Source of the DNA: a virus
Virus record (IMG/VR): IMGVR_UViG_2974521666_000001
Reading direction: 5' to 3' (one strand)
Length of the DNA: 64,000 nt
The translations under genes were made by a program, and so were the position numbers. Below, one piece after another: positions 1-64,000 of this stretch (the stretch's first letter is position 1; the number at the start of each line of letters is the position of its first letter). The notes beneath the pieces are model-generated. The model was not told the DNA's origin. It worked only from the letters and a program-made list of their open reading frames with translations, and did no database searches.

Positions 1-1
1 G

Positions 2-1807
2 GGCCTGTTTCCCATAGACAAGGTACCGGATAAGCCCCACCCACACTGCCGGTGCTTCGTCACGCCTGAAGAGGCCGATGACGAGATGCTGGAGCACATG
101 TTTAACAGTGGGCAGCTAGATGACTACCTGGACAACTTCATTGAAGGTGGCGACGACGCAGTACCTCTTACTGAGGCAATTGGTTCCTTGAAGGGTGGCC
201 CAGAGCCGTTCGACATGATTCCGTCGCCGCCCGAACCAGCCACCACTAAGGCCGCGCAGCCCAAGGGCTGGACTGGACCTCTGGTGGCTAAGGCTGCTGC
301 GAATGAAACCGTTAGGGCGACAACCAATTCCATCTGGAAGGCTAATGTTGCCCGGCTTGCCTTCCTGAACAAGGCCCGTGAGGGCTCCAGAATCGTTGAG
401 ACCAAAGGCTATAGGGGCGGCCTGTCTTCAGCCGGCAAGAAAGCCATGCTGGGACATGATCTTGAGGTTGATGCCCCTGACTCCATGGCCTTGGACGTTG
501 GCCGTGAGCTAACGGCTCGCATTGCGTACTCTGAAGGTACAACCCAAGAGCTATTCCACGCTATCAATCTCGAGGGCGCTGATATTGACCGGCTGATTTC
601 TGGCTCGGCCGACATCAGCATCCCTTTGACGCAGGTATCCACTACTGCTGCAGATGCTTTCGAGGCTGCTGCTGCGTTGAAGAACACGGAAACCCGTGTG
701 CTGCTACGGTTTAAAGAGGGCACCAAGGCAGCAGAGATTGACCCCACCCGGCAAGTCACCATGGGGTGGCTTAAGGTCAACGGTGGCGTAAAACGTAGTG
801 AGCCATCGGGAGGCCACTACTACATTCTGGATGTGGAACAACGCGACGTCCGCGAATTCGAGGCCTTTACTCCTGAGGGACAAACGATTCCGGACTTTGA
901 GCTAATTCAGGAAAACAAGCTTGTCAGCGCCGCTACGAAGGTAGACCCTAGCGACACTAAGAAAGTCGCCGGCTCCCCTGTCGTTGAACCTGAGCCAGAG
1001 TTCAAGACTGTGCGGCAACGTATCTCTGAGTCCAAGGACATCTTCGAGATTCGCACAATCCTCAAGGAAGAGTACTATTTTCAACTTAACAACTGGGACG
1101 ATCAGCACCTTGATCTTGCGTCCGCCAAGGAAATTGCTCTTGGCCTAGAGAAGAACATTTCCAAGTACCCAGAGGCCCTGGACACACTGACTCACGTTGA
1201 GATATGGCCCAACGATGCTATGGACGGGGCCTATGCTCACGTACAACCGGAGTGGGACGGTTCATCGAAGTTGCGTCTCAACGTCAAGTTCGCCAACAAC
1301 TATGCTCAAATGGAGAAGAGCAAGAAGAGTGGTGAGACAAGGCGTTGGACCACCACTGGAGCAGGCACCAACCCGTGGGATGCCACCATCACGCACGAGT
1401 TTGGCCATGTGTTGGATTGGCGTTACACGCGTATGGATTCATGGAAAGATCTGAACGCCATTATGGAGAGTGAGTACGCCAAGGCCAATCCAGCGTACAA
1501 GAAGGATAACCACACCCTTGCTGGCCGTAAGAAATTGGTATCCAGGTGGCTCGGCGAACGAGATGTGATCGAGGACTACCACCCTGAAACAGGGGAGAAG
1601 AAAGCATTCTACCGGCACATTGGCGGTGCCCCCAGCGGCTACTCGGTGAGTAAACCTAATGACTGGGGATTCAACCCGGCTGAGCTAGTGGCAGAATCAT
1701 TTACGGACGTGGAGCGTAACGGGGACGGGGCCAAGCCAACATCTAAGGCAGTCCACAAGTGGCTCATGAGGAAACGTAAGAAGTTACAACAGGAAGGCGT
1801 GATGTGA
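2..1807 (+). CDS. MuF-like (phage head morphogenesis, SPP1 gp7 family) protein, 3' portion only (5' end lies outside the window), fused to a ~540-aa C-terminal extension with a HExxH zinc-metallopeptidase-like motif
   Basis: The ORF is open to the window edge in frame 2. The first residues (..DKPHPHCRCF..) match the conserved C-terminal end of the MuF domain. The extension contains ITHEFGHVLDW (HExxH). Confidence 0.55.
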   Translation, partial: GLFPIDKVPDKPHPHCRCFVTPEEADDEMLEHMFNSGQLDDYLDNFIEGGDDAVPLTEAIGSLKGGPEPFDMIPSPPEPATTKAAQPKGWTGPLVAKAAANETVRATTNSIWKANVARLAFLNKAREGSRIVETKGYRGGLSSAGKKAMLGHDLEVDAPDSMALDVGRELTARIAYSEGTTQELFHAINLEGADIDRLISGSADISIPLTQVSTTAADAFEAAAALKNTETRVLLRFKEGTKAAEIDPTRQVTMGWLKVNGGVKRSEPSGGHYYILDVEQRDVREFEAFTPEGQTIPDFELIQENKLVSAATKVDPSDTKKVAGSPVVEPEPEFKTVRQRISESKDIFEIRTILKEEYYFQLNNWDDQHLDLASAKEIALGLEKNISKYPEALDTLTHVEIWPNDAMDGAYAHVQPEWDGSSKLRLNVKFANNYAQMEKSKKSGETRRWTTTGAGTNPWDATITHEFGHVLDWRYTRMDSWKDLNAIMESEYAKANPAYKKDNHTLAGRKKLVSRWLGERDVIEDYHPETGEKKAFYRHIGGAPSGYSVSKPNDWGFNPAELVAESFTDVERNGDGAKPTSKAVHKWLMRKRKKLQQEGVM

Positions 1808-2028
1808 TCCCGGACAATTTCGACAGCAGGCCCGCATTTAACCGAGCACTTACTAACGCTAAAGAACACGGCCGCATGTGCCCCTTTGGCATAGGGTTGT
1901 CTACGGATACTATGCAGGCCATCAACGCGGTGGCTAAGGCGTACCCGAGCGCAACGGACGACCTAGTGGCACAGGCGCAGAACGCATTTCAGCGTGAAGT
2001 GGAACAGGAAGCCCTAGGACTGCAATAG
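1804..2028 (+). CDS. Hypothetical 74-aa protein translationally coupled to the MuF-HExxH gene; possible immunity or chaperone partner
   Basis: GTG start at 1804 overlaps the upstream TGA stop (GTGATGTGA), and the ORF sits in the structural operon. Confidence 0.4.
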   Translation: MIPDNFDSRPAFNRALTNAKEHGRMCPFGIGLSTDTMQAINAVAKAYPSATDDLVAQAQNAFQREVEQEALGLQ

Positions 2029-2131
2029 TTTCCGGCGATTTCGTTTGCGTGCCAACCCCCAGGCGCGGCCGACCGTGGGGTATCATCGCCTTCAAGCGAG
2101 CCTGCCGACCACTGAAAAGGTTAGAGACGCA

Positions 2132-2905
2132 ATGAAATCCTCCGAAGCTTTCGCCCTGTGGCCCATCCCGCCGTTTGGCGGTGAGACAGATGATGATACG
2201 TCTGGCGACGGCGCTGGTTCTGGCGATGGCGCAGCCGGTGGCGCTACGGGTACCGGTGGCACCCAAGGCAATACAGGCAAGGCTGACACCTCCAGTTCGT
2301 CTACTGGTGACGACACCGACGACGATGACGACGAATTCGCCGGCTTGACTCCTACGGAGATTAAGGCTTTGGCGAAGAAGAAGGCCCAGGAAGCCAAGGC
2401 GGCTGAAAAGGCCCGTAAAGAGGCACAGGCCAAGATCGACGCTGAAGAGCGGAAGAAGAACGACGAGGTCACCAATCTCCGCAAGGACGTTGAGGATCGC
2501 GACAACACCATTGCAACTCTACGTGCTACAGTTGCCAAGCAGGCCATTGAGGCTGCCATTCGTGACGATGGCCGCTGGTCATGGCACGACGTGGAGATGG
2601 TGGCTACCGTTGCAGCTCAAATCAATCCGGACATTGCCGTGAATGACGAGGGCAAGGTTGAGGGGTTGAAGGCAGCCCTTCCAAAGGTTGCCAAGCAGCA
2701 CCCGTTCCTGGTCAAGGAAGACAAGTCTTCTGTAGACAATGGGAACCAGGGTGGTAACGCCGGTGGCCGTCAGCAGCAGGCTGGTGGAAACGGCGGCGTT
2801 ACAGGCTTTCAGCCCGGTCAGGGCGGGACCAGTGGGGGTGCCGGGAACGAAACCGACACTAAGGCACTGGCAGAAAACTACCCGGCGCTCGCTGGCCGTA
2901 TCTGA
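2132..2905 (+). CDS. Scaffolding protein
   Basis: Acidic Gly/Asp-rich N-terminus, then a long Lys/Glu/Ala-rich predicted coiled coil (KKKAQEAKAAEKARKEAQAKIDAEERKK). It lies directly upstream of the capsid genes. ATG at 2132 follows an AAAGG motif. Confidence 0.55.
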   Translation: MKSSEAFALWPIPPFGGETDDDTSGDGAGSGDGAAGGATGTGGTQGNTGKADTSSSSTGDDTDDDDDEFAGLTPTEIKALAKKKAQEAKAAEKARKEAQAKIDAEERKKNDEVTNLRKDVEDRDNTIATLRATVAKQAIEAAIRDDGRWSWHDVEMVATVAAQINPDIAVNDEGKVEGLKAALPKVAKQHPFLVKEDKSSVDNGNQGGNAGGRQQQAGGNGGVTGFQPGQGGTSGGAGNETDTKALAENYPALAGRI

Positions 2906-2951
2906 TAGCGGCGCTAGGTAATCTGTTCCTACCGAGACTGAAAGGGATACA

Positions 2952-3620
2952 GTGAGTAGGTACGACAAGTACGATCCGAAGAATGGAGGATACCGGGCTC
3001 CCCTGGCATCCGACTTCTCGGCATCGAATCGTGAACGCTTGCTTGGCGTTGGGCATGACGCCCAGGGCCGAGTGGTCATTGGCGCTGGTGTCTCTGGCAT
3101 CACGGGCGTGCTCGTTTTGACCAAGGCACGCAAGGCCGGTGAAATCATCGACGTTATGACCAGCGGTGAGATCGTGGAATTCGGTCCTACGCTTGGTGTT
3201 CCGGGCGTGGATTTCGGTGAGCCTGGTACCGTATATTTCTCGGACGACTTGGGCAATGTCAGCTCGGGTAACGAAGAGGTGCAGACGGTTACTGTCACCA
3301 ACGACGAGAACCCCTTCACCCTCAGCTGGGACGGCGCTGGCCCGACGGCAAGCATTCCCGGGAACGCCACTGCTGCAGCGGTTCAGACGGCTCTGGAAGG
3401 CCTGAGCAACATCGATCCTGGTGACGTTGTGGTGACCGGTGAAGCCGGTGGCCCCTACGCAGTCAAGTTCACCGGACGGTACAACGACACCGACGTTCCG
3501 CAGATGACCGGTAGCAACGCTACCGTTTCCACCACGACCGCCGGAGGTTCAACCACTGGCCTTACCCGCGTAGGCCATACGGTGTCCGGTCAGCGCCTGA
3601 TTGTGAGGGTTGAGCACTGA
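2952..3620 (+). CDS. Head-module structural protein (222 aa, Thr/Val-rich beta-type C-terminus); function not assigned
   Basis: GTG start at 2952 after AAAGGGATACA; its stop overlaps the capsid gene start (TGATG); it lies between the scaffold and capsid genes. Confidence 0.4.
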   Translation: MSRYDKYDPKNGGYRAPLASDFSASNRERLLGVGHDAQGRVVIGAGVSGITGVLVLTKARKAGEIIDVMTSGEIVEFGPTLGVPGVDFGEPGTVYFSDDLGNVSSGNEEVQTVTVTNDENPFTLSWDGAGPTASIPGNATAAAVQTALEGLSNIDPGDVVVTGEAGGPYAVKFTGRYNDTDVPQMTGSNATVSTTTAGGSTTGLTRVGHTVSGQRLIVRVEH

Positions 3621-4849
3621 TGAACACTGCACTGCTTGAGAGTGACCTGAAGATGTTGCGGGACAACCCCTCTCTTCGCTCACTCCTGACGCGACTTCCG
3701 TTCGGCGGAGAAGACACTGCAGGCGGTTACGGCACTGAGGGCGATATCGTCTACACGACGAACGACAACGTCGACCTCAACGCGCTGTGGGCTGAAGCGC
3801 AGCAGGCTCTTACGATCTGGAACCAGGGCCGGAACAAACTGGTTTCTCTACTGACCTACCAGGTTACAAAGGAAATCGAGGAAGTGCCTCAGGTCGGCGA
3901 AGCTACCTTCGAGGAAGCGTCGGAATTCGGTGAGCCTGAAGGCGAACGGCTGAAGCTTGGCTACTTCCAGCTTGGTTTCGACTTCAAGGACTACGACCGG
4001 GCCACCCGCTTCACCTGGAAGGCGTTGCGAGACATGGACGCCCGTCAGGTGCGTGCGGTCAACAACGCCATGCTGCAGGCCGACGAGCGTCTCGTGTTCC
4101 GGAAGGTCATGGAGGCCATCTTCGACAACCGCAATCGCGAGACGGACATTCGGAACAACCCGTATCCGGTGTACCCACTCTACAACGGTGATGGCACCGT
4201 GCCGCCGTCCTACGGAGACAACACCTTCGACGGCACACACGACCACTACCTCGTGAGCGGCAATACCCTCATCGACAGCGGTGACCTGGAAGATGCGTAC
4301 GAGCATCTGTTCCATCACGGTTACAGCATCGAAAACGGTACGCAGATCATCTGTCTGATGAACCGTCGCCAGATCAAGGAAGTCCGGAAGTTCCGGATGG
4401 GCCAGGTCAACAACAACGGCGTTGAGGCCAATTACGATTTCGTGCCCTCTCGCAACCAGCCTGCCCAGTTCCTCGATGGGCCGTTGGGACTCATCGGCAC
4501 TCTTCCGCCCGACTGGTGGCAAGGTCTGCGGGTGAGCGGCAGCTACGATGACATCCTGATCATCGAGCAGCCGTTCATTCCTGACGGGTACTTCCTGATG
4601 TTCGGCGCTGGTGGAGCCGGCAATCTGCAGAACCTCGTAGGCTTCCGGGAGCACAAGAACCCGGTGTACCGTGGCCTGCGCATTCTGCCGGGCCGTGACG
4701 CTGGCTACCCGCTGATCGAGTCCTACTACACTAGGGCTTTCGGTACCGGTATCCGCCAGCGCGGTGGTGCCGTGGTCGTCCAGATCAAGGAGGACGGCGC
4801 TTACGAACCTCCCGAGCAGTACACCCGTGGTCTGGATCTGATTGCCTAG
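3620..4849 (+). CDS. Major capsid protein
   Basis: 409 aa, immediately after the scaffold and small head protein, followed by a strong stem-loop. Size and position are typical of HK97-fold capsid proteins of actinophages. Confidence 0.6.
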   Translation: MNTALLESDLKMLRDNPSLRSLLTRLPFGGEDTAGGYGTEGDIVYTTNDNVDLNALWAEAQQALTIWNQGRNKLVSLLTYQVTKEIEEVPQVGEATFEEASEFGEPEGERLKLGYFQLGFDFKDYDRATRFTWKALRDMDARQVRAVNNAMLQADERLVFRKVMEAIFDNRNRETDIRNNPYPVYPLYNGDGTVPPSYGDNTFDGTHDHYLVSGNTLIDSGDLEDAYEHLFHHGYSIENGTQIICLMNRRQIKEVRKFRMGQVNNNGVEANYDFVPSRNQPAQFLDGPLGLIGTLPPDWWQGLRVSGSYDDILIIEQPFIPDGYFLMFGAGGAGNLQNLVGFREHKNPVYRGLRILPGRDAGYPLIESYYTRAFGTGIRQRGGAVVVQIKEDGAYEPPEQYTRGLDLIA

Positions 4850-4863
4850 CAATCGGTTCCACT

Positions 4864-4900
4864 GAGGAGGGCCAGTGGCTTCTGGTCACTGGCCTTCCTC
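4864..4900 (+). terminator. 14-bp stem-loop immediately downstream of the major capsid gene (putative terminator or mRNA stabiliser)
   Basis: GAGGAGGGCCAGTG / CACTGGCCTTCCTC form an inverted repeat with a 9-nt loop, starting 15 nt after the capsid stop codon. Confidence 0.45.
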
Positions 4901-4925
4901 AGACCAAATATCGAAGGGGGACAAC

Positions 4926-5264
4926 ATGTCTCGAGTGATTCGAAACGACCACCTGTGGACTGATGAAGAGGTGGCCTACAAGCTGGCCCGGTGCCTGGGG
5001 CACGAGGTTGCAGCGAACCGTAAGATGTTCGGTCCCGGTGGTCCTCGTGAGGGGCAGGCCCCTGAGCCTGAGGACGACGAGGACGACGGCGTTACGCTGA
5101 GCCTGGATCAGGACATCTACGAGCACGTTCTCAACCTGAAGGTGGAAGACCTGAAGGCAGAACTGAAGCAGCACAGCCTTTCTACTCGTGGCAACGAGCA
5201 AGAGCTGCGGTCCACGCTGGCCCAGTACCTCCAGGATACAAGGGATGCCAACGACAACGAGTGA
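4926..5264 (+). CDS. SAP-domain protein (112 aa)
   Basis: ATG at 4926 follows GAAGGGGGA. The C-terminal segment LNLKVEDLKAELKQHSLSTRGNEQELRSTLAQYL fits the SAP helix-loop-helix DNA-binding motif. An acidic DEDDEDD linker is present. Confidence 0.45.
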   Translation: MSRVIRNDHLWTDEEVAYKLARCLGHEVAANRKMFGPGGPREGQAPEPEDDEDDGVTLSLDQDIYEHVLNLKVEDLKAELKQHSLSTRGNEQELRSTLAQYLQDTRDANDNE

Positions 5265-5613
5265 GCTTGTAGCTCTAGTCAACCGTCACCTTCCGACAGA
5301 CGCCAAACTGTCGGAAGATGATGGTGGCTATGGCTGGACAGACCAGTACGTAGAGGAGTTGCTCTCTACGGGTTTGAAGCCAGCTCAAGTCGTGAGGTTC
5401 TTTTGGTATCAGCGTACACAGGAAACTGCTGAGTACCTAGACCTTTCAAAGCCGTTGTCCCAGATCCATAGGCAGGCTAAGGAAATGCTTGCCTACTGGG
5501 ATACGGTGATACAGACCAACCCTGACGGCATGGAGCCGCTGGATCCCAGTGCTAACCAAAACCGTCACAAGAACATCACTTTCGGAAGCATTGAGAGGCC
5601 GTGGTCGAAATGA
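5245..5613 (+). CDS. Head-to-tail adaptor (connector) protein, putative
   Basis: ~120 aa, positioned after the capsid gene; ATG at 5245. Confidence 0.4.
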   Translation: MPTTTSELVALVNRHLPTDAKLSEDDGGYGWTDQYVEELLSTGLKPAQVVRFFWYQRTQETAEYLDLSKPLSQIHRQAKEMLAYWDTVIQTNPDGMEPLDPSANQNRHKNITFGSIERPWSK

Positions 5614-5987
5614 AGGCTAGCCTGCTCAATGCACTCCGTAAAGGCACCAATATTAGCCTCAAGATCGATAGCCACACTATCGTTCTCGTACCGCACGAGA
5701 AGACCCACAAGGGTGGTGGCGTGTACGACAATGAGGCCCAAACCCCTAGGCCTCCTCAGCAATTCTCCGTTGAGCAACCATCAGGTGGACTCCGGACGGC
5801 CGAGGGAGCCCTTCTGCACCAATGGGATTATGAGCTTGTCGGCGCATACAACGCCGCAATCGCCATCGGGGACACCTGGACTCACAACGGAATGGTGTAC
5901 CGGGTGACAACGATCATGCCTGACAACGGGTATGAGAAGCGCGCTGCCATAGTGGCCGTAGGTAAGGACCCGGCATATGGCACGTAG
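5610..5987 (+). CDS. Head closure or head-tail joining protein, putative
   Basis: ATG at 5610 overlaps the upstream TGA stop (ATGA); size and position fit a connector-module gene. Confidence 0.4.
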   Translation: MKASLLNALRKGTNISLKIDSHTIVLVPHEKTHKGGGVYDNEAQTPRPPQQFSVEQPSGGLRTAEGALLHQWDYELVGAYNAAIAIGDTWTHNGMVYRVTTIMPDNGYEKRAAIVAVGKDPAYGT

Positions 5988-6372
5988 TAGCGCTCAGATC
6001 CAGATCACAGGCATTGACCAGATGGCCCGTGCCATGAAAGAGCATGACCAGAAGGTCAAGCGTGCCATGGCTTTTGAGTTCAAGCGAGCTGAGCCGTTAG
6101 CCACTAGTTACGCTAAGAAGAACGCGCCGTGGACAGACCGTAGTGGCAACGCTCGTGCTGGGCTACACGCCAAGGCCCGGTCAATCGACGCAGGCAACGC
6201 GTTTGATTTGACCATGGCACACAGTGTGTTCTACGGCATCTTTCTTGAGACCCGGTGGTCCGGCAAGTACGCAATCCTGTTGCCTACCATCAACTATATT
6301 GGCAAGATTCTGATGCAACGCATTGAGTCTCGCCTAGGGAGGCTTGGGGATACGGGGGTGCCTCGTGAGTAG
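5977..6372 (+). CDS. HK97 gp10-like tail-component protein, putative
   Basis: 131 aa with a PW.TG..R.GL-type segment (KKNAPWTDRSGNARAGLHAK); position in the connector module. Confidence 0.45.
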   Translation: MARSSAQIQITGIDQMARAMKEHDQKVKRAMAFEFKRAEPLATSYAKKNAPWTDRSGNARAGLHAKARSIDAGNAFDLTMAHSVFYGIFLETRWSGKYAILLPTINYIGKILMQRIESRLGRLGDTGVPRE

Positions 6373-6793
6373 AGCTGCCTTGTTCAACGCTCTCATTGCC
6401 GACGCCACCCTGAACGGCTATGGAATCAATTCTAATACGGTGTTCCACAACTGGTCCAAGGAAGAGCGCCCTACTAACGGTACGGCTTTCGCTATCTTGC
6501 GCTGGGAGGACGAGGCGAAGCCCCTGTGGGGTAGTGAACCCGAGCGCGGGCCTCGCAACCTTACTGCGTGGGTACACTACCCAATTGAGCTGAGTAACGA
6601 CTTCAATAAGGTCACTAGGGTTTTAGACCGCATGGATGACGTTCTCAGAGGGCTCAGAGACGTTGCAGGGAATGATGGTTACAAGCTGTCGTTCGTGCAA
6701 CTTGGCGGCAGGTCACCCGACCTGGTGGATGATGGCTTCAACACCATCACGCGACACGCCAGCTACCAAATCTACTCAGTCCCATCGATTTAG
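6365..6793 (+). CDS. Tail terminator or tail completion protein, putative
   Basis: GTG at 6365 after a GGGGG motif; ~142 aa; last gene before the tail-tube region. Confidence 0.35.
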   Translation: MSRAALFNALIADATLNGYGINSNTVFHNWSKEERPTNGTAFAILRWEDEAKPLWGSEPERGPRNLTAWVHYPIELSNDFNKVTRVLDRMDDVLRGLRDVAGNDGYKLSFVQLGGRSPDLVDDGFNTITRHASYQIYSVPSI

Positions 6794-6801
6794 GAGAAGA
6801 C

Positions 6802-7203
6802 GTGGCAGAGGACAAGCCGGTGCTCAACCCGCCGACCAAACTTGACGTGGATCTCAGCACCAAAGCTGACGACAAGGCCGCTAAGACGGATGACCCTCGT
6901 CAGGGGTTGCCGACAACCGTACGGTTGCAGGAAAATCAGCCGGCGTACGACTACAGCAAGACGACCAAGGGCACTGATCCTCGGGGCAAGTACGTGCGGT
7001 ACAACGGTGTTGGCACCGTACGGGTCATGGGTCCCAAGGAGTGGAAGGCCGCTGGTGTCAAGTCGGACGACTACTTCGAGTGGAACGTCCTCAACAAGAA
7101 ACGAATCCCGTTGAGTTCGTTCAGCGATGAACAGCTGCAGTATCTGCTGCGTGTGGACGGCCGATTCGAGCTTGTTGAGGACAAGCCGGAAACCAAAGGC
7201 TGA
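6802..7203 (+). CDS. Hypothetical protein
   Basis: GTG start after AGGAGAAGAC; 133 aa. Confidence 0.35.
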   Translation: MAEDKPVLNPPTKLDVDLSTKADDKAAKTDDPRQGLPTTVRLQENQPAYDYSKTTKGTDPRGKYVRYNGVGTVRVMGPKEWKAAGVKSDDYFEWNVLNKKRIPLSSFSDEQLQYLLRVDGRFELVEDKPETKG

Positions 7204-7207
7204 CAAC

Positions 7208-7465
7208 ATGACTGTCGCTGTGTCCAGGGTCGAATACCGTTGCAAGGGTAAAGTGCACGGTGTTCGAAAGGTGTATCCCGACGGCAAGGTGTACGTTGAG
7301 ATTCGCTGCAAAGACCACTGGTGCACCGACAGGGAGCCGGGAGTTGTAGTGTTCCACTACTTCGATCCGGAAACTGGGGAACTGCACCACACGCAGAAGT
7401 ACTCCAGTGCAAAACCAACAAAGTCAGAGCGGGTACAGCTCGAATCAGATTGCAACGAAAGGTGA
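7208..7465 (+). CDS. Hypothetical small protein (85 aa) with paired Cys/His residues
   Basis: ATG at 7208 after AAAGG; contains RCKGK..RCKDHWC. Confidence 0.35.
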   Translation: MTVAVSRVEYRCKGKVHGVRKVYPDGKVYVEIRCKDHWCTDREPGVVVFHYFDPETGELHHTQKYSSAKPTKSERVQLESDCNER

Positions 7466-7472
7466 TTCAGCA

Positions 7473-8330
7473 ATGACTTCCGCATTGGCTACGCAGGCCA
7501 AGTACCCCTTTGGTCTGCGAGATGTGAAGCTGTACCCCTTCATGGACAGTGAGGGCACCCAGCTCGCTGAAGAAGGTTTCGATCTCCCTGCGGCGCAGAC
7601 CTTTTCGTTCGCCGACAGTGAGGACTTCACTGACCTTCGAGGCGACGACGTTCTGTTGGCCAGCCACGGCAATGGCGCACAGGTCAACTGGACCATCGAG
7701 GCCGGTGGTATCAGCCTGCAGGCATGGGCCATTCTCACCGGTGGACAGATCATCGAGGAGGGGGTGGCCCCGAACCGGACCATTACTCTCCGTAAGTGCT
7801 CCGATGACGCACGCCCGTACTTCCAGGTGCGTGGCTTGGCCATGAACGACAACGGCGGCGACACCGTCGGTATCGTGTACCGCGCCAAGTGCAACGGTGA
7901 TGTGTCCGGCACGTTCGGTGACGGCCAGTTCTTCGTCACTAGCGCTGATGGCATTGGTCTTCCTATGCCTGGCACCAAGCTGCTGTACGACTTTGTGCAG
8001 CATGAGAGCCAGACGTTCCTTTCCTTGGAGCCTGAGCCCTTGCCCATCCTGCCGCCGAAGAACGTTGTGGTGGTTGTTCTTTCGCCCACCACTGGCAAGG
8101 CAATTTGGGAGCCGGTTACCGGGTACACCAAGTACTCTTACCAGCTGTCCACCGACGCCGGGGTTACCTGGGGTGCTGCCACTGAAGTCACAGCCAATGA
8201 AGCGTCTCTTACGCTTACGGCTGATACGGATTACCTCATCCGTGTGACTGGCGTTGTTGGCACTGATGTGGGCAACTACGGTACCCCGGTGGCATTCAGC
8301 ACCCCGGCAGAGCCAGGCGGCGGGGACTAA
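7473..8330 (+). CDS. Major tail protein
   Basis: 285 aa, immediately upstream of the chaperone and tape-measure genes; the C-terminus has an Ig/FN3-like Thr-rich segment; ATG after AAAGGTGA. Confidence 0.6.
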   Translation: MTSALATQAKYPFGLRDVKLYPFMDSEGTQLAEEGFDLPAAQTFSFADSEDFTDLRGDDVLLASHGNGAQVNWTIEAGGISLQAWAILTGGQIIEEGVAPNRTITLRKCSDDARPYFQVRGLAMNDNGGDTVGIVYRAKCNGDVSGTFGDGQFFVTSADGIGLPMPGTKLLYDFVQHESQTFLSLEPEPLPILPPKNVVVVVLSPTTGKAIWEPVTGYTKYSYQLSTDAGVTWGAATEVTANEASLTLTADTDYLIRVTGVVGTDVGNYGTPVAFSTPAEPGGGD

Positions 8331-8375
8331 GCCCTACCCTCTAGCAAGACAAGACATTCCGAGAAAGGAAGACCA

Positions 8376-9152
8376 ATGTCCTACCCTGGTGTAGACCCCA
8401 CTGATACCATCACGAAGGAACCTGTTGGGACACAGGAGGTTTCAGTGGGGGAAACCCCTACTCCTGCTGCTCTTTTGGCATCTGCAGCCGGCGACCAAGC
8501 ACCGCAAGATGTTGATGAGGCCGTAAAGGCCGCAGTCAAAGACCTCTTTGCGGTTAACGAAAAAGCCTGGAAGCCTAAGCGGGTCGTCAAGTTCGTTGTC
8601 GATTGCCCGTCGGGGCAGGTGGCGCTGGTGAAGCACCTAGACACACTTGACCTGATCGAACACGATCTGGTTGAGGAACTGGACTTCTTCACCCGCAAGC
8701 TCTTTCCGGCAGACATCGACGCCAGCGGCAATCCTGTAGAGGTGCAAGCCAAGGTGGAGGACAACATCTGGCAGGCCTTGCGTGACCCTGAGAAACGCCG
8801 TCGCTTTCTAGAGGTTACGGGCCGTCTGATGCAAGCAGCGTCGATCAAGCCCAAGATTATTCACGATGGTGTCGTGTTGGTTGAGGACAAGGACAGCGCT
8901 GAAACGGGTAGAAAGACAACCAAGTTCGGCTATGAGCTTGACATGGCAGAACAGCTGGAGCACTTCAAGAGGCCCATCCCACCTCTCAAAGACGGGGAAG
9001 TGTACTCTGGCTATGTCGATTTCGCAGACAGGATGGCCTTCTTCCAAGAGCTGAACAAGCCTTTGGGGATGATCGAACCGTTTCGCGAAGAACAAGCTGC
9101 AGTGCTACAAGATATGGCACGAGGCGAAGGACATGGGGGTGAGACCCAGTGA
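8376..9152 (+). CDS. Tail assembly chaperone (gpG-like)
   Basis: Acidic ~258-aa protein directly upstream of the tape-measure gene, overlapped at its 3' end by a second ORF in another frame. Confidence 0.55.
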   Translation: MSYPGVDPTDTITKEPVGTQEVSVGETPTPAALLASAAGDQAPQDVDEAVKAAVKDLFAVNEKAWKPKRVVKFVVDCPSGQVALVKHLDTLDLIEHDLVEELDFFTRKLFPADIDASGNPVEVQAKVEDNIWQALRDPEKRRRFLEVTGRLMQAASIKPKIIHDGVVLVEDKDSAETGRKTTKFGYELDMAEQLEHFKRPIPPLKDGEVYSGYVDFADRMAFFQELNKPLGMIEPFREEQAAVLQDMARGEGHGGETQ

Positions 9153-9483
9153 GCTATGGGGCATCTCATGGCCGCTGGCAGCCTTCTACTTTGACCGTGC
9201 CCTAAGGAACTGGGCCACATTCGTTGACCGTCGCGTGGAGGAAGCAGAGATGACAGTGCGGATGCAGATGAAAAACCGTAAAGGCACAGACGGTTTCGCA
9301 TTGCAAGCTCGACACGTGGCGTTCAACAAGCTTATGGGCCTAGATGTTTCGAGCGCGTATGCACCTCCACCTGTAGCACCCAATGCCGCTGGCGCGGGCA
9401 AACGCAATTTGCGAGACGTTAGTGCTCCTAAGGTTCTCAGTGCCGAGGGGCATAAGATCGACCTCAGTAAGTTCAACGGATGA
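9133..9483 (+). CDS. Tail assembly chaperone, frameshift-extension ORF (gpGT-like product, presumably made by a translational frameshift from 8376..9152)
   Basis: It overlaps the end of the upstream chaperone ORF by 20 nt in the +1 (equivalently -2) frame, next to a G5 run (CATGGGGGTGAG). It ends by overlapping the tape-measure start codon. Confidence 0.45.
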   Translation: MGVRPSELWGISWPLAAFYFDRALRNWATFVDRRVEEAEMTVRMQMKNRKGTDGFALQARHVAFNKLMGLDVSSAYAPPPVAPNAAGAGKRNLRDVSAPKVLSAEGHKIDLSKFNG

Positions 9484-12400
9484 CCAGCCCGGCAGGCGGT
9501 GGAGCCGCCAATCTCGGTACCGTAACTGGTAAAGTCCGTATCACTTACGAGTCGAGTAACGTTCGCAGCGCTGTCAAAGACATTGAGGGCCTACAGGCTA
9601 CGCTGTCCGACGTAGGCCGGAGCGCGCAAAACGCTGCGTCGGACGTAGACCGCGCCGGTGGCGTTGTGTCCCAGTTTGGTCGAATGATCGATCGGCTGGG
9701 GCAGAAGGTCATTCCCAACCCTGCTGAGGGCCTTGGCACCAGGGTTGAGAACGAAACCACTAGGGCCACTAAAGCTGTAGCGAACCTGCAAAAGCAGGCC
9801 GGTAAGGCGAACGTCAAAACCTCTGTCACAGTATCGCCAACAGAGGTTCGCCTAGATCGGCGTGCGCTTGAGAATTCTCTTGAGCAACAGCAATTTCGCC
9901 GGCTGACTCTTAGAGCCCCTATTCAATTGGCTCCAAGCAGCTTGGAGCTGGATCGCCGGGCATTTGAGAGGGTTGTAGAGCAGCAACGGCTTACGCCACT
10001 GACACTGCGTGCCCCTGTACGTGTGGTGCCTACGCGCGTTGACGTTGACCAACCGCAAGGTGGCGCTAACAATGTCGGCGGTGGAGGCTCCAGTGGCATA
10101 GCAGGCGTACTGCCTATGCTGGGCCGTGTCACTGCTGCTGCTGCCGGTGCTACTGCTGCGGTGGCCGGTGTTGGGTTTGTCCTCACCAAAGGCTTTGGAC
10201 GCCTAACGGCTATCGAGGATGCAACAACCAAGTTGCATGCCATGGGGGTTCAGGCCAAGGACATCGAGCGAATCTCAAAGGCTTCCTTGCAGTCTGTTGA
10301 GGGCACGGCCTTTGGCCTGGAAGAGGCGTTCAACACTGCAGCCGATGCAATTAACGCAGGCATCAGGGTTGGCGATGACCTCAACAAGTACCTAAACGCC
10401 ACGGCCAACACGGCGTCCCTTGCTGGTGTTGGAATGCAAGACCTTGGTAGTGCTTTCAGCCAAGCAGCTATCCAGGGCAAGTTGACTGGTGACGTGCTGC
10501 AGCTGCTTGTGTCTCGTCAGGTGCCTGTGCTCAAGTTGCTGGCTGAAGAGTATGACGTAACCCAAACCAAGGCACAGGAAATGGTGTCGAATGGAGAGGT
10601 CAGTTTTGACCGCTTCATCAACGCTATGAGCAAGACCGGTGGCGCAGCAAAGGCCATGGGCAACACCATCGGTGGCAGCTGGCGTAACCTAGGCGCTGCT
10701 GTATCCCGTTTGGGTGCAAACCTTCTCGCTCCACTGTTCGGTAAGCAGGATGCCGGTGACGCTGGCGTTATCGCCACGGCTATTCAAAAGATCACGTCTG
10801 CCGTAGATGCCCTAGGTAAGAAGGTTAAAGAGCACCAGGGCACCATCATTAGCTTCTTCGAGGGAGTTGCTAAGGTAGGCATTGCCACTGGCAAAGTGTT
10901 TATCGGCCTGGTGACTGTAGTGTCGGATGCCGTGGTGAAGATCACGGAAATCGTTGGTGACCTAACAGGTTGGGTCTCACAGGCCTTTGCCGCTATAGCG
11001 GATACGTTTGGGGCCGACGGCGTTGCGGCCAACGCTCGCCAGTTCGCAGACTCCATGCATGACCTTGGCACTGGCATTCGAGAGATACGAGATGCCAACA
11101 TAGGCAAAGTAAACCGTGCCATGGATCAGGCATGGGCCACGGTTGAGAAGTGGGCCGCTGAGGCGCGGGCTGCCGCCAATGCCAATAAGGACCTAGGGGA
11201 TTCTACAGATCGACTCGCTCCAAAGTTCGTTACTCTCAAGGAAGCTCTCGAGAAGCTTGAGATTAAGGCTAAGTCGGCTGAGGCTGCCCTCATGGGCACC
11301 AACGCCCAGTTCAAGGAATTCCTCGAAGAGATCGAGGAAAAGGGTGGCACGCAGGAACTCATTGATACGCTAACGCGTATCCGCGAGCAGTTTGTCAACG
11401 GTGGCCGTCAGATCAAGAACTATGCGGATGCCATTGACAACCTAAAGGATTCGACGCAAAGCGCAGCAGACAGGGCTAACAGCCTAATTGACGCGCTACA
11501 GGGCCTGGGCCTGCTCCCCGGTGGAGATGCGTTGAGTTCCTACAACGAGGCATTTGAACAAATGACCTCGTACATGTCCAACATCATTGACCTTGCAGAC
11601 ACCACCGGTGATGCACTGGCCAATATGGATGGAACACTAAACCTCAACAGCAAGAACGGCCGAGCACTCCTCGAGAACATCGAGAAGATTCGTCGCGAGA
11701 TGGTGCAGCTCGTCGTTCAGGGCGAGGCTGATCCCGACGAGGCTTACGCGAGAACCGTACAGGGTCTACAGGATTTGCTGCAGCGTCAGGCTGGCATCAG
11801 CCCTGATGTGGCTCAACGGATCATCGATGCATACCTGCCCAAAGACGCGATCCTCGAGTCGCTCAAGGCGCAGAACCCAAGGGACGCTATCGAGTCCATC
11901 TGGGAAGGTGACCCGGCCAAGATCCAAAGCGAACTGGACCTGCTCACTACCACGCAGGACATTCTCGCGAAGATCGTTGGGCCTGATGGAAAGCTGCATG
12001 TTCCTACGGTTTTGGATACACCGGGAACCAATGCCGGTGACGAGACCAACCCGGCCCCAGCACTGCAGGGTCCACCTCACCCCGAAACCGGTACTGTTGC
12101 AGCACCGGACAATACACCCAAGCCGCCAACACCTGAGTTCAGCGGCCCTATCCCCCAGGGGCCTCCAGCCGGCAAGACTGTAGCACCGGAAAGCCTAGGG
12201 GGACTACTTGGTGGACCGGACTACGAGGCTCTGCAAAACCAGATACAGAACGACACTGAATTCCGTAAGAAGTTCTTGGATCTGGCGTCTAACAAGGAAG
12301 CCTTGGATAAGGCTCTCAAGGACAACCCAGAAATTGCCTCCCAGCTGGACGAGCTGGTTAAGCGTGCCCAGGCACAGGGCCAGAATCTTAGCGTTGCATT

Positions 12401-15035
12401 CGCAGAGGGCTTGATTGAAGGCACGCCTGAGGTGCGGCAAGCACTGCTTGAGCTGGCCGGTCTTGCCGGTGACTACCTAGGCAATTCGCCAGCAAAGTAC
12501 GGGCCTTTGTCCGGCAAGGGCTGGACACTGTTCCGTGGCAAGACGTTTACGTCAGACTGGGCCAAGGGTATAGCAAGCGAAAAGGCCACTGCCGCAGGCG
12601 TTACCAGTGATGTGGCGGGTGCAGCTGCAGACGGTCTAAGTGCTAGGGGCGCAACGCCTTTGAACACTCAGATTGAGGGCCTTTTACGTGACTTGCAAGC
12701 GTTCTCGGACATTGGCAAGCACCTGCTTGAGTTCGGTAACCAGATCTCAGACATTGCCTTTAGCGTTGCTAAGTTTGCCAACGACATGTCGGGTGGCAGG
12801 CTGTTCCCCAAGAGCTATATCAAGGACACTACAGCCAAGCAGGGTGGTAGCGCTCTAGGGCCTTGGAACCCAGGCGGTTCCGTGTGGGCCGGTGGTGCCC
12901 GTGGTAGCGGTGGCGCTACTGGTAGCGGCAGCCGCATGGCTGGGGCAGGCAGACGTGGTGGCGCACCAGGGAAGCTGGGACCCAACCCCTCCCAGCAAGA
13001 CATTGCTAACTACATCTACAACAAGGCTCTGTCAGAAGGGTATACGCCAGAGCAGGCCCGCGATTTTGTGGTGCAGGCGTATGGCGAAAGCCATTTGTCC
13101 CCTACGGCTTCCAACCCCGCTGGCTGGGAAGGCATCTTCCAGTTCGATAAGCCCACTTGGCAAAGTGCCGGTGGTGGCAACATGTACGATGCTGCCCAGA
13201 ACGTAGACAACTACTTCCGTCTCGCCCGCCAGCGCGGCCTAACACCTGAAAACTTTACTGCTGGTAGCCAACTGGGCACACAGGTTAGCATTGGTGGGCC
13301 TTGGCATCCGGAGAATGCAGCTAAGGGCCACCTTGATGCAGCGCTCAAGGGAGCCAAGCCTTTCCTTGATGCCATCGGCAGCACGCCGACAGTTACTCCG
13401 CAAACCACTACTGCCACTAAGGCAGCCACGCCCCCGGCCGCCAAGGGTGGCATGGTGGATGTGATCACTCCTGGTGGCCCGATTAAAGCCAAGGCAGACA
13501 TTGCCGAACGCATGGTTGGCAATGGTGCTTGGCAGTATGCAAGCCAAACCGCTACTGTCAGTAAGCAAAGCGGTGACATCACGCCGCCACCTGGACTGCC
13601 GGCTGGTGGTTCTCAAAACACTAACAGCGCATTGGGTTACCTTGAGCAGATTGCAAGCCAGTTCGGCTTGAAGCTGACATCAGGGAAACGTAGCAACGCT
13701 ATGACAGCCAGCGGCAAGAGCTGGCATCTGTCTGGTGAGGCTGGGGACTTTGCCATACCGGGCGTACAGGTCCCAACGGAGAACAAGCGCAAGTTTGCCG
13801 AGTACGTTAGGGACACATTCGCACCCTATATCCAAGAGCTGATCTACAGTGATGATCAGGGTGGCGTCAATCTCTTCCAAGGCAAGCCACACCAGTACAG
13901 CGCCGGAACGCTGTCAGAGCACCGTAATCACGTGCATGTGGCAGTCCGAAATGAGATGTTGGACGCTTTCGCGCAGGCCGCAGCACCAGGGTCCATCCCG
14001 CCAGCGTTCGCCCGTGACACGGGCCAGCAGGGCACGCCTGTGACCCTCACAGGGCAATCCGCAGCGGCCTTGCGGGGCATCTGGGGCAACACAAACGGCC
14101 TGCCTAGCATGCCCGGCAAGCTTGCTGATCTTGTAGAGACAGACCCGGTCTTGCGTGACGCAATGCGCAACCAGTCCCAGTTGACTAGCGACACAGTGGT
14201 TCCCGTGCTGCAGCACCTGGACGGCTTGATTGCTGATCAAGACAAGCTGGGTACACCTGAGTCCAAGGCCCTATCGGAAGCTCTGGGAGGCTACAAGTCC
14301 CAGTTGCAGAACCAGTTTGGCCTGCAAGAAGGCCCATCGGCTTTGGACCAGGCACAGACGATTGCTAGCGGTATTTCGTCTATTGCCACAGACATTTTCG
14401 GTGTGGTCGACCAAGGCCTGAAGGTTGTGGCAGCTACGCAGGATATGGCAAACACCTTTGTGCGGGGCATCGAGAACACGAAAGACGTTAACCGTCTAAT
14501 CGATAACGCGCAGGAATGGATCACCCTGTTCCAAAAGGGCTTCCAAACCGCTAGCAACATTACTGGTTTCGCAGCACAAATCGCTGCAATGGGTGGAGCT
14601 GATCCTACTGGTGGCGGCAGCGCGGCCCAGGGAGGCTTGGCCGCAGCAAGTGCTATCACTGGCATCATTGCTCAGGGCCTTGCAGCAGTGAACACAGCCA
14701 TTGACATTGGCCAAGAAGCCTATGGCATAGCTACCAAGTATGTTGGCCGTTTCATCCAGAGCTGGACCGGCCTCACTGGCTCCAGTGACGTACGGTACCT
14801 ACTGGATGAGGTTAGCGGCAAGGTTCAGGCGTACAGCAGCGACAACCCACAGAACAAGACTGAATTCAATACGCTTGGTAGGCAATTGGGTGCTAGAGGT
14901 TACAGTGACCGGCCAACCGTGATCAACAACAACACTGTGTACCAAGGGCCTGGGCAAGACCCACGAGACACGATGGATGACATGATGTTCACCATTCGAG
15001 CATCTGGACAAGGGGCGTTCGGTTATGCCATCTAA
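9480..15035 (+). CDS. Tape measure protein (1851 aa)
   Basis: Very large Ala/Gly-rich coiled-coil protein after the chaperone pair. It has an internal transglycosylase-like motif (ESHLSPTASNPAGWEGIFQFDKPTW) and a metallopeptidase-like motif (SWHLSGEAGDFAIPG ... HRNHVHVAV). Confidence 0.9.
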   Translation: MTSPAGGGAANLGTVTGKVRITYESSNVRSAVKDIEGLQATLSDVGRSAQNAASDVDRAGGVVSQFGRMIDRLGQKVIPNPAEGLGTRVENETTRATKAVANLQKQAGKANVKTSVTVSPTEVRLDRRALENSLEQQQFRRLTLRAPIQLAPSSLELDRRAFERVVEQQRLTPLTLRAPVRVVPTRVDVDQPQGGANNVGGGGSSGIAGVLPMLGRVTAAAAGATAAVAGVGFVLTKGFGRLTAIEDATTKLHAMGVQAKDIERISKASLQSVEGTAFGLEEAFNTAADAINAGIRVGDDLNKYLNATANTASLAGVGMQDLGSAFSQAAIQGKLTGDVLQLLVSRQVPVLKLLAEEYDVTQTKAQEMVSNGEVSFDRFINAMSKTGGAAKAMGNTIGGSWRNLGAAVSRLGANLLAPLFGKQDAGDAGVIATAIQKITSAVDALGKKVKEHQGTIISFFEGVAKVGIATGKVFIGLVTVVSDAVVKITEIVGDLTGWVSQAFAAIADTFGADGVAANARQFADSMHDLGTGIREIRDANIGKVNRAMDQAWATVEKWAAEARAAANANKDLGDSTDRLAPKFVTLKEALEKLEIKAKSAEAALMGTNAQFKEFLEEIEEKGGTQELIDTLTRIREQFVNGGRQIKNYADAIDNLKDSTQSAADRANSLIDALQGLGLLPGGDALSSYNEAFEQMTSYMSNIIDLADTTGDALANMDGTLNLNSKNGRALLENIEKIRREMVQLVVQGEADPDEAYARTVQGLQDLLQRQAGISPDVAQRIIDAYLPKDAILESLKAQNPRDAIESIWEGDPAKIQSELDLLTTTQDILAKIVGPDGKLHVPTVLDTPGTNAGDETNPAPALQGPPHPETGTVAAPDNTPKPPTPEFSGPIPQGPPAGKTVAPESLGGLLGGPDYEALQNQIQNDTEFRKKFLDLASNKEALDKALKDNPEIASQLDELVKRAQAQGQNLSVAFAEGLIEGTPEVRQALLELAGLAGDYLGNSPAKYGPLSGKGWTLFRGKTFTSDWAKGIASEKATAAGVTSDVAGAAADGLSARGATPLNTQIEGLLRDLQAFSDIGKHLLEFGNQISDIAFSVAKFANDMSGGRLFPKSYIKDTTAKQGGSALGPWNPGGSVWAGGARGSGGATGSGSRMAGAGRRGGAPGKLGPNPSQQDIANYIYNKALSEGYTPEQARDFVVQAYGESHLSPTASNPAGWEGIFQFDKPTWQSAGGGNMYDAAQNVDNYFRLARQRGLTPENFTAGSQLGTQVSIGGPWHPENAAKGHLDAALKGAKPFLDAIGSTPTVTPQTTTATKAATPPAAKGGMVDVITPGGPIKAKADIAERMVGNGAWQYASQTATVSKQSGDITPPPGLPAGGSQNTNSALGYLEQIASQFGLKLTSGKRSNAMTASGKSWHLSGEAGDFAIPGVQVPTENKRKFAEYVRDTFAPYIQELIYSDDQGGVNLFQGKPHQYSAGTLSEHRNHVHVAVRNEMLDAFAQAAAPGSIPPAFARDTGQQGTPVTLTGQSAAALRGIWGNTNGLPSMPGKLADLVETDPVLRDAMRNQSQLTSDTVVPVLQHLDGLIADQDKLGTPESKALSEALGGYKSQLQNQFGLQEGPSALDQAQTIASGISSIATDIFGVVDQGLKVVAATQDMANTFVRGIENTKDVNRLIDNAQEWITLFQKGFQTASNITGFAAQIAAMGGADPTGGGSAAQGGLAAASAITGIIAQGLAAVNTAIDIGQEAYGIATKYVGRFIQSWTGLTGSSDVRYLLDEVSGKVQAYSSDNPQNKTEFNTLGRQLGARGYSDRPTVINNNTVYQGPGQDPRDTMDDMMFTIRASGQGAFGYAI

Positions 15036-15897
15036 GAACCTGGAGCCGGGCCAGTTCCAAATTGGTAATCTGGTTATGGGTTACTACACCATGTACAGCA
15101 TCGAGCGCTTTGACATTGGCAATTACGATGTAAACGTACAGGACTCACAGGCTCAGGCTAGCAACTTTATTCGGTTTGGCCAGGATACGCTGAAGCCCGC
15201 GCCGGTGCAGTTGACCATCAACTTCCGTAAGAATCGCCAGATGGCCAATGTTTCTGCACTGCTAAAGGATCCAGTGGTCCTGAACTTCGACAATGACCCG
15301 GGGCTTGGGGACCTCCAACGTGAGTGGAGGGCTGAGGACGTTATGCTGGAGTGGGGTGCCACCAAGCCACTGTACTTCTGTGGCTCAGATGGCATTACGC
15401 GTATGTTCTTTGGCCGTCCAGGCAAGTTGGCCTATCAGCTGCAGAGGGTCGTAGACTCCCTATACTATCAGTGCCAGGCAGAGTTTCGCCGGCTGGATAC
15501 GTTTGCTTACAGTGAGACTGAGTGGTACCATCGCTTTGAGCTGAATGAGCCTGAGACTCTAACGCTTACTCGTGGCAATGCTCCGAGCTGGGTGCGGTTC
15601 TTGATCCAAGGACCGGCCAAGCACCCCATCATCAACTTTGGATACCATCAGCTGGAGCTAGACTACGATATTCCAGAGGGTGAGATTGTCGAAATCAGTA
15701 GCTATCCATGGTCTCGTCGTGCAGTGACCAGCGCGGGCAATAGCGTGGCGGCGTACTTGATCGGCGAAGACCCATATCTGGAACACGTACGCTTTAATGA
15801 CCATGAGGCCAAGGAGATTTCATGGAACGCTACCGACACTAACGAAAACACCTCAATGGTCTTGCTGTGGCACGACGCATACCAAATCCTGGAGTGA
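15025..15897 (+). CDS. Distal tail protein (Dit-like minor tail protein)
   Basis: 290 aa, immediately after the tape-measure gene with overlapping start; conserved position in siphoviruses. Confidence 0.5.
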   Translation: MPSKNLEPGQFQIGNLVMGYYTMYSIERFDIGNYDVNVQDSQAQASNFIRFGQDTLKPAPVQLTINFRKNRQMANVSALLKDPVVLNFDNDPGLGDLQREWRAEDVMLEWGATKPLYFCGSDGITRMFFGRPGKLAYQLQRVVDSLYYQCQAEFRRLDTFAYSETEWYHRFELNEPETLTLTRGNAPSWVRFLIQGPAKHPIINFGYHQLELDYDIPEGEIVEISSYPWSRRAVTSAGNSVAAYLIGEDPYLEHVRFNDHEAKEISWNATDTNENTSMVLLWHDAYQILE

Positions 15898-15901
15898 GGC
15901 A

Positions 15902-17089
15902 ATGAGTTACTACGACCGGTTCCACTTCATGGTGGAGGACATTCACGGCAATATCATTGCTCGTGACGTTGTCCCTATGGAACCCATAGTGACTCGTATG
16001 CTGTCTGGCCCGTGCGGCATTGAGTTTAAGGTCCACCCCAAAGACCCGAGCGTACAGCTCCCCAATAGCCAAGGGCCAATACAGTTCAAGCCATGGGGCC
16101 ACTGGATTCATGCGCTGAAGGAGGACCTTTCTGGCAACGAGAAGATATGGGCCTCAGCGCTGGTGCAACCCAGTGATGTTGACCCGCAGACCGGAATTCT
16201 GAGCCTCAGAGCTGAGGGGTTTGCCAACTACCCCAAGGGTATTCCGTGGCTGCAGAATTGGAACCCAATCGCAGTGGACCCCTTCGAGATTGTGACCAGA
16301 ATATGGACTCACATTCAGTCGTATGCCAATGGGAACCTAGGGGTTAAGGTCACCAACAAGAACGGGACAATGCCTGCTTTGTCAGGCACGCAAATGCTGC
16401 CCGGCTTCAGCTTCGAAAACGAAGAGTTCGTACAAGATTTCTTCGCGATTTTCATACGGGCAGTAGATCGTAACGACTGTGGGGAATACATCAACAGGCT
16501 GGCCCGTGACATTCCGTTCGACTACTGGGAGGCCACTACCTGGGAGGGTGGGCAGGCCCCGATTGAGAAGTTCATTAGGCTTGCATACCCTTCCGGTGGC
16601 GTAGACCAGGCAAGCTTGATCTTCCGCATGGGTGAAAACGTTATAGCCGCTACGCCAAAGCAAGAGACACAGGTCGAGTGGTTTTCAGACATCACGATCA
16701 ACGGCTACTTTCCTGGGAAGGTATACAGCTCTACGCTATCCAACGCAGACCCAGACCGCTACCGGCGTGTGATGGATGAGGTTGACCTCAGCATTAACTC
16801 GAATGAGCGTGCGGCCGCGTGGGCGAAGCGTAAACTAAGCCGCAGGCAGTACCCCGCAGCACAGTTCCAAAGCCTAGTGATTGATCCCTATCACCCAAAC
16901 GCGCCGCACGGCAGTTTTGATGTGGGAGATATCATTAGGATTCAGGGGCCGGTGCCGTGGGCAGGGGACATCAACGTGAAGCACAAGGTGTTGAGCCACA
17001 CATGGGATGAGCAGAAAGGCGTAGTCCAGCTAGGTGTCATGGCAGAGGGTGCGTTCAACTACGACCCGATTGAGTACGTGGAGCCATAA
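15902..17089 (+). CDS. Tail-associated lysin-like (Tal-like) minor tail protein (baseplate hub-like)
   Basis: 395 aa after Dit; ATG at 15902 after GGAGTGAGG. Confidence 0.45.
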   Translation: MSYYDRFHFMVEDIHGNIIARDVVPMEPIVTRMLSGPCGIEFKVHPKDPSVQLPNSQGPIQFKPWGHWIHALKEDLSGNEKIWASALVQPSDVDPQTGILSLRAEGFANYPKGIPWLQNWNPIAVDPFEIVTRIWTHIQSYANGNLGVKVTNKNGTMPALSGTQMLPGFSFENEEFVQDFFAIFIRAVDRNDCGEYINRLARDIPFDYWEATTWEGGQAPIEKFIRLAYPSGGVDQASLIFRMGENVIAATPKQETQVEWFSDITINGYFPGKVYSSTLSNADPDRYRRVMDEVDLSINSNERAAAWAKRKLSRRQYPAAQFQSLVIDPYHPNAPHGSFDVGDIIRIQGPVPWAGDINVKHKVLSHTWDEQKGVVQLGVMAEGAFNYDPIEYVEP

Positions 17090-20000
17090 GTGACAAGCTT
17101 TTTGACGGGCGGTATGGCCGGTATCGGCAGCGGTGGCACAGGGTCAGCCGCTTCTAAAGCCCTGCGAGAGATTGACTCTCAGAAGATTAGTTACGCTAAC
17201 AAAGACTTTGTCAAGAACATTGCGTGGCTGAACCAAAGCGTAGACACGCTAAGCTCTTACACCCAGAAGCTTGAGGCCGGTGTCACACAGGCCAACATGA
17301 ATGCCCTAGAGCAGCTACAGGGTATCTGGGGAGACCTGTTTATTCTCTTTGCCGGTGGTGAGCCGACCGGTATTGAGTTGGGAGACATTAAGTATGTCAT
17401 CCAGGGCATCGGGGCGTTCTTTGGCATCAACCCCGACACGCCGTTCCCGCTGAACCTCGTTGAGGCAGCAACCCACATGCTCACCACGTATATCATTCCG
17501 TTGCCTCAATTTACGGACGTGATATTCGACTCAATCCTGCTGTGGGCAGAGGACTTTGGGCTGTCAGAAGACTTCATTGAGGCAGTCACTAACTTCCGGG
17601 ATGCCATAGAGGGACTAGGCACTAGCTTTGAAGGCTTCTTTGACGCAATCGGTGAGCTGCTCGGGGCGTTTGGCCTTTTGGAGTGGACCAGCACAAGCGG
17701 CATCGGTGAGTTGTGGGATGCACTGGTAGACTTCATCGGTGGCATCGGCAACCTTGAGTTGCTCAAACCCGTACTGCAGCTACTGGCTAATCTTGGCGTG
17801 CCGTTTATCAACGCCCTCACTGCAATCGTCAACGGTGGCAGCACCTTCCTCGGCTTCATCAGTGGCAGTCAGATTCGCTCTCTAGGCGATAACGTTGCAC
17901 CCGCCGCCAGCGCGGACACGACAGTGTGGAGCGTGGGTGGCAGTGCAACAACAGGCTGGACATTCGACGGTACCGTCAACGCCACCGGCACAGCACCGGG
18001 CAGCCTTACCACCATCGGTAATGGCATCGCGAAACGAGTATGGACACAGACGATCTACAAAGCCACCCCAGGCACCAAGTTCGTCATTGGCGGCAAGCTC
18101 CGCTGGCTTGGTATTCCGTTGGCTTCCAACGATATACAGCTGCAGCTGGTTTGGTTCAATGGTGAAACTGAAGTTAGCACTAGCCATGTCAGCATACCAG
18201 CCGGCCACGGTACTACTGGTGGATTTGTTACTGTCACATCAGAAGACATTGTCGTTCCGAACAACGTTGATGGCTTCAGAATCGCTGCGTGGGTAGGCAC
18301 TAGCATCAACACCGGCCAAGTGTGGGTTGACGACATCACCGTACAGCGTAGCGGTGGTATTGATGTCAACCTGATCGACGGCCTGATTGACTTCATCAAG
18401 CAGATTCCAATTAACGCAGCCAAGCTGATTGGTCTCATACCGTCACATCTGTTCGGTGGCGTACCCATATCAACACTAATTGATACGCCGCAAAACGTGT
18501 GGGCCTTAGGGGCATTCCCTCCAGAATCGGTTGAGGGACAAAGTATCTGGCACCTGGACACTGGCATTACCAAGAGCGCAGACGGCACTGGCAGTGTGCG
18601 CACCACTGCTGACGGCAGCCCGAAAGCCTTGCGGGGCATTGAGACTCCTGTTCACCCCCGGCAACGTCTGGAAATGACTGCCCAGGTGCAGTGGCAGAAC
18701 TTTGAGGGCACAGGCGAACCCATTCAGTTGCACTTGGTGCTGTACAAGCGTACGGGCACAGACGAATTCGGTGCCCCGGTATACACCGAAACCGGCTACC
18801 ACGAGGTGGCCAAGTTTGCCCCGTTCAGTGAAACGGGTGGCTGGACTGAAATCACTGGAACATATGAAGTTCCGAATGAAAACGTGGACATGGTTCGCCC
18901 TCGGCTGTATGTCGACGGTAGTGCCACAGCAGGTTTGGTGCGATTCGATGATGTCAAAGGATTCCTGCGCAACAAGATTCTTCCAGAGTGGGTTGAGGGC
19001 CTGCTTGAAGAGTTTCAAGAGATGCTCGCCCGGTGGCACCTGCTGAAGGACTCAATCTTTAACGCTCTCACCGGCAGTAGTGCATTCCTGGTAGAAATTG
19101 CCGATCTTGTAGAGTCACTACTCAACATTCCACAGATTAACATTATCGGATGGGGTGGGCCAGGCAACCTACTAGAGGCCCTAGAGGCTTTCGCTAATGC
19201 CATCGTTGGCGGTGCCGTAGGCGTTGTCGACGGCGTCGGAGCTGGGCTGGCAGACATCATTAACGTTCTGAACCTAGTGAGCCAACGTGCAAGCCAGGGC
19301 CAGAATGCATGGGAAGTGCTCGGAATCCGTAACAACACATCTATTCTCAGTGGTCTGCTAAAGACGAGCAGGGCCAACAGGAACCTGGACAAGGTCACCG
19401 GCAACGCCAGCGCCGTCTACTTTGCCGCAACACAGTCTAATACGGCCGTTATTAGTGACCGTGTGGAAGTGTCTCAGCCTCTAGGCGTTATCCGATGGAT
19501 AGGATACCCAGGCACCGGAATTACTGAGCTGTATATCAATATCTGGAAGGTCGAGGCCGACGCGTCCAAAACCCTAGTCCACCACTCTCCTAACATTGTT
19601 GGGGCTATCGACCCGACAGCCACATCTGGCAATCCGAAGTACATGCACTATGAGATTGAGGACAAGCTGGCACAGGTGGCCGGTGAGGAGTACTTCGTGC
19701 AGTGGGTGCCTGTTGGTGGCACTCTGTACCTGTTGGCAGACCAAGAAGGTAGCTACACACCAGTTGACACGGCAGCCACCATCGAGGCGTTCGCGTTTAC
19801 CCGTAGTGAGACTACGCCAAACGCGCCGGCTAGTGCCCTGGACAGAGAAGACTTCACTCCGGTTCATACAATCCCTTACGGAGAGTTCGCAATTGACCTT
19901 GGAGACTATTCTGGTCACCATGAACCTCTGGACCTGTACGTCACGGAAGAGGGCAGCCGCGTTGTTCCAGATTGGGTGAATCACGTTGACTACGTAATCG

Positions 20001-20584
20001 TTCCTGCAGCTGGTGGAGGCCGCGCGGGAGCCACTGGTGGTTTCTATGGCGAAAGCGGTGAGGCAGGCCCATTTGTTGCTGGAACTTGGCACAGAGGTAG
20101 CGATTTCAGCGGTAGCGGCGTGATCGTTGACATTGAGAAGCTGGGCCGTGGCGGTAACGGTGGCACACTACTTGATCCGTTTGGCAAACCTGGTACTGAG
20201 ACAATAATTTCTATCCCCACAGCTAGTGTCACCGTACCGGGCTGTGCCGGTGGCGTTGACCTACGCTTTGGTCTGGCTAGTGTTGGTAAGAGTCCTGGCA
20301 CGTATGAGTACAAGGGGATGAAATGCAAGGCCGGTGGGCAACAAAAGGTGTTCGGTGGCGATGGCGCATTCCCTGGAGGTGCAGGTAACGGCGGCAACTT
20401 TGCTTTGTTCCAAAGTGGAGGTAAGGGTGCCGGAGCTGCTGTGTGGCTACGGTTTAGGCAGGACGCCTTGGACGATGAAGTGTCAGAGGAAGATAACCAG
20501 CCGCCCACTCCACCTACTCTCATCAGCGTAGTCGAAAAGGGCTCGAGCTTCATTACCGTTGAGGCAGAGGGAGGTACGGACTAA
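17090..20584 (+). CDS. Large minor tail protein with a glycine-rich C-terminal region
   Basis: 1164 aa with a GTG start. The C-terminus has GGGRAGATGG..GNGG..GGAGNGGN repeats, typical of receptor-binding minor tail proteins of actinophages. Confidence 0.55.
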   Translation: MTSFLTGGMAGIGSGGTGSAASKALREIDSQKISYANKDFVKNIAWLNQSVDTLSSYTQKLEAGVTQANMNALEQLQGIWGDLFILFAGGEPTGIELGDIKYVIQGIGAFFGINPDTPFPLNLVEAATHMLTTYIIPLPQFTDVIFDSILLWAEDFGLSEDFIEAVTNFRDAIEGLGTSFEGFFDAIGELLGAFGLLEWTSTSGIGELWDALVDFIGGIGNLELLKPVLQLLANLGVPFINALTAIVNGGSTFLGFISGSQIRSLGDNVAPAASADTTVWSVGGSATTGWTFDGTVNATGTAPGSLTTIGNGIAKRVWTQTIYKATPGTKFVIGGKLRWLGIPLASNDIQLQLVWFNGETEVSTSHVSIPAGHGTTGGFVTVTSEDIVVPNNVDGFRIAAWVGTSINTGQVWVDDITVQRSGGIDVNLIDGLIDFIKQIPINAAKLIGLIPSHLFGGVPISTLIDTPQNVWALGAFPPESVEGQSIWHLDTGITKSADGTGSVRTTADGSPKALRGIETPVHPRQRLEMTAQVQWQNFEGTGEPIQLHLVLYKRTGTDEFGAPVYTETGYHEVAKFAPFSETGGWTEITGTYEVPNENVDMVRPRLYVDGSATAGLVRFDDVKGFLRNKILPEWVEGLLEEFQEMLARWHLLKDSIFNALTGSSAFLVEIADLVESLLNIPQINIIGWGGPGNLLEALEAFANAIVGGAVGVVDGVGAGLADIINVLNLVSQRASQGQNAWEVLGIRNNTSILSGLLKTSRANRNLDKVTGNASAVYFAATQSNTAVISDRVEVSQPLGVIRWIGYPGTGITELYINIWKVEADASKTLVHHSPNIVGAIDPTATSGNPKYMHYEIEDKLAQVAGEEYFVQWVPVGGTLYLLADQEGSYTPVDTAATIEAFAFTRSETTPNAPASALDREDFTPVHTIPYGEFAIDLGDYSGHHEPLDLYVTEEGSRVVPDWVNHVDYVIVPAAGGGRAGATGGFYGESGEAGPFVAGTWHRGSDFSGSGVIVDIEKLGRGGNGGTLLDPFGKPGTETIISIPTASVTVPGCAGGVDLRFGLASVGKSPGTYEYKGMKCKAGGQQKVFGGDGAFPGGAGNGGNFALFQSGGKGAGAAVWLRFRQDALDDEVSEEDNQPPTPPTLISVVEKGSSFITVEAEGGTD

Positions 20585-22539
20585 TGGCATTGGCCGGGCG
20601 TAACTTCTACATTTCCACTGATCTTGAGGAGTGGACCAAAGGCAACCCTGATGTCTTGCCATTGAATGGGAGCCACACCTTTACGGGTTTGCCTAGCGCC
20701 ACAGAGCACTACATTGCGGCTACCAACATTGACGGCGCAGGTCTGGAAAGTGAACTGTCAGATCCAATCTCAGTGGAGACTAACGTGTATGTGCCTGGCA
20801 TGGACCCATTGCCACTTGCAATTCGCAACAATATAGATGCGTTATGCGAAGACTGCCTGTCTAAGGGAATGGGGCCTGGAATAGCCATTGCCGTAGAGTC
20901 TGATTTGGGCTGGTACCGTAAGGCCTACGGCCTGGCCACTTATGGTGGCCGGGCATTGACATTGGATGACCACTTCAGAATCGGTAGTCTTACAAAGACT
21001 TTCACTGCAACAGCAGTACTCAAGTGCATTGAAGATGGCTTACTGTCCCTGGAAGATAAGCTGGCCGATTTCGATACGGATGAGTACGTATTGAGTACAG
21101 TCCCTAATGCAAACAAGATCACAGTGCGGCATATGCTAATGATGCGCTCTGGCATTGCGAGTGAGCAGGCAGACTGGGGCCTTCTGCTCAACCTGCTGTT
21201 GTTCCCCGGCAATGCTGTTAGTGAGGCTACGCGTCTCAACATTATTCGTGGCGGCACTCCAATGTTTGAACCTGGGACACAGTTCTTTTACACCAACGGC
21301 AACTACCTGCTACTCGGGTTGATCGTGAGAGCCATTCGGGGCAGGCCGATTCGTAATGTGGTGCTAGAAGACATCATTCAGCCACTTGGATTGACTGAAA
21401 CAAGTTGGCCTACTACGGCAAGCATGCCATCCCCGTACGCAGCTGGTCACGGTGGCCTCACAGGTGGCCGTACACAGAACACCACTGGCGTTCACCCAAG
21501 CTTTGCCGGTGCTGCCGGGGCCATCGTTTCCAACATCTCTGACATGCTTGAGTGGGCAAAGCATATGCGAGACTATGCAATCCTGAGCGAGCAAACCACT
21601 GAGCTGTGGGAAAGCGTGTTCTGCCCTATTCCTTTGGGTGGATCAGCGCCACCGGAATGTGGATACGGCTTAGGGACATATGACGTTGGTGACTTCAATA
21701 GCCACCCTGGTAGTTGGACTGGCTATGAGTGCTTTTCGATGTACAACCGCTCTACCGGCACTGTCATAGCTGGCTTTGAGAACTCACAGACTACAGAACC
21801 TGATCTTCCTGGTGTGCCTATATTCACTAAGGTTTTCGCCGAAATCGCGTCGATGGTAGACCCTGGCAGCATGGACCCTGTACCGTACGTAGCTTGTACT
21901 GTGCCAACAGACCCGTACGTCGGAGCACCAGCTCCTATCAATCTTGGCTGGGGTGGCATTTCAAACCTGATGTACAGCAATGGCACTGGCACTGGCACAT
22001 TCACTGCCCCTGAGGGAGCTGACGTGTACATGTGCCTTTGTTGGGACCGGACTGGTAGTGTCACTCTGGCAGAGTATGCCGGTGAAAATATGGAGCTGGT
22101 AGCAGGCCCTGTACTGAACAATAATACTGCCGGCTATGGTGGACAAGCTATTTATCGTGCGGCCGGTGCTGGCACTGGAGAAGCAGAAACAGTGCGTTTC
22201 AGTGGTTCTGGTGGCTGGCATACCTGCTTTTGCCTAGCCTTCGAGGGCGTGACTGATGTCGGTACTCCTATGACTAACTACGGGGTTGGCACCACACAGA
22301 CCCAAGATGTGACAGTAGGAGAGAACGAGCAGATTCTCCAGGTGTTTGCCGCAGGCGCGGGCGGTGGCCCAATCTACATCCCTAGTACCATTACTGGGGC
22401 CAAGAACCGCAAGAAGGGTGCTGGCACCTATCCCATGATCTGCATCAGCACAACTCGAAGCACAGGCACGATCACAGCTACCTCCAGCGGCACAAATCGT
22501 TGGAGCTCTATTGCTCTGCCATTGGAGATTGACCTATGA
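20584..22539 (+). CDS. Minor tail protein with a serine beta-lactamase / D-Ala-D-Ala carboxypeptidase-like domain
   Basis: Has the SxxK active-site motif (FRIGSLTKTFTA) inside a beta-lactamase-fold-like region, and a Gly-rich C-terminus. Confidence 0.5.
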   Translation: MALAGRNFYISTDLEEWTKGNPDVLPLNGSHTFTGLPSATEHYIAATNIDGAGLESELSDPISVETNVYVPGMDPLPLAIRNNIDALCEDCLSKGMGPGIAIAVESDLGWYRKAYGLATYGGRALTLDDHFRIGSLTKTFTATAVLKCIEDGLLSLEDKLADFDTDEYVLSTVPNANKITVRHMLMMRSGIASEQADWGLLLNLLLFPGNAVSEATRLNIIRGGTPMFEPGTQFFYTNGNYLLLGLIVRAIRGRPIRNVVLEDIIQPLGLTETSWPTTASMPSPYAAGHGGLTGGRTQNTTGVHPSFAGAAGAIVSNISDMLEWAKHMRDYAILSEQTTELWESVFCPIPLGGSAPPECGYGLGTYDVGDFNSHPGSWTGYECFSMYNRSTGTVIAGFENSQTTEPDLPGVPIFTKVFAEIASMVDPGSMDPVPYVACTVPTDPYVGAPAPINLGWGGISNLMYSNGTGTGTFTAPEGADVYMCLCWDRTGSVTLAEYAGENMELVAGPVLNNNTAGYGGQAIYRAAGAGTGEAETVRFSGSGGWHTCFCLAFEGVTDVGTPMTNYGVGTTQTQDVTVGENEQILQVFAAGAGGGPIYIPSTITGAKNRKKGAGTYPMICISTTRSTGTITATSSGTNRWSSIALPLEIDL

Positions 22540-24317
22540 CCGTTGGTTGGTGGGCCGAAAACTTCTCTGCCGTGGAGGCAGAGCTCAAACCGGCGTCAGC
22601 ATCTCTTTCGGCCGAGCAGCCACACGAGGGAGACCTAGAGTCACAGGTATTGCCAGCCACAGCGGATATGGTCGGCAACCAACCCTTTACTGCCACTATC
22701 GAATCAGAAGCGCAACCTGCTGAAGCCACCTTCGCTGGTGCTTTGCAGCCTGAAGGCAACCTGGAGTCCGCTCTGGGGCGTGCGTACTTTGGTGCAACAG
22801 CTGAAGTTCGGGCTGAGGCAGCAATGGAAGTGCGCCTAATCGTGGCGGGCATGGTGGCACAGGGCGAAGTGCGGCAGCAAGGTAGTGTTGCAGCACAATT
22901 GGCCCCATTGGTGGCTGGCTTTGCCGGAGAACAACCTTACGATGGTGACCTGGAGTCTTCTGCGAAGAAAGCCGTTGCCTCTCTATCGGGTTGGATGGCT
23001 CCAGAGGGTTCGCTTGGTGCACAGACAAAGTTGCACAAGGCCTCATTCAGTGGTGGTGTGGCACAGGAAGGCTCACTTACTCCGCAAGTGCGTGCCACCA
23101 GCTTTGTGTCAACGGCTATCGTAGCCAACGAGGTAACGTTTGCCGCAGCCAGTGCAGGCACCAATGTGGTGACGGCCAACCCTCTTGCGTTCACCATCAC
23201 CCCGTCATCTGCTGGGGAAGACGTTGTTGTCTGGTTTGCCTGTGACCGTAGTGCCACTATCGGTGCGGTAACCATTGGCGGTAACCCATTGCGACGCATG
23301 TCAATTCAGCGGCTCACCAGCACACAGAGCAGCAATGCGTTCCTATGCTGCTACGTTGGCAAGTCTACATCCAATGGTTCACACAGTATCTCGGTGGCCC
23401 TCAGCGGCTCTCGTTGGGCAGTGGCAACTGCTGTGTCTTACAAGGACGCACAGGCCCTGCACCCCATAATGTCTACCTCTGGGCGTGTGAGCGCTACTGT
23501 AGCACAGTCAGTTACGTGCCCACCCAGCGGCATGGTCAGCTGGGGCCTGTGCATCGGCGGCGGCTCCACCTTCAGCAGCGTCAATAGCGGTAGCACAGAG
23601 CGCTTCTGGAAAACAGGATCCAGTTTCGCAATGATGGTGCGAGATGCCAACGCGAACACCACTTTTGGTGGCATACTTCCAAGCACCACGTACTGGGCTG
23701 CACAAGCTCTGCGCCTGAGCCCCATAGCAATACAAGGGCCAAGGTACAACAATTACGGGGAGATGACGTCCCCGTCACTTGGAAACTCTAGCGCCAGCTT
23801 TACGGTGTTGGCTGATGCTGGTGATGACATCATCGTTGGTTTCTGCGTGGACCGTGGTACGGACCAAAGCATCACAGTCACATGTGCTGGCAACAACATG
23901 ACACTGCTTGGCACTCAGCTGTGGACTGGTGCCGGGGCCAACGCGCGAGTGCAGCTATACCGCTATGCGAACGTGCCGTCGGCCAACCCCACAATCCAAG
24001 TGACACTAGCAAGTAACTCTGGTTGGTATATCGCCGGTGGCATCTCTGTTAAGGGAATGACCTCTGCCGGTACAACTTCCGGCACAAACGGAAACTCTAC
24101 TAACGCAGCACAATCGGTGACATGTGGGGCAAATCAACTGATCGTGCAATGCTTTGCCTTTAATGGAACATTCGGGCAAGTCGATGGTGGTGCTACACTA
24201 GTGGATACGTCTAGCGGCAACCTAGTGACACTGGCCCTCAGCATTTCTGACGTATCAACAACGTTCACACACTATGTGAACAACAACTGGGGCAGCATCG
24301 CAGTGGTGCTGAGTTAG
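22536..24317 (+). CDS. Minor tail protein with N-terminal EG(D/N/S)LES-type repeats
   Basis: 593 aa; five repeats (PHEGDLESQ, QPEGNLESA, YDGDLESS, APEGSLGAQ, AQEGSLTPQ) at ~18-64-residue spacing, followed by a Thr/Ser/Gly-rich beta region. Confidence 0.45.
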   Translation: MTVGWWAENFSAVEAELKPASASLSAEQPHEGDLESQVLPATADMVGNQPFTATIESEAQPAEATFAGALQPEGNLESALGRAYFGATAEVRAEAAMEVRLIVAGMVAQGEVRQQGSVAAQLAPLVAGFAGEQPYDGDLESSAKKAVASLSGWMAPEGSLGAQTKLHKASFSGGVAQEGSLTPQVRATSFVSTAIVANEVTFAAASAGTNVVTANPLAFTITPSSAGEDVVVWFACDRSATIGAVTIGGNPLRRMSIQRLTSTQSSNAFLCCYVGKSTSNGSHSISVALSGSRWAVATAVSYKDAQALHPIMSTSGRVSATVAQSVTCPPSGMVSWGLCIGGGSTFSSVNSGSTERFWKTGSSFAMMVRDANANTTFGGILPSTTYWAAQALRLSPIAIQGPRYNNYGEMTSPSLGNSSASFTVLADAGDDIIVGFCVDRGTDQSITVTCAGNNMTLLGTQLWTGAGANARVQLYRYANVPSANPTIQVTLASNSGWYIAGGISVKGMTSAGTTSGTNGNSTNAAQSVTCGANQLIVQCFAFNGTFGQVDGGATLVDTSSGNLVTLALSISDVSTTFTHYVNNNWGSIAVVLS

Positions 24318-24329
24318 AAAGGAACACTA

Positions 24330-24614
24330 ATGGATAGCCAATTGGAGGCAATCCGGGATGCTGCATCTCCCGGGCCAGGCCGCAATCTGGAGCAGGCAAG
24401 AGACCTTGCCGATGCTTTCGTTGCGGCTCACCCTGAGCTGTATCCCGGTTGGGAGGACAAGACGGTCCACGAGGCCGTCAATGCCGTAGAGATCCTACGG
24501 GCTGCTGGCCTGGAGGAAGAGGCATGGCGCGCAGAGGCGTGGATCCTTCACCGCTGGGAACCTCAGAACATCGGTGGCCCGGCACAGGCAACGATTCGGG
24601 TGGTGGCTGAGTAG
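24330..24614 (+). CDS. Hypothetical protein (94 aa)
   Basis: ATG after AGAAAGGAAC. Confidence 0.35.
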   Translation: MDSQLEAIRDAASPGPGRNLEQARDLADAFVAAHPELYPGWEDKTVHEAVNAVEILRAAGLEEEAWRAEAWILHRWEPQNIGGPAQATIRVVAE

Positions 24615-24615
24615 C

Positions 24616-25044
24616 ATGGCAAAACAGTTCTTTCTCACCCAGGCCGTGGTGGCCGGAATGCTCAACTCTACGGGTTTGGCTGAGGCCCTAGGCGCTTCAC
24701 CCAAAATCCGGCTGTACAGCGGCACGGTGCCGAGCAATGCGGATGCAGCACTGTCCAGTAACACTCAGCTGGCTGAACTGACATGTGCTTCATCGCCTTT
24801 CGCCAGCTACTCCGACACTGGCAGCGCAGCGCGGGCTGTATTCGGTACTATCACAGCGGATTCCTCGGCTGATGCCACAGGTACGGCAACGTTCTTCCGT
24901 ATCCTGAACTCAGCCGGCGACACGGTGAAAGCTCAAGGGACAGTAGGCACTACTGATGCTGACCTGATCCTCAACACCACGAGTATCACGCTCGGCTCTA
25001 CTGTCGCTATCACTTCCGCATACATCGAGCTGCCAGAGGGCTAA
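24616..25044 (+). CDS. Hypothetical protein, possibly a minor tail protein (142 aa, Thr/Ser/Ala-rich)
   Basis: ATG 1 nt after the upstream stop; composition resembles fibre-like proteins. Confidence 0.3.
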   Translation: MAKQFFLTQAVVAGMLNSTGLAEALGASPKIRLYSGTVPSNADAALSSNTQLAELTCASSPFASYSDTGSAARAVFGTITADSSADATGTATFFRILNSAGDTVKAQGTVGTTDADLILNTTSITLGSTVAITSAYIELPEG

Positions 25045-25046
25045 AC

Positions 25047-26516
25047 ATGATCACGGAAAACGGTTGGCCCGATTGTGGGCCAAATGACTTAGATCGCAAG
25101 CCGATTCCCGGCACGGACGTAGTCATTCCACTTCAAAAGGGCCAACCGTCCTTGATCCTGAAAGCCTTTGCGGCTGATCTCAACTGGTATGTCGAGAGCG
25201 TCTACAACAGCCGTGGCGGCACGGACGAGGGCGGATGGACCGGTACAAACAAAGTGCCAACCAGTAACCACCTGGGAGGCACTGCCTTTGATTATAACTG
25301 GAGTGACCACCCACTCGGTTATGCAGCACCAGATCCAAGAGCCGGCTGGAATGGTTCATCTATAATCAAGGGTGACCAAACCCCATATGTCCGAGAGCTT
25401 TTGGACTACTACGAGGGTATGGTCTACTGGGGCAACGATTGGCGTAGTCCAAAAGATTCCATGCATTTCCAGATGGGATACAACACGTATGGGCCTGCTG
25501 GCTCTACTACGTGGAAGCGTGTGGAAGACTTCATTGCTCGCAAGATTGACATCACGACAGGTTTCAGTCGGTTCAAGGAGCATAAGGGCACTACTGGGGT
25601 CAACTTCACGGCTTTATTGTCTGAGGCCATGCTTGACGTGAGTGGTGTTGACTACGAGTACTACGTACCGTTGGTTGCCCGCACGCTGCGTGACTGCGAG
25701 TGCACCACTGAAGCGCGAATCGCTATGTGGTGCACACAGGTTGGGCATGAGTCACTGAGCCTGAAGTACATGGAAGAGATTGCCGACGGCAGCAAGTACG
25801 AAGGCCGTACTGACCTGGGTAATACACAGCCCGGTGATGGAAAGCGCTTCAAAGGCCGTGGCCCCATACAAGTTACAGGCCGGTACAACTACACCAAGTT
25901 CTCTGAGTGGGCACACTCCAAAGGCATAGTGTCTACTCCAGATTACTTTGTGATGAACCCTAGTGAACTGTCCAAGCCGGAGTACGGTTTTCATGCCGTG
26001 ACCTGGTACTGGACTGTTCAGAGGCCGATGAACCAAGCAGCAGACGCCAGAAACCTAGAGCAAGCTACAAAGTACGTCAATGGCGGGCTGAATGGCTTGC
26101 CAGACCGTAAAATGAGGTACGATCGCACCACAGCTATGGGTCCGCGACTCCTCAATTTACTACTTGGAGAGGAAGATTGGATGAGCGATCCAACAATCGT
26201 CAAGATGATTAAGGAAATCCACGGCTGCCTGTTCAATCAGATTGGCTCTCAGAGCCGTTACCGCGCTGACGGTGAAGGCGACATCTGGAAGTTGCACGAG
26301 CTGATCAAGAACGACGACGGCATGGTACACGAGGCCCACATCGAACGCCTTGCAGTACTAGGTGATCCGAGCAGCATTGCGCTGGTGGCCCGTAACAGCG
26401 AGCGCGGTGACAAGCTCGCTCAGGCAGTGCTGATTCGCATTGAGGACAAGTACCTCACCGAAACTCAACAGCACCTCAAGAACACCATTGTCGTACAACG
26501 GTTCCCGGAAGGATAG
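25047..26516 (+). CDS. lysA: Endolysin LysA (M15-type peptidase N-terminal domain plus glycoside hydrolase family 19 domain)
   Basis: SNHLGGTAFD ... DSMHFQ (VanY/M15-like zinc-peptidase motifs) and KRFKGRGPIQVTGRYNY (GH19 signature). Confidence 0.85.
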   Translation: MITENGWPDCGPNDLDRKPIPGTDVVIPLQKGQPSLILKAFAADLNWYVESVYNSRGGTDEGGWTGTNKVPTSNHLGGTAFDYNWSDHPLGYAAPDPRAGWNGSSIIKGDQTPYVRELLDYYEGMVYWGNDWRSPKDSMHFQMGYNTYGPAGSTTWKRVEDFIARKIDITTGFSRFKEHKGTTGVNFTALLSEAMLDVSGVDYEYYVPLVARTLRDCECTTEARIAMWCTQVGHESLSLKYMEEIADGSKYEGRTDLGNTQPGDGKRFKGRGPIQVTGRYNYTKFSEWAHSKGIVSTPDYFVMNPSELSKPEYGFHAVTWYWTVQRPMNQAADARNLEQATKYVNGGLNGLPDRKMRYDRTTAMGPRLLNLLLGEEDWMSDPTIVKMIKEIHGCLFNQIGSQSRYRADGEGDIWKLHELIKNDDGMVHEAHIERLAVLGDPSSIALVARNSERGDKLAQAVLIRIEDKYLTETQQHLKNTIVVQRFPEG

Positions 26517-26520
26517 TCCC

Positions 26521-26886
26521 ATGGCAGAGCCACTACCACCGGACATGACCGGTGACTCGCCCGCGCCAGTCAAGATTCGCATTGAGCCACTACCGAATCA
26601 GGTTGTGGTTCAAGACCAAACCGGTACTGAGCCAGAAGTTTTGCCGGCTGAGGTCAAGGTGCTGGCTGAGAAGCCAGGGGCCGTGAACTGGCTGGACAAG
26701 GCAAAGGCGTACTACCACACCATCATCACACTCATTGGTGCTCTGGTTGTGATGCTCAACGAGCTTACGCCTCTGTCGAACTTCATGGACGACACCACCC
26801 AACGAATCTTTAGCATTGCAGTGGTTTTCTTCACTGCAGCGCTGAACTTCCTCAAGTCCAATGAGGTTTGGGTCAATAAGCTGTGA
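26521..26886 (+). CDS. Holin-like small membrane protein
   Basis: 121 aa with two C-terminal hydrophobic helices, immediately after lysA. Confidence 0.4.
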   Translation: MAEPLPPDMTGDSPAPVKIRIEPLPNQVVVQDQTGTEPEVLPAEVKVLAEKPGAVNWLDKAKAYYHTIITLIGALVVMLNELTPLSNFMDDTTQRIFSIAVVFFTAALNFLKSNEVWVNKL

Positions 26887-27401
26887 CTGCTCCAGAGCCG
26901 AAAGACCTAGCGGCTCAGATCAAAAAGCTTCACGGTGATGTGACATTTGAGCTGCAGCTACGCGAACGCCCTGACAGGCACCCATACCAAACGGGTTGTC
27001 TGTCAGGGCTTCTCGTGGTATCGATCGCCCAGATGATCTTAGGGCTGCCTCCAGAATCAGCACTGTATAAGACAGTAGGGTATGCAACGGTAGTTACTCT
27101 CAACATACCGTTCGTGGTTGGTAGTGCCATGGCATTGGCCGGTGCTGCACTCAACCGTGAGCGGTGGTTTGAACTCAGCCTGAGGCTTGGCATCTTTGGC
27201 CACCTCTCGCTTTTCGTTGCGGCCCTATGTTATACGCTCTTTGTGATGGTTGCCACGCATGGCCCTGGTGACAAGCCCTATTGGATAGCAGTAACTTCCG
27301 TGGGGTTGAGTGTCGGCATCGCCTACGCCTCAGTACAACGTTTCCGTCAAATGCGAAAGCTGTTGGCAGAGTACCGGCGCAGGGAGCGGGAACGGAATTG
27401 A
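26883..27401 (+). CDS. Membrane protein with four predicted transmembrane helices (holin-like, lysis cassette)
   Basis: Four hydrophobic segments and a basic C-terminus (RRRERERN); GTG overlaps the upstream stop. Confidence 0.4.
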   Translation: MTAPEPKDLAAQIKKLHGDVTFELQLRERPDRHPYQTGCLSGLLVVSIAQMILGLPPESALYKTVGYATVVTLNIPFVVGSAMALAGAALNRERWFELSLRLGIFGHLSLFVAALCYTLFVMVATHGPGDKPYWIAVTSVGLSVGIAYASVQRFRQMRKLLAEYRRRERERN

Positions 27402-27403
27402 AG

Positions 27404-27802
27404 GTGTTAGAGTCCCTCATCACCCAAGCTGCGCTAGTCACGGTGGCTGCCATTTCTGCTGTAGGAGGCATCTACTCTACCTATGCCAATCGCAAGCAGA
27501 ACAGCGCCACCGCGGACAAGACGAAGAAAGAGGGTGAGCAGGTAGGTGATCAGACATGGATCAGACGCCTAGAAGCTCTAAGTCAAGACTTCGAGAAGCT
27601 GCAAAAGCTGTCCGATGAGCGCTTTGAACGCCTCGTTGAAATCGAGATGCTTATAACTGAACATGTTTCGTGGGACTTCCGCATCATGCGGTTGCTCCGG
27701 GAGCACGGTATTGAGGCCGAGACTCCACCGTCGCTGGTGTACGTGCGCCACAAACTTAAAGAGGCACAGGAGCAAGAGAAGAGCCTGGGGGAAACAGGAT
27801 GA
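27404..27802 (+). CDS. Membrane-anchored coiled-coil protein (lysis cassette; spanin- or LysA-release-type)
   Basis: N-terminal transmembrane helix (AALVTVAAISAVGGIY) and C-terminal coiled coil; stop overlaps the lysB start. The start (GTG 27404 or TTG 27398) is uncertain. Confidence 0.3.
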   Translation: MLESLITQAALVTVAAISAVGGIYSTYANRKQNSATADKTKKEGEQVGDQTWIRRLEALSQDFEKLQKLSDERFERLVEIEMLITEHVSWDFRIMRLLREHGIEAETPPSLVYVRHKLKEAQEQEKSLGETG

Positions 27803-28848
27803 GAGTCAACGGCGTTTGGGTTGGTTGGGGTGTAGGGGACCACTCCGTAATTGATGATACGGTTCGCCGTGCCAAGGCGTACATGCGCGCAATGTACCGT
27901 AGCTACGCAGGGCATTTGGCTGATACAAACGAGTTTGACCGCGAGATGGAAGCTGCTGTTATCGAAATGCAGCAGCGTCTGGTCTTGCAGGGCCGGCTAG
28001 AGTTGGGTACCTACATAACTGGTGTGCTTGACTTGCCGACTCAAATTGCCATGGGGTTCAAGAAGGCACCAAACCCCGTGCGCCCCATCATCATTACTGT
28101 AGAGGGACACCTGAGCAGCATGTACGTTGGCCCTTGCGCGTACGTTGCCTCTAAGCTGGAAAGCGAAGGTGTATGTTGGTGGCAACCTATTGGTTACGAC
28201 AACACGAGCTTGCCGTTCCGTAACCAAACTGGTATCAGCGCAGTTCTAAACGTGCTGAGGCAGACGGTTCTGTTGGACGGCAACGGGCAGCCGACCAGAC
28301 CGTTTCCACTTGGAACACCATGGGGCATCGAGGGATTCAGCCAAGGGGCCATCATTGTCAACCGTATCCTTATGCTACTCAGGGATACCACAGACCCAAT
28401 GCTGCAGCAAAGGTACGCCGACCTCACACGGGGCCTCACTTTCGGTGACCCATACCGCGAGAAAGATGTAGTGGCAGAGTGGGTTACTGATCCACCCAAG
28501 CCGGGAACACAAGGCATCAGTGATGTGCGCCTAACGAATACGCCGAGCTGGTGGAAAGTAGTCAGCCGCCGTGGTGACCTGTATTCCGAGAATCCTGACA
28601 ACGAGGTCGGCCTAAACCGTAGTGCTATCTACAAGATTGCGGCCGAAAACAGCTGGGCCGGTGGGCCGGCTGGTTTGCTGCAGAGAATCGGTGACTTCCT
28701 AATGGATCCATTGGATGGCACCATCGATATCGGCCTTGCTATCATCGGCGGCGTGATGTTCATGGGCAACATGGAACCCCATGGGGGATATGACCTTAAC
28801 CCGTGTGTGGAGTACATGCGGGGTGTGGGAACAAGGAGAGTAGCATGA
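27799..28848 (+). CDS. lysB: LysB mycolylarabinogalactan esterase (cutinase-like serine esterase with an N-terminal peptidoglycan-binding-like domain)
   Basis: G-x-S-x-G motif (EGFSQGA) in an alpha/beta-hydrolase-like region, with the N-terminal helical domain common in LysB proteins. Confidence 0.7.
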   Translation: MRVNGVWVGWGVGDHSVIDDTVRRAKAYMRAMYRSYAGHLADTNEFDREMEAAVIEMQQRLVLQGRLELGTYITGVLDLPTQIAMGFKKAPNPVRPIIITVEGHLSSMYVGPCAYVASKLESEGVCWWQPIGYDNTSLPFRNQTGISAVLNVLRQTVLLDGNGQPTRPFPLGTPWGIEGFSQGAIIVNRILMLLRDTTDPMLQQRYADLTRGLTFGDPYREKDVVAEWVTDPPKPGTQGISDVRLTNTPSWWKVVSRRGDLYSENPDNEVGLNRSAIYKIAAENSWAGGPAGLLQRIGDFLMDPLDGTIDIGLAIIGGVMFMGNMEPHGGYDLNPCVEYMRGVGTRRVA

Positions 28849-29090
28849 GTGGTAGCAAGGCACGTGTGTACGGACGGCCTGGTTGTGTGCAGTGTGAACA
28901 TACCAAGAAGGTAATGGACAAAGAGGGTATCCCCTACGAGTACATCGACATTGACACCAACGAGGTTGCGCACCAAGAGGTCAAGGCCCTGGCGACAGGT
29001 ACAGCGCTTCCATTGGTGGTGGCCAAGGGCAAACAGTGGCAGGGCTTTTCTCCGGACAAGATCAAGGGCTTGAAACGTGAGCAATCCTGA
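28845..29090 (+). CDS. NrdH-like glutaredoxin
   Basis: VYGRPGCVQCEHTKK carries a CxxC redox motif in the thioredoxin-fold pattern; the start overlaps the lysB stop (ATGA) after AAGGAGAG. Confidence 0.6.
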   Translation: MSGSKARVYGRPGCVQCEHTKKVMDKEGIPYEYIDIDTNEVAHQEVKALATGTALPLVVAKGKQWQGFSPDKIKGLKREQS

Positions 29091-29442
29091 TGACATTGCG
29101 TACACGGTGGTACTGGAGACACTAGTGGCCTCGCTGGCCCTCAAGCTCGGCGCGGACCCAAACGAGCTGGTACCGAACGTGTTACGCGAAGTTGCAGAAG
29201 CTGAGGGCATGGAAAGCCTAGAGACAGATAGGCTTATCGAACAACGCTGGACTGGCCGGCAAATGCCGCTAGCGGCCCAAAGTGCCCTGTTGCCCCAGGT
29301 GAACGCTGCGGCTACCTGGGCAAACCGTGGGAAACGGGGCCTCAGAAGCCCTGAGACGGCCGAAAAGCCTGACCTTAGGGCCAGACTAGCCGACTACAAA
29401 CAACGCCTGTCTGAGGCTGTCTCTGAGGGCGGCCCTATTTAA
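29077..29442 (+). CDS. Hypothetical protein (121 aa)
   Basis: GTG start overlaps the preceding gene; last gene before the large non-coding region. Confidence 0.4.
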   Translation: MSNPDDIAYTVVLETLVASLALKLGADPNELVPNVLREVAEAEGMESLETDRLIEQRWTGRQMPLAAQSALLPQVNAAATWANRGKRGLRSPETAEKPDLRARLADYKQRLSEAVSEGGPI

Positions 29443-29474
29443 AGCCCGTAAGCTGTAGTGTCCCTAGGGCACTG

Positions 29475-29535
29475 AGAGGCCCGTAGCTGCATAGCAGTAC
29501 GCTTGTACTGAGTGTCCGCCAGCTGCGGGCCTCTC
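29475..29535 (+). terminator. Long branched stem-loop (16-bp stem) at the end of the structural-lysis operon; putative terminator
   Basis: GAGAGGCCCGTAGCTG ... CAGCTGCGGGCCTCTC form an inverted repeat enclosing an inner CAGTAC/GTACTG hairpin. No clear U-tract follows. Confidence 0.4.
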
Positions 29536-29601
29536 GCATTTCCTATGGTCAGGTTGCCGGCTGATGCCCTGACCAGCTCATATGTCCAGTGATACAGATA
29601 T

Positions 29602-29623
29602 CGGTTTGGTCACGGTTTGGTCA
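29602..29623 (+). repeat. Perfect tandem duplication of an 11-bp unit (CGGTTTGGTCA x2)
   Basis: Seen directly in the non-coding region. Confidence 0.6.
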
Positions 29624-30208
29624 AGATTCGGAAAAGATTCCCTGGTGGCGTTGCCGAAAAGTAGCAAGTCAGGCCCGTTTCTGGTACTCTTTTGCCTGGG
29701 GCGGCCCATGCCACCCCACCACAACCCAGCCGCCCGCACGGGCGGACGCGAGCACACCCTTGGCGAAACGACTACCAGCTCTTCGCCCGACGCGTGAAAA
29801 AGGCTCCACCCCACTGGGACATAAACGTAAGACCTAGAGGGTCTACACCATTCGTGTAAACGGTGGAGCTGTGACATGGAGCAGCGCTGTGGATCCTGGG
29901 ACGGGCTGTTTAGTGCAACATTAGGCCGAAGGCGCTCTTGCCCAAGAGTACCTAGGGAATTCAACCAGCGATAACGGATCGTCGTGAGACAGTACCGGAG
30001 TCACCCTACGGGGTGCCCGCTGAAGCCGGACACGGTGTGACCTGACTGAACCTAGGGAGTGTAGGGAATTGAGCCCGATGAGGCTGAAATACGTTGTGAC
30101 GGTACACCTTCATGCAGCAAGAGCAGGCACCACCCAAGCCCCTCACGCGGGGCCGGAGCACCTGCCGCTACAGGTCAATGTGTTACAACGTTTTCCATCC
30201 ATCCTCGG

Positions 30209-30280
30209 CACAGCGAGTTCAAACTCGTTGTGCCATTAGGGCACTCAAGCAAACTCAATCAGTTTGAGTGCTCCAATGGC
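30209..30280 (+). promoter_or_regulatory. Two adjacent large imperfect palindromes just upstream of the first gene of the small-gene array (operator- or terminator-like)
   Basis: CACAGCGAGTT-CAA-AACTCGTTGTG (30209-30232), then GCCATTAGGGCACTCAAGCAAACT / AGTTTGAGTGCTCCAATGGC (30232-30280). Confidence 0.4.
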
Positions 30281-30323
30281 ACAATGAGTCCGGTTGAGCC
30301 ACAAAAGTTTACGGACAAAGAGG

Positions 30324-30617
30324 ATGGTAACCATGTTCGTCGAAACCCGCACCACTGCTGACGAAGTCAAGGCCGAGATGCTCCACGAAGTGGAGTGCTT
30401 GGCCAATCACTTGCTGAGTCAACCGCAAACGGTTGCATGGCATCCCAGTTACACCACCATCTCGAGCCTCCAAGAGGACCGGGCACGGTTTTCTGGGGCC
30501 GTGCGGCTGGTGCGACGGGTGTACGGAGACAAGTTCCCTGATGAGCTGGAGGCCAAAATCGTTCTTGCCATAGAGGCTAACGAACAGGCCATCCAGATCA
30601 AGCGCAGGAAGCGTTGA
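30324..30617 (+). CDS. Hypothetical protein (first gene of the small-gene array)
   Basis: AAAGAGGATGG box. ATG at 30324 or 30333 are in-frame starts. Confidence 0.45.
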   Translation: MVTMFVETRTTADEVKAEMLHEVECLANHLLSQPQTVAWHPSYTTISSLQEDRARFSGAVRLVRRVYGDKFPDELEAKIVLAIEANEQAIQIKRRKR

Positions 30618-30797
30618 TGCCCACGCCTAGGCCCAACGTTAGTTGGGTAGACGGACACGGCCACCGGCTGTTCGGCACCTTCGTGTGTTGGGACCCTAAG
30701 GATTCCGACTACGCGATTTGCCGGACGGCCGTTGGCCGGTTCAAGGCACGCATCCATAAGTCAAACCTCACCTATGAATGCGGTTAGGAGAAAGACG

Positions 30798-31040
30798 ATG
30801 GCACTCACCAATGTTCAAAAGGCTGATTTGGCACATGCCTTGCTGATCCAGGCAGGAAACCTTGTCGAGTACAGGGACCACTACGTGGATCAGTTGCACT
30901 CCAGCCTTCAGAATGCGACTACGGAAGACATTGCGACACAGCTCACTATCTGGCTGCAGCGTCTTCCTGGTGAATGGTGGGACTCAAGGCTTCCGAAGCC
31001 AGACGCTCTTCGAGACGGGCGAAAAGGTTACGGAAGCTAA
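30798..31040 (+). CDS. Hypothetical protein (80 aa)
   Basis: ATG after TAGGAGAAAGACG. Confidence 0.45.
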   Translation: MALTNVQKADLAHALLIQAGNLVEYRDHYVDQLHSSLQNATTEDIATQLTIWLQRLPGEWWDSRLPKPDALRDGRKGYGS

Positions 31041-31049
31041 GAGTCCAAC

Positions 31050-31091
31050 GCGCTACTGGCAGACACCCTGGTTCGAGTCCAGGGAGCGCAC
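31050..31091 (+). ncRNA. tRNA-like minihelix element 1
   Basis: Stem GCGCT/AGCGC, linker ACTGGCAGACA, T-arm CCCTGG-TTCGAGT-CCAGGG, then AC; starts 10 nt after the upstream stop. Confidence 0.55.
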
Positions 31092-31132
31092 AAAGCTGTA
31101 GCGCCGCTACGGCACAACAGAGAGGATGGGAC

Positions 31133-31390
31133 ATGAGCAACTTCGAGTACCAGGCCGTTGATCCTGCTGCCGCTGCAGTCGGGTTTGGCAAGCCGTTGCT
31201 GAACAACCCCAGGTGGGCCGAGGAAAACTGTGCTGACACACTGCTTTCCGTAAAGGCCGGTGGGGCCGGTGATCTGTACCTCACAGATCAGCAGGGCAAC
31301 GTGTTCGTCAAGTTCGATTCGGGGCATCCGGATCAGGTCCACGCCGCAGCACGGTGGTTGTCGGTGTTCATACAGTCCATCGAGAGCTAA
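31133..31390 (+). CDS. Hypothetical protein (85 aa)
   Basis: AGAGAGGATGGGAC box then ATG; follows element 1 and a short hairpin. Confidence 0.45.
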   Translation: MSNFEYQAVDPAAAAVGFGKPLLNNPRWAEENCADTLLSVKAGGAGDLYLTDQQGNVFVKFDSGHPDQVHAAARWLSVFIQSIES

Positions 31391-31399
31391 AGGCTCTCA

Positions 31400-31441
31400 G
31401 CCGCACTGGCAGACATCAAGGTTCGAGTCCTTGAGCGGCAC
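31400..31441 (+). ncRNA. tRNA-like minihelix element 2
   Basis: GCCGC-ACTGGCAGACAT-CAAGG-TTCGAGT-CCTTG-A-GCGGC-AC; identical to element 6. Confidence 0.6.
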
Positions 31442-31484
31442 AAAGCCATACAGTCCGTATGGCCCTTACGAGAGGATGGAAGCA

Positions 31485-31739
31485 ATGATCTGCGCACACA
31501 TTCACTACGGTCCTTTCAATTACGGACACAAGAAGTTTGACAACGTCAAGCAGGCCATGGACTACTTCGAGAACGAGGTTGCCGGTGTCGACTTTGGCAC
31601 TGGCACTTCCGAGCAGAACATGGATTTGTATGAGTCCGAATGGGATTGCCCGTGCAACGACCACATGAACTTCCATGATTACCCCATGGAGCGATTCGTG
31701 GTTGCGGCCGACGGCACTCCTGTGGCGGTGGCCATCTGA
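31485..31739 (+). CDS. Hypothetical protein (84 aa; C..C and H-rich)
   Basis: GAGAGGATGGAAGCAATG start context. Confidence 0.45.
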   Translation: MICAHIHYGPFNYGHKKFDNVKQAMDYFENEVAGVDFGTGTSEQNMDLYESEWDCPCNDHMNFHDYPMERFVVAADGTPVAVAI

Positions 31740-31930
31740 TGGCCGCTGAAGAGTCTGATCTTCAAACTGTGTACGACTGCTACTCAACAATGTTGGAGGC
31801 AGCAGGGGTGCCGGGTGACGAAATCGCCTGGTACCAAGAGTACATGGCCAACATCTTGGATAACGTTGGCACACAAGAAGATCTGCAAGAGGTAGTCAAA
31901 GCCATGGTGTACCTGAAAGGGAGACAGTAA
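31739..31930 (+). CDS. Hypothetical protein (63 aa)
   Basis: ATG overlaps the upstream TGA stop. Confidence 0.4.
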   Translation: MAAEESDLQTVYDCYSTMLEAAGVPGDEIAWYQEYMANILDNVGTQEDLQEVVKAMVYLKGRQ

Positions 31931-31938
31931 GCTAAATC

Positions 31939-31980
31939 GGGGCAACGGTTTTCGGGGAGGTTCGATTCCTCCCGTCCCAC
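31939..31980 (+). ncRNA. tRNA-like minihelix element 3
   Basis: GGGGC-AACGGTTTTCG-GGGAGG-TTCGATT-CCTCCC-GTCCC-AC. Confidence 0.5.
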
Positions 31981-32017
31981 TAGGCAACCAAAGTGGTTGC
32001 TAGAGAGGATGGGAACA

Positions 32018-32311
32018 ATGGCTACAATCAAGGCGCGCAACTTTCTCTGCCGCAACTGCCACGTGGACGTTAACGTCACCGAGTGTGGCTGCAACGCAGG
32101 CTCTTACTCAATCACCTCTTGGGATTGTGCTCAGTGCGGCATTGAGGTTGTGTCCAGCGGTGGTCGAGACGTTGACTGCTCCAAGTGCGGGGCCTGCTAC
32201 AACGGCTCCGGCCAGCGTCTTCGCAGCGATTGGCGTAGCAATCCATCGGTTTACGACGACAACGTCGGTGACCTGGAGGGCTACGAACTGCAGCACGCCA
32301 ACGACTGGTGA
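32018..32311 (+). CDS. Cys-rich zinc-ribbon-like protein (97 aa)
   Basis: Multiple CxxC pairs (CRNC, CGC, CAQC, CSKCGAC); TAGAGAGGATGGGAACAATG start context. Confidence 0.45.
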   Translation: MATIKARNFLCRNCHVDVNVTECGCNAGSYSITSWDCAQCGIEVVSSGGRDVDCSKCGACYNGSGQRLRSDWRSNPSVYDDNVGDLEGYELQHANDW

Positions 32312-32324
32312 CGTAATCACCGGA

Positions 32325-32366
32325 GGGCCAACGGTTTTCGTAGGGGTTCGATTCCCCTAGGCCCGC
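32325..32366 (+). ncRNA. tRNA-like minihelix element 4
   Basis: GGGCC-AACGGTTTTCG-TAGGGG-TTCGATT-CCCCTA-GGCCC-GC, then hairpin 32368-32390. Confidence 0.5.
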
Positions 32367-32406
32367 TAGGTCGTTCGTACGGGACGACCTCACAGAAAGG
32401 ATGGAA

Positions 32407-32745
32407 ATGGCAGCACGAAAGATGAAGGTTGTCAAGTCGATTCAGGTCGAGAAGCCGACGAGGTTTGCCCGCGTTCGGAAGGGCAAGGGGCAGAACAGCA
32501 CTCGAGAGCTTCAGGCCCGGTCACTGAAGGCGGCGGCAAACCACGGTCAGCCGTGGAGCGACGACGAGGTGGCCCGAATCGTGGCCGGAATACAGAGAGA
32601 CGAAACGTCTTTCGAACTTGCGCTGGCTGTAGGACGAAGCTACTACAGCACCATGAGCGCCAGGTCACATGTGGCGTTTGCTATGCGCCACGCCAACGCC
32701 TTGGAGTTGGCCGTCAAGCAGGCAGCGCGGGCCAAGCACCACTGA
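32407..32745 (+). CDS. Helix-turn-helix DNA-binding protein, putative (sigma-70 region 4 / LuxR-like)
   Basis: PWSDDEVARIVAGIQRDETSFELALAVGRS; AGAAAGGATGGAAATG start context. Confidence 0.4.
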   Translation: MAARKMKVVKSIQVEKPTRFARVRKGKGQNSTRELQARSLKAAANHGQPWSDDEVARIVAGIQRDETSFELALAVGRSYYSTMSARSHVAFAMRHANALELAVKQAARAKHH

Positions 32746-32760
32746 CAACCCAATCGTGTA

Positions 32761-32803
32761 GCCCTGGTAAGGCGTACTGAGGTTCGATTCCTCAGCAGGG
32801 CAC
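32761..32803 (+). ncRNA. tRNA-like minihelix element 5
   Basis: GCCCTG-GTAAGGCGTA-CTGAGG-TTCGATT-CCTCAG-CAGGGC-AC, then hairpin 32809-32824. Confidence 0.55.
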
Positions 32804-32844
32804 TTTGCCCGGCAAACCAGCCGGCAATTAGAGAGGATGGGAAA

Positions 32845-33012
32845 ATGGTGAATGTGTACAAGATTGACGGTTTGCAGCTGCAGGCGATCAGGGGTTATCT
32901 CAAGAACCCTGATACTCATACCCTTCGGATCATGGTTGATGAGGAGGGTGTGAAGGTCAAGTTCAATCAAGGGCCTTGGTCCCCACCACTCGGGGAACTT
33001 GAAAGGAACTGA
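32845..33012 (+). CDS. Hypothetical small protein (55 aa)
   Basis: TAGAGAGGATGGGAAAATG start context; not in the ORF track because it is under 60 aa. Confidence 0.4.
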   Translation: MVNVYKIDGLQLQAIRGYLKNPDTHTLRIMVDEEGVKVKFNQGPWSPPLGELERN

Positions 33013-33013
33013 A

Positions 33014-33238
33014 ATGGCCGATATCCTATTGGCACATGGTGAAAGCACTTCAGGCACCAAACACACCCTGGAGATCGATCCAATCTACGGAAGTCATGAC
33101 TCAATTGATTGGCTGAAGTGGACTATCATGGGTCCCAACGGGAAACGGCACGCAAGTGTCAAGCTGACCTTGGCTGATGCCGAGGGCATTGCAAACCACC
33201 TGTTGGACATCGTAGAAGAGGCCCGTCGTAACGCATGA
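33014..33238 (+). CDS. Hypothetical protein (74 aa)
   Basis: ATG 1 nt after the upstream stop, after AAAGGAA. Confidence 0.4.
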   Translation: MADILLAHGESTSGTKHTLEIDPIYGSHDSIDWLKWTIMGPNGKRHASVKLTLADAEGIANHLLDIVEEARRNA

Positions 33239-33246
33239 CAGGGCGA

Positions 33247-33288
33247 GCCGCACTGGCAGACATCAAGGTTCGAGTCCTTGAGCGGCAC
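33247..33288 (+). ncRNA. tRNA-like minihelix element 6 (exact 42-nt copy of element 2)
   Basis: GCCGCACTGGCAGACATCAAGGTTCGAGTCCTTGAGCGGCAC, then hairpin 33294-33312. Confidence 0.6.
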
Positions 33289-33327
33289 TAGGACAGTGGC
33301 ACGGGGCCACTGCCTTAACGAAAGAGG

Positions 33328-34263
33328 ATGGAAATGACCACCATTGAGAACAGTGTGAATGCAGTTGAGCTGATCGATCTGTCGGCAGCTTGCGAGAAGG
33401 CTGGAATCGGTGGGACAGTTCGCAATACGGAAGTTGGCACCGGTACGCTGTACGTGGTGGCCAAGCTTCCTGACGGGAACTGGGCTTTGGACTACGAAAC
33501 TGATGTGATCGACATTGCTGCTTTTCAGCAGGAGGGTTGGCTCGTTGTGTCCACGGCCACAGACGGCGAGGAGACAGAGCAGGATACCAAACCTGCTACG
33601 TACCAAGACTTCTTCGAAGGTTTGCCCACCTGGTCATACTTCTGGGACGGCCGAAACATTGACTGCCAGTACATCTTTACTGGCTGGAAGCAAAACAAGT
33701 ACGGCGACAACGTTCCTGCGTATGTCCACCACCGGTACATGACAACCAGCTTGATGTCCATCTTGGACCTGGATCACGAATGCCAGTGGGAGGCATTCAC
33801 AGTCAACGGTACGCCCAAGGAGGCCAGTCGCGATTTGCGGCAGGCAATCCGGACGATGTACTCGGCCTTGAAAGAGGCAGAGTCGTACAAGCAACTGCAT
33901 AAGGAAGAAGGTGAGCGGCTGGAGGCAGTCAAGCGTGATTTCCGAAAGCTGAACGAACACATCAATTCCTACGCTGAAGAAACCCACATGTGCGGCGACT
34001 ATGAGCGCCGTATCTACGGCTGGAACGAGACCTTCGAGGTCATGGAGCTCGAGGGCCGTGTTCGCGATTACAATGTGCCCGTACGGGTCCCTGGAGTGTT
34101 CGGGGACACTGAGGTCTGGGTTTCGGGTATCAAGGCCCGTACTCCAGAAGAGGCACGGGAACAGGTGCAGCGCATGACCGCTCAGGAAGTGCTGAACAAC
34201 CTGTATCAATCCGGTTACAGCATGCCGGAGTGGACCGTCGGCGATAGTACTCCGAGGGCCTAG
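33328..34263 (+). CDS. Hypothetical protein (311 aa)
   Basis: AAAGAGGATGGAAATG start context. Confidence 0.45.
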   Translation: MEMTTIENSVNAVELIDLSAACEKAGIGGTVRNTEVGTGTLYVVAKLPDGNWALDYETDVIDIAAFQQEGWLVVSTATDGEETEQDTKPATYQDFFEGLPTWSYFWDGRNIDCQYIFTGWKQNKYGDNVPAYVHHRYMTTSLMSILDLDHECQWEAFTVNGTPKEASRDLRQAIRTMYSALKEAESYKQLHKEEGERLEAVKRDFRKLNEHINSYAEETHMCGDYERRIYGWNETFEVMELEGRVRDYNVPVRVPGVFGDTEVWVSGIKARTPEEAREQVQRMTAQEVLNNLYQSGYSMPEWTVGDSTPRA

Positions 34264-34278
34264 CCCCAAAGCAGGGCA

Positions 34279-34320
34279 GGGTGACTGGCAGACATCAGGG
34301 TTCGAGTCCCTGACACCCAC
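34279..34320 (+). ncRNA. tRNA-like minihelix element 7
   Basis: GGGTG-ACTGGCAGACAT-CAGGG-TTCGAGT-CCCTG-A-CACCC-AC, then hairpin 34324-34342. Confidence 0.6.
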
Positions 34321-34363
34321 AAAGCCGTAGGCGTTCTACGGCCTAGCAAGAGAGGATGGAACA

Positions 34364-34597
34364 ATGCCGCTACCAAGGGGGTTCAAGTTCATACGCTGCC
34401 CCGAATGCAAACGCAAAGGTGTGTCATGTAGATTCAGCGGGCGAACCGGGGAGGACTACTGGCAATGCCGCTACTGCAGCTGGTACTGCTATGCAGGAGG
34501 GGAGGACCGGATTGACGTTGAGCGTCGACGAGCACTTGCTGCAGCCAATCCCGGTGAGCCTATATGGGTTACAGCACTGGACGATGACACACTGTAA
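34364..34597 (+). CDS. Zinc-ribbon-like small protein (77 aa)
   Basis: CPEC ... CRYCSWYC; AGAGAGGATGGAACAATG start context. Confidence 0.45.
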   Translation: MPLPRGFKFIRCPECKRKGVSCRFSGRTGEDYWQCRYCSWYCYAGGEDRIDVERRRALAAANPGEPIWVTALDDDTL

Positions 34598-34603
34598 CGG
34601 CAA

Positions 34604-34645
34604 GCCTGACTGGAAGGCACCGACGTTCAAGCCGTCGGCTGGCGC
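34604..34645 (+). ncRNA. Degenerate member of the minihelix family (T-arm-like hairpin CCGACG-TTCAAGC-CGTCGG preceded by a GACTGGAAGGCA linker)
   Basis: The linker resembles GACTGGCAGACA of the other elements, but no acceptor-like pairing is found. Confidence 0.25.
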
Positions 34646-34685
34646 GGGGTGAGCCACTATGGCTTACTACAAGAAAGGGGATGGA

Positions 34686-35051
34686 ATGAAGCACGTTATC
34701 GCTATTTCAGGCAATGACCTTGCGTACCTTCGCAAGGCAGCCTTGTCGGCGTTTCAAGAGGCCGGTCAGATTGGCGTACTACGCATTTACATTACCGATG
34801 ACGGTAAGCTCATGTTTGGAGCACGGGGTCACGTAACCAAAGTGATTGGTAGGCCCATTAAGGCTTCCGATGAAGAGCGCGAAATGGGTTTGAGTGCCCC
34901 AAGCGGAAATCCGTACGCCAACATTGACGACGATGAAGATGCGCAAGATGCTGCTGAGGCAGTAGGCCTCTCGCTTGAAGAACGTGTTGCACACCTGGAG
35001 GAACTGGTCAAGGGCGAGAACATCGTTGTGATCAACCTCTCAAAGTCCTAG
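34686..35051 (+). CDS. Hypothetical protein (121 aa)
   Basis: AAAGGGGATGGAATG start context. Confidence 0.4.
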   Translation: MKHVIAISGNDLAYLRKAALSAFQEAGQIGVLRIYITDDGKLMFGARGHVTKVIGRPIKASDEEREMGLSAPSGNPYANIDDDEDAQDAAEAVGLSLEERVAHLEELVKGENIVVINLSKS

Positions 35052-35063
35052 CAGCGCTAGGCA

Positions 35064-35108
35064 GCCGGCCACGGTTGGTTAATAGTGGTTCGAGTCCACT
35101 ACCGGCAC
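35064..35108 (+). ncRNA. tRNA-like minihelix element 8
   Basis: GCCGG-CCACGGTTGGTTAA-TAGTGG-TTCGAGT-CCACTA-CCGGC-AC, then hairpin 35111-35129. Confidence 0.55.
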
Positions 35109-35153
35109 GAAGGCAACAACCCGTTGCCTTACATCAAGATTCGAGGATGGAAC

Positions 35154-35555
35154 ATGAAACGTAATGTGAAAGAAGTCGTGGTTGCATTTCTTGTGACCAT
35201 GGGCCTGTTCTTCGCTCTCGCAGCAATCCACAACGCCGCCGTAACCAATGTGGCCAAGGCAGATCCAGGCGTTGGCTGCGAGACAATTCGTTGGGGTTTC
35301 CTAGGAAGCCAAAGGCGCACCATCTGCGACGGGCCGCGCAGGCCTGACGGCAGCTGGGAGCGTTTGCGTCTGATCTGGACGCCAGCGGGTTACGTGCCAC
35401 GCTACACCTACTGCGGTAGCTACTCATGCTCTTCCAGCGGTGGCTACTACCGGGAGGAGACGCTTCAGGGCAAGGAAACGTATGTGGTGTTTGACCACAA
35501 CGTGCTGCCCGATGAGCCGGGTTGGCTGCCACCGGGAACGGACATTATCCGATGA
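35154..35555 (+). CDS. Secreted or exported protein with an N-terminal signal/transmembrane segment and several Cys (133 aa)
   Basis: MKRNVKEVVVAFLVTMGLFFALAAIHNAAVTNVAKADPGVG; TCGAGGATGGAACATG start context. Confidence 0.45.
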   Translation: MKRNVKEVVVAFLVTMGLFFALAAIHNAAVTNVAKADPGVGCETIRWGFLGSQRRTICDGPRRPDGSWERLRLIWTPAGYVPRYTYCGSYSCSSSGGYYREETLQGKETYVVFDHNVLPDEPGWLPPGTDIIR

Positions 35556-35734
35556 GAGACTGCAGCGAGCATGGAACCAATAGCAACGTATGCGATTTCG
35601 CCGGCTGCTTTGGCCCGGCAAAACCGTACCGTTGCATCTGCGGTGACTTCAAAACGGATTCCCCGAGAGTGCTAGACGTGCATATCCTCTGGGCGAATAA
35701 GTTCAGAGCCAATGTGGAGCACGGCTGGCCGTAG
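35552..35734 (+). CDS. Cys-rich small protein (60 aa)
   Basis: ATG overlaps the upstream stop (ATGA). Confidence 0.35.
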   Translation: MRDCSEHGTNSNVCDFAGCFGPAKPYRCICGDFKTDSPRVLDVHILWANKFRANVEHGWP

Positions 35735-35742
35735 CCACAAGA

Positions 35743-35784
35743 GCCGCAATGGCATACACCCAGGTTCGAGTCCTGGGGCGGCAC
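35743..35784 (+). ncRNA. tRNA-like minihelix element 9
   Basis: GCCGC-AATGGCATACA-CCCAGG-TTCGAGT-CCTGGG-GCGGC-AC. Confidence 0.55.
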
Positions 35785-35828
35785 GAGTCCTGAGCAATCG
35801 GCTTGGGGCACTATGAAAGAGGATGGAA

Positions 35829-36050
35829 ATGCGAGTAGCAGATGCAGTGAGGAAGACCTCTGGCATTCATCGGCTCAAGGTGGGCGAGATGTTCACCGAC
35901 GCAGATGGTGATTGGGAGGTGACCAGAGAGCCTGTGGTTGATGGCGATTGGGTCGTCGTGTACCTGAGGCCCGTGCCCTTTCACGAGGGCCAGCGCGCTA
36001 GGGCCTACCGATATCCCTTGTCAACTCAGGTGAAGATGCTGCGTAAGTAA
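35829..36050 (+). CDS. Hypothetical protein (73 aa)
   Basis: AAAGAGGATGGAAATG start context. Confidence 0.45.
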   Translation: MRVADAVRKTSGIHRLKVGEMFTDADGDWEVTREPVVDGDWVVVYLRPVPFHEGQRARAYRYPLSTQVKMLRK

Positions 36051-36094
36051 AGCACTCTGCTGTGGCTACGGGGATTGTGCCAAGTAGAGAGATA

Positions 36095-36161
36095 CCCTGC
36101 AACGGTTTTGGCGTGTTCGAGGGTTACACACCAACAGAGGTTCGATTCCTCTGGCAGGGAC
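36095..36161 (+). ncRNA. tRNA-like minihelix element 10 (long linker)
   Basis: CCCTGC, then a 34-nt linker beginning AACGGTTTTGG, then CAGAGG-TTCGATT-CCTCTG-GCAGGG-AC. Confidence 0.45.
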
Positions 36162-36202
36162 GACGGTGGGCCACCAGGTCTACCGAACGAAAGGGGATGG
36201 AA

Positions 36203-36619
36203 ATGCGTACGTTTACCTTTGGGACCCAGTATGTCCCAGAGACAAAGGCAGTCCTGAAGTGGGGCAAGTACGCCGACGGCAGCACTGCACTACGTGTTGT
36301 GTCGGAGTACGGTGAGCCTCTGGCTACGGCCACAGTCTGCCTGCGCAACTACAACCTTCAGCCGGGTAAAGGCAATGTCTTCATCTACGGGGACTACAGC
36401 GAACATGTCGGAGTGTTCGAGGCCCTGCGGAAGGCCGGGATTGTCGGTGACCCTGTGAACCGAATTCCCATGGGAGGCTTTGGCGCTTTCGCGTACGAGG
36501 CTCCCCTGCTGTGGAGCGAGCACGAGCCAACCTGTGAGGGTATGGCAGACGTGGACTACCACACCCAAGTTGATGCCATGCTCGAACGAGTGGCACAGCA
36601 AGACAACAAGTCCCAGTAG
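36203..36619 (+). CDS. Hypothetical protein (138 aa)
   Basis: AAAGGGGATGGAAATG start context. Confidence 0.45.
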   Translation: MRTFTFGTQYVPETKAVLKWGKYADGSTALRVVSEYGEPLATATVCLRNYNLQPGKGNVFIYGDYSEHVGVFEALRKAGIVGDPVNRIPMGGFGAFAYEAPLLWSEHEPTCEGMADVDYHTQVDAMLERVAQQDNKSQ

Positions 36620-36627
36620 ACTGGGCA

Positions 36628-36669
36628 GCCCGAAAGGCATACACGCTGGTTCGAGTCCAGCGCGGGCAC
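36628..36669 (+). ncRNA. tRNA-like minihelix element 11
   Basis: GCCCG-AAAGGCATACA-CGCTGG-TTCGAGT-CCAGCG-CGGGC-AC, then hairpin 36673-36685. Confidence 0.55.
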
Positions 36670-36709
36670 GAGCGCCATAGTGGCGTATCAAGAAAGGGGA
36701 TGGACTGAG

Positions 36710-36916
36710 TTGCATAGAGAAACGGAATTCGTGCTCGCCCGCGAGCTCAGCGATGGCAGCCTACCTCACATGCCACCGGCAGATGAGCTGCCACATCGTG
36801 GCCGAATCACAAGGATTCTCAACGACTCTGGGGTGTTGACAATCGAGTGTGAGGACGGTATGCTCAGCCGAGGGATGAACGCCCCGGTTGAACGGTACAA
36901 GAGGGAGGCTCAGTGA
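36710..36916 (+). CDS. Hypothetical protein (68 aa)
   Basis: AAAGGGGATGGACTGAGTTG start context (TTG start). Confidence 0.35.
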   Translation: MHRETEFVLARELSDGSLPHMPPADELPHRGRITRILNDSGVLTIECEDGMLSRGMNAPVERYKREAQ

Positions 36917-37050
36917 ACAAACTGCGGAAGTTGTTGCGAGCCTACAGAGTTTCGCAGCACAGACGCCGGCTGAATGACGAAGCCCATATCGCTTGGGCCA
37001 GATCACTACTGGCAGAACGTGAACGACCGGTAGACTAGTACAGCACAGGA

Positions 37051-37092
37051 GTCCGACTGGCAGACATCAGGGTTCGAGTCCCTGACGGACAC
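37051..37092 (+). ncRNA. tRNA-like minihelix element 12
   Basis: GTCCG-ACTGGCAGACAT-CAGGG-TTCGAGT-CCCTG-A-CGGAC-AC, then 7-bp hairpin 37095-37120. Confidence 0.6.
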
Positions 37093-37148
37093 GACTTGGA
37101 GCCACGAGGGAGACTCCAAGCACCACAACAGAAAGAGGATGGGAAACA

Positions 37149-38345
37149 ATGGGCGCAGAAACCATGGAGTGGTACAACAACTTCTGCCTGATCGGGCACA
37201 CCAATCAGCGTGGAAAGAGTTGGCACTATATGGAGTCCATGCAGGGAGAGGAGCCGAATCATTACCCCGAGGGCATCCCGTATGACGATGTTGTACGGCG
37301 GCTATTCAATTGGAAGCCAATGCTTACCCGTACGGCAAACATGATTCCATGTGAGTTGCTACGGGATGAGGCAGGACAGCCCTTGACCGACGACCAGGGA
37401 CGCCGTCGCTACGAACCTGAGCCGTCAGTATGGGTTCAGCGTGTGGACAGCAACGGCAACCCAGTGTTCCACGAGGGCCGTCCGGTCAACGTTCCCATGA
37501 AACTGGTAGAGGTCCATGACAAACGGGGCCTGGTCCGTAGCGACAACTACCTGGAGCTGGGGCACCCCGGCAAGAACTACAAGATCCACGACTACGAGGA
37601 GTGGCTCTTGCAGTTGCTATCCAACGTGATTGGGGACACTCTCGACATTTGGTCAGCAATCCTGTTGCGCAATGGCGCTCAGGCCTGTGTCCAGGTGGCT
37701 CTTCCTGAGACGGCTCACGACAGCACAACTGGAATGGACTTTGTTCCATACGTCCACTGCTATACGAGCCTAGACAGTAGTCTGGCTACCACTTTCGCTG
37801 GCCAAACGCTGTTGATCGTGTGCGACAACACGATGACTGCGGCCAACGCAAGAGCAGCCAAGGCAGGGCGGCAGTACAAGGCACGTCACACGTCCGGAAG
37901 CCTTGAGACCCACAAGATCTCTGAGGTCCGGCAAGCCCTGTCGATTATTCACCAAACCGCAGACAGCTCTATGGAATTCTTCCACAAGCTGGCTGCCATT
38001 GAAGTGCCCAACAAGAAGTGGATTGAGGTGCTAGACATCATCATTCCACCGGGTGATCCCAACAAGGACAGCACCAGGACCGTTCGTGGTCGTGAGTCCA
38101 AGAGGGAACACCTGAACAGCGTGTACCAAAGTGACCCTATGGCGAATACCTGGAAAGGTACTGGCCTTGGGGTGGTACAGGCAATCAACACCTACGCAAC
38201 CCACTACGCGCCACTGCGCGGCCGCTCCCGTGTTCAGGGCAACGCTGCCAAGCTGGTGGACGGTGAGTTTGCCAAGGTGGACAGCAAGAGCGTGCAGGCC
38301 CTTGCTCAAGTGATGGATATGCCAGAGTTGTTGACTACCAACTAG
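37149..38345 (+). CDS. Conserved phage/plasmid protein (398 aa), possibly DUF932-like
   Basis: GAAAGAGGATGGGAAACAATG start context. The DUF932 assignment is from recall only. Confidence 0.4.
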   Translation: MGAETMEWYNNFCLIGHTNQRGKSWHYMESMQGEEPNHYPEGIPYDDVVRRLFNWKPMLTRTANMIPCELLRDEAGQPLTDDQGRRRYEPEPSVWVQRVDSNGNPVFHEGRPVNVPMKLVEVHDKRGLVRSDNYLELGHPGKNYKIHDYEEWLLQLLSNVIGDTLDIWSAILLRNGAQACVQVALPETAHDSTTGMDFVPYVHCYTSLDSSLATTFAGQTLLIVCDNTMTAANARAAKAGRQYKARHTSGSLETHKISEVRQALSIIHQTADSSMEFFHKLAAIEVPNKKWIEVLDIIIPPGDPNKDSTRTVRGRESKREHLNSVYQSDPMANTWKGTGLGVVQAINTYATHYAPLRGRSRVQGNAAKLVDGEFAKVDSKSVQALAQVMDMPELLTTN

Positions 38346-38353
38346 TCTGGTGC

Positions 38354-38395
38354 GGGTGACTGGCAGCCACCGGGGTTCAAGGCCCCGGCACCCAC
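38354..38395 (+). ncRNA. tRNA-like minihelix element 13
   Basis: GGGTG-ACTGGCAGCCA-CCGGGG-TTCAAGG-CCCCGG-CACCC-AC. Confidence 0.5.
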
Positions 38396-38470
38396 TTACT
38401 CGTGATGGATAACAGCCTGGGTTACTAGCCTGAGCATCTCAGTGTTAGTCCTACGGCTATCTCATTTTTC

Positions 38471-38499
38471 GTGCCAAGCAGGCTCTCGTGTGTTATGAT
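38471..38499 (+). promoter_or_regulatory. Candidate sigma-A-type promoter with an extended -10 (TGT-TATGAT) and a weak -35 (GTGCCA, 17-bp spacer)
   Basis: Only a motif match, located in the 170-bp gap upstream of gene 38566. Confidence 0.3.
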
Positions 38500-38565
38500 C
38501 CGGGGCAGGGTTAGGGCCTAGGCCCGACGCCCTAGACTCCCTACGGAACACACAGAGGATGGCCC

Positions 38566-39144
38566 ATGGCATTACCAGCCGAGGAACCAGTTGTTAAGGC
38601 AATGAAGATTGCCGTTGCAGCGAAACGCAATGACTGGCATGGCAATATCGAGGCCCCGTTGGTGGACGGGATTCGCCACACAACAGTGATAGCAACCAGA
38701 AACGATGAGAGGCTGGAGGTTTCATACAAAGGCAACGCATATGAAGCTGGAGAGTACCGGATCTTTGACCGTCGTCAAAACCTACACTGTGCCAGCGTAG
38801 CTTTAGAGAAGGTTGAGGGGTGGCCGGACATCCTGGACTTGTTCAAGGCGTTCCCCAACAAGAACAAACCCAATCTAGTAGAAACATATCGCCGGCTGCC
38901 ATTCGATGAACATACGGACACACCGGAATTCATCATGGAGCAGATGATCGGCCGTCAGCTGTTCTGGTTCTCGCACGAGTACAACAGGCTGGACTTTGAC
39001 GTAGTCCTGCAACCTCGCAAGAGCAACTCGAAGAACTTTCGCATAGCGCCAGTAGGCCATCGGAAGATCTTTCACTTCATGGGAGCCAAGGCAGGCTTCC
39101 GTTCTGTCATTCTCGACACAATCATCAAGGTAGGCAACGCATGA
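38566..39144 (+). CDS. Hypothetical protein (192 aa)
   Basis: CAGAGGATGGCCCATG start context after a GC hairpin (38512-38535). Confidence 0.45.
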   Translation: MALPAEEPVVKAMKIAVAAKRNDWHGNIEAPLVDGIRHTTVIATRNDERLEVSYKGNAYEAGEYRIFDRRQNLHCASVALEKVEGWPDILDLFKAFPNKNKPNLVETYRRLPFDEHTDTPEFIMEQMIGRQLFWFSHEYNRLDFDVVLQPRKSNSKNFRIAPVGHRKIFHFMGAKAGFRSVILDTIIKVGNA

Positions 39145-39785
39145 CCGCAGTGTATCCCAACGACGTAGACGCTGTACTGGATCAGTGCATCCGGGAAGAC
39201 AAGGCCCTTAAAGAGGCCCGGGAGTACGCCTCTGACATGGAGCTTCCGGACATTGCTGTATCCGTGCAGCAAGCGAAGTTCCTTGAGCTGTTAGTTCGTA
39301 CAGCCAAGGCCAAGAACGTCCTAGAGATCGGCACACTGGCAGGCTACAGCACCATTGCCCTAGCCCGCGCCGTCGGGGAGGACGGGTACGTGACCACCGT
39401 GGAGTATGAGCCACGGCACGCCAAGGTTGCACATGTGAACCTGTATCACGCTGGAATCCACCACAGAACCAGTGTGTTGGTAGGGGATGCACACGACATC
39501 TTGCCCAAGCTGGAGCCAAACTCGTTTGACTTCATCTTCATTGACGCCGACAAGGAGTCCAACGAGGCTTACTTCAAGTACGCGTACGGCCTTGGCACAG
39601 AAGACGTTACCGTGGTGGTGGACAACGTGATTCGCGACGGCAGGGTGCTGGACCCTAGCAGGCCGGACAAGCGGGAATTCATAGAGTTCCTCGGCCGTCA
39701 GCCTGCATTTGACGTATCCGTTATCCAGACAACGGGTTCCAAGGGCTGGGACGGGTTCGTGCTGGCCAAGCGAAAGGTGATGTGA
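39141..39785 (+). CDS. SAM-dependent O-methyltransferase (class I, catechol/caffeoyl-CoA O-methyltransferase-like)
   Basis: Motif I VLEIGTLAGYSTIALA and FDFIFIDADKE acidic motif. Confidence 0.65.
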   Translation: MTAVYPNDVDAVLDQCIREDKALKEAREYASDMELPDIAVSVQQAKFLELLVRTAKAKNVLEIGTLAGYSTIALARAVGEDGYVTTVEYEPRHAKVAHVNLYHAGIHHRTSVLVGDAHDILPKLEPNSFDFIFIDADKESNEAYFKYAYGLGTEDVTVVVDNVIRDGRVLDPSRPDKREFIEFLGRQPAFDVSVIQTTGSKGWDGFVLAKRKVM

Positions 39786-39976
39786 TGGCTCGTCTGTTAA
39801 CCATCCACATTCAGACTCAACGTAGGGACCGTACTGTTGTCGCCAAGATGACACGGTGCCAGTGCCTCAAGGCTGCTTGTATCATGGTCTGGGCTGCGCT
39901 CACTGGAGATTCGGAGAACCACGAGTGAACACAGTGGAGTTCAGGCTCGCAGCCGGCGCGAAAGGCGTAGTGGTAT

Positions 39977-40306
39977 ATGATTATTGAGTCAACACGTGAA
40001 TTCATGATTTCGTGCGATTCGTTTAGGATCGAATGCAACCAATGTGGTGATTGGTCAAATGGCTTGTCCCGCAACGATCTTGATGAGTTCAAAGCCAAGC
40101 ATGAGCACAAGAACGAACGCTTCTATGTCCAATGCAATTCAGAGGGCGAAGATTTGGCCGTAGTGAAAATGACCTACGATCAACAGGCCGTAATCGAAAA
40201 GTTTGAACGAGATTCGGCGCGAAAACGTCAGTGGCGCAAAGAGAATGAGGGCAAATTTGCCACTCATGAGGAAATGATGGAGGCGTACAAAAAGGAATTT
40301 GGTTGA
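39977..40306 (+). CDS. Hypothetical protein encoded in a distinctly AT-rich segment (109 aa)
   Basis: Local GC visibly far below the genome background; Lys/Glu-rich with CxxC (ECNQCGDW). Confidence 0.45.
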   Translation: MIIESTREFMISCDSFRIECNQCGDWSNGLSRNDLDEFKAKHEHKNERFYVQCNSEGEDLAVVKMTYDQQAVIEKFERDSARKRQWRKENEGKFATHEEMMEAYKKEFG

Positions 40307-40391
40307 TGAATCTTAGCAGGGCCACCCGTGTGGACTGCACCAACATCATCACCGCTCTTACTGCGGCTCTAGAAGATAGGTAGGTTTTAGG

Positions 40392-42152
40392 GTGCCACAA
40401 TCAGACCTCGGAGTTGCCCTTCACAGTAGGCCGTTCCAGCTAGCAGGCGCACGGTTTGCCATGCGACATAAGAACGTACTGATTGCCGATGAACCTGGAC
40501 TCGGTAAGACCATCCAGGCCATTGCAGCTGTAACAGGTAACAAGACTACGGGTTCCGTGCTGATTGTGGCACCCAAAACCGCTGCGTACGTAACATGGCC
40601 AGCTGAGCTACGGCGCTGGTTACACGATCTTGCACCAGATGACCCTGTGCGTATCATCACCGGCAATGCAGACAAGCGTACTCGCATAGCGTTGCTACGA
40701 GATACGGTCAAGTGGGAGACCTCCAGCCAGCGCGCGGGCCAACGCCAGTGGGTTATCGTATCTCCTAACTACTTACGCTTCAAGATTGAGTGCGATGACA
40801 AGGGGCGCTACGTCCATGACGACAAGGGCAACAAGATCATCACCCCGGTACGTGAGGCCCTGAAGCCTCTGCTGTACATACAGTGGGCTGCCGTGATTGT
40901 TGACGAGGCCCACGAAACCCTAGCTGGTGCTACGGGAAACTTGAAGAAGCAAAGTGCTCAGAGCAGAGGCCTACGTCTGCTTGACATTCGTGAAGACGGA
41001 ATGCGACTTGCGTTGTCTGGCACGCCCTTTCGTGGTAAGCACGAGAACATCTGGGGCATCCTCAACTGGATTGACCCTGTGGAGTACAACGCCAATGGTG
41101 GCCCTAACTCTTACTGGAAGTGGGTCTACAGGTACTTCCAGGTCTACCACGACGACGTATTCGATACGGACGTTATCGGAAAGCTGCGCAGTGAACGCGA
41201 CTTGCGAGCTGCATTAAAGCCGTACATGATTCGGCGCACCAAGAAGAAAGTGCTACCGGAGCTACCGGATAAGCAATACGGTGGCACACCGCTGTACCCA
41301 AAGAAGAAGCCTCCCAAAGAGCTACTGGACGCCGTAGCCCGCGCTGCGGAGGAGCAGAAGGCCAATCCCAAGGCAAGGCTAGGTTACCGGAAGGCACAAG
41401 CCAAGCTGGCTGGGTGGTACGACAAGAACAACCCCGTTGCAGTATGGCTTCCGATGGACGGCAAGCAACGTACAGCCTACAACCAGATGAAGACCCAGGC
41501 CATGGCCAACATCGAAGGTGGTACGCTGCTAGCCAATTCGTTGTTGGCTGAGATGACAAGGCTTAAGCAGTTTGCGAATAGCTATGGGAGACTAGACGAA
41601 CAGGGCAATTACCACCCTGATATGCCCTCGAACAAATTCGACTGGATACTCCAGTTCCTTAATGAGAGAGGCATTTACGGCCCAGAACCAAGCGGCAACA
41701 GGATCATCATTGCATCCCAGTTCACTAAGCACATCAACCTGTTTGCGCAAGTCTTGTTAGAACAGTACAAGATACCGAATTACAAGATCACCGGTGCCAC
41801 CAGTGCAGATGAGAGACTACGGATTCAAGAGGAATTCCAGTCTGGGCAGACGCCGGCTGGTAAGCCGAGTCCGGAAGTGTTGCTACTGAATACGAAAGCT
41901 GGTGGCGTGGGCATCACCCTGGATGCTGCCGACGACATGATCGTGGTGGACAGTACCCACAACGTGGATGATCAAGTGCAACTAGAAGATCGGATTCACC
42001 GCATCTCCAGGATACATAGCGTTACTATCTGGAACCTTGTTACCAAGGGTACTATCGACGAGAAGATCTTACGAGCCACCCGTAAGACGGGCCGTAGTCT
42101 TAAGCGTATCTTGGACACACCAGAGGCAGCTAAGGACTTATTGGAGAGCTGA
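40392..42152 (+). CDS. SNF2/RAD54-family helicase (DEAD/DEAH box plus helicase C-terminal domain)
   Basis: LIADEPGLGKTIQAIA (motif I), VIVDEAHETL (motif II, DEAH), and C-terminal helicase motifs. Confidence 0.7.
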   Translation: MPQSDLGVALHSRPFQLAGARFAMRHKNVLIADEPGLGKTIQAIAAVTGNKTTGSVLIVAPKTAAYVTWPAELRRWLHDLAPDDPVRIITGNADKRTRIALLRDTVKWETSSQRAGQRQWVIVSPNYLRFKIECDDKGRYVHDDKGNKIITPVREALKPLLYIQWAAVIVDEAHETLAGATGNLKKQSAQSRGLRLLDIREDGMRLALSGTPFRGKHENIWGILNWIDPVEYNANGGPNSYWKWVYRYFQVYHDDVFDTDVIGKLRSERDLRAALKPYMIRRTKKKVLPELPDKQYGGTPLYPKKKPPKELLDAVARAAEEQKANPKARLGYRKAQAKLAGWYDKNNPVAVWLPMDGKQRTAYNQMKTQAMANIEGGTLLANSLLAEMTRLKQFANSYGRLDEQGNYHPDMPSNKFDWILQFLNERGIYGPEPSGNRIIIASQFTKHINLFAQVLLEQYKIPNYKITGATSADERLRIQEEFQSGQTPAGKPSPEVLLLNTKAGGVGITLDAADDMIVVDSTHNVDDQVQLEDRIHRISRIHSVTIWNLVTKGTIDEKILRATRKTGRSLKRILDTPEAAKDLLES

Positions 42153-42154
42153 GC

Positions 42155-42457
42155 ATGACGTGCTTCTTACTTACAGTAGGTTCTGGCCTCTTGGGCATCG
42201 TCGCAGGTAGTTGGGTCACGTGGCGTGTGAACGAGCGGCTCTTTAATCGTCTGCAGGCCCGTCGGGCCACCCTGGAGCTGATCAGGGAACTGGAAAACCG
42301 TAGAGTCGCAACGGAATCCGACCGTGAGCACCTTGTGCGGGCCAGGGCCGGAGCACCAGCGCGTGTCAACGACGGGATGACTACTAAGCCAGGCACGCTC
42401 GCCCGGTACCTGCGTGATACAGCTGCTGCTAACAAATTCGCCCCGAAACGGGGTTGA
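42155..42457 (+). CDS. Hypothetical protein with an N-terminal transmembrane helix (100 aa)
   Basis: ATG overlaps the upstream stop. Confidence 0.35.
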   Translation: MTCFLLTVGSGLLGIVAGSWVTWRVNERLFNRLQARRATLELIRELENRRVATESDREHLVRARAGAPARVNDGMTTKPGTLARYLRDTAAANKFAPKRG

Positions 42458-42538
42458 CAGGCCGCTGGCGGTGGTGTATCGTTGTCGTCGTCAGGCCACC
42501 GGGGCATCCCGGAAGAACGAAAAGGGAAGAGACACAAC

Positions 42539-42988
42539 ATGACTGTTGAGACGACCGAAAAGACGGGCCGTGGCGGCGCTCGTGGACCTCGTGTGTTCAA
42601 GGACACGCCGACTCCCCGCGACCGGGTGATCAGTGAGTCGTTGGCCGACAAGGTCAAAGAGCTCACCGGCAAGACCATTTCGCCGGAGGACTGCCGCGCC
42701 GTCAAGTTCAGTCTCTCTCGGTGGTACGAAGACCCTGCCACCAAGGAACTGCTGAACGACATGGACGCTCAGCTCAAGAAGGCCAAGGCCAAGGAGAAGG
42801 CCGAGAAGGCCCGCAAGCTCCTGGAAGAGGCCCAGCGGGAGCTGGAAGACGCTGAGGAAGACGACGATTCGGACGACGCGTCGGACGAGGACACCCAGGC
42901 CGCTGCTGCGGACGAGGACGACGAGGACGACGAGGACTCGTTGTTCGACGACGAGGACGAGGACGACAAGGTCAGCGCGACCTTCTGA
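42539..42988 (+). CDS. Hypothetical protein with a highly acidic C-terminal tail (149 aa)
   Basis: AAAGGGAAGAGACACAACATG start context; DEDDEDDEDSLFDDEDEDD tail. Confidence 0.35.
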   Translation: MTVETTEKTGRGGARGPRVFKDTPTPRDRVISESLADKVKELTGKTISPEDCRAVKFSLSRWYEDPATKELLNDMDAQLKKAKAKEKAEKARKLLEEAQRELEDAEEDDDSDDASDEDTQAAAADEDDEDDEDSLFDDEDEDDKVSATF

Positions 42989-44151
42989 TCCGGTCCTCTA
43001 GGGCAGCTACCGAATTGGGGATTAAGTAGCCCCACTACCATCCTCTGGTGAAGAAGATTGCACGGCCTCCCCGTACAGCCACGCAATGTCTCCCCAGTTC
43101 GGTAGCTCTAAAGGGTAGAGAGACATCGACACTCAGCACGTATTGAGTAGCCCCTCGGCAAGCTGAAAACGTCTGTCTCTCTACTCCTTAGGGCAGGACC
43201 TGCCCTCCAGTGACCGGGGTACGCACCAGCGAAGAGTCAAGTACAGTCCCTCCAAGCCTGGAAGACCCAGTAGCACAGAGCCTCTGCCCCGGTACACGGG
43301 AATTGTTCTTACACAGTTGAATATACTTCGAGCCTGATCGATAGGCAGTAGCAATGCTGCTGAAAGGCCGGTTGATCCCCGGTCGCCTAGTAATCCTAGG
43401 TAACTCAGGCAATCCAGTACCTTCGCCCATCTGAACGGTGGTGGGACGCAGGCAAGCAGAGCGGGCCAGGCCGATACGGTGAGGCCAGTCGTGTACGCAG
43501 CGACTCAAACGCTATAAGCTGCAAGCCTGATGGTTGGTACATGGGAGGGATACATAGTGCGAGTAGGCATACAAGTGCGGTATCCATGGAGGCCCCAAGG
43601 CGTGGTTGGCGAATCACGTAGGAGCTGAAGAGCACAAGTAGCGGGCACGTGAAAGTGCGATGGCGTGGTGCATTCTGTGGCTCAAAAGGCGACGGAACAC
43701 CTGGGGCAGCACGTCGTCAGATCGTATGGCCTGGTCTCCCTAAGGGACCACCAAAGCGCTCAGGCAAGAGCACTACCATTGGGAGGTAGCAACGGTGTAA
43801 AAGCCGTTTCCGGTTCGACTCCGGCAAAGCAAAAGTCTGTCCCCGCTAGCAACGAAAGTACCCTAATCCCTAGGGCTTACGCCAACTAGGGCACCGGAAG
43901 GCTCGCAAGGCCGACTGGTGTTGCTAGACAAAGTAGTGCAGGTAGGGGGAGGCCACCCCTGACCGAATCGAAACGTCAGCGAGTAGTTCGCTAGTGTAGG
44001 TAGTGGTTCCGCCAATCAAACGGGACCGGGTACGGTGGCTGCAAGTGGGAGCTTGCGGACAAGGAACTAACACATAAGGTTCTGAAAGGCCACTGGGATT
44101 AGGGTCAAGTCTACGCCCTTTCCACCCCTAACAACAAGAGGATGGTAACTC
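42989..44151 (+). other. 1.16-kb non-coding, lower-GC, highly structured region (candidate large structured non-coding RNA or replication/packaging element)
   Basis: No plausible ORF on either strand; many local hairpins (GGGCAGGACCTGCCC, CCTAGTAATCCTAGG, GGTCTCCCTAAGGGACC and others). Confidence 0.4.
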
Positions 44152-45321
44152 ATGGATAACGTTCCGTTGCTACGCAACTCAGAACGGCACGACTTCAAGC
44201 GATGCCCCTTGCGCTGGTGGTGGCGCTATGGCGAGCACCTCGTGCCTGTCAACTTCTCTACTGGCCCACTGGTTTTCGGAAGCCTTGGCCACCTTGCCCT
44301 AGCAGAGCACTACATTCCAGGCCGCAAGCGTGGAATCGACCCACGCGAGACCTGGGACAAGATTACCCAAGAGCTATGGGACTCAGTCAAAGTCGAAAAG
44401 TTCGTCGACGACGAGATTGAGGGTACTTGGGAGGACGCCCGCGTGCTGGGCCACGAAATGCTCGGGCACTACCTGGAACACTACGGCAATGACGAGCACT
44501 GGGAAGTCCTGTGGACAGAAGACCAGTTCCACCAACGTATTCCACACCCTGATGACCTACGCAAGCAGGCCAAGAGACCTCGCCCCATTGTGGAATACGT
44601 AGGGACCATAGACCTGATCGTTCGGAATCACATCACAGGTCTGATCGAGTACGTGGACCACAAGTTCATGAAAACCATAGAGGTAGATCACCTTTACATT
44701 GATGACCAGAACGGTGGTTACCTTGCCATCGGCACACACGAGCTGCGAAAAAGGGGGCTGATTGGGCCTCGAGAGTCAGTTCGTGTGCTGGTCTACAACT
44801 TCCTGCGCAAGGCTAAGCCGGACCAAAGGCCCCGTAACGCTGATGGCAAGTACACCAACCTTCCTACCAAGGAAGACTACGTCAAAGCCATTCAGGCATA
44901 CCTAGACCAGCGTGGCAAAGGCGATATCGGAGACTACATCTCCTCGAGGGCCAAGAAAGAAGAATACGAATCCCTTGCTAGGGGATTGAATTTGGTTGTG
45001 CTGGGCGAGGTCTCTAAGAGTCAGCCTGCCCCGTACTTCCACCGGGAGCGCATTGAGCGCACCAATGCCGAACGCAACGTACAGATCAAGCGCATCGGCC
45101 AAGAGGCTTTGGTTATGGAGCAGTTCAGGTCTCGCCGGCTGCCCATCTACAAGACACCAACACGTGACTGCAAATGGGACTGTAGCTTTTTCGACCTCTG
45201 CCAGATCCACGAAAGCGGTGGAGACGTAGAGTTTGCCAAGAGCCACATGTTCCGCAAAGAAGACCCGTACCAAGAGTACTACTCTGGTGCAGAGTCACCG
45301 AAACTGTTGCGCGACAGGTAG
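44152..45321 (+). CDS. RecB/Cas4-family PD-(D/E)xK exonuclease with a 4-Cys cluster
   Basis: IDLIVRN ... IEYVDHKF (D ... E-x-K), an N-terminal Cys, and C-terminal CKWDCSFFDLC; AAGAGGATGGTAACTCATG start context. Confidence 0.55.
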   Translation: MDNVPLLRNSERHDFKRCPLRWWWRYGEHLVPVNFSTGPLVFGSLGHLALAEHYIPGRKRGIDPRETWDKITQELWDSVKVEKFVDDEIEGTWEDARVLGHEMLGHYLEHYGNDEHWEVLWTEDQFHQRIPHPDDLRKQAKRPRPIVEYVGTIDLIVRNHITGLIEYVDHKFMKTIEVDHLYIDDQNGGYLAIGTHELRKRGLIGPRESVRVLVYNFLRKAKPDQRPRNADGKYTNLPTKEDYVKAIQAYLDQRGKGDIGDYISSRAKKEEYESLARGLNLVVLGEVSKSQPAPYFHRERIERTNAERNVQIKRIGQEALVMEQFRSRRLPIYKTPTRDCKWDCSFFDLCQIHESGGDVEFAKSHMFRKEDPYQEYYSGAESPKLLRDR

Positions 45322-45418
45322 ATTCGTGGTACACTGTGGCCACGCTCGAGGACGTACGAGTAACTCTTAGTAGCACATCACAATTCGCCTCACGAGTAAC
45401 TGAGTAAGGGAGACTATT

Positions 45419-46249
45419 ATGCCGACATGGGATGAAGCTGTACAGGATCCAGATATCGTTGCGTTGGATGCCATTTCGCCGCACCCAAACTTTATGGTCT
45501 ACGGGGCCTCTGGCTGTGGTAAGACGGTGCTGGGAGGCAGCGACGACAAGGTGCTGTTCCTCACGTGTGAGCCAGAGGGTTGCATCAGTGCAAAGCGCAT
45601 GGGCAGCAATGCAAGACAGGTGATCATCCATCATTGGGACCAGCTGGAAGAGTGGTACGACAAGCTATCCGAGTGGGCCGAGGACGGCACCGGCATCCCG
45701 TTCAACTGGATCGTGATCGATACCATTAGTGACGCACAGGGATTGTTGTTCGACAAGCTGCTGGATGAGAAGGGCCTGGACGTAGAGGACTGGCCCACCT
45801 ACCGCAAGAACCAGAAGATACTGCTACGCTACGTCAAGAAGATGAACCAGCTGCCGGTCAACCTGCTCTGGTTGGCATGGGACCGTAAGGAAACCGACGC
45901 CGACGGTGAGGACTTCTTCTGCCCTGAGATTCACGGCAAGGGCTACTCCATTGCAATGCAAGTGGCAGCACAGATGACCTCGTACGGTTACATGCAGGTT
46001 CGCACCGAGCGCAAGCAGGTGATGAAAGACGGTAAGGCAGTAGTCAATCCGAAGACTAAGAAGCCACGCACAACACTAGAGACACATCGCTATATATACT
46101 GGCAGGACATTCAAAGCTTGAGAGGCAAGGACCGAACGATGGCGCTGGCCCCGTTCACAAAGGACTTGACTCTCAGAGACATTCGCCTGAAGGTTGAAAA
46201 GGCCTTTGCCGGCGAAGCTGAGAAAACCGATGAGAAAGTAGGGAACTGA
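45419..46249 (+). CDS. RecA-like AAA ATPase (Sak4-type recombination/annealing ATPase)
   Basis: Walker A VYGASGCGKT and Walker B-like WIVIDTISD. Confidence 0.55.
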   Translation: MPTWDEAVQDPDIVALDAISPHPNFMVYGASGCGKTVLGGSDDKVLFLTCEPEGCISAKRMGSNARQVIIHHWDQLEEWYDKLSEWAEDGTGIPFNWIVIDTISDAQGLLFDKLLDEKGLDVEDWPTYRKNQKILLRYVKKMNQLPVNLLWLAWDRKETDADGEDFFCPEIHGKGYSIAMQVAAQMTSYGYMQVRTERKQVMKDGKAVVNPKTKKPRTTLETHRYIYWQDIQSLRGKDRTMALAPFTKDLTLRDIRLKVEKAFAGEAEKTDEKVGN

Positions 46250-46950
46250 TGCCCAAGGTGATGAAGCCGCCCACCGATTACGATGACTCGGCGACCAACA
46301 CAGGCGGTGATTGGTACGATGGCCCACCGCCAAAGCCGGGCCTGTACAAGGGCGTTGTGAAGAAGATGCTGCTGTCCAAGGTCACCCAAGGGGAGAAGAA
46401 GGGCGAGCAGCGAATCATGGTGATCTGTGAGATCTCTGAGGGCAAGTTCAAGGGAGCCGGTGTCTCCAAGTGGCTTCAGCTCACCCAGCAAGGCAGCCCG
46501 TGGGTCAACCAGTTCCTCCATGCCCTCACCGACGGCAGCGAAACCCAGAAGGCCGCAATCCGCAAGGCTTTCAAGGAGATTGGCTTTGCCGTCGACGATG
46601 CAGATGCCAAGAAGCGCTACCCGATTGTCCGTATCGGCAAGAAGACCAACCCGATTGGCCGCCCAATTAGCTTCGTGACGAAAATGCGTACGGACGACCA
46701 GGGAGTCGAACGGGCCGAAATCAGCCGCTTCGTCACGCCTCGTGCTGCGGATGACGATGAGGACGAGGACGATTCGGACGACATCTTGACGGCCGACGAC
46801 GACACCACAGAGGACGACGGCGACGAGGGCAACGCCGACGACACGTTCGGTGACATGGACTCGGACGACGATGCAACCGATGGCGATTCGGAAGACGAAG
46901 AGTTGCCGGCTGATGACTCAGACGACGAGGGTGAGCCCTGGGAAGTCTGA
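46249..46950 (+). CDS. Hypothetical protein with a long acidic C-terminal tail; possibly an SSB-like partner of the ATPase
   Basis: Position after a Sak4-like gene; ~80-residue D/E-rich tail; no motif recognised. Confidence 0.3.
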   Translation: MPKVMKPPTDYDDSATNTGGDWYDGPPPKPGLYKGVVKKMLLSKVTQGEKKGEQRIMVICEISEGKFKGAGVSKWLQLTQQGSPWVNQFLHALTDGSETQKAAIRKAFKEIGFAVDDADAKKRYPIVRIGKKTNPIGRPISFVTKMRTDDQGVERAEISRFVTPRAADDDEDEDDSDDILTADDDTTEDDGDEGNADDTFGDMDSDDDATDGDSEDEELPADDSDDEGEPWEV

Positions 46951-47024
46951 TCCCATGCGGCGCTAGGGGAGTCGGGGCGGTAACTGACTCGTGGTAACTC
47001 GGCTCCCCTAGTGCCCCAATCCAA

Positions 47025-47978
47025 TTGAACAAGGAATACAACGTGATTTGGGTTAGCCTGCATACACATTCGACCTTTTCGTACGGGGACGGGTACGGGC
47101 CGGTGGGCGTTCACGTTGACAGAGTTGCAGACCTTGGCATGACCGCGTTGGCGCTCACAGAGCACGGTAACTGCTCCAGCTGGGTCCAGCTCGAAAAGCA
47201 TTGTAAGCGTAGGGAAATCAAGCCAATCTTTGGCCTGGAGGCCTACGTTGCCTCAGAGAACCAGCCACGCAAGTTCCACATGATCCTTCTCGCGAAAGAC
47301 GATGAGGGACTACACAATCTGAACTGCATCATTACTGAGAGCTGGAAGACACTCGGGACTACTAGCAAATCTAAGTTTCCCACCGTTCACGCACCAGTAC
47401 TGAGGAAGTACAATCGTGGCATCATTGCTCTGTCGGGCTGCGCGGACGGCCCCATCTCTTGCATCCTGTTGGGTGGAAAGTCATTGGGTGACAAACGATT
47501 GGAACCCAGAGACGGGGACATTCAACGAGCCAGGCGTGCAATTGAAAGGTTCCAGGCGATATTTGGCGACAGGTATTACCTTGAGACCCAGCGATTTTCT
47601 GGTCTCGCTCGCACTCGTGCTCTCAACCCGTGTTTCGAGGAACTTAGCAACACAACGGGAGCACGAATGGCTGCTACTGCTGACGTGCATTATCCCTACC
47701 CGAATGACAATGAGATGCAGCGCATCTTGCACGCGGCTCACCGTCAGAGCACTGTTGAAGTTACTGACGCTAACTGGGAGTACGACATACTGCTCACGTA
47801 CCCTGAAACCGATAGAGAGGTATACAGAGACCTTGTGGGCACGGGACTCAGCACTGCGGGAGCCAAGGCCGCTGTTGAGGCCACGGCGCACATTGCAGAC
47901 CAATGCAATGTAGAGCTGCCCAAAGCGCCGCCACCGAAATATGTACCGGGGGAAAGAGATTGGGAGCCATGGACGTAG
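47025..47978 (+). CDS. dnaE: DNA polymerase III alpha subunit (DnaE), N-terminal PHP-domain fragment of a split gene
   Basis: PHP-domain motifs (LHTHSTFSYGDG ... ALTEHGN). The start is TTG 47025 or, more likely, GTG 47043 after AAGGAA. Confidence 0.65.
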   Translation: MNKEYNVIWVSLHTHSTFSYGDGYGPVGVHVDRVADLGMTALALTEHGNCSSWVQLEKHCKRREIKPIFGLEAYVASENQPRKFHMILLAKDDEGLHNLNCIITESWKTLGTTSKSKFPTVHAPVLRKYNRGIIALSGCADGPISCILLGGKSLGDKRLEPRDGDIQRARRAIERFQAIFGDRYYLETQRFSGLARTRALNPCFEELSNTTGARMAATADVHYPYPNDNEMQRILHAAHRQSTVEVTDANWEYDILLTYPETDREVYRDLVGTGLSTAGAKAAVEATAHIADQCNVELPKAPPPKYVPGERDWEPWT

Positions 47979-48355
47979 AGCGTGTGGACGCACACGAGGA
48001 GCTAGTTGAGAAAGTTAAACGGCTCCTAAGGCGTAGGGGCTGGGACATCCTAGTCATTGCGAGACTAGGCGGTTGGGTGGAGGCAGTGGACTTCTTTGCC
48101 TTCAAGCCAGATCGGGGCGTGGCAGGCATCATCTGCCACGTCAAAGAGGGGCAGGACTACTGTCTGCGGGCCGCACAGGCTGAACGCTGTGTAGACTGGG
48201 ACAGCCCGGCATACGTGGTCTATAGCAACGGGGCCACGATACCGGCCAAAGACCTAGCAGCACATGGGCGCAAAGAGCAGTACGCAGGCCACCACCCGTT
48301 CTACAGGTACATCAGGACCAATAGGGTGTACACGTTCAACGAGGTGTTCCGGTGA
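47969..48355 (+). CDS. Free-standing small nuclease-like protein inserted between the two dnaE fragments (putative PD-(D/E)xK/Hjc-like homing-type endonuclease)
   Basis: ATG overlaps the stop of dnaE part 1 and its TGA overlaps the GTG of dnaE part 2. WDILVIARLGGWVEAVDFFAFKPDRGVAGIICHVKEG resembles a restriction-endonuclease-fold core. Confidence 0.4.
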   Translation: MDVERVDAHEELVEKVKRLLRRRGWDILVIARLGGWVEAVDFFAFKPDRGVAGIICHVKEGQDYCLRAAQAERCVDWDSPAYVVYSNGATIPAKDLAAHGRKEQYAGHHPFYRYIRTNRVYTFNEVFR

Positions 48356-50664
48356 CGAAACCTGTACTGTCAGAGCAGGAGACTGAGAAACTCTTCAAGT
48401 TCTGGCTTGCCGAGGGGTTCAAGTTCCGTAGGCGCACTAGCAAAGAGATGCAGGCCGAACCTAAGAAGTACCAAGAGCGCCTGCGCATGGAATTCGGCGT
48501 AATCCGTAGCGTACCAGGGTATATCGACTACTTTCTCATGGTGAGCGACTTGGTGCGTTGGGCCAAAGACAATGGCATTCTAGTGGGTCCAGGCCGTGGT
48601 AGTGCAGCCGGCAGTCTGTGTTGCTGGCTTTTGCGTATCACCGAGATTGACCCACTGCTGTACCCCATGCTCTTTGAGCGGTTCCTGGACCCTACGCGTA
48701 CAGACCCTCCAGATATCGATATCGACTTTGAGGACGAGAGGCGTTGGGAGGTTATTCAATACGCCCAGGAAAAGTACGGATACGATAGGGTTGCTAACAT
48801 TCTGACGTTCACCCGGTACAAGGGCAAGAACAGCCTGGATGACGTAGCGCGCGTATACGAAATCCCAGAGTGGAAGATTGAGAACATCAAGGGTAAGCTG
48901 GTGGAGCGGCAAGACGGCCACCCACGGTTCTCCATGACACTGCTTGACACCTTCGATAGCTACGACGACGTTGCCGAAACAGTTAGGCGTACACCTGAAT
49001 TGCAGTACGCGCCACGGCTGGAGGGCATCAACGGGCAGTCCAACTACCGTACGGCCGGTATCCACCCCGCTGGCATTGTGATCAGTGGCGTACCGTTGAC
49101 TCAGATTACAGCCACCTACGAAAAGCAGAGTGGTGCCCAGCGCGGAAGCGGCGTTGCGTACGACAAGAAAGACAGTGAGTACCTAGGTCTTCTGAAGGTT
49201 GACTTCCTTAGCCTAACTACGCTTACCGGCATCCGAGCGACACTAGAACACCTACAGTGGGTGCGTGACCGAATCGGCATGACTATCGAGGAGTTCTACC
49301 AGATACCACTAGATGACCCTAAGGTTTTCGAGGCGTTTCGCGCTGGTGACGTATTGGGCATATTCCAGTTTGAGGGTGTGGCAACACGGCGCGTGCTCAA
49401 AGGCGTACAGCCAGATAAGTTTATGGACCTGGTAGACGTAAACGCACTGAGCCGCCCTGGTGGCGACGATACGGCGTACATCAAGGCCAAGAGCACAGGC
49501 CAGCTGCCAGAGCCGGTCCACCCCACAGTTGATGACCACATCCAATGGACCTGGGGCACTATCGTTTACCAGGAACAGATTCTTCTAATCCTTAGGGACT
49601 TTGGAGGATTCGCGCCGGCTGAGGTCAACCGCATTAGGAAGATCATCTCGGCCAAGGAAGACTCAAGTGTCTTCAACGAGTTCCTCGAAAGGTTCGTGGA
49701 AGGTGCTGCGTCTCACGGCGTTTCACGCGAGAAGGCCGTGGGTGTGTGGCAGAAGATGGTCAACGCTACAGGGTACGCGTTCAACATCAGTCACGCTGTG
49801 TGTTATAGCGATACGGCCTACCGTCAGATGTGGCTTAAGGTGTACTACCCTGAGTTCTACCTAGGGCAGCTACTCAAGTGTCCCGACACAGCAGAAGGCT
49901 TGGAGCGCCGTAGGAAGTTGATCGTGGAGGCCGAACGCAAGGGTATTAAGGTCAATAGCCTGGATCTGCATGAGTCACAGGCAGGCTGGAGCTTGCGCGG
50001 CGGCAGCCTGTACGCTGGCTTTACAGCCGTGAAGGGCATTGGCCTCAAGACCGCTGAGAAGATTGTCCAGTGGCGTGATGAACACAAAACAGAGGCTCTT
50101 GAGTGGTCTAGCCTTACAGCCGTTTCTGGCATTGGTGACGGCAGAGTAAAAGTGATGCGCCAGTTCGCAGAAGACGATGACCCGTTTGGCGTGCTGGCCA
50201 CCAAACGCCTACTTGATAGCATACGTAGGGAATTTGAGGCAGGCAAATTTCCTGGTGTTCCAGAGCCGACGCACGTCAGCATCGACATTGTGGAAGAAGA
50301 TGAGTACGTAGTCTTTATGGGCGTGCTGCGCAAGAAGACCTACAAAGACACTGTGCAGCAGCGTCTTAAGTACGGGGGAGACGGCCTCACCCGAGAGAAA
50401 ATCCTAGAGGAGCTAGATGAACCGCACCTACTGAAGTACGCAACCCTGGACGTTGACGACGAGTACGACGAGCCAATACGCTTGCGGGTGAGCCGGAAGA
50501 AGTACCCACAGTACGCCGGTCTGATTGCCAACGCCCGCGCTGGTGTGGACGTAATCCTGGTGACAGGCTACGTGACTCACTTTGGAGGCTTGGCCATTCA
50601 GGTCAAGGAACTAATCGTAATCAATCCGGAAGAGGATGAAACACAGGATGACTTATCGTTCTGA
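48352..50664 (+). CDS. dnaE: DNA polymerase III alpha subunit (DnaE), polymerase-core fragment of the split gene
   Basis: YFLMVSDLVRWAKDNGILVGPGRGSAAGSLCCWLLRITEIDPL (Pol III alpha palm signature), followed by finger and HhH regions. Confidence 0.8.
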   Translation: MTKPVLSEQETEKLFKFWLAEGFKFRRRTSKEMQAEPKKYQERLRMEFGVIRSVPGYIDYFLMVSDLVRWAKDNGILVGPGRGSAAGSLCCWLLRITEIDPLLYPMLFERFLDPTRTDPPDIDIDFEDERRWEVIQYAQEKYGYDRVANILTFTRYKGKNSLDDVARVYEIPEWKIENIKGKLVERQDGHPRFSMTLLDTFDSYDDVAETVRRTPELQYAPRLEGINGQSNYRTAGIHPAGIVISGVPLTQITATYEKQSGAQRGSGVAYDKKDSEYLGLLKVDFLSLTTLTGIRATLEHLQWVRDRIGMTIEEFYQIPLDDPKVFEAFRAGDVLGIFQFEGVATRRVLKGVQPDKFMDLVDVNALSRPGGDDTAYIKAKSTGQLPEPVHPTVDDHIQWTWGTIVYQEQILLILRDFGGFAPAEVNRIRKIISAKEDSSVFNEFLERFVEGAASHGVSREKAVGVWQKMVNATGYAFNISHAVCYSDTAYRQMWLKVYYPEFYLGQLLKCPDTAEGLERRRKLIVEAERKGIKVNSLDLHESQAGWSLRGGSLYAGFTAVKGIGLKTAEKIVQWRDEHKTEALEWSSLTAVSGIGDGRVKVMRQFAEDDDPFGVLATKRLLDSIRREFEAGKFPGVPEPTHVSIDIVEEDEYVVFMGVLRKKTYKDTVQQRLKYGGDGLTREKILEELDEPHLLKYATLDVDDEYDEPIRLRVSRKKYPQYAGLIANARAGVDVILVTGYVTHFGGLAIQVKELIVINPEEDETQDDLSF

Positions 50665-51163
50665 AGTAGTAGACAAGGCATTTCAGAAGGCCCTTGAGAC
50701 ACTACGCGGCTGGGAGAACGTTCACAGCGCCGTTGTGGACTTTGGCCTGGGGGACAGTGCCTCTCGAGAGCTGCCCCACGACAAGGTAGTGACAGATAAC
50801 GTACCGCTTGACGACGGGGCAAACGCTATCGGCAGCTACGTTGTTGGCACGGCACCGGTCCATGAGATCGTTCACCCCTTTGACGACCGGATACAGGGTG
50901 CTCGTATCTACAAGAGCGAAGGGAAGCATAGGGTCCTATTGGATCTGGACTGCCCACACGTGTACGTTCCCAGCAGCACACCGGGCCACGGGCACTTGAT
51001 CATTGATGTGCCACAGGACTGGAACACCTACAAGCGCTTGCTGCAGCTGTTGGGAGACATGGGGATTCTTCAGTACGGCTACGTGGACGCCAGCTTCAAG
51101 CGGGAGGAAACGTGGCTCCGAGCACCTGGAGTGCCCAAGAGCCAAGGAGGTATGGGCCTGTGA
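50648..51163 (+). CDS. Hypothetical protein (171 aa)
   Basis: GAGGATGAAACACAGGATG start context overlapping the dnaE end. Confidence 0.35.
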   Translation: MTYRSEVVDKAFQKALETLRGWENVHSAVVDFGLGDSASRELPHDKVVTDNVPLDDGANAIGSYVVGTAPVHEIVHPFDDRIQGARIYKSEGKHRVLLDLDCPHVYVPSSTPGHGHLIIDVPQDWNTYKRLLQLLGDMGILQYGYVDASFKREETWLRAPGVPKSQGGMGL

Positions 51164-52164
51164 ACGACGCAGACACACTCATCAGCACGACCTTGACACA
51201 CGTCATGAACCAAGGCATGTACATTGCAACCGAGAAGGATTCGTCTTGGGAGCTATGCGACTACCAAACAATTCCCATGACAGACATCAGGTCTCGTATC
51301 TTCACCAACCCTAACAGGCCATTGAACATCGTGACGGCCGTAGCTCGCTTCACCTGGTTGATGGCGGGCAACAATCGTGTTGAGGACATAGCGTTTTACG
51401 AGCCGAAAGTCCGCAACTTCAGTGACGACAAGCTCACCGTTCCTGGAAGTGATTACGGCCTTAGGATCTTCCAGCCACGACCGGGCCTGAACCAGATCGA
51501 GGGAGTCGTTGAGCGGCTACGCCATTCACCGTACTCCAGACAGGCAGCTGCGGTTGTGTGGCAACCGGAAGACGCTGTGCGCCAAAGTGGGGATATCCCT
51601 TGCACATTCGGTATGTTCTTCAGGCTCAGGCCCTGCCCTGACGGGGAGCACGCCTACGCGTTGCACATGACCACAGTCATGAGGTCCAATAACGCTTTCC
51701 GTATCCTGCCTTTCAACGTGTTTGAGTTCACGATGCTGCACGAGCTGGTGGCTGCTGAACTTGGTGTGGGCCTAGGGAGCTACAAGGTGTGGGCTGCCTC
51801 GATGCACGCGTACGACAACCCACGCGAAACGCCTGCCACGAGGGCTATTGCGGATGGTGAAGTGTTCAAGAGCATTAGGATGGACCCTATGCCTCAGCGA
51901 GATGGTTCACCCCTTGGCACAGACCCGTTGGTGTGCGCACGGCACTTGGCCATACTGGAGGCTAGCCTACGGCACGCCTGTGACGAAGACGAATACGGCA
52001 GTATCGTTTTGGAGGCCTTCAATGTGCTGCCCAATTACTGGCTTGACCTGTTTGGCGTGCTTGCAGCCTGGGGTGCGGCCAAGCGTAACTGGGGACCACA
52101 GTACAGCATGATTAGCAACAGCGAACTACGGGACCTAACGGCAGCTGTCTGCCAGAAAGTGTAA
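51160..52164 (+). CDS. Thymidylate-synthase-family (ThyA-like) pyrimidine C5-modifying enzyme, divergent
   Basis: Alignable to ThyA: SPYSRQAAAVVWQ (DSRRIIVSAWN region), catalytic-Cys segment DIPCTFGMFF, VMRSNNAF..LPFNVFEF (RSxD..PFNIASY region; Asn retained, Asp replaced by Asn), SMHAYDN (DTHLY). GTG start after AAGGAGG. Confidence 0.6.
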   Translation: MNDADTLISTTLTHVMNQGMYIATEKDSSWELCDYQTIPMTDIRSRIFTNPNRPLNIVTAVARFTWLMAGNNRVEDIAFYEPKVRNFSDDKLTVPGSDYGLRIFQPRPGLNQIEGVVERLRHSPYSRQAAAVVWQPEDAVRQSGDIPCTFGMFFRLRPCPDGEHAYALHMTTVMRSNNAFRILPFNVFEFTMLHELVAAELGVGLGSYKVWAASMHAYDNPRETPATRAIADGEVFKSIRMDPMPQRDGSPLGTDPLVCARHLAILEASLRHACDEDEYGSIVLEAFNVLPNYWLDLFGVLAAWGAAKRNWGPQYSMISNSELRDLTAAVCQKV

Positions 52165-52168
52165 AGCC

Positions 52169-52747
52169 ATGGGACGCAAGACCAAAAAGCAAAAGCAGAG
52201 GGCGAAAGCCAAAGCAACGCAGGCACAAACGCCGGCTGCTAAGCCAAAGGCGAAATCGCAAATGCCTAGCGGCGCTAAGAAACCGTTACGGGTGGTGAAC
52301 GGGCCGTCGACGCCCCAGGAAGATGCTGCGGCCAAACTGCAGAAGTTGGCAGAGACTTTGCGTAGTGCCGGTACAACTTTGGGTGACCCACGGCGAAGGC
52401 CTAGTCAGATGCCTCAACAACAACTGAGGCCAGAAGTGGGGAAGTTCAAGAAGGCCAAGCCTTCTGAGTACCAGCAGGAGCAAGCTGTGTTGCGACTGCA
52501 GGCCCTGCAGAACTTCCTGCACGCCAAGCCCAAGCCTATCCTGAATCAGCTTGAAGAGCTAGGTGTTCGGATTGTGCCCTTTCAGGCATCGTTCGGGCCG
52601 GACGGTATTGAGCAGGCCATGCTGATCCCAATGCGAGATATTGCGCGTGCGGATGCCGAAATCGCTAGCAGAGGTACGCTTTACGATCAACTGTACAGAG
52701 GGGAGGACCCAAGCAAGATCACACTGCCAGAACCCAAGAAACCCTAA
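52169..52747 (+). CDS. Hypothetical basic protein (192 aa, Lys/Ala/Pro-rich N-terminus)
   Basis: Histone-like or low-complexity basic N-terminus. Confidence 0.35.
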   Translation: MGRKTKKQKQRAKAKATQAQTPAAKPKAKSQMPSGAKKPLRVVNGPSTPQEDAAAKLQKLAETLRSAGTTLGDPRRRPSQMPQQQLRPEVGKFKKAKPSEYQQEQAVLRLQALQNFLHAKPKPILNQLEELGVRIVPFQASFGPDGIEQAMLIPMRDIARADAEIASRGTLYDQLYRGEDPSKITLPEPKKP

Positions 52748-52776
52748 GCAACACAGAAAAGGTTGGTGAAAACCAG

Positions 52777-53739
52777 ATGTGGGCAACTCTTTGGTTGGCC
52801 TTCGTCCTGCTCGTGACGATTGGCTTTGCCGTATGGTTCCTGTTCTTCCCGATCACCAAAGAACGGGAAGTGTCCTACGGACGCTATGAGAAACGTACGT
52901 TCCGTAACCCAGCAGCTCTGATTGGCCTTGGCACCTCAGCTTTGGTGTTCCTGATCAGTTTGGTGTTGGCTTGCACCACGATTGTGGGCACGCGACAGGT
53001 TGGCATTGTGACACAGTGGAATCGGCCGACAGGCGAAACCCTTAGCAACGGATTGCATTTCATTCTGCCGTGGACCTCAGTGCATGAGATGGACGCCGCC
53101 ATTCAGAACGACGTGTACAACGGCGACCACAGAATCCAAGTGCGCCTAGGGAACAACAGCACTGCCATGGCAGACGTGAATGTGCGCTGGGAAATCAAGC
53201 CGGATCAGGCCGACGAGCTGTTCCAGCAGTACAAGACGTTCGACAACGTGCGGTCCAATCTTGTAGAGCGCAATCTGCGTACTGTGCTCAACGAGGCGTT
53301 CATGGCGTTCGACCCTCTGGCTGGTGATCCCAAGCCACCTGTTGGGCCGGACGGCAAGCCCACGGGGCCTGCTCCAAAGCCAGTGACACTCAGCTCGGTG
53401 ACGGCAGATGCTCTTGCACAGTTGCAAGCCAAGAGTGATCAGGTCACCATCCTGGACCTGAGCGTGCCGGTGATCGACTACGACGACAACACAGAGCAGA
53501 AGATCAACGCCATCAACGCTGCTCGTGCCGACACCACCAGGGCCGAGCAAGAGGCCAAGACGGCAGAGCAGAAACGTCTTGCGGCAGAGGAATTGGCCAA
53601 ACAGCCAATCCCAGACCTACGCATTGCCATTGCCGCGTGTGTCAACAAGATGGCTGAGACAGGCCAGACGCTCAACTGTTTCCCGTTGGGTAACAACGTT
53701 GTACCAACACTGCAGGTTCCAAACCCGGCTGCTCCGTAA
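52777..53739 (+). CDS. Band-7 (SPFH / stomatin-prohibitin-HflKC) domain membrane protein
   Basis: Two N-terminal transmembrane helices, then GIVTQWNRPTGETLSNGLHFILPW (start of an SPFH domain) and a coiled-coil C-terminus. Confidence 0.5.
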   Translation: MWATLWLAFVLLVTIGFAVWFLFFPITKEREVSYGRYEKRTFRNPAALIGLGTSALVFLISLVLACTTIVGTRQVGIVTQWNRPTGETLSNGLHFILPWTSVHEMDAAIQNDVYNGDHRIQVRLGNNSTAMADVNVRWEIKPDQADELFQQYKTFDNVRSNLVERNLRTVLNEAFMAFDPLAGDPKPPVGPDGKPTGPAPKPVTLSSVTADALAQLQAKSDQVTILDLSVPVIDYDDNTEQKINAINAARADTTRAEQEAKTAEQKRLAAEELAKQPIPDLRIAIAACVNKMAETGQTLNCFPLGNNVVPTLQVPNPAAP

Positions 53740-53746
53740 GCCGGTG

Positions 53747-53788
53747 GGGTGAGCGGCACACACCAAGGTTCGAGTCCTTGGCACCCAC
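53747..53788 (+). ncRNA. tRNA-like minihelix element 14 (in the replication module)
   Basis: GGGTG-AGCGGCACACA-CCAAGG-TTCGAGT-CCTTGG-CACCC-AC; 8 nt after the upstream stop. Confidence 0.5.
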
Positions 53789-53820
53789 GGTTCAACAACC
53801 AAGTAACCCTAGGAGATACA

Positions 53821-54282
53821 GTGGCAAATCAGGGGATGTTTCCCACTCCGCACGTCTACGTTGCTTCGAGCTGGCGAAACCAATTCCAACCCAATGTCGT
53901 TCAGGCCCTAAGGGCTGCCGGCTACGCTGTGTACGACTTCAAGAACCCCAACGGTGAGAAGGGGTTTGCGTGGTCGGACATTGTAGACGACAACCACGAC
54001 AGTGTGTCCACAACTGAGTACCTGGACATCATCGCTCACCCCTTGGCAGACAAGGGCTTCCAGCGAGACATGAACGCTCTGTTCGCCTCTGACATTGTGG
54101 TGCTGGTGCTGCCGTGCGAACGTGACGCTCACCTGGAGTTGGGGTGGGCCGTCGGCGCGGGCAAGCAGACACACATTTTGCTTGACAACCCTTGTAAGGC
54201 TAGCCTGATGTACAAGATGGTGGACTTCATCCACCCGACGCTGGAGGACCTGCTTGTCACCCTAGGGGATGCTGATGCCTGA
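53821..54282 (+). CDS. Nucleoside 2-deoxyribosyltransferase-like (or dNMP N-hydrolase-like) protein
   Basis: HVYVASSW and ERDAHLELGWAVGAGKQTHILLD resemble the YxAGPxF and D.G...E.G.A.A.GKP motifs of that fold. GTG start after TAGGAGA. Confidence 0.4.
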   Translation: MANQGMFPTPHVYVASSWRNQFQPNVVQALRAAGYAVYDFKNPNGEKGFAWSDIVDDNHDSVSTTEYLDIIAHPLADKGFQRDMNALFASDIVVLVLPCERDAHLELGWAVGAGKQTHILLDNPCKASLMYKMVDFIHPTLEDLLVTLGDADA

Positions 54283-54691
54283 GCAGGAGAAGACCGCCGA
54301 ACAGCTGGAGGCTGAGGCCGCTGAGATGCTGGCCAAGGTGGCGGCGCTGAAGGCAAAGAAGAGGGCCAAGACAGGTAAAGCCCCTGTGCGAGAGGGCGAT
54401 ACGCTACGCCGCATCCAGCAGGACCAGACGGTCAAAAGCGCTACTCTGGCTAAGAGTTTCGGTGGCTACGGTGGCCGCACACTAATCAACAAGATCGAAG
54501 AGCAGATGGACCAGCGCCGAAAAGTTATGGAGTCCATCGTGGTCAAAACCGGCGAAACTAGTAGCAACGCTAACTGGTTGAAAAACAAGCACCGTCGGGA
54601 AGGCATGGCAGCAGCGCTGGCAATCCTTCGCAGTTCCAGTGTGGCGCATGAACTTCAGCGCAGCGACGAAAGGTTGGGCATCGATGGCTAA
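54275..54691 (+). CDS. Hypothetical protein (138 aa) Confidence 0.3.
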   Translation: MPEQEKTAEQLEAEAAEMLAKVAALKAKKRAKTGKAPVREGDTLRRIQQDQTVKSATLAKSFGGYGGRTLINKIEEQMDQRRKVMESIVVKTGETSSNANWLKNKHRREGMAAALAILRSSSVAHELQRSDERLGIDG

Positions 54692-54896
54692 GAAGGGCCA
54701 AAAGACAACGGTAACGTGTGTAGGTGGACCAAAGCACATGCGTACCTTCACATACGGCAAGCCCTATCCAAAGGAGTTGCTGTTCAACGACTTCCAGAAA
54801 GGCATCCAAGAGGTGTACTACCGGAAGCCAGACAGTACAACGTACCTGTACCAGGGAGCCAAGCCCGCGCAGCGAGTGGAGGTTGGAAATGCCTGA
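54684..54896 (+). CDS. Hypothetical small protein (70 aa)
   Basis: ATG overlaps the upstream stop. Confidence 0.3.
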   Translation: MAKKGQKTTVTCVGGPKHMRTFTYGKPYPKELLFNDFQKGIQEVYYRKPDSTTYLYQGAKPAQRVEVGNA

Positions 54897-55143
54897 CATT
54901 CACGGCCGAAAGCTGGTGAGCGAGACCCACTTTCACGGCATCCAAGAGACGCGGTTGGTGATCAGCCTGGAACTGAAGGTGGACAAGGACGTTCTGGAAG
55001 AGCTGCCCAGCTACAAGCGCAAAGCCATTGCGTGGCTACGGGATACCATCGAAGAGGTGAAGACACCGCAGGGTGTGCTGGCAGCAATCGAAGAGGCTGA
55101 CGGTGTTTACGTGGTAGACACCACGATTCAGGCCGCAGGCTGA
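54889..55143 (+). CDS. Hypothetical small protein (84 aa)
   Basis: GGAGG RBS; ATG overlaps the upstream stop. Confidence 0.3.
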   Translation: MPDIHGRKLVSETHFHGIQETRLVISLELKVDKDVLEELPSYKRKAIAWLRDTIEEVKTPQGVLAAIEEADGVYVVDTTIQAAG

Positions 55144-55159
55144 AAGGGGTAGGAAGACT

Positions 55160-55867
55160 ATGTCATACAGGCAGTCCACGGTTGAGCGTCCGGCCGGATA
55201 CTACGGCCCAATGCGCCGTGATCTGCGAATCCACTACCCTGACAGGCCCAAGGCAAGGCCGTTGGCAGGCGTAAACCTTACTCGGGTACCGATTCTGGCG
55301 TTTGACCCAGGCGGTACCACGGGCTGGAGCTTGCTTGTGTTGCCACGGCAGATCAGGGGCCGTGACGTGTTCAGCTACGATCCAGCGACCATACTACGCA
55401 ACGCCGTTATTTGGGAGCATGGGGAGATGGTCACCACTGGCGACGAGGACGCAGCCAGCTTCCAGCTGTTCAAGATGTGCCAGGCGTGGCCAGGGGCCGC
55501 AATCGTGGTGGAAGACTTCATCTTACGTGTAGAACGAAAGGAGAAGAGCCGAGAGCTGTTGTCCCCGGTGCGCATCACCGCCAAACTTGAGGCGTACCTA
55601 TGGCGTAACACCGACAGGTGCATGTTCAAGCAGGATCCATCACAGGCCAAGCGGGTAACGGACGACCGACTGAAAGCGTTGGGAGCCATTGCAGAAGACG
55701 GCCTGCCGGACCACGCAAGAGACGCTGACCGCCACGCGGTGATGTTCATGCGCCGGTGCATTGGCCCGCAGGGTGTCGGCCTGAAGCGTGTGGCTTGGCC
55801 AGAGCTGTACGGTGTCATTGGGGATGAGCCGGTGGATGAGGAAGAGCTGGAGGATGCCAGCGCATGA
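55160..55867 (+). CDS. RuvC-like Holliday junction resolvase
   Basis: ILAFDPGGTTGWSLL (RNase-H-fold first Asp motif) and C-terminal HARDADRHAVMF. Confidence 0.6.
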   Translation: MSYRQSTVERPAGYYGPMRRDLRIHYPDRPKARPLAGVNLTRVPILAFDPGGTTGWSLLVLPRQIRGRDVFSYDPATILRNAVIWEHGEMVTTGDEDAASFQLFKMCQAWPGAAIVVEDFILRVERKEKSRELLSPVRITAKLEAYLWRNTDRCMFKQDPSQAKRVTDDRLKALGAIAEDGLPDHARDADRHAVMFMRRCIGPQGVGLKRVAWPELYGVIGDEPVDEEELEDASA

Positions 55868-55999
55868 GCGAAATCGTAAAGGTGGCTGCCGCTACGCTTT
55901 CCGTAGTGGTGATCACAGTGGTGGGCATTATGGCCATTGTGTTCGCGGACAACGTAGGGCAGCAACCAGATTACCTTCGATGTGAAATGAGCAATAGCA

Positions 56000-56284
56000 G
56001 TGAGTGACATCCAGATTATCATCCCGCTGAGCGTATTGGGCACGGCCTCAAGCCTCACCCCTGAAGAGATCAGTCGCACGCTCAACAATGCCACAGCGTA
56101 CCAGCAGGCAGCCGAGCGCTACCGGGAGCTGGTCAACGTCATGGTCGTCCAGTTCCAAAGTGCCGCTAGGGATTTGCTGCGCATACTGGACGAGGTGGAT
56201 GACCCCTGGCACAAGGTTCAGGCGTTGCGACAGCTGGCAACCGACATGCAAGAGGCAGCCCAAAACACTAGGGAGATACCATGA
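56000..56284 (+). CDS. Hypothetical protein (94 aa) Confidence 0.3.
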   Translation: MSDIQIIIPLSVLGTASSLTPEEISRTLNNATAYQQAAERYRELVNVMVVQFQSAARDLLRILDEVDDPWHKVQALRQLATDMQEAAQNTREIP

Positions 56285-56484
56285 GTAACCGAATCACTCG
56301 GGACCACAGCTACAAGTTCACGGTGTACGGATATCCGAGCGTTGACGAACTAGTGGCAGAGTTGCAAAGGGCCAAAGAATCAGTGTCTCCCAACGGAGAG
56401 CAGAGCACCGTAGATATCCAAAGCCACAATGCAATAGACCAGCGTGAACGGTCGTACGTTACCATAACCGTTAGGAGAGGCTAG
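56281..56484 (+). CDS. Hypothetical small protein (67 aa) Confidence 0.3.
   Translation: MSNRITRDHSYKFTVYGYPSVDELVAELQRAKESVSPNGEQSTVDIQSHNAIDQRERSYVTITVRRG

Positions 56485-64000: not shown

Follow-up and report, generated by a model that had tools for sequence, protein, structure and literature searches.

A two-gene DnaE polymerase in mycobacteriophage Send513 with a predicted nuclease-fold gene in the slot between its PHP and core parts

What lies at the DNA polymerase locus of this phage? The window, the whole 64,000-nucleotide stretch of viral DNA that was analysed (IMG/VR record IMGVR_UViG_2974521666_000001), matches phage Send513 at 100% identity. This mycobacteriophage encodes its replicative DnaE polymerase in two separate genes, gp72 and gp74, with a third gene, gp73, between them, and both the ORF list and the raw sequence place the three ORFs in three different frames (Table 1). 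The split is genuine. A preliminary description of the DNA had reported the PHP domain and the polymerase core as separate ORFs, and this is borne out by the ORF list, by Pfam and by 12 Cluster R records (from 10 named phages, as two occur in both GenBank and RefSeq), all 12 of which carry the split layout at 98-100% identity. The same PHP-gp73-core organisation occurs in 6-7 metagenomic lineages too. The longest gp72 ORF begins with a TTG at 47025 and encodes 317 aa, and the GenBank start is a GTG at 47043; gp74 begins with GTG and encodes 770 aa. For gp73, which begins with ATG, the coordinates given earlier are correct but the length of 129 aa is not, 129 being the number of codons with the stop counted. 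The surrounding genes form a replication/recombination module that includes a Cas4/RecB-like nuclease and an AAA_24 ATPase.

Table 1. Features of the split dnaE locus in the Send513 window
Feature	Coordinates	Strand	Basis
gp72, stand-alone PHP-domain subunit of a DnaE-type polymerase	47025..47978	+	Pfam PHP, NF004226, metal ligands
Junction cassette 1	47948..47978	+	Purine-rich stretch, tail motif, gp73 ATG, gp72 stop
gp73, 128 aa, from a new small protein family predicted to have an Hjc-like PD-(D/E)xK fold	47969..48355	+	
Junction 2, GTGA: overlap of gp74 GTG start and gp73 TGA stop	48352..48355	+	Sequence, GenBank annotation
gp74, polymerase core (palm, thumb, fingers, HhH)	48352..50664	+	Pfam, NF004226

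The gp72 protein matches Pfam PHP (E 1.8e-36), and gp74 matches DNA_pol3_alpha (2.7e-73), the finger domain (4.4e-36) and HHH_6. When set against the full-length DnaE profile NF004226, gp72 covers positions 6-285 and gp74 positions 291-849, and on PHROG 405 the two cover 42-325 and 332-890, respectively. Because this coverage is nearly contiguous, the break is a clean one at the PHP/palm boundary, with no loss from either half; the comparison with a full-length DnaE that had been suggested for locating the break thus gives a definite position. All nine metal-ligand positions of the PHP domain (H7, H9, D16, H41, E66, H79, C133, D214 and H216) are unchanged across 10 aligned relatives, split and unsplit, and the gp74 translation shows the catalytic Asp motifs PDIDIDF and KVDFLSL, so that the PHP domain with nine ligands, palm Asp motifs, fingers and HhH of a DnaE-type C-family polymerase are all present across the two proteins. 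Relative to the unsplit proteins of Adjutor and Nocardia P3.1, there are approximately 6-10 extra residues at the gp72 C-terminus/gp74 N-terminus, of which about 6-8 extend the end of gp72, and gp74 has no addition of intein length. Codon differences among Cluster R phages number 21-22 synonymous versus 5 non-synonymous in gp72, and 33-42 versus 0 in gp74.

The joints between the three genes are compact. The gp72 protein ends in the tail ERDWEPWT, with the motif D-W-E-P-W (47958-47972), and the purine-rich stretch in the tail codons, gggggaaagaga, is a possible ribosome-binding site. The gp73 ATG (47969-71) is embedded in CCATGG, inside the Pro-Trp codons of gp72, and begins 10 nt before the end of the gp72 TAG stop (47976-78). 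In Send513 the sequence just upstream of the gp73 slot is ...CCGTGGTGA, and the insert-less junction of the L021 and LittleFella type reads ...GATTGGGAGCCGTGGTGAC... At the other end the TGA of gp73 and the GTG of gp74 share the four nucleotides GTGA, a geometry that bespeaks translational coupling of the two genes. Both overlaps had been pointed out before and are as described. Approximately 26 of 30 split loci encode the motif [DE][WYLMH]x[PAE]W, and with few exceptions among the split loci the gene that follows starts at an (A/G)TG lying within the final x-Trp codons. The idea that the tail pre-existed in fused genes, from which a single nonsense mutation would produce the split, was rejected, since the motif occurs in none of about 50 fused linkers. 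A scan for promoters and terminators gave signals at or below chance.

The gp73 family consists of seven clusters (Cluster R, L010, L011, L012/13, L014, L100 and L102), each encoded directly after a stand-alone PHP gene. Homologues are 25-44% identical, and H9 (47993-95), H57 (48137-39), Y64, Q70 and W77 are invariant; D41 (48089-91) and K59 (48143-45) are further residues of the non-canonical site in the Send513 protein. The unusual polar site of the family is made up of H9, D/E41, H57-x-K/R59, Y64 and Q70. Relatives beyond Cluster R came only from a full HMMER scan of 1.84 billion representatives: none was found by Pfam, NCBIfam, PADLOC, phmmer or hmmsearch of the PDB, tblastn against 50,697 phage records or a 5.8-billion word-indexed protein search, and the only PHROG containing gp73 is its own orphan family, 17644. 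Seven large tandem-repeat proteins (P0002, P0004, P0006, P0008, P0010, P0012 and P0013) were rejected as spurious relatives, since each of their repeats aligns over only about 37 residues with roughly 30% identity and their scores are sums over the repeats. Differences in gp73 within Cluster R are 5-7 synonymous versus 2 non-synonymous, and the L011 and L012 family genes differ with a pN of 0.18 and a pS of 0.71, which shows gp73 to be a real protein under purifying selection. That pS is higher than the 0.44 of the adjacent PHP gene in the same pair, which hints at a separate history of the insert, and gp73 evolves approximately 3-4 times faster than the neighbouring genes.

To which fold might gp73 belong? 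A single-sequence AF2 model was useless (pLDDT 46), and a usable, confident model was obtained only from the seven-sequence alignment. The modeled protein exhibits the alpha-beta-beta-beta-alpha-beta core of the PD-(D/E)xK superfamily, and its closest folds are junction resolvases. The predicted fold is therefore Hjc- or I-Ssp6803I-like, the latter being a PD-(D/E)xK homing endonuclease (PDB 2ost, reviewed in PMC3384342). However, compared with the archaeal Hjc site (E12, D42 and E55-x-K57; PDB 1hh1, 2wcw and 1gef), clear differences can be discerned. The conserved D/E41 aligns with Hjc D42, but the helix-1 position equivalent to E12 is hydrophobic, with the invariant histidine one helical turn earlier, and strand 3, which reads GIICH-V/A-K/R in all seven members, contributes H57-x-K/R59 in place of E55-x-K57, the acidic residue of (D/E)xK being absent at positions 53-59 throughout. 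The Send513 protein itself has K59, and in six of the seven members the lysine is replaced by arginine. The canonical signature of a strand-2 acidic residue plus a strand-3 (D/E)-x-K is not the one found in gp73, and the missing acid, the arginine replacement and the hydrophobic helix-1 position make catalysis by gp73 uncertain. No Pfam model, the nuclease families PDDEXK_*, Hjc and VRR_NUC included, matches gp73 even at E<=10, NCBIfam gives noise only, a PDB profile search returns no nuclease, and hhalign against three Hjc sequences gives a weak match (E 0.019, probability 2%) in which the register of strand 3 with E55/K57 is ambiguous. The preliminary description had called the insert restriction-endonuclease-like and proposed comparing it with the PD-(D/E)xK, Hjc and VRR-NUC families; the likeness survives in the predicted fold, but not as a canonical acid or a sequence-profile match. 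On the model, gp73 represents a new family that combines an Hjc-like fold with a histidine-rich site. Besides Hjc itself, its viral relatives SSV D212 and VRR-NUC are among the known systems nearest to gp73.

The slot occupied by gp73 is filled differently, or not at all, in related phages. Gordonia phage LittleFella and four other loci (L025, L077, L094 and L021) have the Send513-type split and tail motif but no insert. The last of these is 78% (PHP) and 68% (core) identical to Send513 and is its sister in a neighbour-joining (NJ) tree; another close relative, L022 (76% and 72%), which was too incomplete to be placed in the tree, has an unrelated 112-aa ORF in the slot. Pfam-confirmed occupants elsewhere are HNH_3 (50 bits) and Endonuclease_7 (50 and 49 bits), and further phages have a methyltransferase or small unassigned ORFs, and at least five unrelated occupants are found at one nucleotide position of the PHP/core junction. 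Phage records with a PHP match number about 590. About one third of the related actinophage loci surveyed have the split junction, and an empty or otherwise occupied slot with the same junction, tail and embedded start occurs in at least four clades. This is the sporadic presence and absence at a fixed site, among syntenic relatives, that characterizes a free-standing homing endonuclease gene. Because HNH_3 and Endonuclease_7 genes occupy the same junction in relatives, the junction behaves like a homing-endonuclease hot spot.

In what order did split and insertion occur? Unsplit genes are indeed available for comparison in the close relatives Adjutor, Nocardia P3.1 and Indlulamithi, and Fitch parsimony on an 80-locus NJ tree, built without bootstrap, gives a fused root and approximately 9-10 changes; the split-first order rests on this tree and its parsimony reconstruction. 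A scheme drawn from 11 genomes, in which the split was ancestral and followed by two fusions, was dropped in the light of the fused root. Since the same split with the same tail exists where there is no insert, gp73 is not required to explain it, contrary to the original proposal that the insert had caused the split, and gp73 most likely moved into a junction split beforehand. Recent movement of gp73 is not visible in these sequences, because the gene is fixed in all Cluster R phages, its family is limited to one clade or sub-clade and one site, and its GC content (0.58-0.59 versus 0.52-0.57 in the flanks) gives no foreign-DNA signal by base composition. The homing-endonuclease footprint proposed at the outset is borne out in part, by the hot-spot behaviour of the junction. 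Distances between gp73 genes correlate poorly with those between PHP genes, a comparison robbed of meaning by the star-like PHP tree. No co-conversion signal was detected in the flanks when split alleles of different clades were compared, and spread of a split cassette with long co-conversion tracts is unsupported, flank identity not being raised among split alleles.

The arrangement could be viewed as a two-cistron DnaE with a cassette slot at its junction. The PHP subunit gp72, of the proofreading type, and the core gp74 would be separately translated, translationally coupled, and reassembled non-covalently into the polymerase. The DWxPW tail codons would supply the purine-rich stretch and the start codon for whichever gene comes next, be it the core itself, an HNH_3, endonuclease VII or methyltransferase gene, a small ORF or a gp73-family gene. 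Most likely gp73 is a free-standing endonuclease of the homing type, or derives from one; that enzyme would recognise the insert-less junction, and its gene would have been copied into an already split dnaE, where the start and stop overlaps would ensure co-expression with the polymerase. We give this proposal as a whole about an even chance of being correct. A more elaborate form of it is tentative: the junction may be a dedicated cassette-exchange element, consisting of the DWxPW tail, a ribosome-binding site with start codon, and a recognition or recombination target, at which HNH_3, endonuclease VII and gp73-family genes replace one another at one and the same nucleotide. The gp73 protein would then found a hitherto unrecognised His-variant (H...D...H-x-K/R) family of Hjc-like homing enzymes, and the tail might serve as a docking peptide for PHP/core reassembly.

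It is rather doubtful, yet deserves weighing, that gp73 is not selfish at all and has been domesticated to assist the two-piece polymerase or the surrounding replication/recombination module. Translated together with gp72 and gp74, it could act as a nuclease specific for flap, fork or junction structures or, using its nuclease fold, in DNA binding or assembly. Its tight translational coupling to both polymerase genes, the resolvases nearest to it in fold, its non-canonical site and the Cas4/RecB-like nuclease and AAA_24 ATPase of the module would all suit such a role, as would its intact state, with invariant residues and a dN/dS of approximately 0.1 across lineages with about 25% PHP divergence. 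However, L021 has a split polymerase without the insert and L022 one with an unrelated ORF, so gp73 is dispensable for the polymerase; bona fide HNH and EndoVII genes fill the same slot in other phages, and the faster evolution of gp73 relative to its neighbours also speaks against an accessory role. Cluster R already encodes a RuvC-like resolvase, and gp73 is thus not needed as a resolvase; that it is the only one in the phage was rejected on the same ground.

That invasion by gp73 itself broke an intact dnaE, as mobE did in Aeh1 nrdA, is improbable. The unsplit close relatives, the fused root, a tail motif specific to split alleles (compare the mobE-derived NrdA tails) and the predicted nuclease fold are what such an event would leave, but the same junction, tail and start accompany empty gaps or unrelated occupants in at least four clades, and the gp73 family is found only in one sub-clade, where L021 is split yet empty; an earlier endonuclease may have split dnaE, without gp73 specifically being implicated. 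An artefact (frameshift, pseudogene or spurious out-of-frame ORF), an intron or a (split) intein is scarcely credible, having in its favour the bare fact of an interrupted gene, against which stand the identical layout in 12 independently deposited Cluster R records and seven metagenomic lineages, a start codon for each piece, the excess of synonymous changes, the divergent gp73 homologues with their confident predicted fold, the three frames, the absence of intein halves when compared with Adjutor and P3.1, and, for the intron, an Rfam E-value scan of 46500-51000 that returned no intron family, together with an ORF that fills the whole gap and overlaps both neighbours, leaving no non-coding flank; the sequencing error and the intron that had been named as possible refutations both fail.

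Selfish endonuclease genes are known to break essential genes of phages, and to our knowledge the well-described cases are few (T4-type nrdA, topoisomerase and gp43), each with one endonuclease family at one site. What is new here is a gene family of predicted nuclease fold in a polymerase slot that relatives leave empty or fill with other endonucleases. Endonuclease-split phage genes have precedents (PMC3045599, PMC2677866, PMC2988022), among them nrdA of Aeromonas phage Aeh1, which mobE, a free-standing gene for an HNH endonuclease, divides into 'genes in pieces' (PMC3045599, PMC2988022). As in Aeh1, an essential gene of nucleotide metabolism or replication is divided into two separately translated parts with an endonuclease-type ORF between them, the fragments have short tails missing from the unsplit protein, and there is no RNA or protein splicing. 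Unlike in Aeh1, the Send513 occupant has a predicted PD-(D/E)xK fold in place of HNH and is a putative nuclease only, dnaE is split also where the gap is empty or holds one of several unrelated genes, and a single start codon, lying within the codons of the tail, serves all occupants. The 'fractured' phage gene with a split intein is reminiscent of this arrangement in having a replication enzyme in two pieces, an endonuclease-like ORF between them and regulatory elements with the insert, but gp72 and gp74 lack intein halves, and the pieces would have to associate non-covalently. Cyanobacterial DnaE is likewise made from two genes, dnaE-n and dnaE-c; however, there the break is in the fingers, the two genes lie at distant sites and split-intein trans-splicing ligates the halves, whereas Send513 has its break at the PHP/palm boundary, adjacent genes and no intein.

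The PHP domain, of the proofreading type, apparently works as a detachable subunit of this C-family polymerase, and the split DnaE is a natural experiment on communication between PHP domain and core, at a single recurrent junction that accepts unrelated genes behind one reused start. Cluster R phages, which come from SEA-PHAGES and have M. smegmatis as host, are amenable to engineering by BRED. GenBank names gp72 'sliding clamp' in most records of Cluster R, a mislabel that should be corrected.

What might explain a small gene lodged between the two halves of a phage DNA polymerase? The window is 100% identical to Mycobacterium phage Send513 (Cluster R, Papyrusvirus), whose record coordinates equal those of the window plus 7547. 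The ORF list and raw sequence contain the three ORFs of the preliminary description: gp72 (the PHP domain), gp73 (128 aa) and gp74 (the polymerase core), each in a different frame. The gp73 ATG lies within the gp72 CCA-TGG (Pro-Trp) codons, a 10-nt overlap, and the gp74 GTG overlaps the gp73 TGA (GTGA). The two dnaE fragments abut on the full-length DnaE profile NF004226 (positions 6-285 and 291-849) and on PHROG 405 (42-325 and 332-890), so that the break, at the PHP/palm boundary, is clean and nothing is missing from the polymerase. All nine PHP metal-ligand positions are invariant across split and unsplit relatives, and the palm Asp motifs are seen in the gp74 translation. Both halves are already labelled DnaE-like in some GenBank records, such as that of Rope, and we found no paper on the Cluster R dnaE split or on gp73.

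Coordinates of the split dnaE genes and associated features in the window and in related dnaE loci (L numbers)
Feature	Locus	Coordinates	Details
gp71	window	46249-46950	233 aa
gp72	window	47025-47978	PHP (Pfam); GenBank start 47043
gp73	window	47969-48355	128 aa
gp74	window	48352-50664	770 aa; DNA_pol3_alpha, finger, HHH_6 (Pfam)
Interval between gp68 and gp69	window	42989-44151	~1.16 kb
Tail motif	window	47948-47978	also ~25 further loci
Tail motif	L019	4900-4990	
Tail motif	L021	3520-3600	
Tail motif	L025	5900-5960	
Cys/His-rich ORF	L010	4098-4271	
Cys/His-rich ORF	L011	~1700-1850	
Cys/His-rich ORF	L012	~1560-1700	
Cys/His-rich ORF	L013	~1320-1460	
Cys/His-rich ORF	L014	729-908	
Other Cys-rich ORF	L100	5223-5555	110 aa
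PHP gene compared	L011 / L012	285-1235 / 1-939	
gp73-like gene compared	L011 / L012	1226-1618 / 1106-1498	
Second split site	L006	5001-8236	Cuke
Second split site	L009	3980-7170	Fowlmouth
Second split site	L029, L030		

Relatives with an unsplit dnaE, a comparison proposed in the preliminary description, do exist: the gene is intact in Adjutor (Cluster D), Nocardia P3.1 and Indlulamithi. It is split at the PHP/palm junction in Onyinye and Leopard, with an unrelated 92-aa ORF in the gap, and in Microbacterium phage Sparcetus, with a 63-aa Cys-rich ORF; in Gordonia phage LittleFella it is split with an empty gap and a 4-nt overlap. An IMG/VR scan gave 80 further dnaE loci, and among those complete enough for a tree the junction is split in 30 of 80 and fused in 50. 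The gap at the split junction ranges from -12 to 1039 bp and is empty in L021, L025, L077 and L094. L021 is the sister of Send513 in the neighbor-joining (NJ) tree (PHP 78%, core 68% identical), and its empty gap, like that of LittleFella, indicates that gp73 is dispensable for a two-piece polymerase; the close relative L022, too incomplete for the tree, has an unrelated 112-aa ORF. Other gaps contain HNH_3 plus HTH (L040/L042, 50.4 bits), Endonuclease_7 (L052, 50 bits; L054, 48.7 bits) or a methyltransferase (L090), all above Pfam gathering thresholds, weaker HNH-like ORFs (L053, L078), or unknown Cys/His-rich ORFs (L027, L032). Occupation of one slot by several unrelated endonuclease genes is what typifies a hot spot for homing endonucleases, and gp73 fits as a further occupant. 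In Cuke and Fowlmouth dnaE is split elsewhere, about 600 aa in, in the palm/fingers region between ...SKVCELTRQAS and MTGITLEE..., with a 4-nt gene overlap and neither insert nor DWxPW tail.

That tail is characteristic of the PHP/palm junction. Split PHP genes end in [E/D]-D-[W/Y/L/M/H]-x-[P/A/E]-W (ERDWEPWT in Send513); roughly 26 of the 30 split loci have this motif, and the fused linkers, about 50, all lack it. At almost all split loci the following gene begins at an (A/G)TG within the final two codons of the tail (CCA/CCG-TGG and similar), a purine-rich stretch lying a few codons upstream, and the position is the same whether that gene encodes the core, an HNH, EndoVII, methyltransferase or gp73-family protein. 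The core itself uses this start in empty alleles (L021: ccGTGGTGA); in Send513 it is used by gp73 (ccATGGacgTAG), with the core starting anew at the stop of gp73 (GTGA). The shared embedded start implies that inserts enter at one nucleotide position and take over the translational coupling signal of the core. GAT encodes the Asp of the motif in 18 of 29 cases, compared with 163 of 410 elsewhere in PHP ORFs. Conservation of the tail may be at the level of the mRNA. By analogy with phage Aeh1, in which split NrdA has mobE-derived tails with a demonstrated docking role (PMC3045599), a second possible function is that of a docking peptide. Unlike Aeh1 nrdA/mobE, the slot described here takes many occupants and may be empty.

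Did gp73 itself split dnaE, as the preliminary description held? In a midpoint-rooted, unbootstrapped NJ tree of PHP plus the first 260 core residues, split loci are dispersed; nine changes from a fused root suffice under Fitch parsimony, compared with 10 independent splits or 14 fusions under splitting-only and fusion-only models. The gp73 family is limited to one sub-clade, which also includes the empty L021, and the cassette occurs with an empty or otherwise occupied junction in at least four clades. On this unbootstrapped tree, it is therefore most likely that gp73 was a later arrival at a junction already split. A test for co-conversion tracts shared among split alleles was negative.

Standard searches with gp73, including Pfam, NCBIfam, PHROGs and PDB, gave no match beyond Cluster R. 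Five small homologues came from a full HMMER scan against 1.84 billion cluster representatives, and one more from a profile search; they are 126-130 aa long and 23-45% identical to gp73, varying with the comparison. Large tandem-repeat proteins from the scan (P0002, P0004, P0006, P0008, P0010, P0012, P0013; the longest 5,693 aa) reach E 6e-26 against residues 47-105 of gp73, but are probably spurious relatives, since the scores sum many weak matches (~30% identity over 37 residues; G.A.I..H...G......Q....WD....VV). In all seven clusters the gp73-family gene lies directly 3' of a stand-alone PHP gene, 74-78% identical to gp72, and the downstream core, wherever the contig reaches far enough, is 58-68% identical to gp74. 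The layout of L102 is exactly that of Send513, and both lack a Cys-rich ORF in the gap; the gaps of L010, L011, L012/L013, L014 and L100 have one to three extra small ORFs. All of these except L100, which has a different Cys-rich ORF, share a Cys/His-rich ORF between the gp73-like gene and the core (C..C.H..DDH.YH..FC..C.C..W.C..CGG); it matches nothing in Pfam. One possibility is a zinc-binding partner for the gp73-family gene, another a further mobile passenger. The gp73 family evolves much faster than its neighbors (pairwise identity 25-44%, compared with 71-86% for the PHP genes), and is under purifying selection (pN 0.18, pS 0.71 between L011 and L012). The corresponding pS of the adjacent PHP gene is 0.44, an excess in the insert that hints at separate histories of insert and flank: either the insert was exchanged independently or the PHP genes were homogenised.

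The restriction-endonuclease-like fold guessed for gp73 is borne out by its predicted model, the matches of which include Hjc (three structures; scores 11.0, 10.8 and 10.5), Fusellovirus nuclease D212 (10.6), homing endonuclease I-Ssp6803I (9.7), Hje (9.5) and VRR-NUC (8.9). Invariant in the family are H9, L12, W25, G50, H57, Y64, Q70 and W77, with an acidic residue at 41 and Lys or Arg at 59. D41 aligns with D42 of Hjc (the sequence used agrees with PDB 1hh1), strand 3 reads GIICH-(V/A)-(K/R), with an acidic residue in no member, and the equivalent of Hjc E12 is hydrophobic, an invariant His lying one helical turn before. Judged by sequence, the catalytic signature is non-canonical, with H9/D41/H57/K59 as the putative, His-rich site of a predicted nuclease. 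Unlike Hjc and I-Ssp6803I (PMC3384342), gp73 has neither the canonical motif nor sequence-profile membership. By analogy with free-standing phage endonucleases, which spread by recombinational repair (PMC2988022), gp73 most likely is, or was, a nuclease targeting the insert-less junction and spreading in this way. In the main rival reading gp73 has been domesticated, as an accessory nuclease or an assembly factor. A role as the resolvase of the phage is argued against by the RuvC-like resolvase already encoded in Cluster R.

Trivial explanations for the split can be dismissed. A sequencing frameshift, one of two alternatives raised in the preliminary description, is rejected because all 12 Cluster R records have the layout and most codons that differ between Send513 and either Rope or Papyrus do so synonymously (synonymous and non-synonymous differences number 21-22 and 5 in gp72, 5-7 and 2 in gp73, 33-42 and 0 in gp74). 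The other, an intron, fails because the gp73 ORF occupies the entire gap and Rfam found none, and an intein because the fragments lack intein-length extensions. The overlap geometry suggests that the three genes are probably expressed from one transcript through termination-reinitiation coupling; in a sequence scan, promoter-like and terminator-like sites were not above chance. Since both halves keep their motifs and are under strong purifying selection, and since split alleles without an insert exist, gp72 and gp74 probably associate non-covalently, as a polymerase whose PHP subunit would be detachable. This differs from fractured genes (PMC2677866) in the absence of intein halves, and from cyanobacterial split DnaE in its break point and in having no trans-splicing. 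The arrangement is of interest to phage and homing-endonuclease specialists and overturns nothing known.

In most GenBank records, those of Send513, Candle, Zenon, Nilo, Riparian, MontyDev and Weiss13, gp72 (from 47043) is labelled 'DNA polymerase III sliding clamp (beta)'; it is given as a DnaE alpha fragment only in Rope and the RefSeq copy. Pfam and NCBIfam (E 1.8e-36) identify it as the DnaE PHP domain, and the clamp label is, on these profile matches, a propagated misannotation. The interval between gp68 and gp69 (Cas4/RecB-like exonuclease) is without an annotated gene in Send513, as is the homologous interval of Rope. Between the AAA_24 ATPase gene and the PHP gene lies gp71, which has no Pfam match and is called 'methyltransferase' by RefSeq and PHROG 9460, without obvious support from the sequence. 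It is kept in L010 (61% identity), and L100 has a similar-sized gene at the same position. Its C-terminal third is extremely acidic (DDDEDEDDSDD...DSEDEELPADDSDDEGEPWEV), reminiscent of SSB-type proteins.
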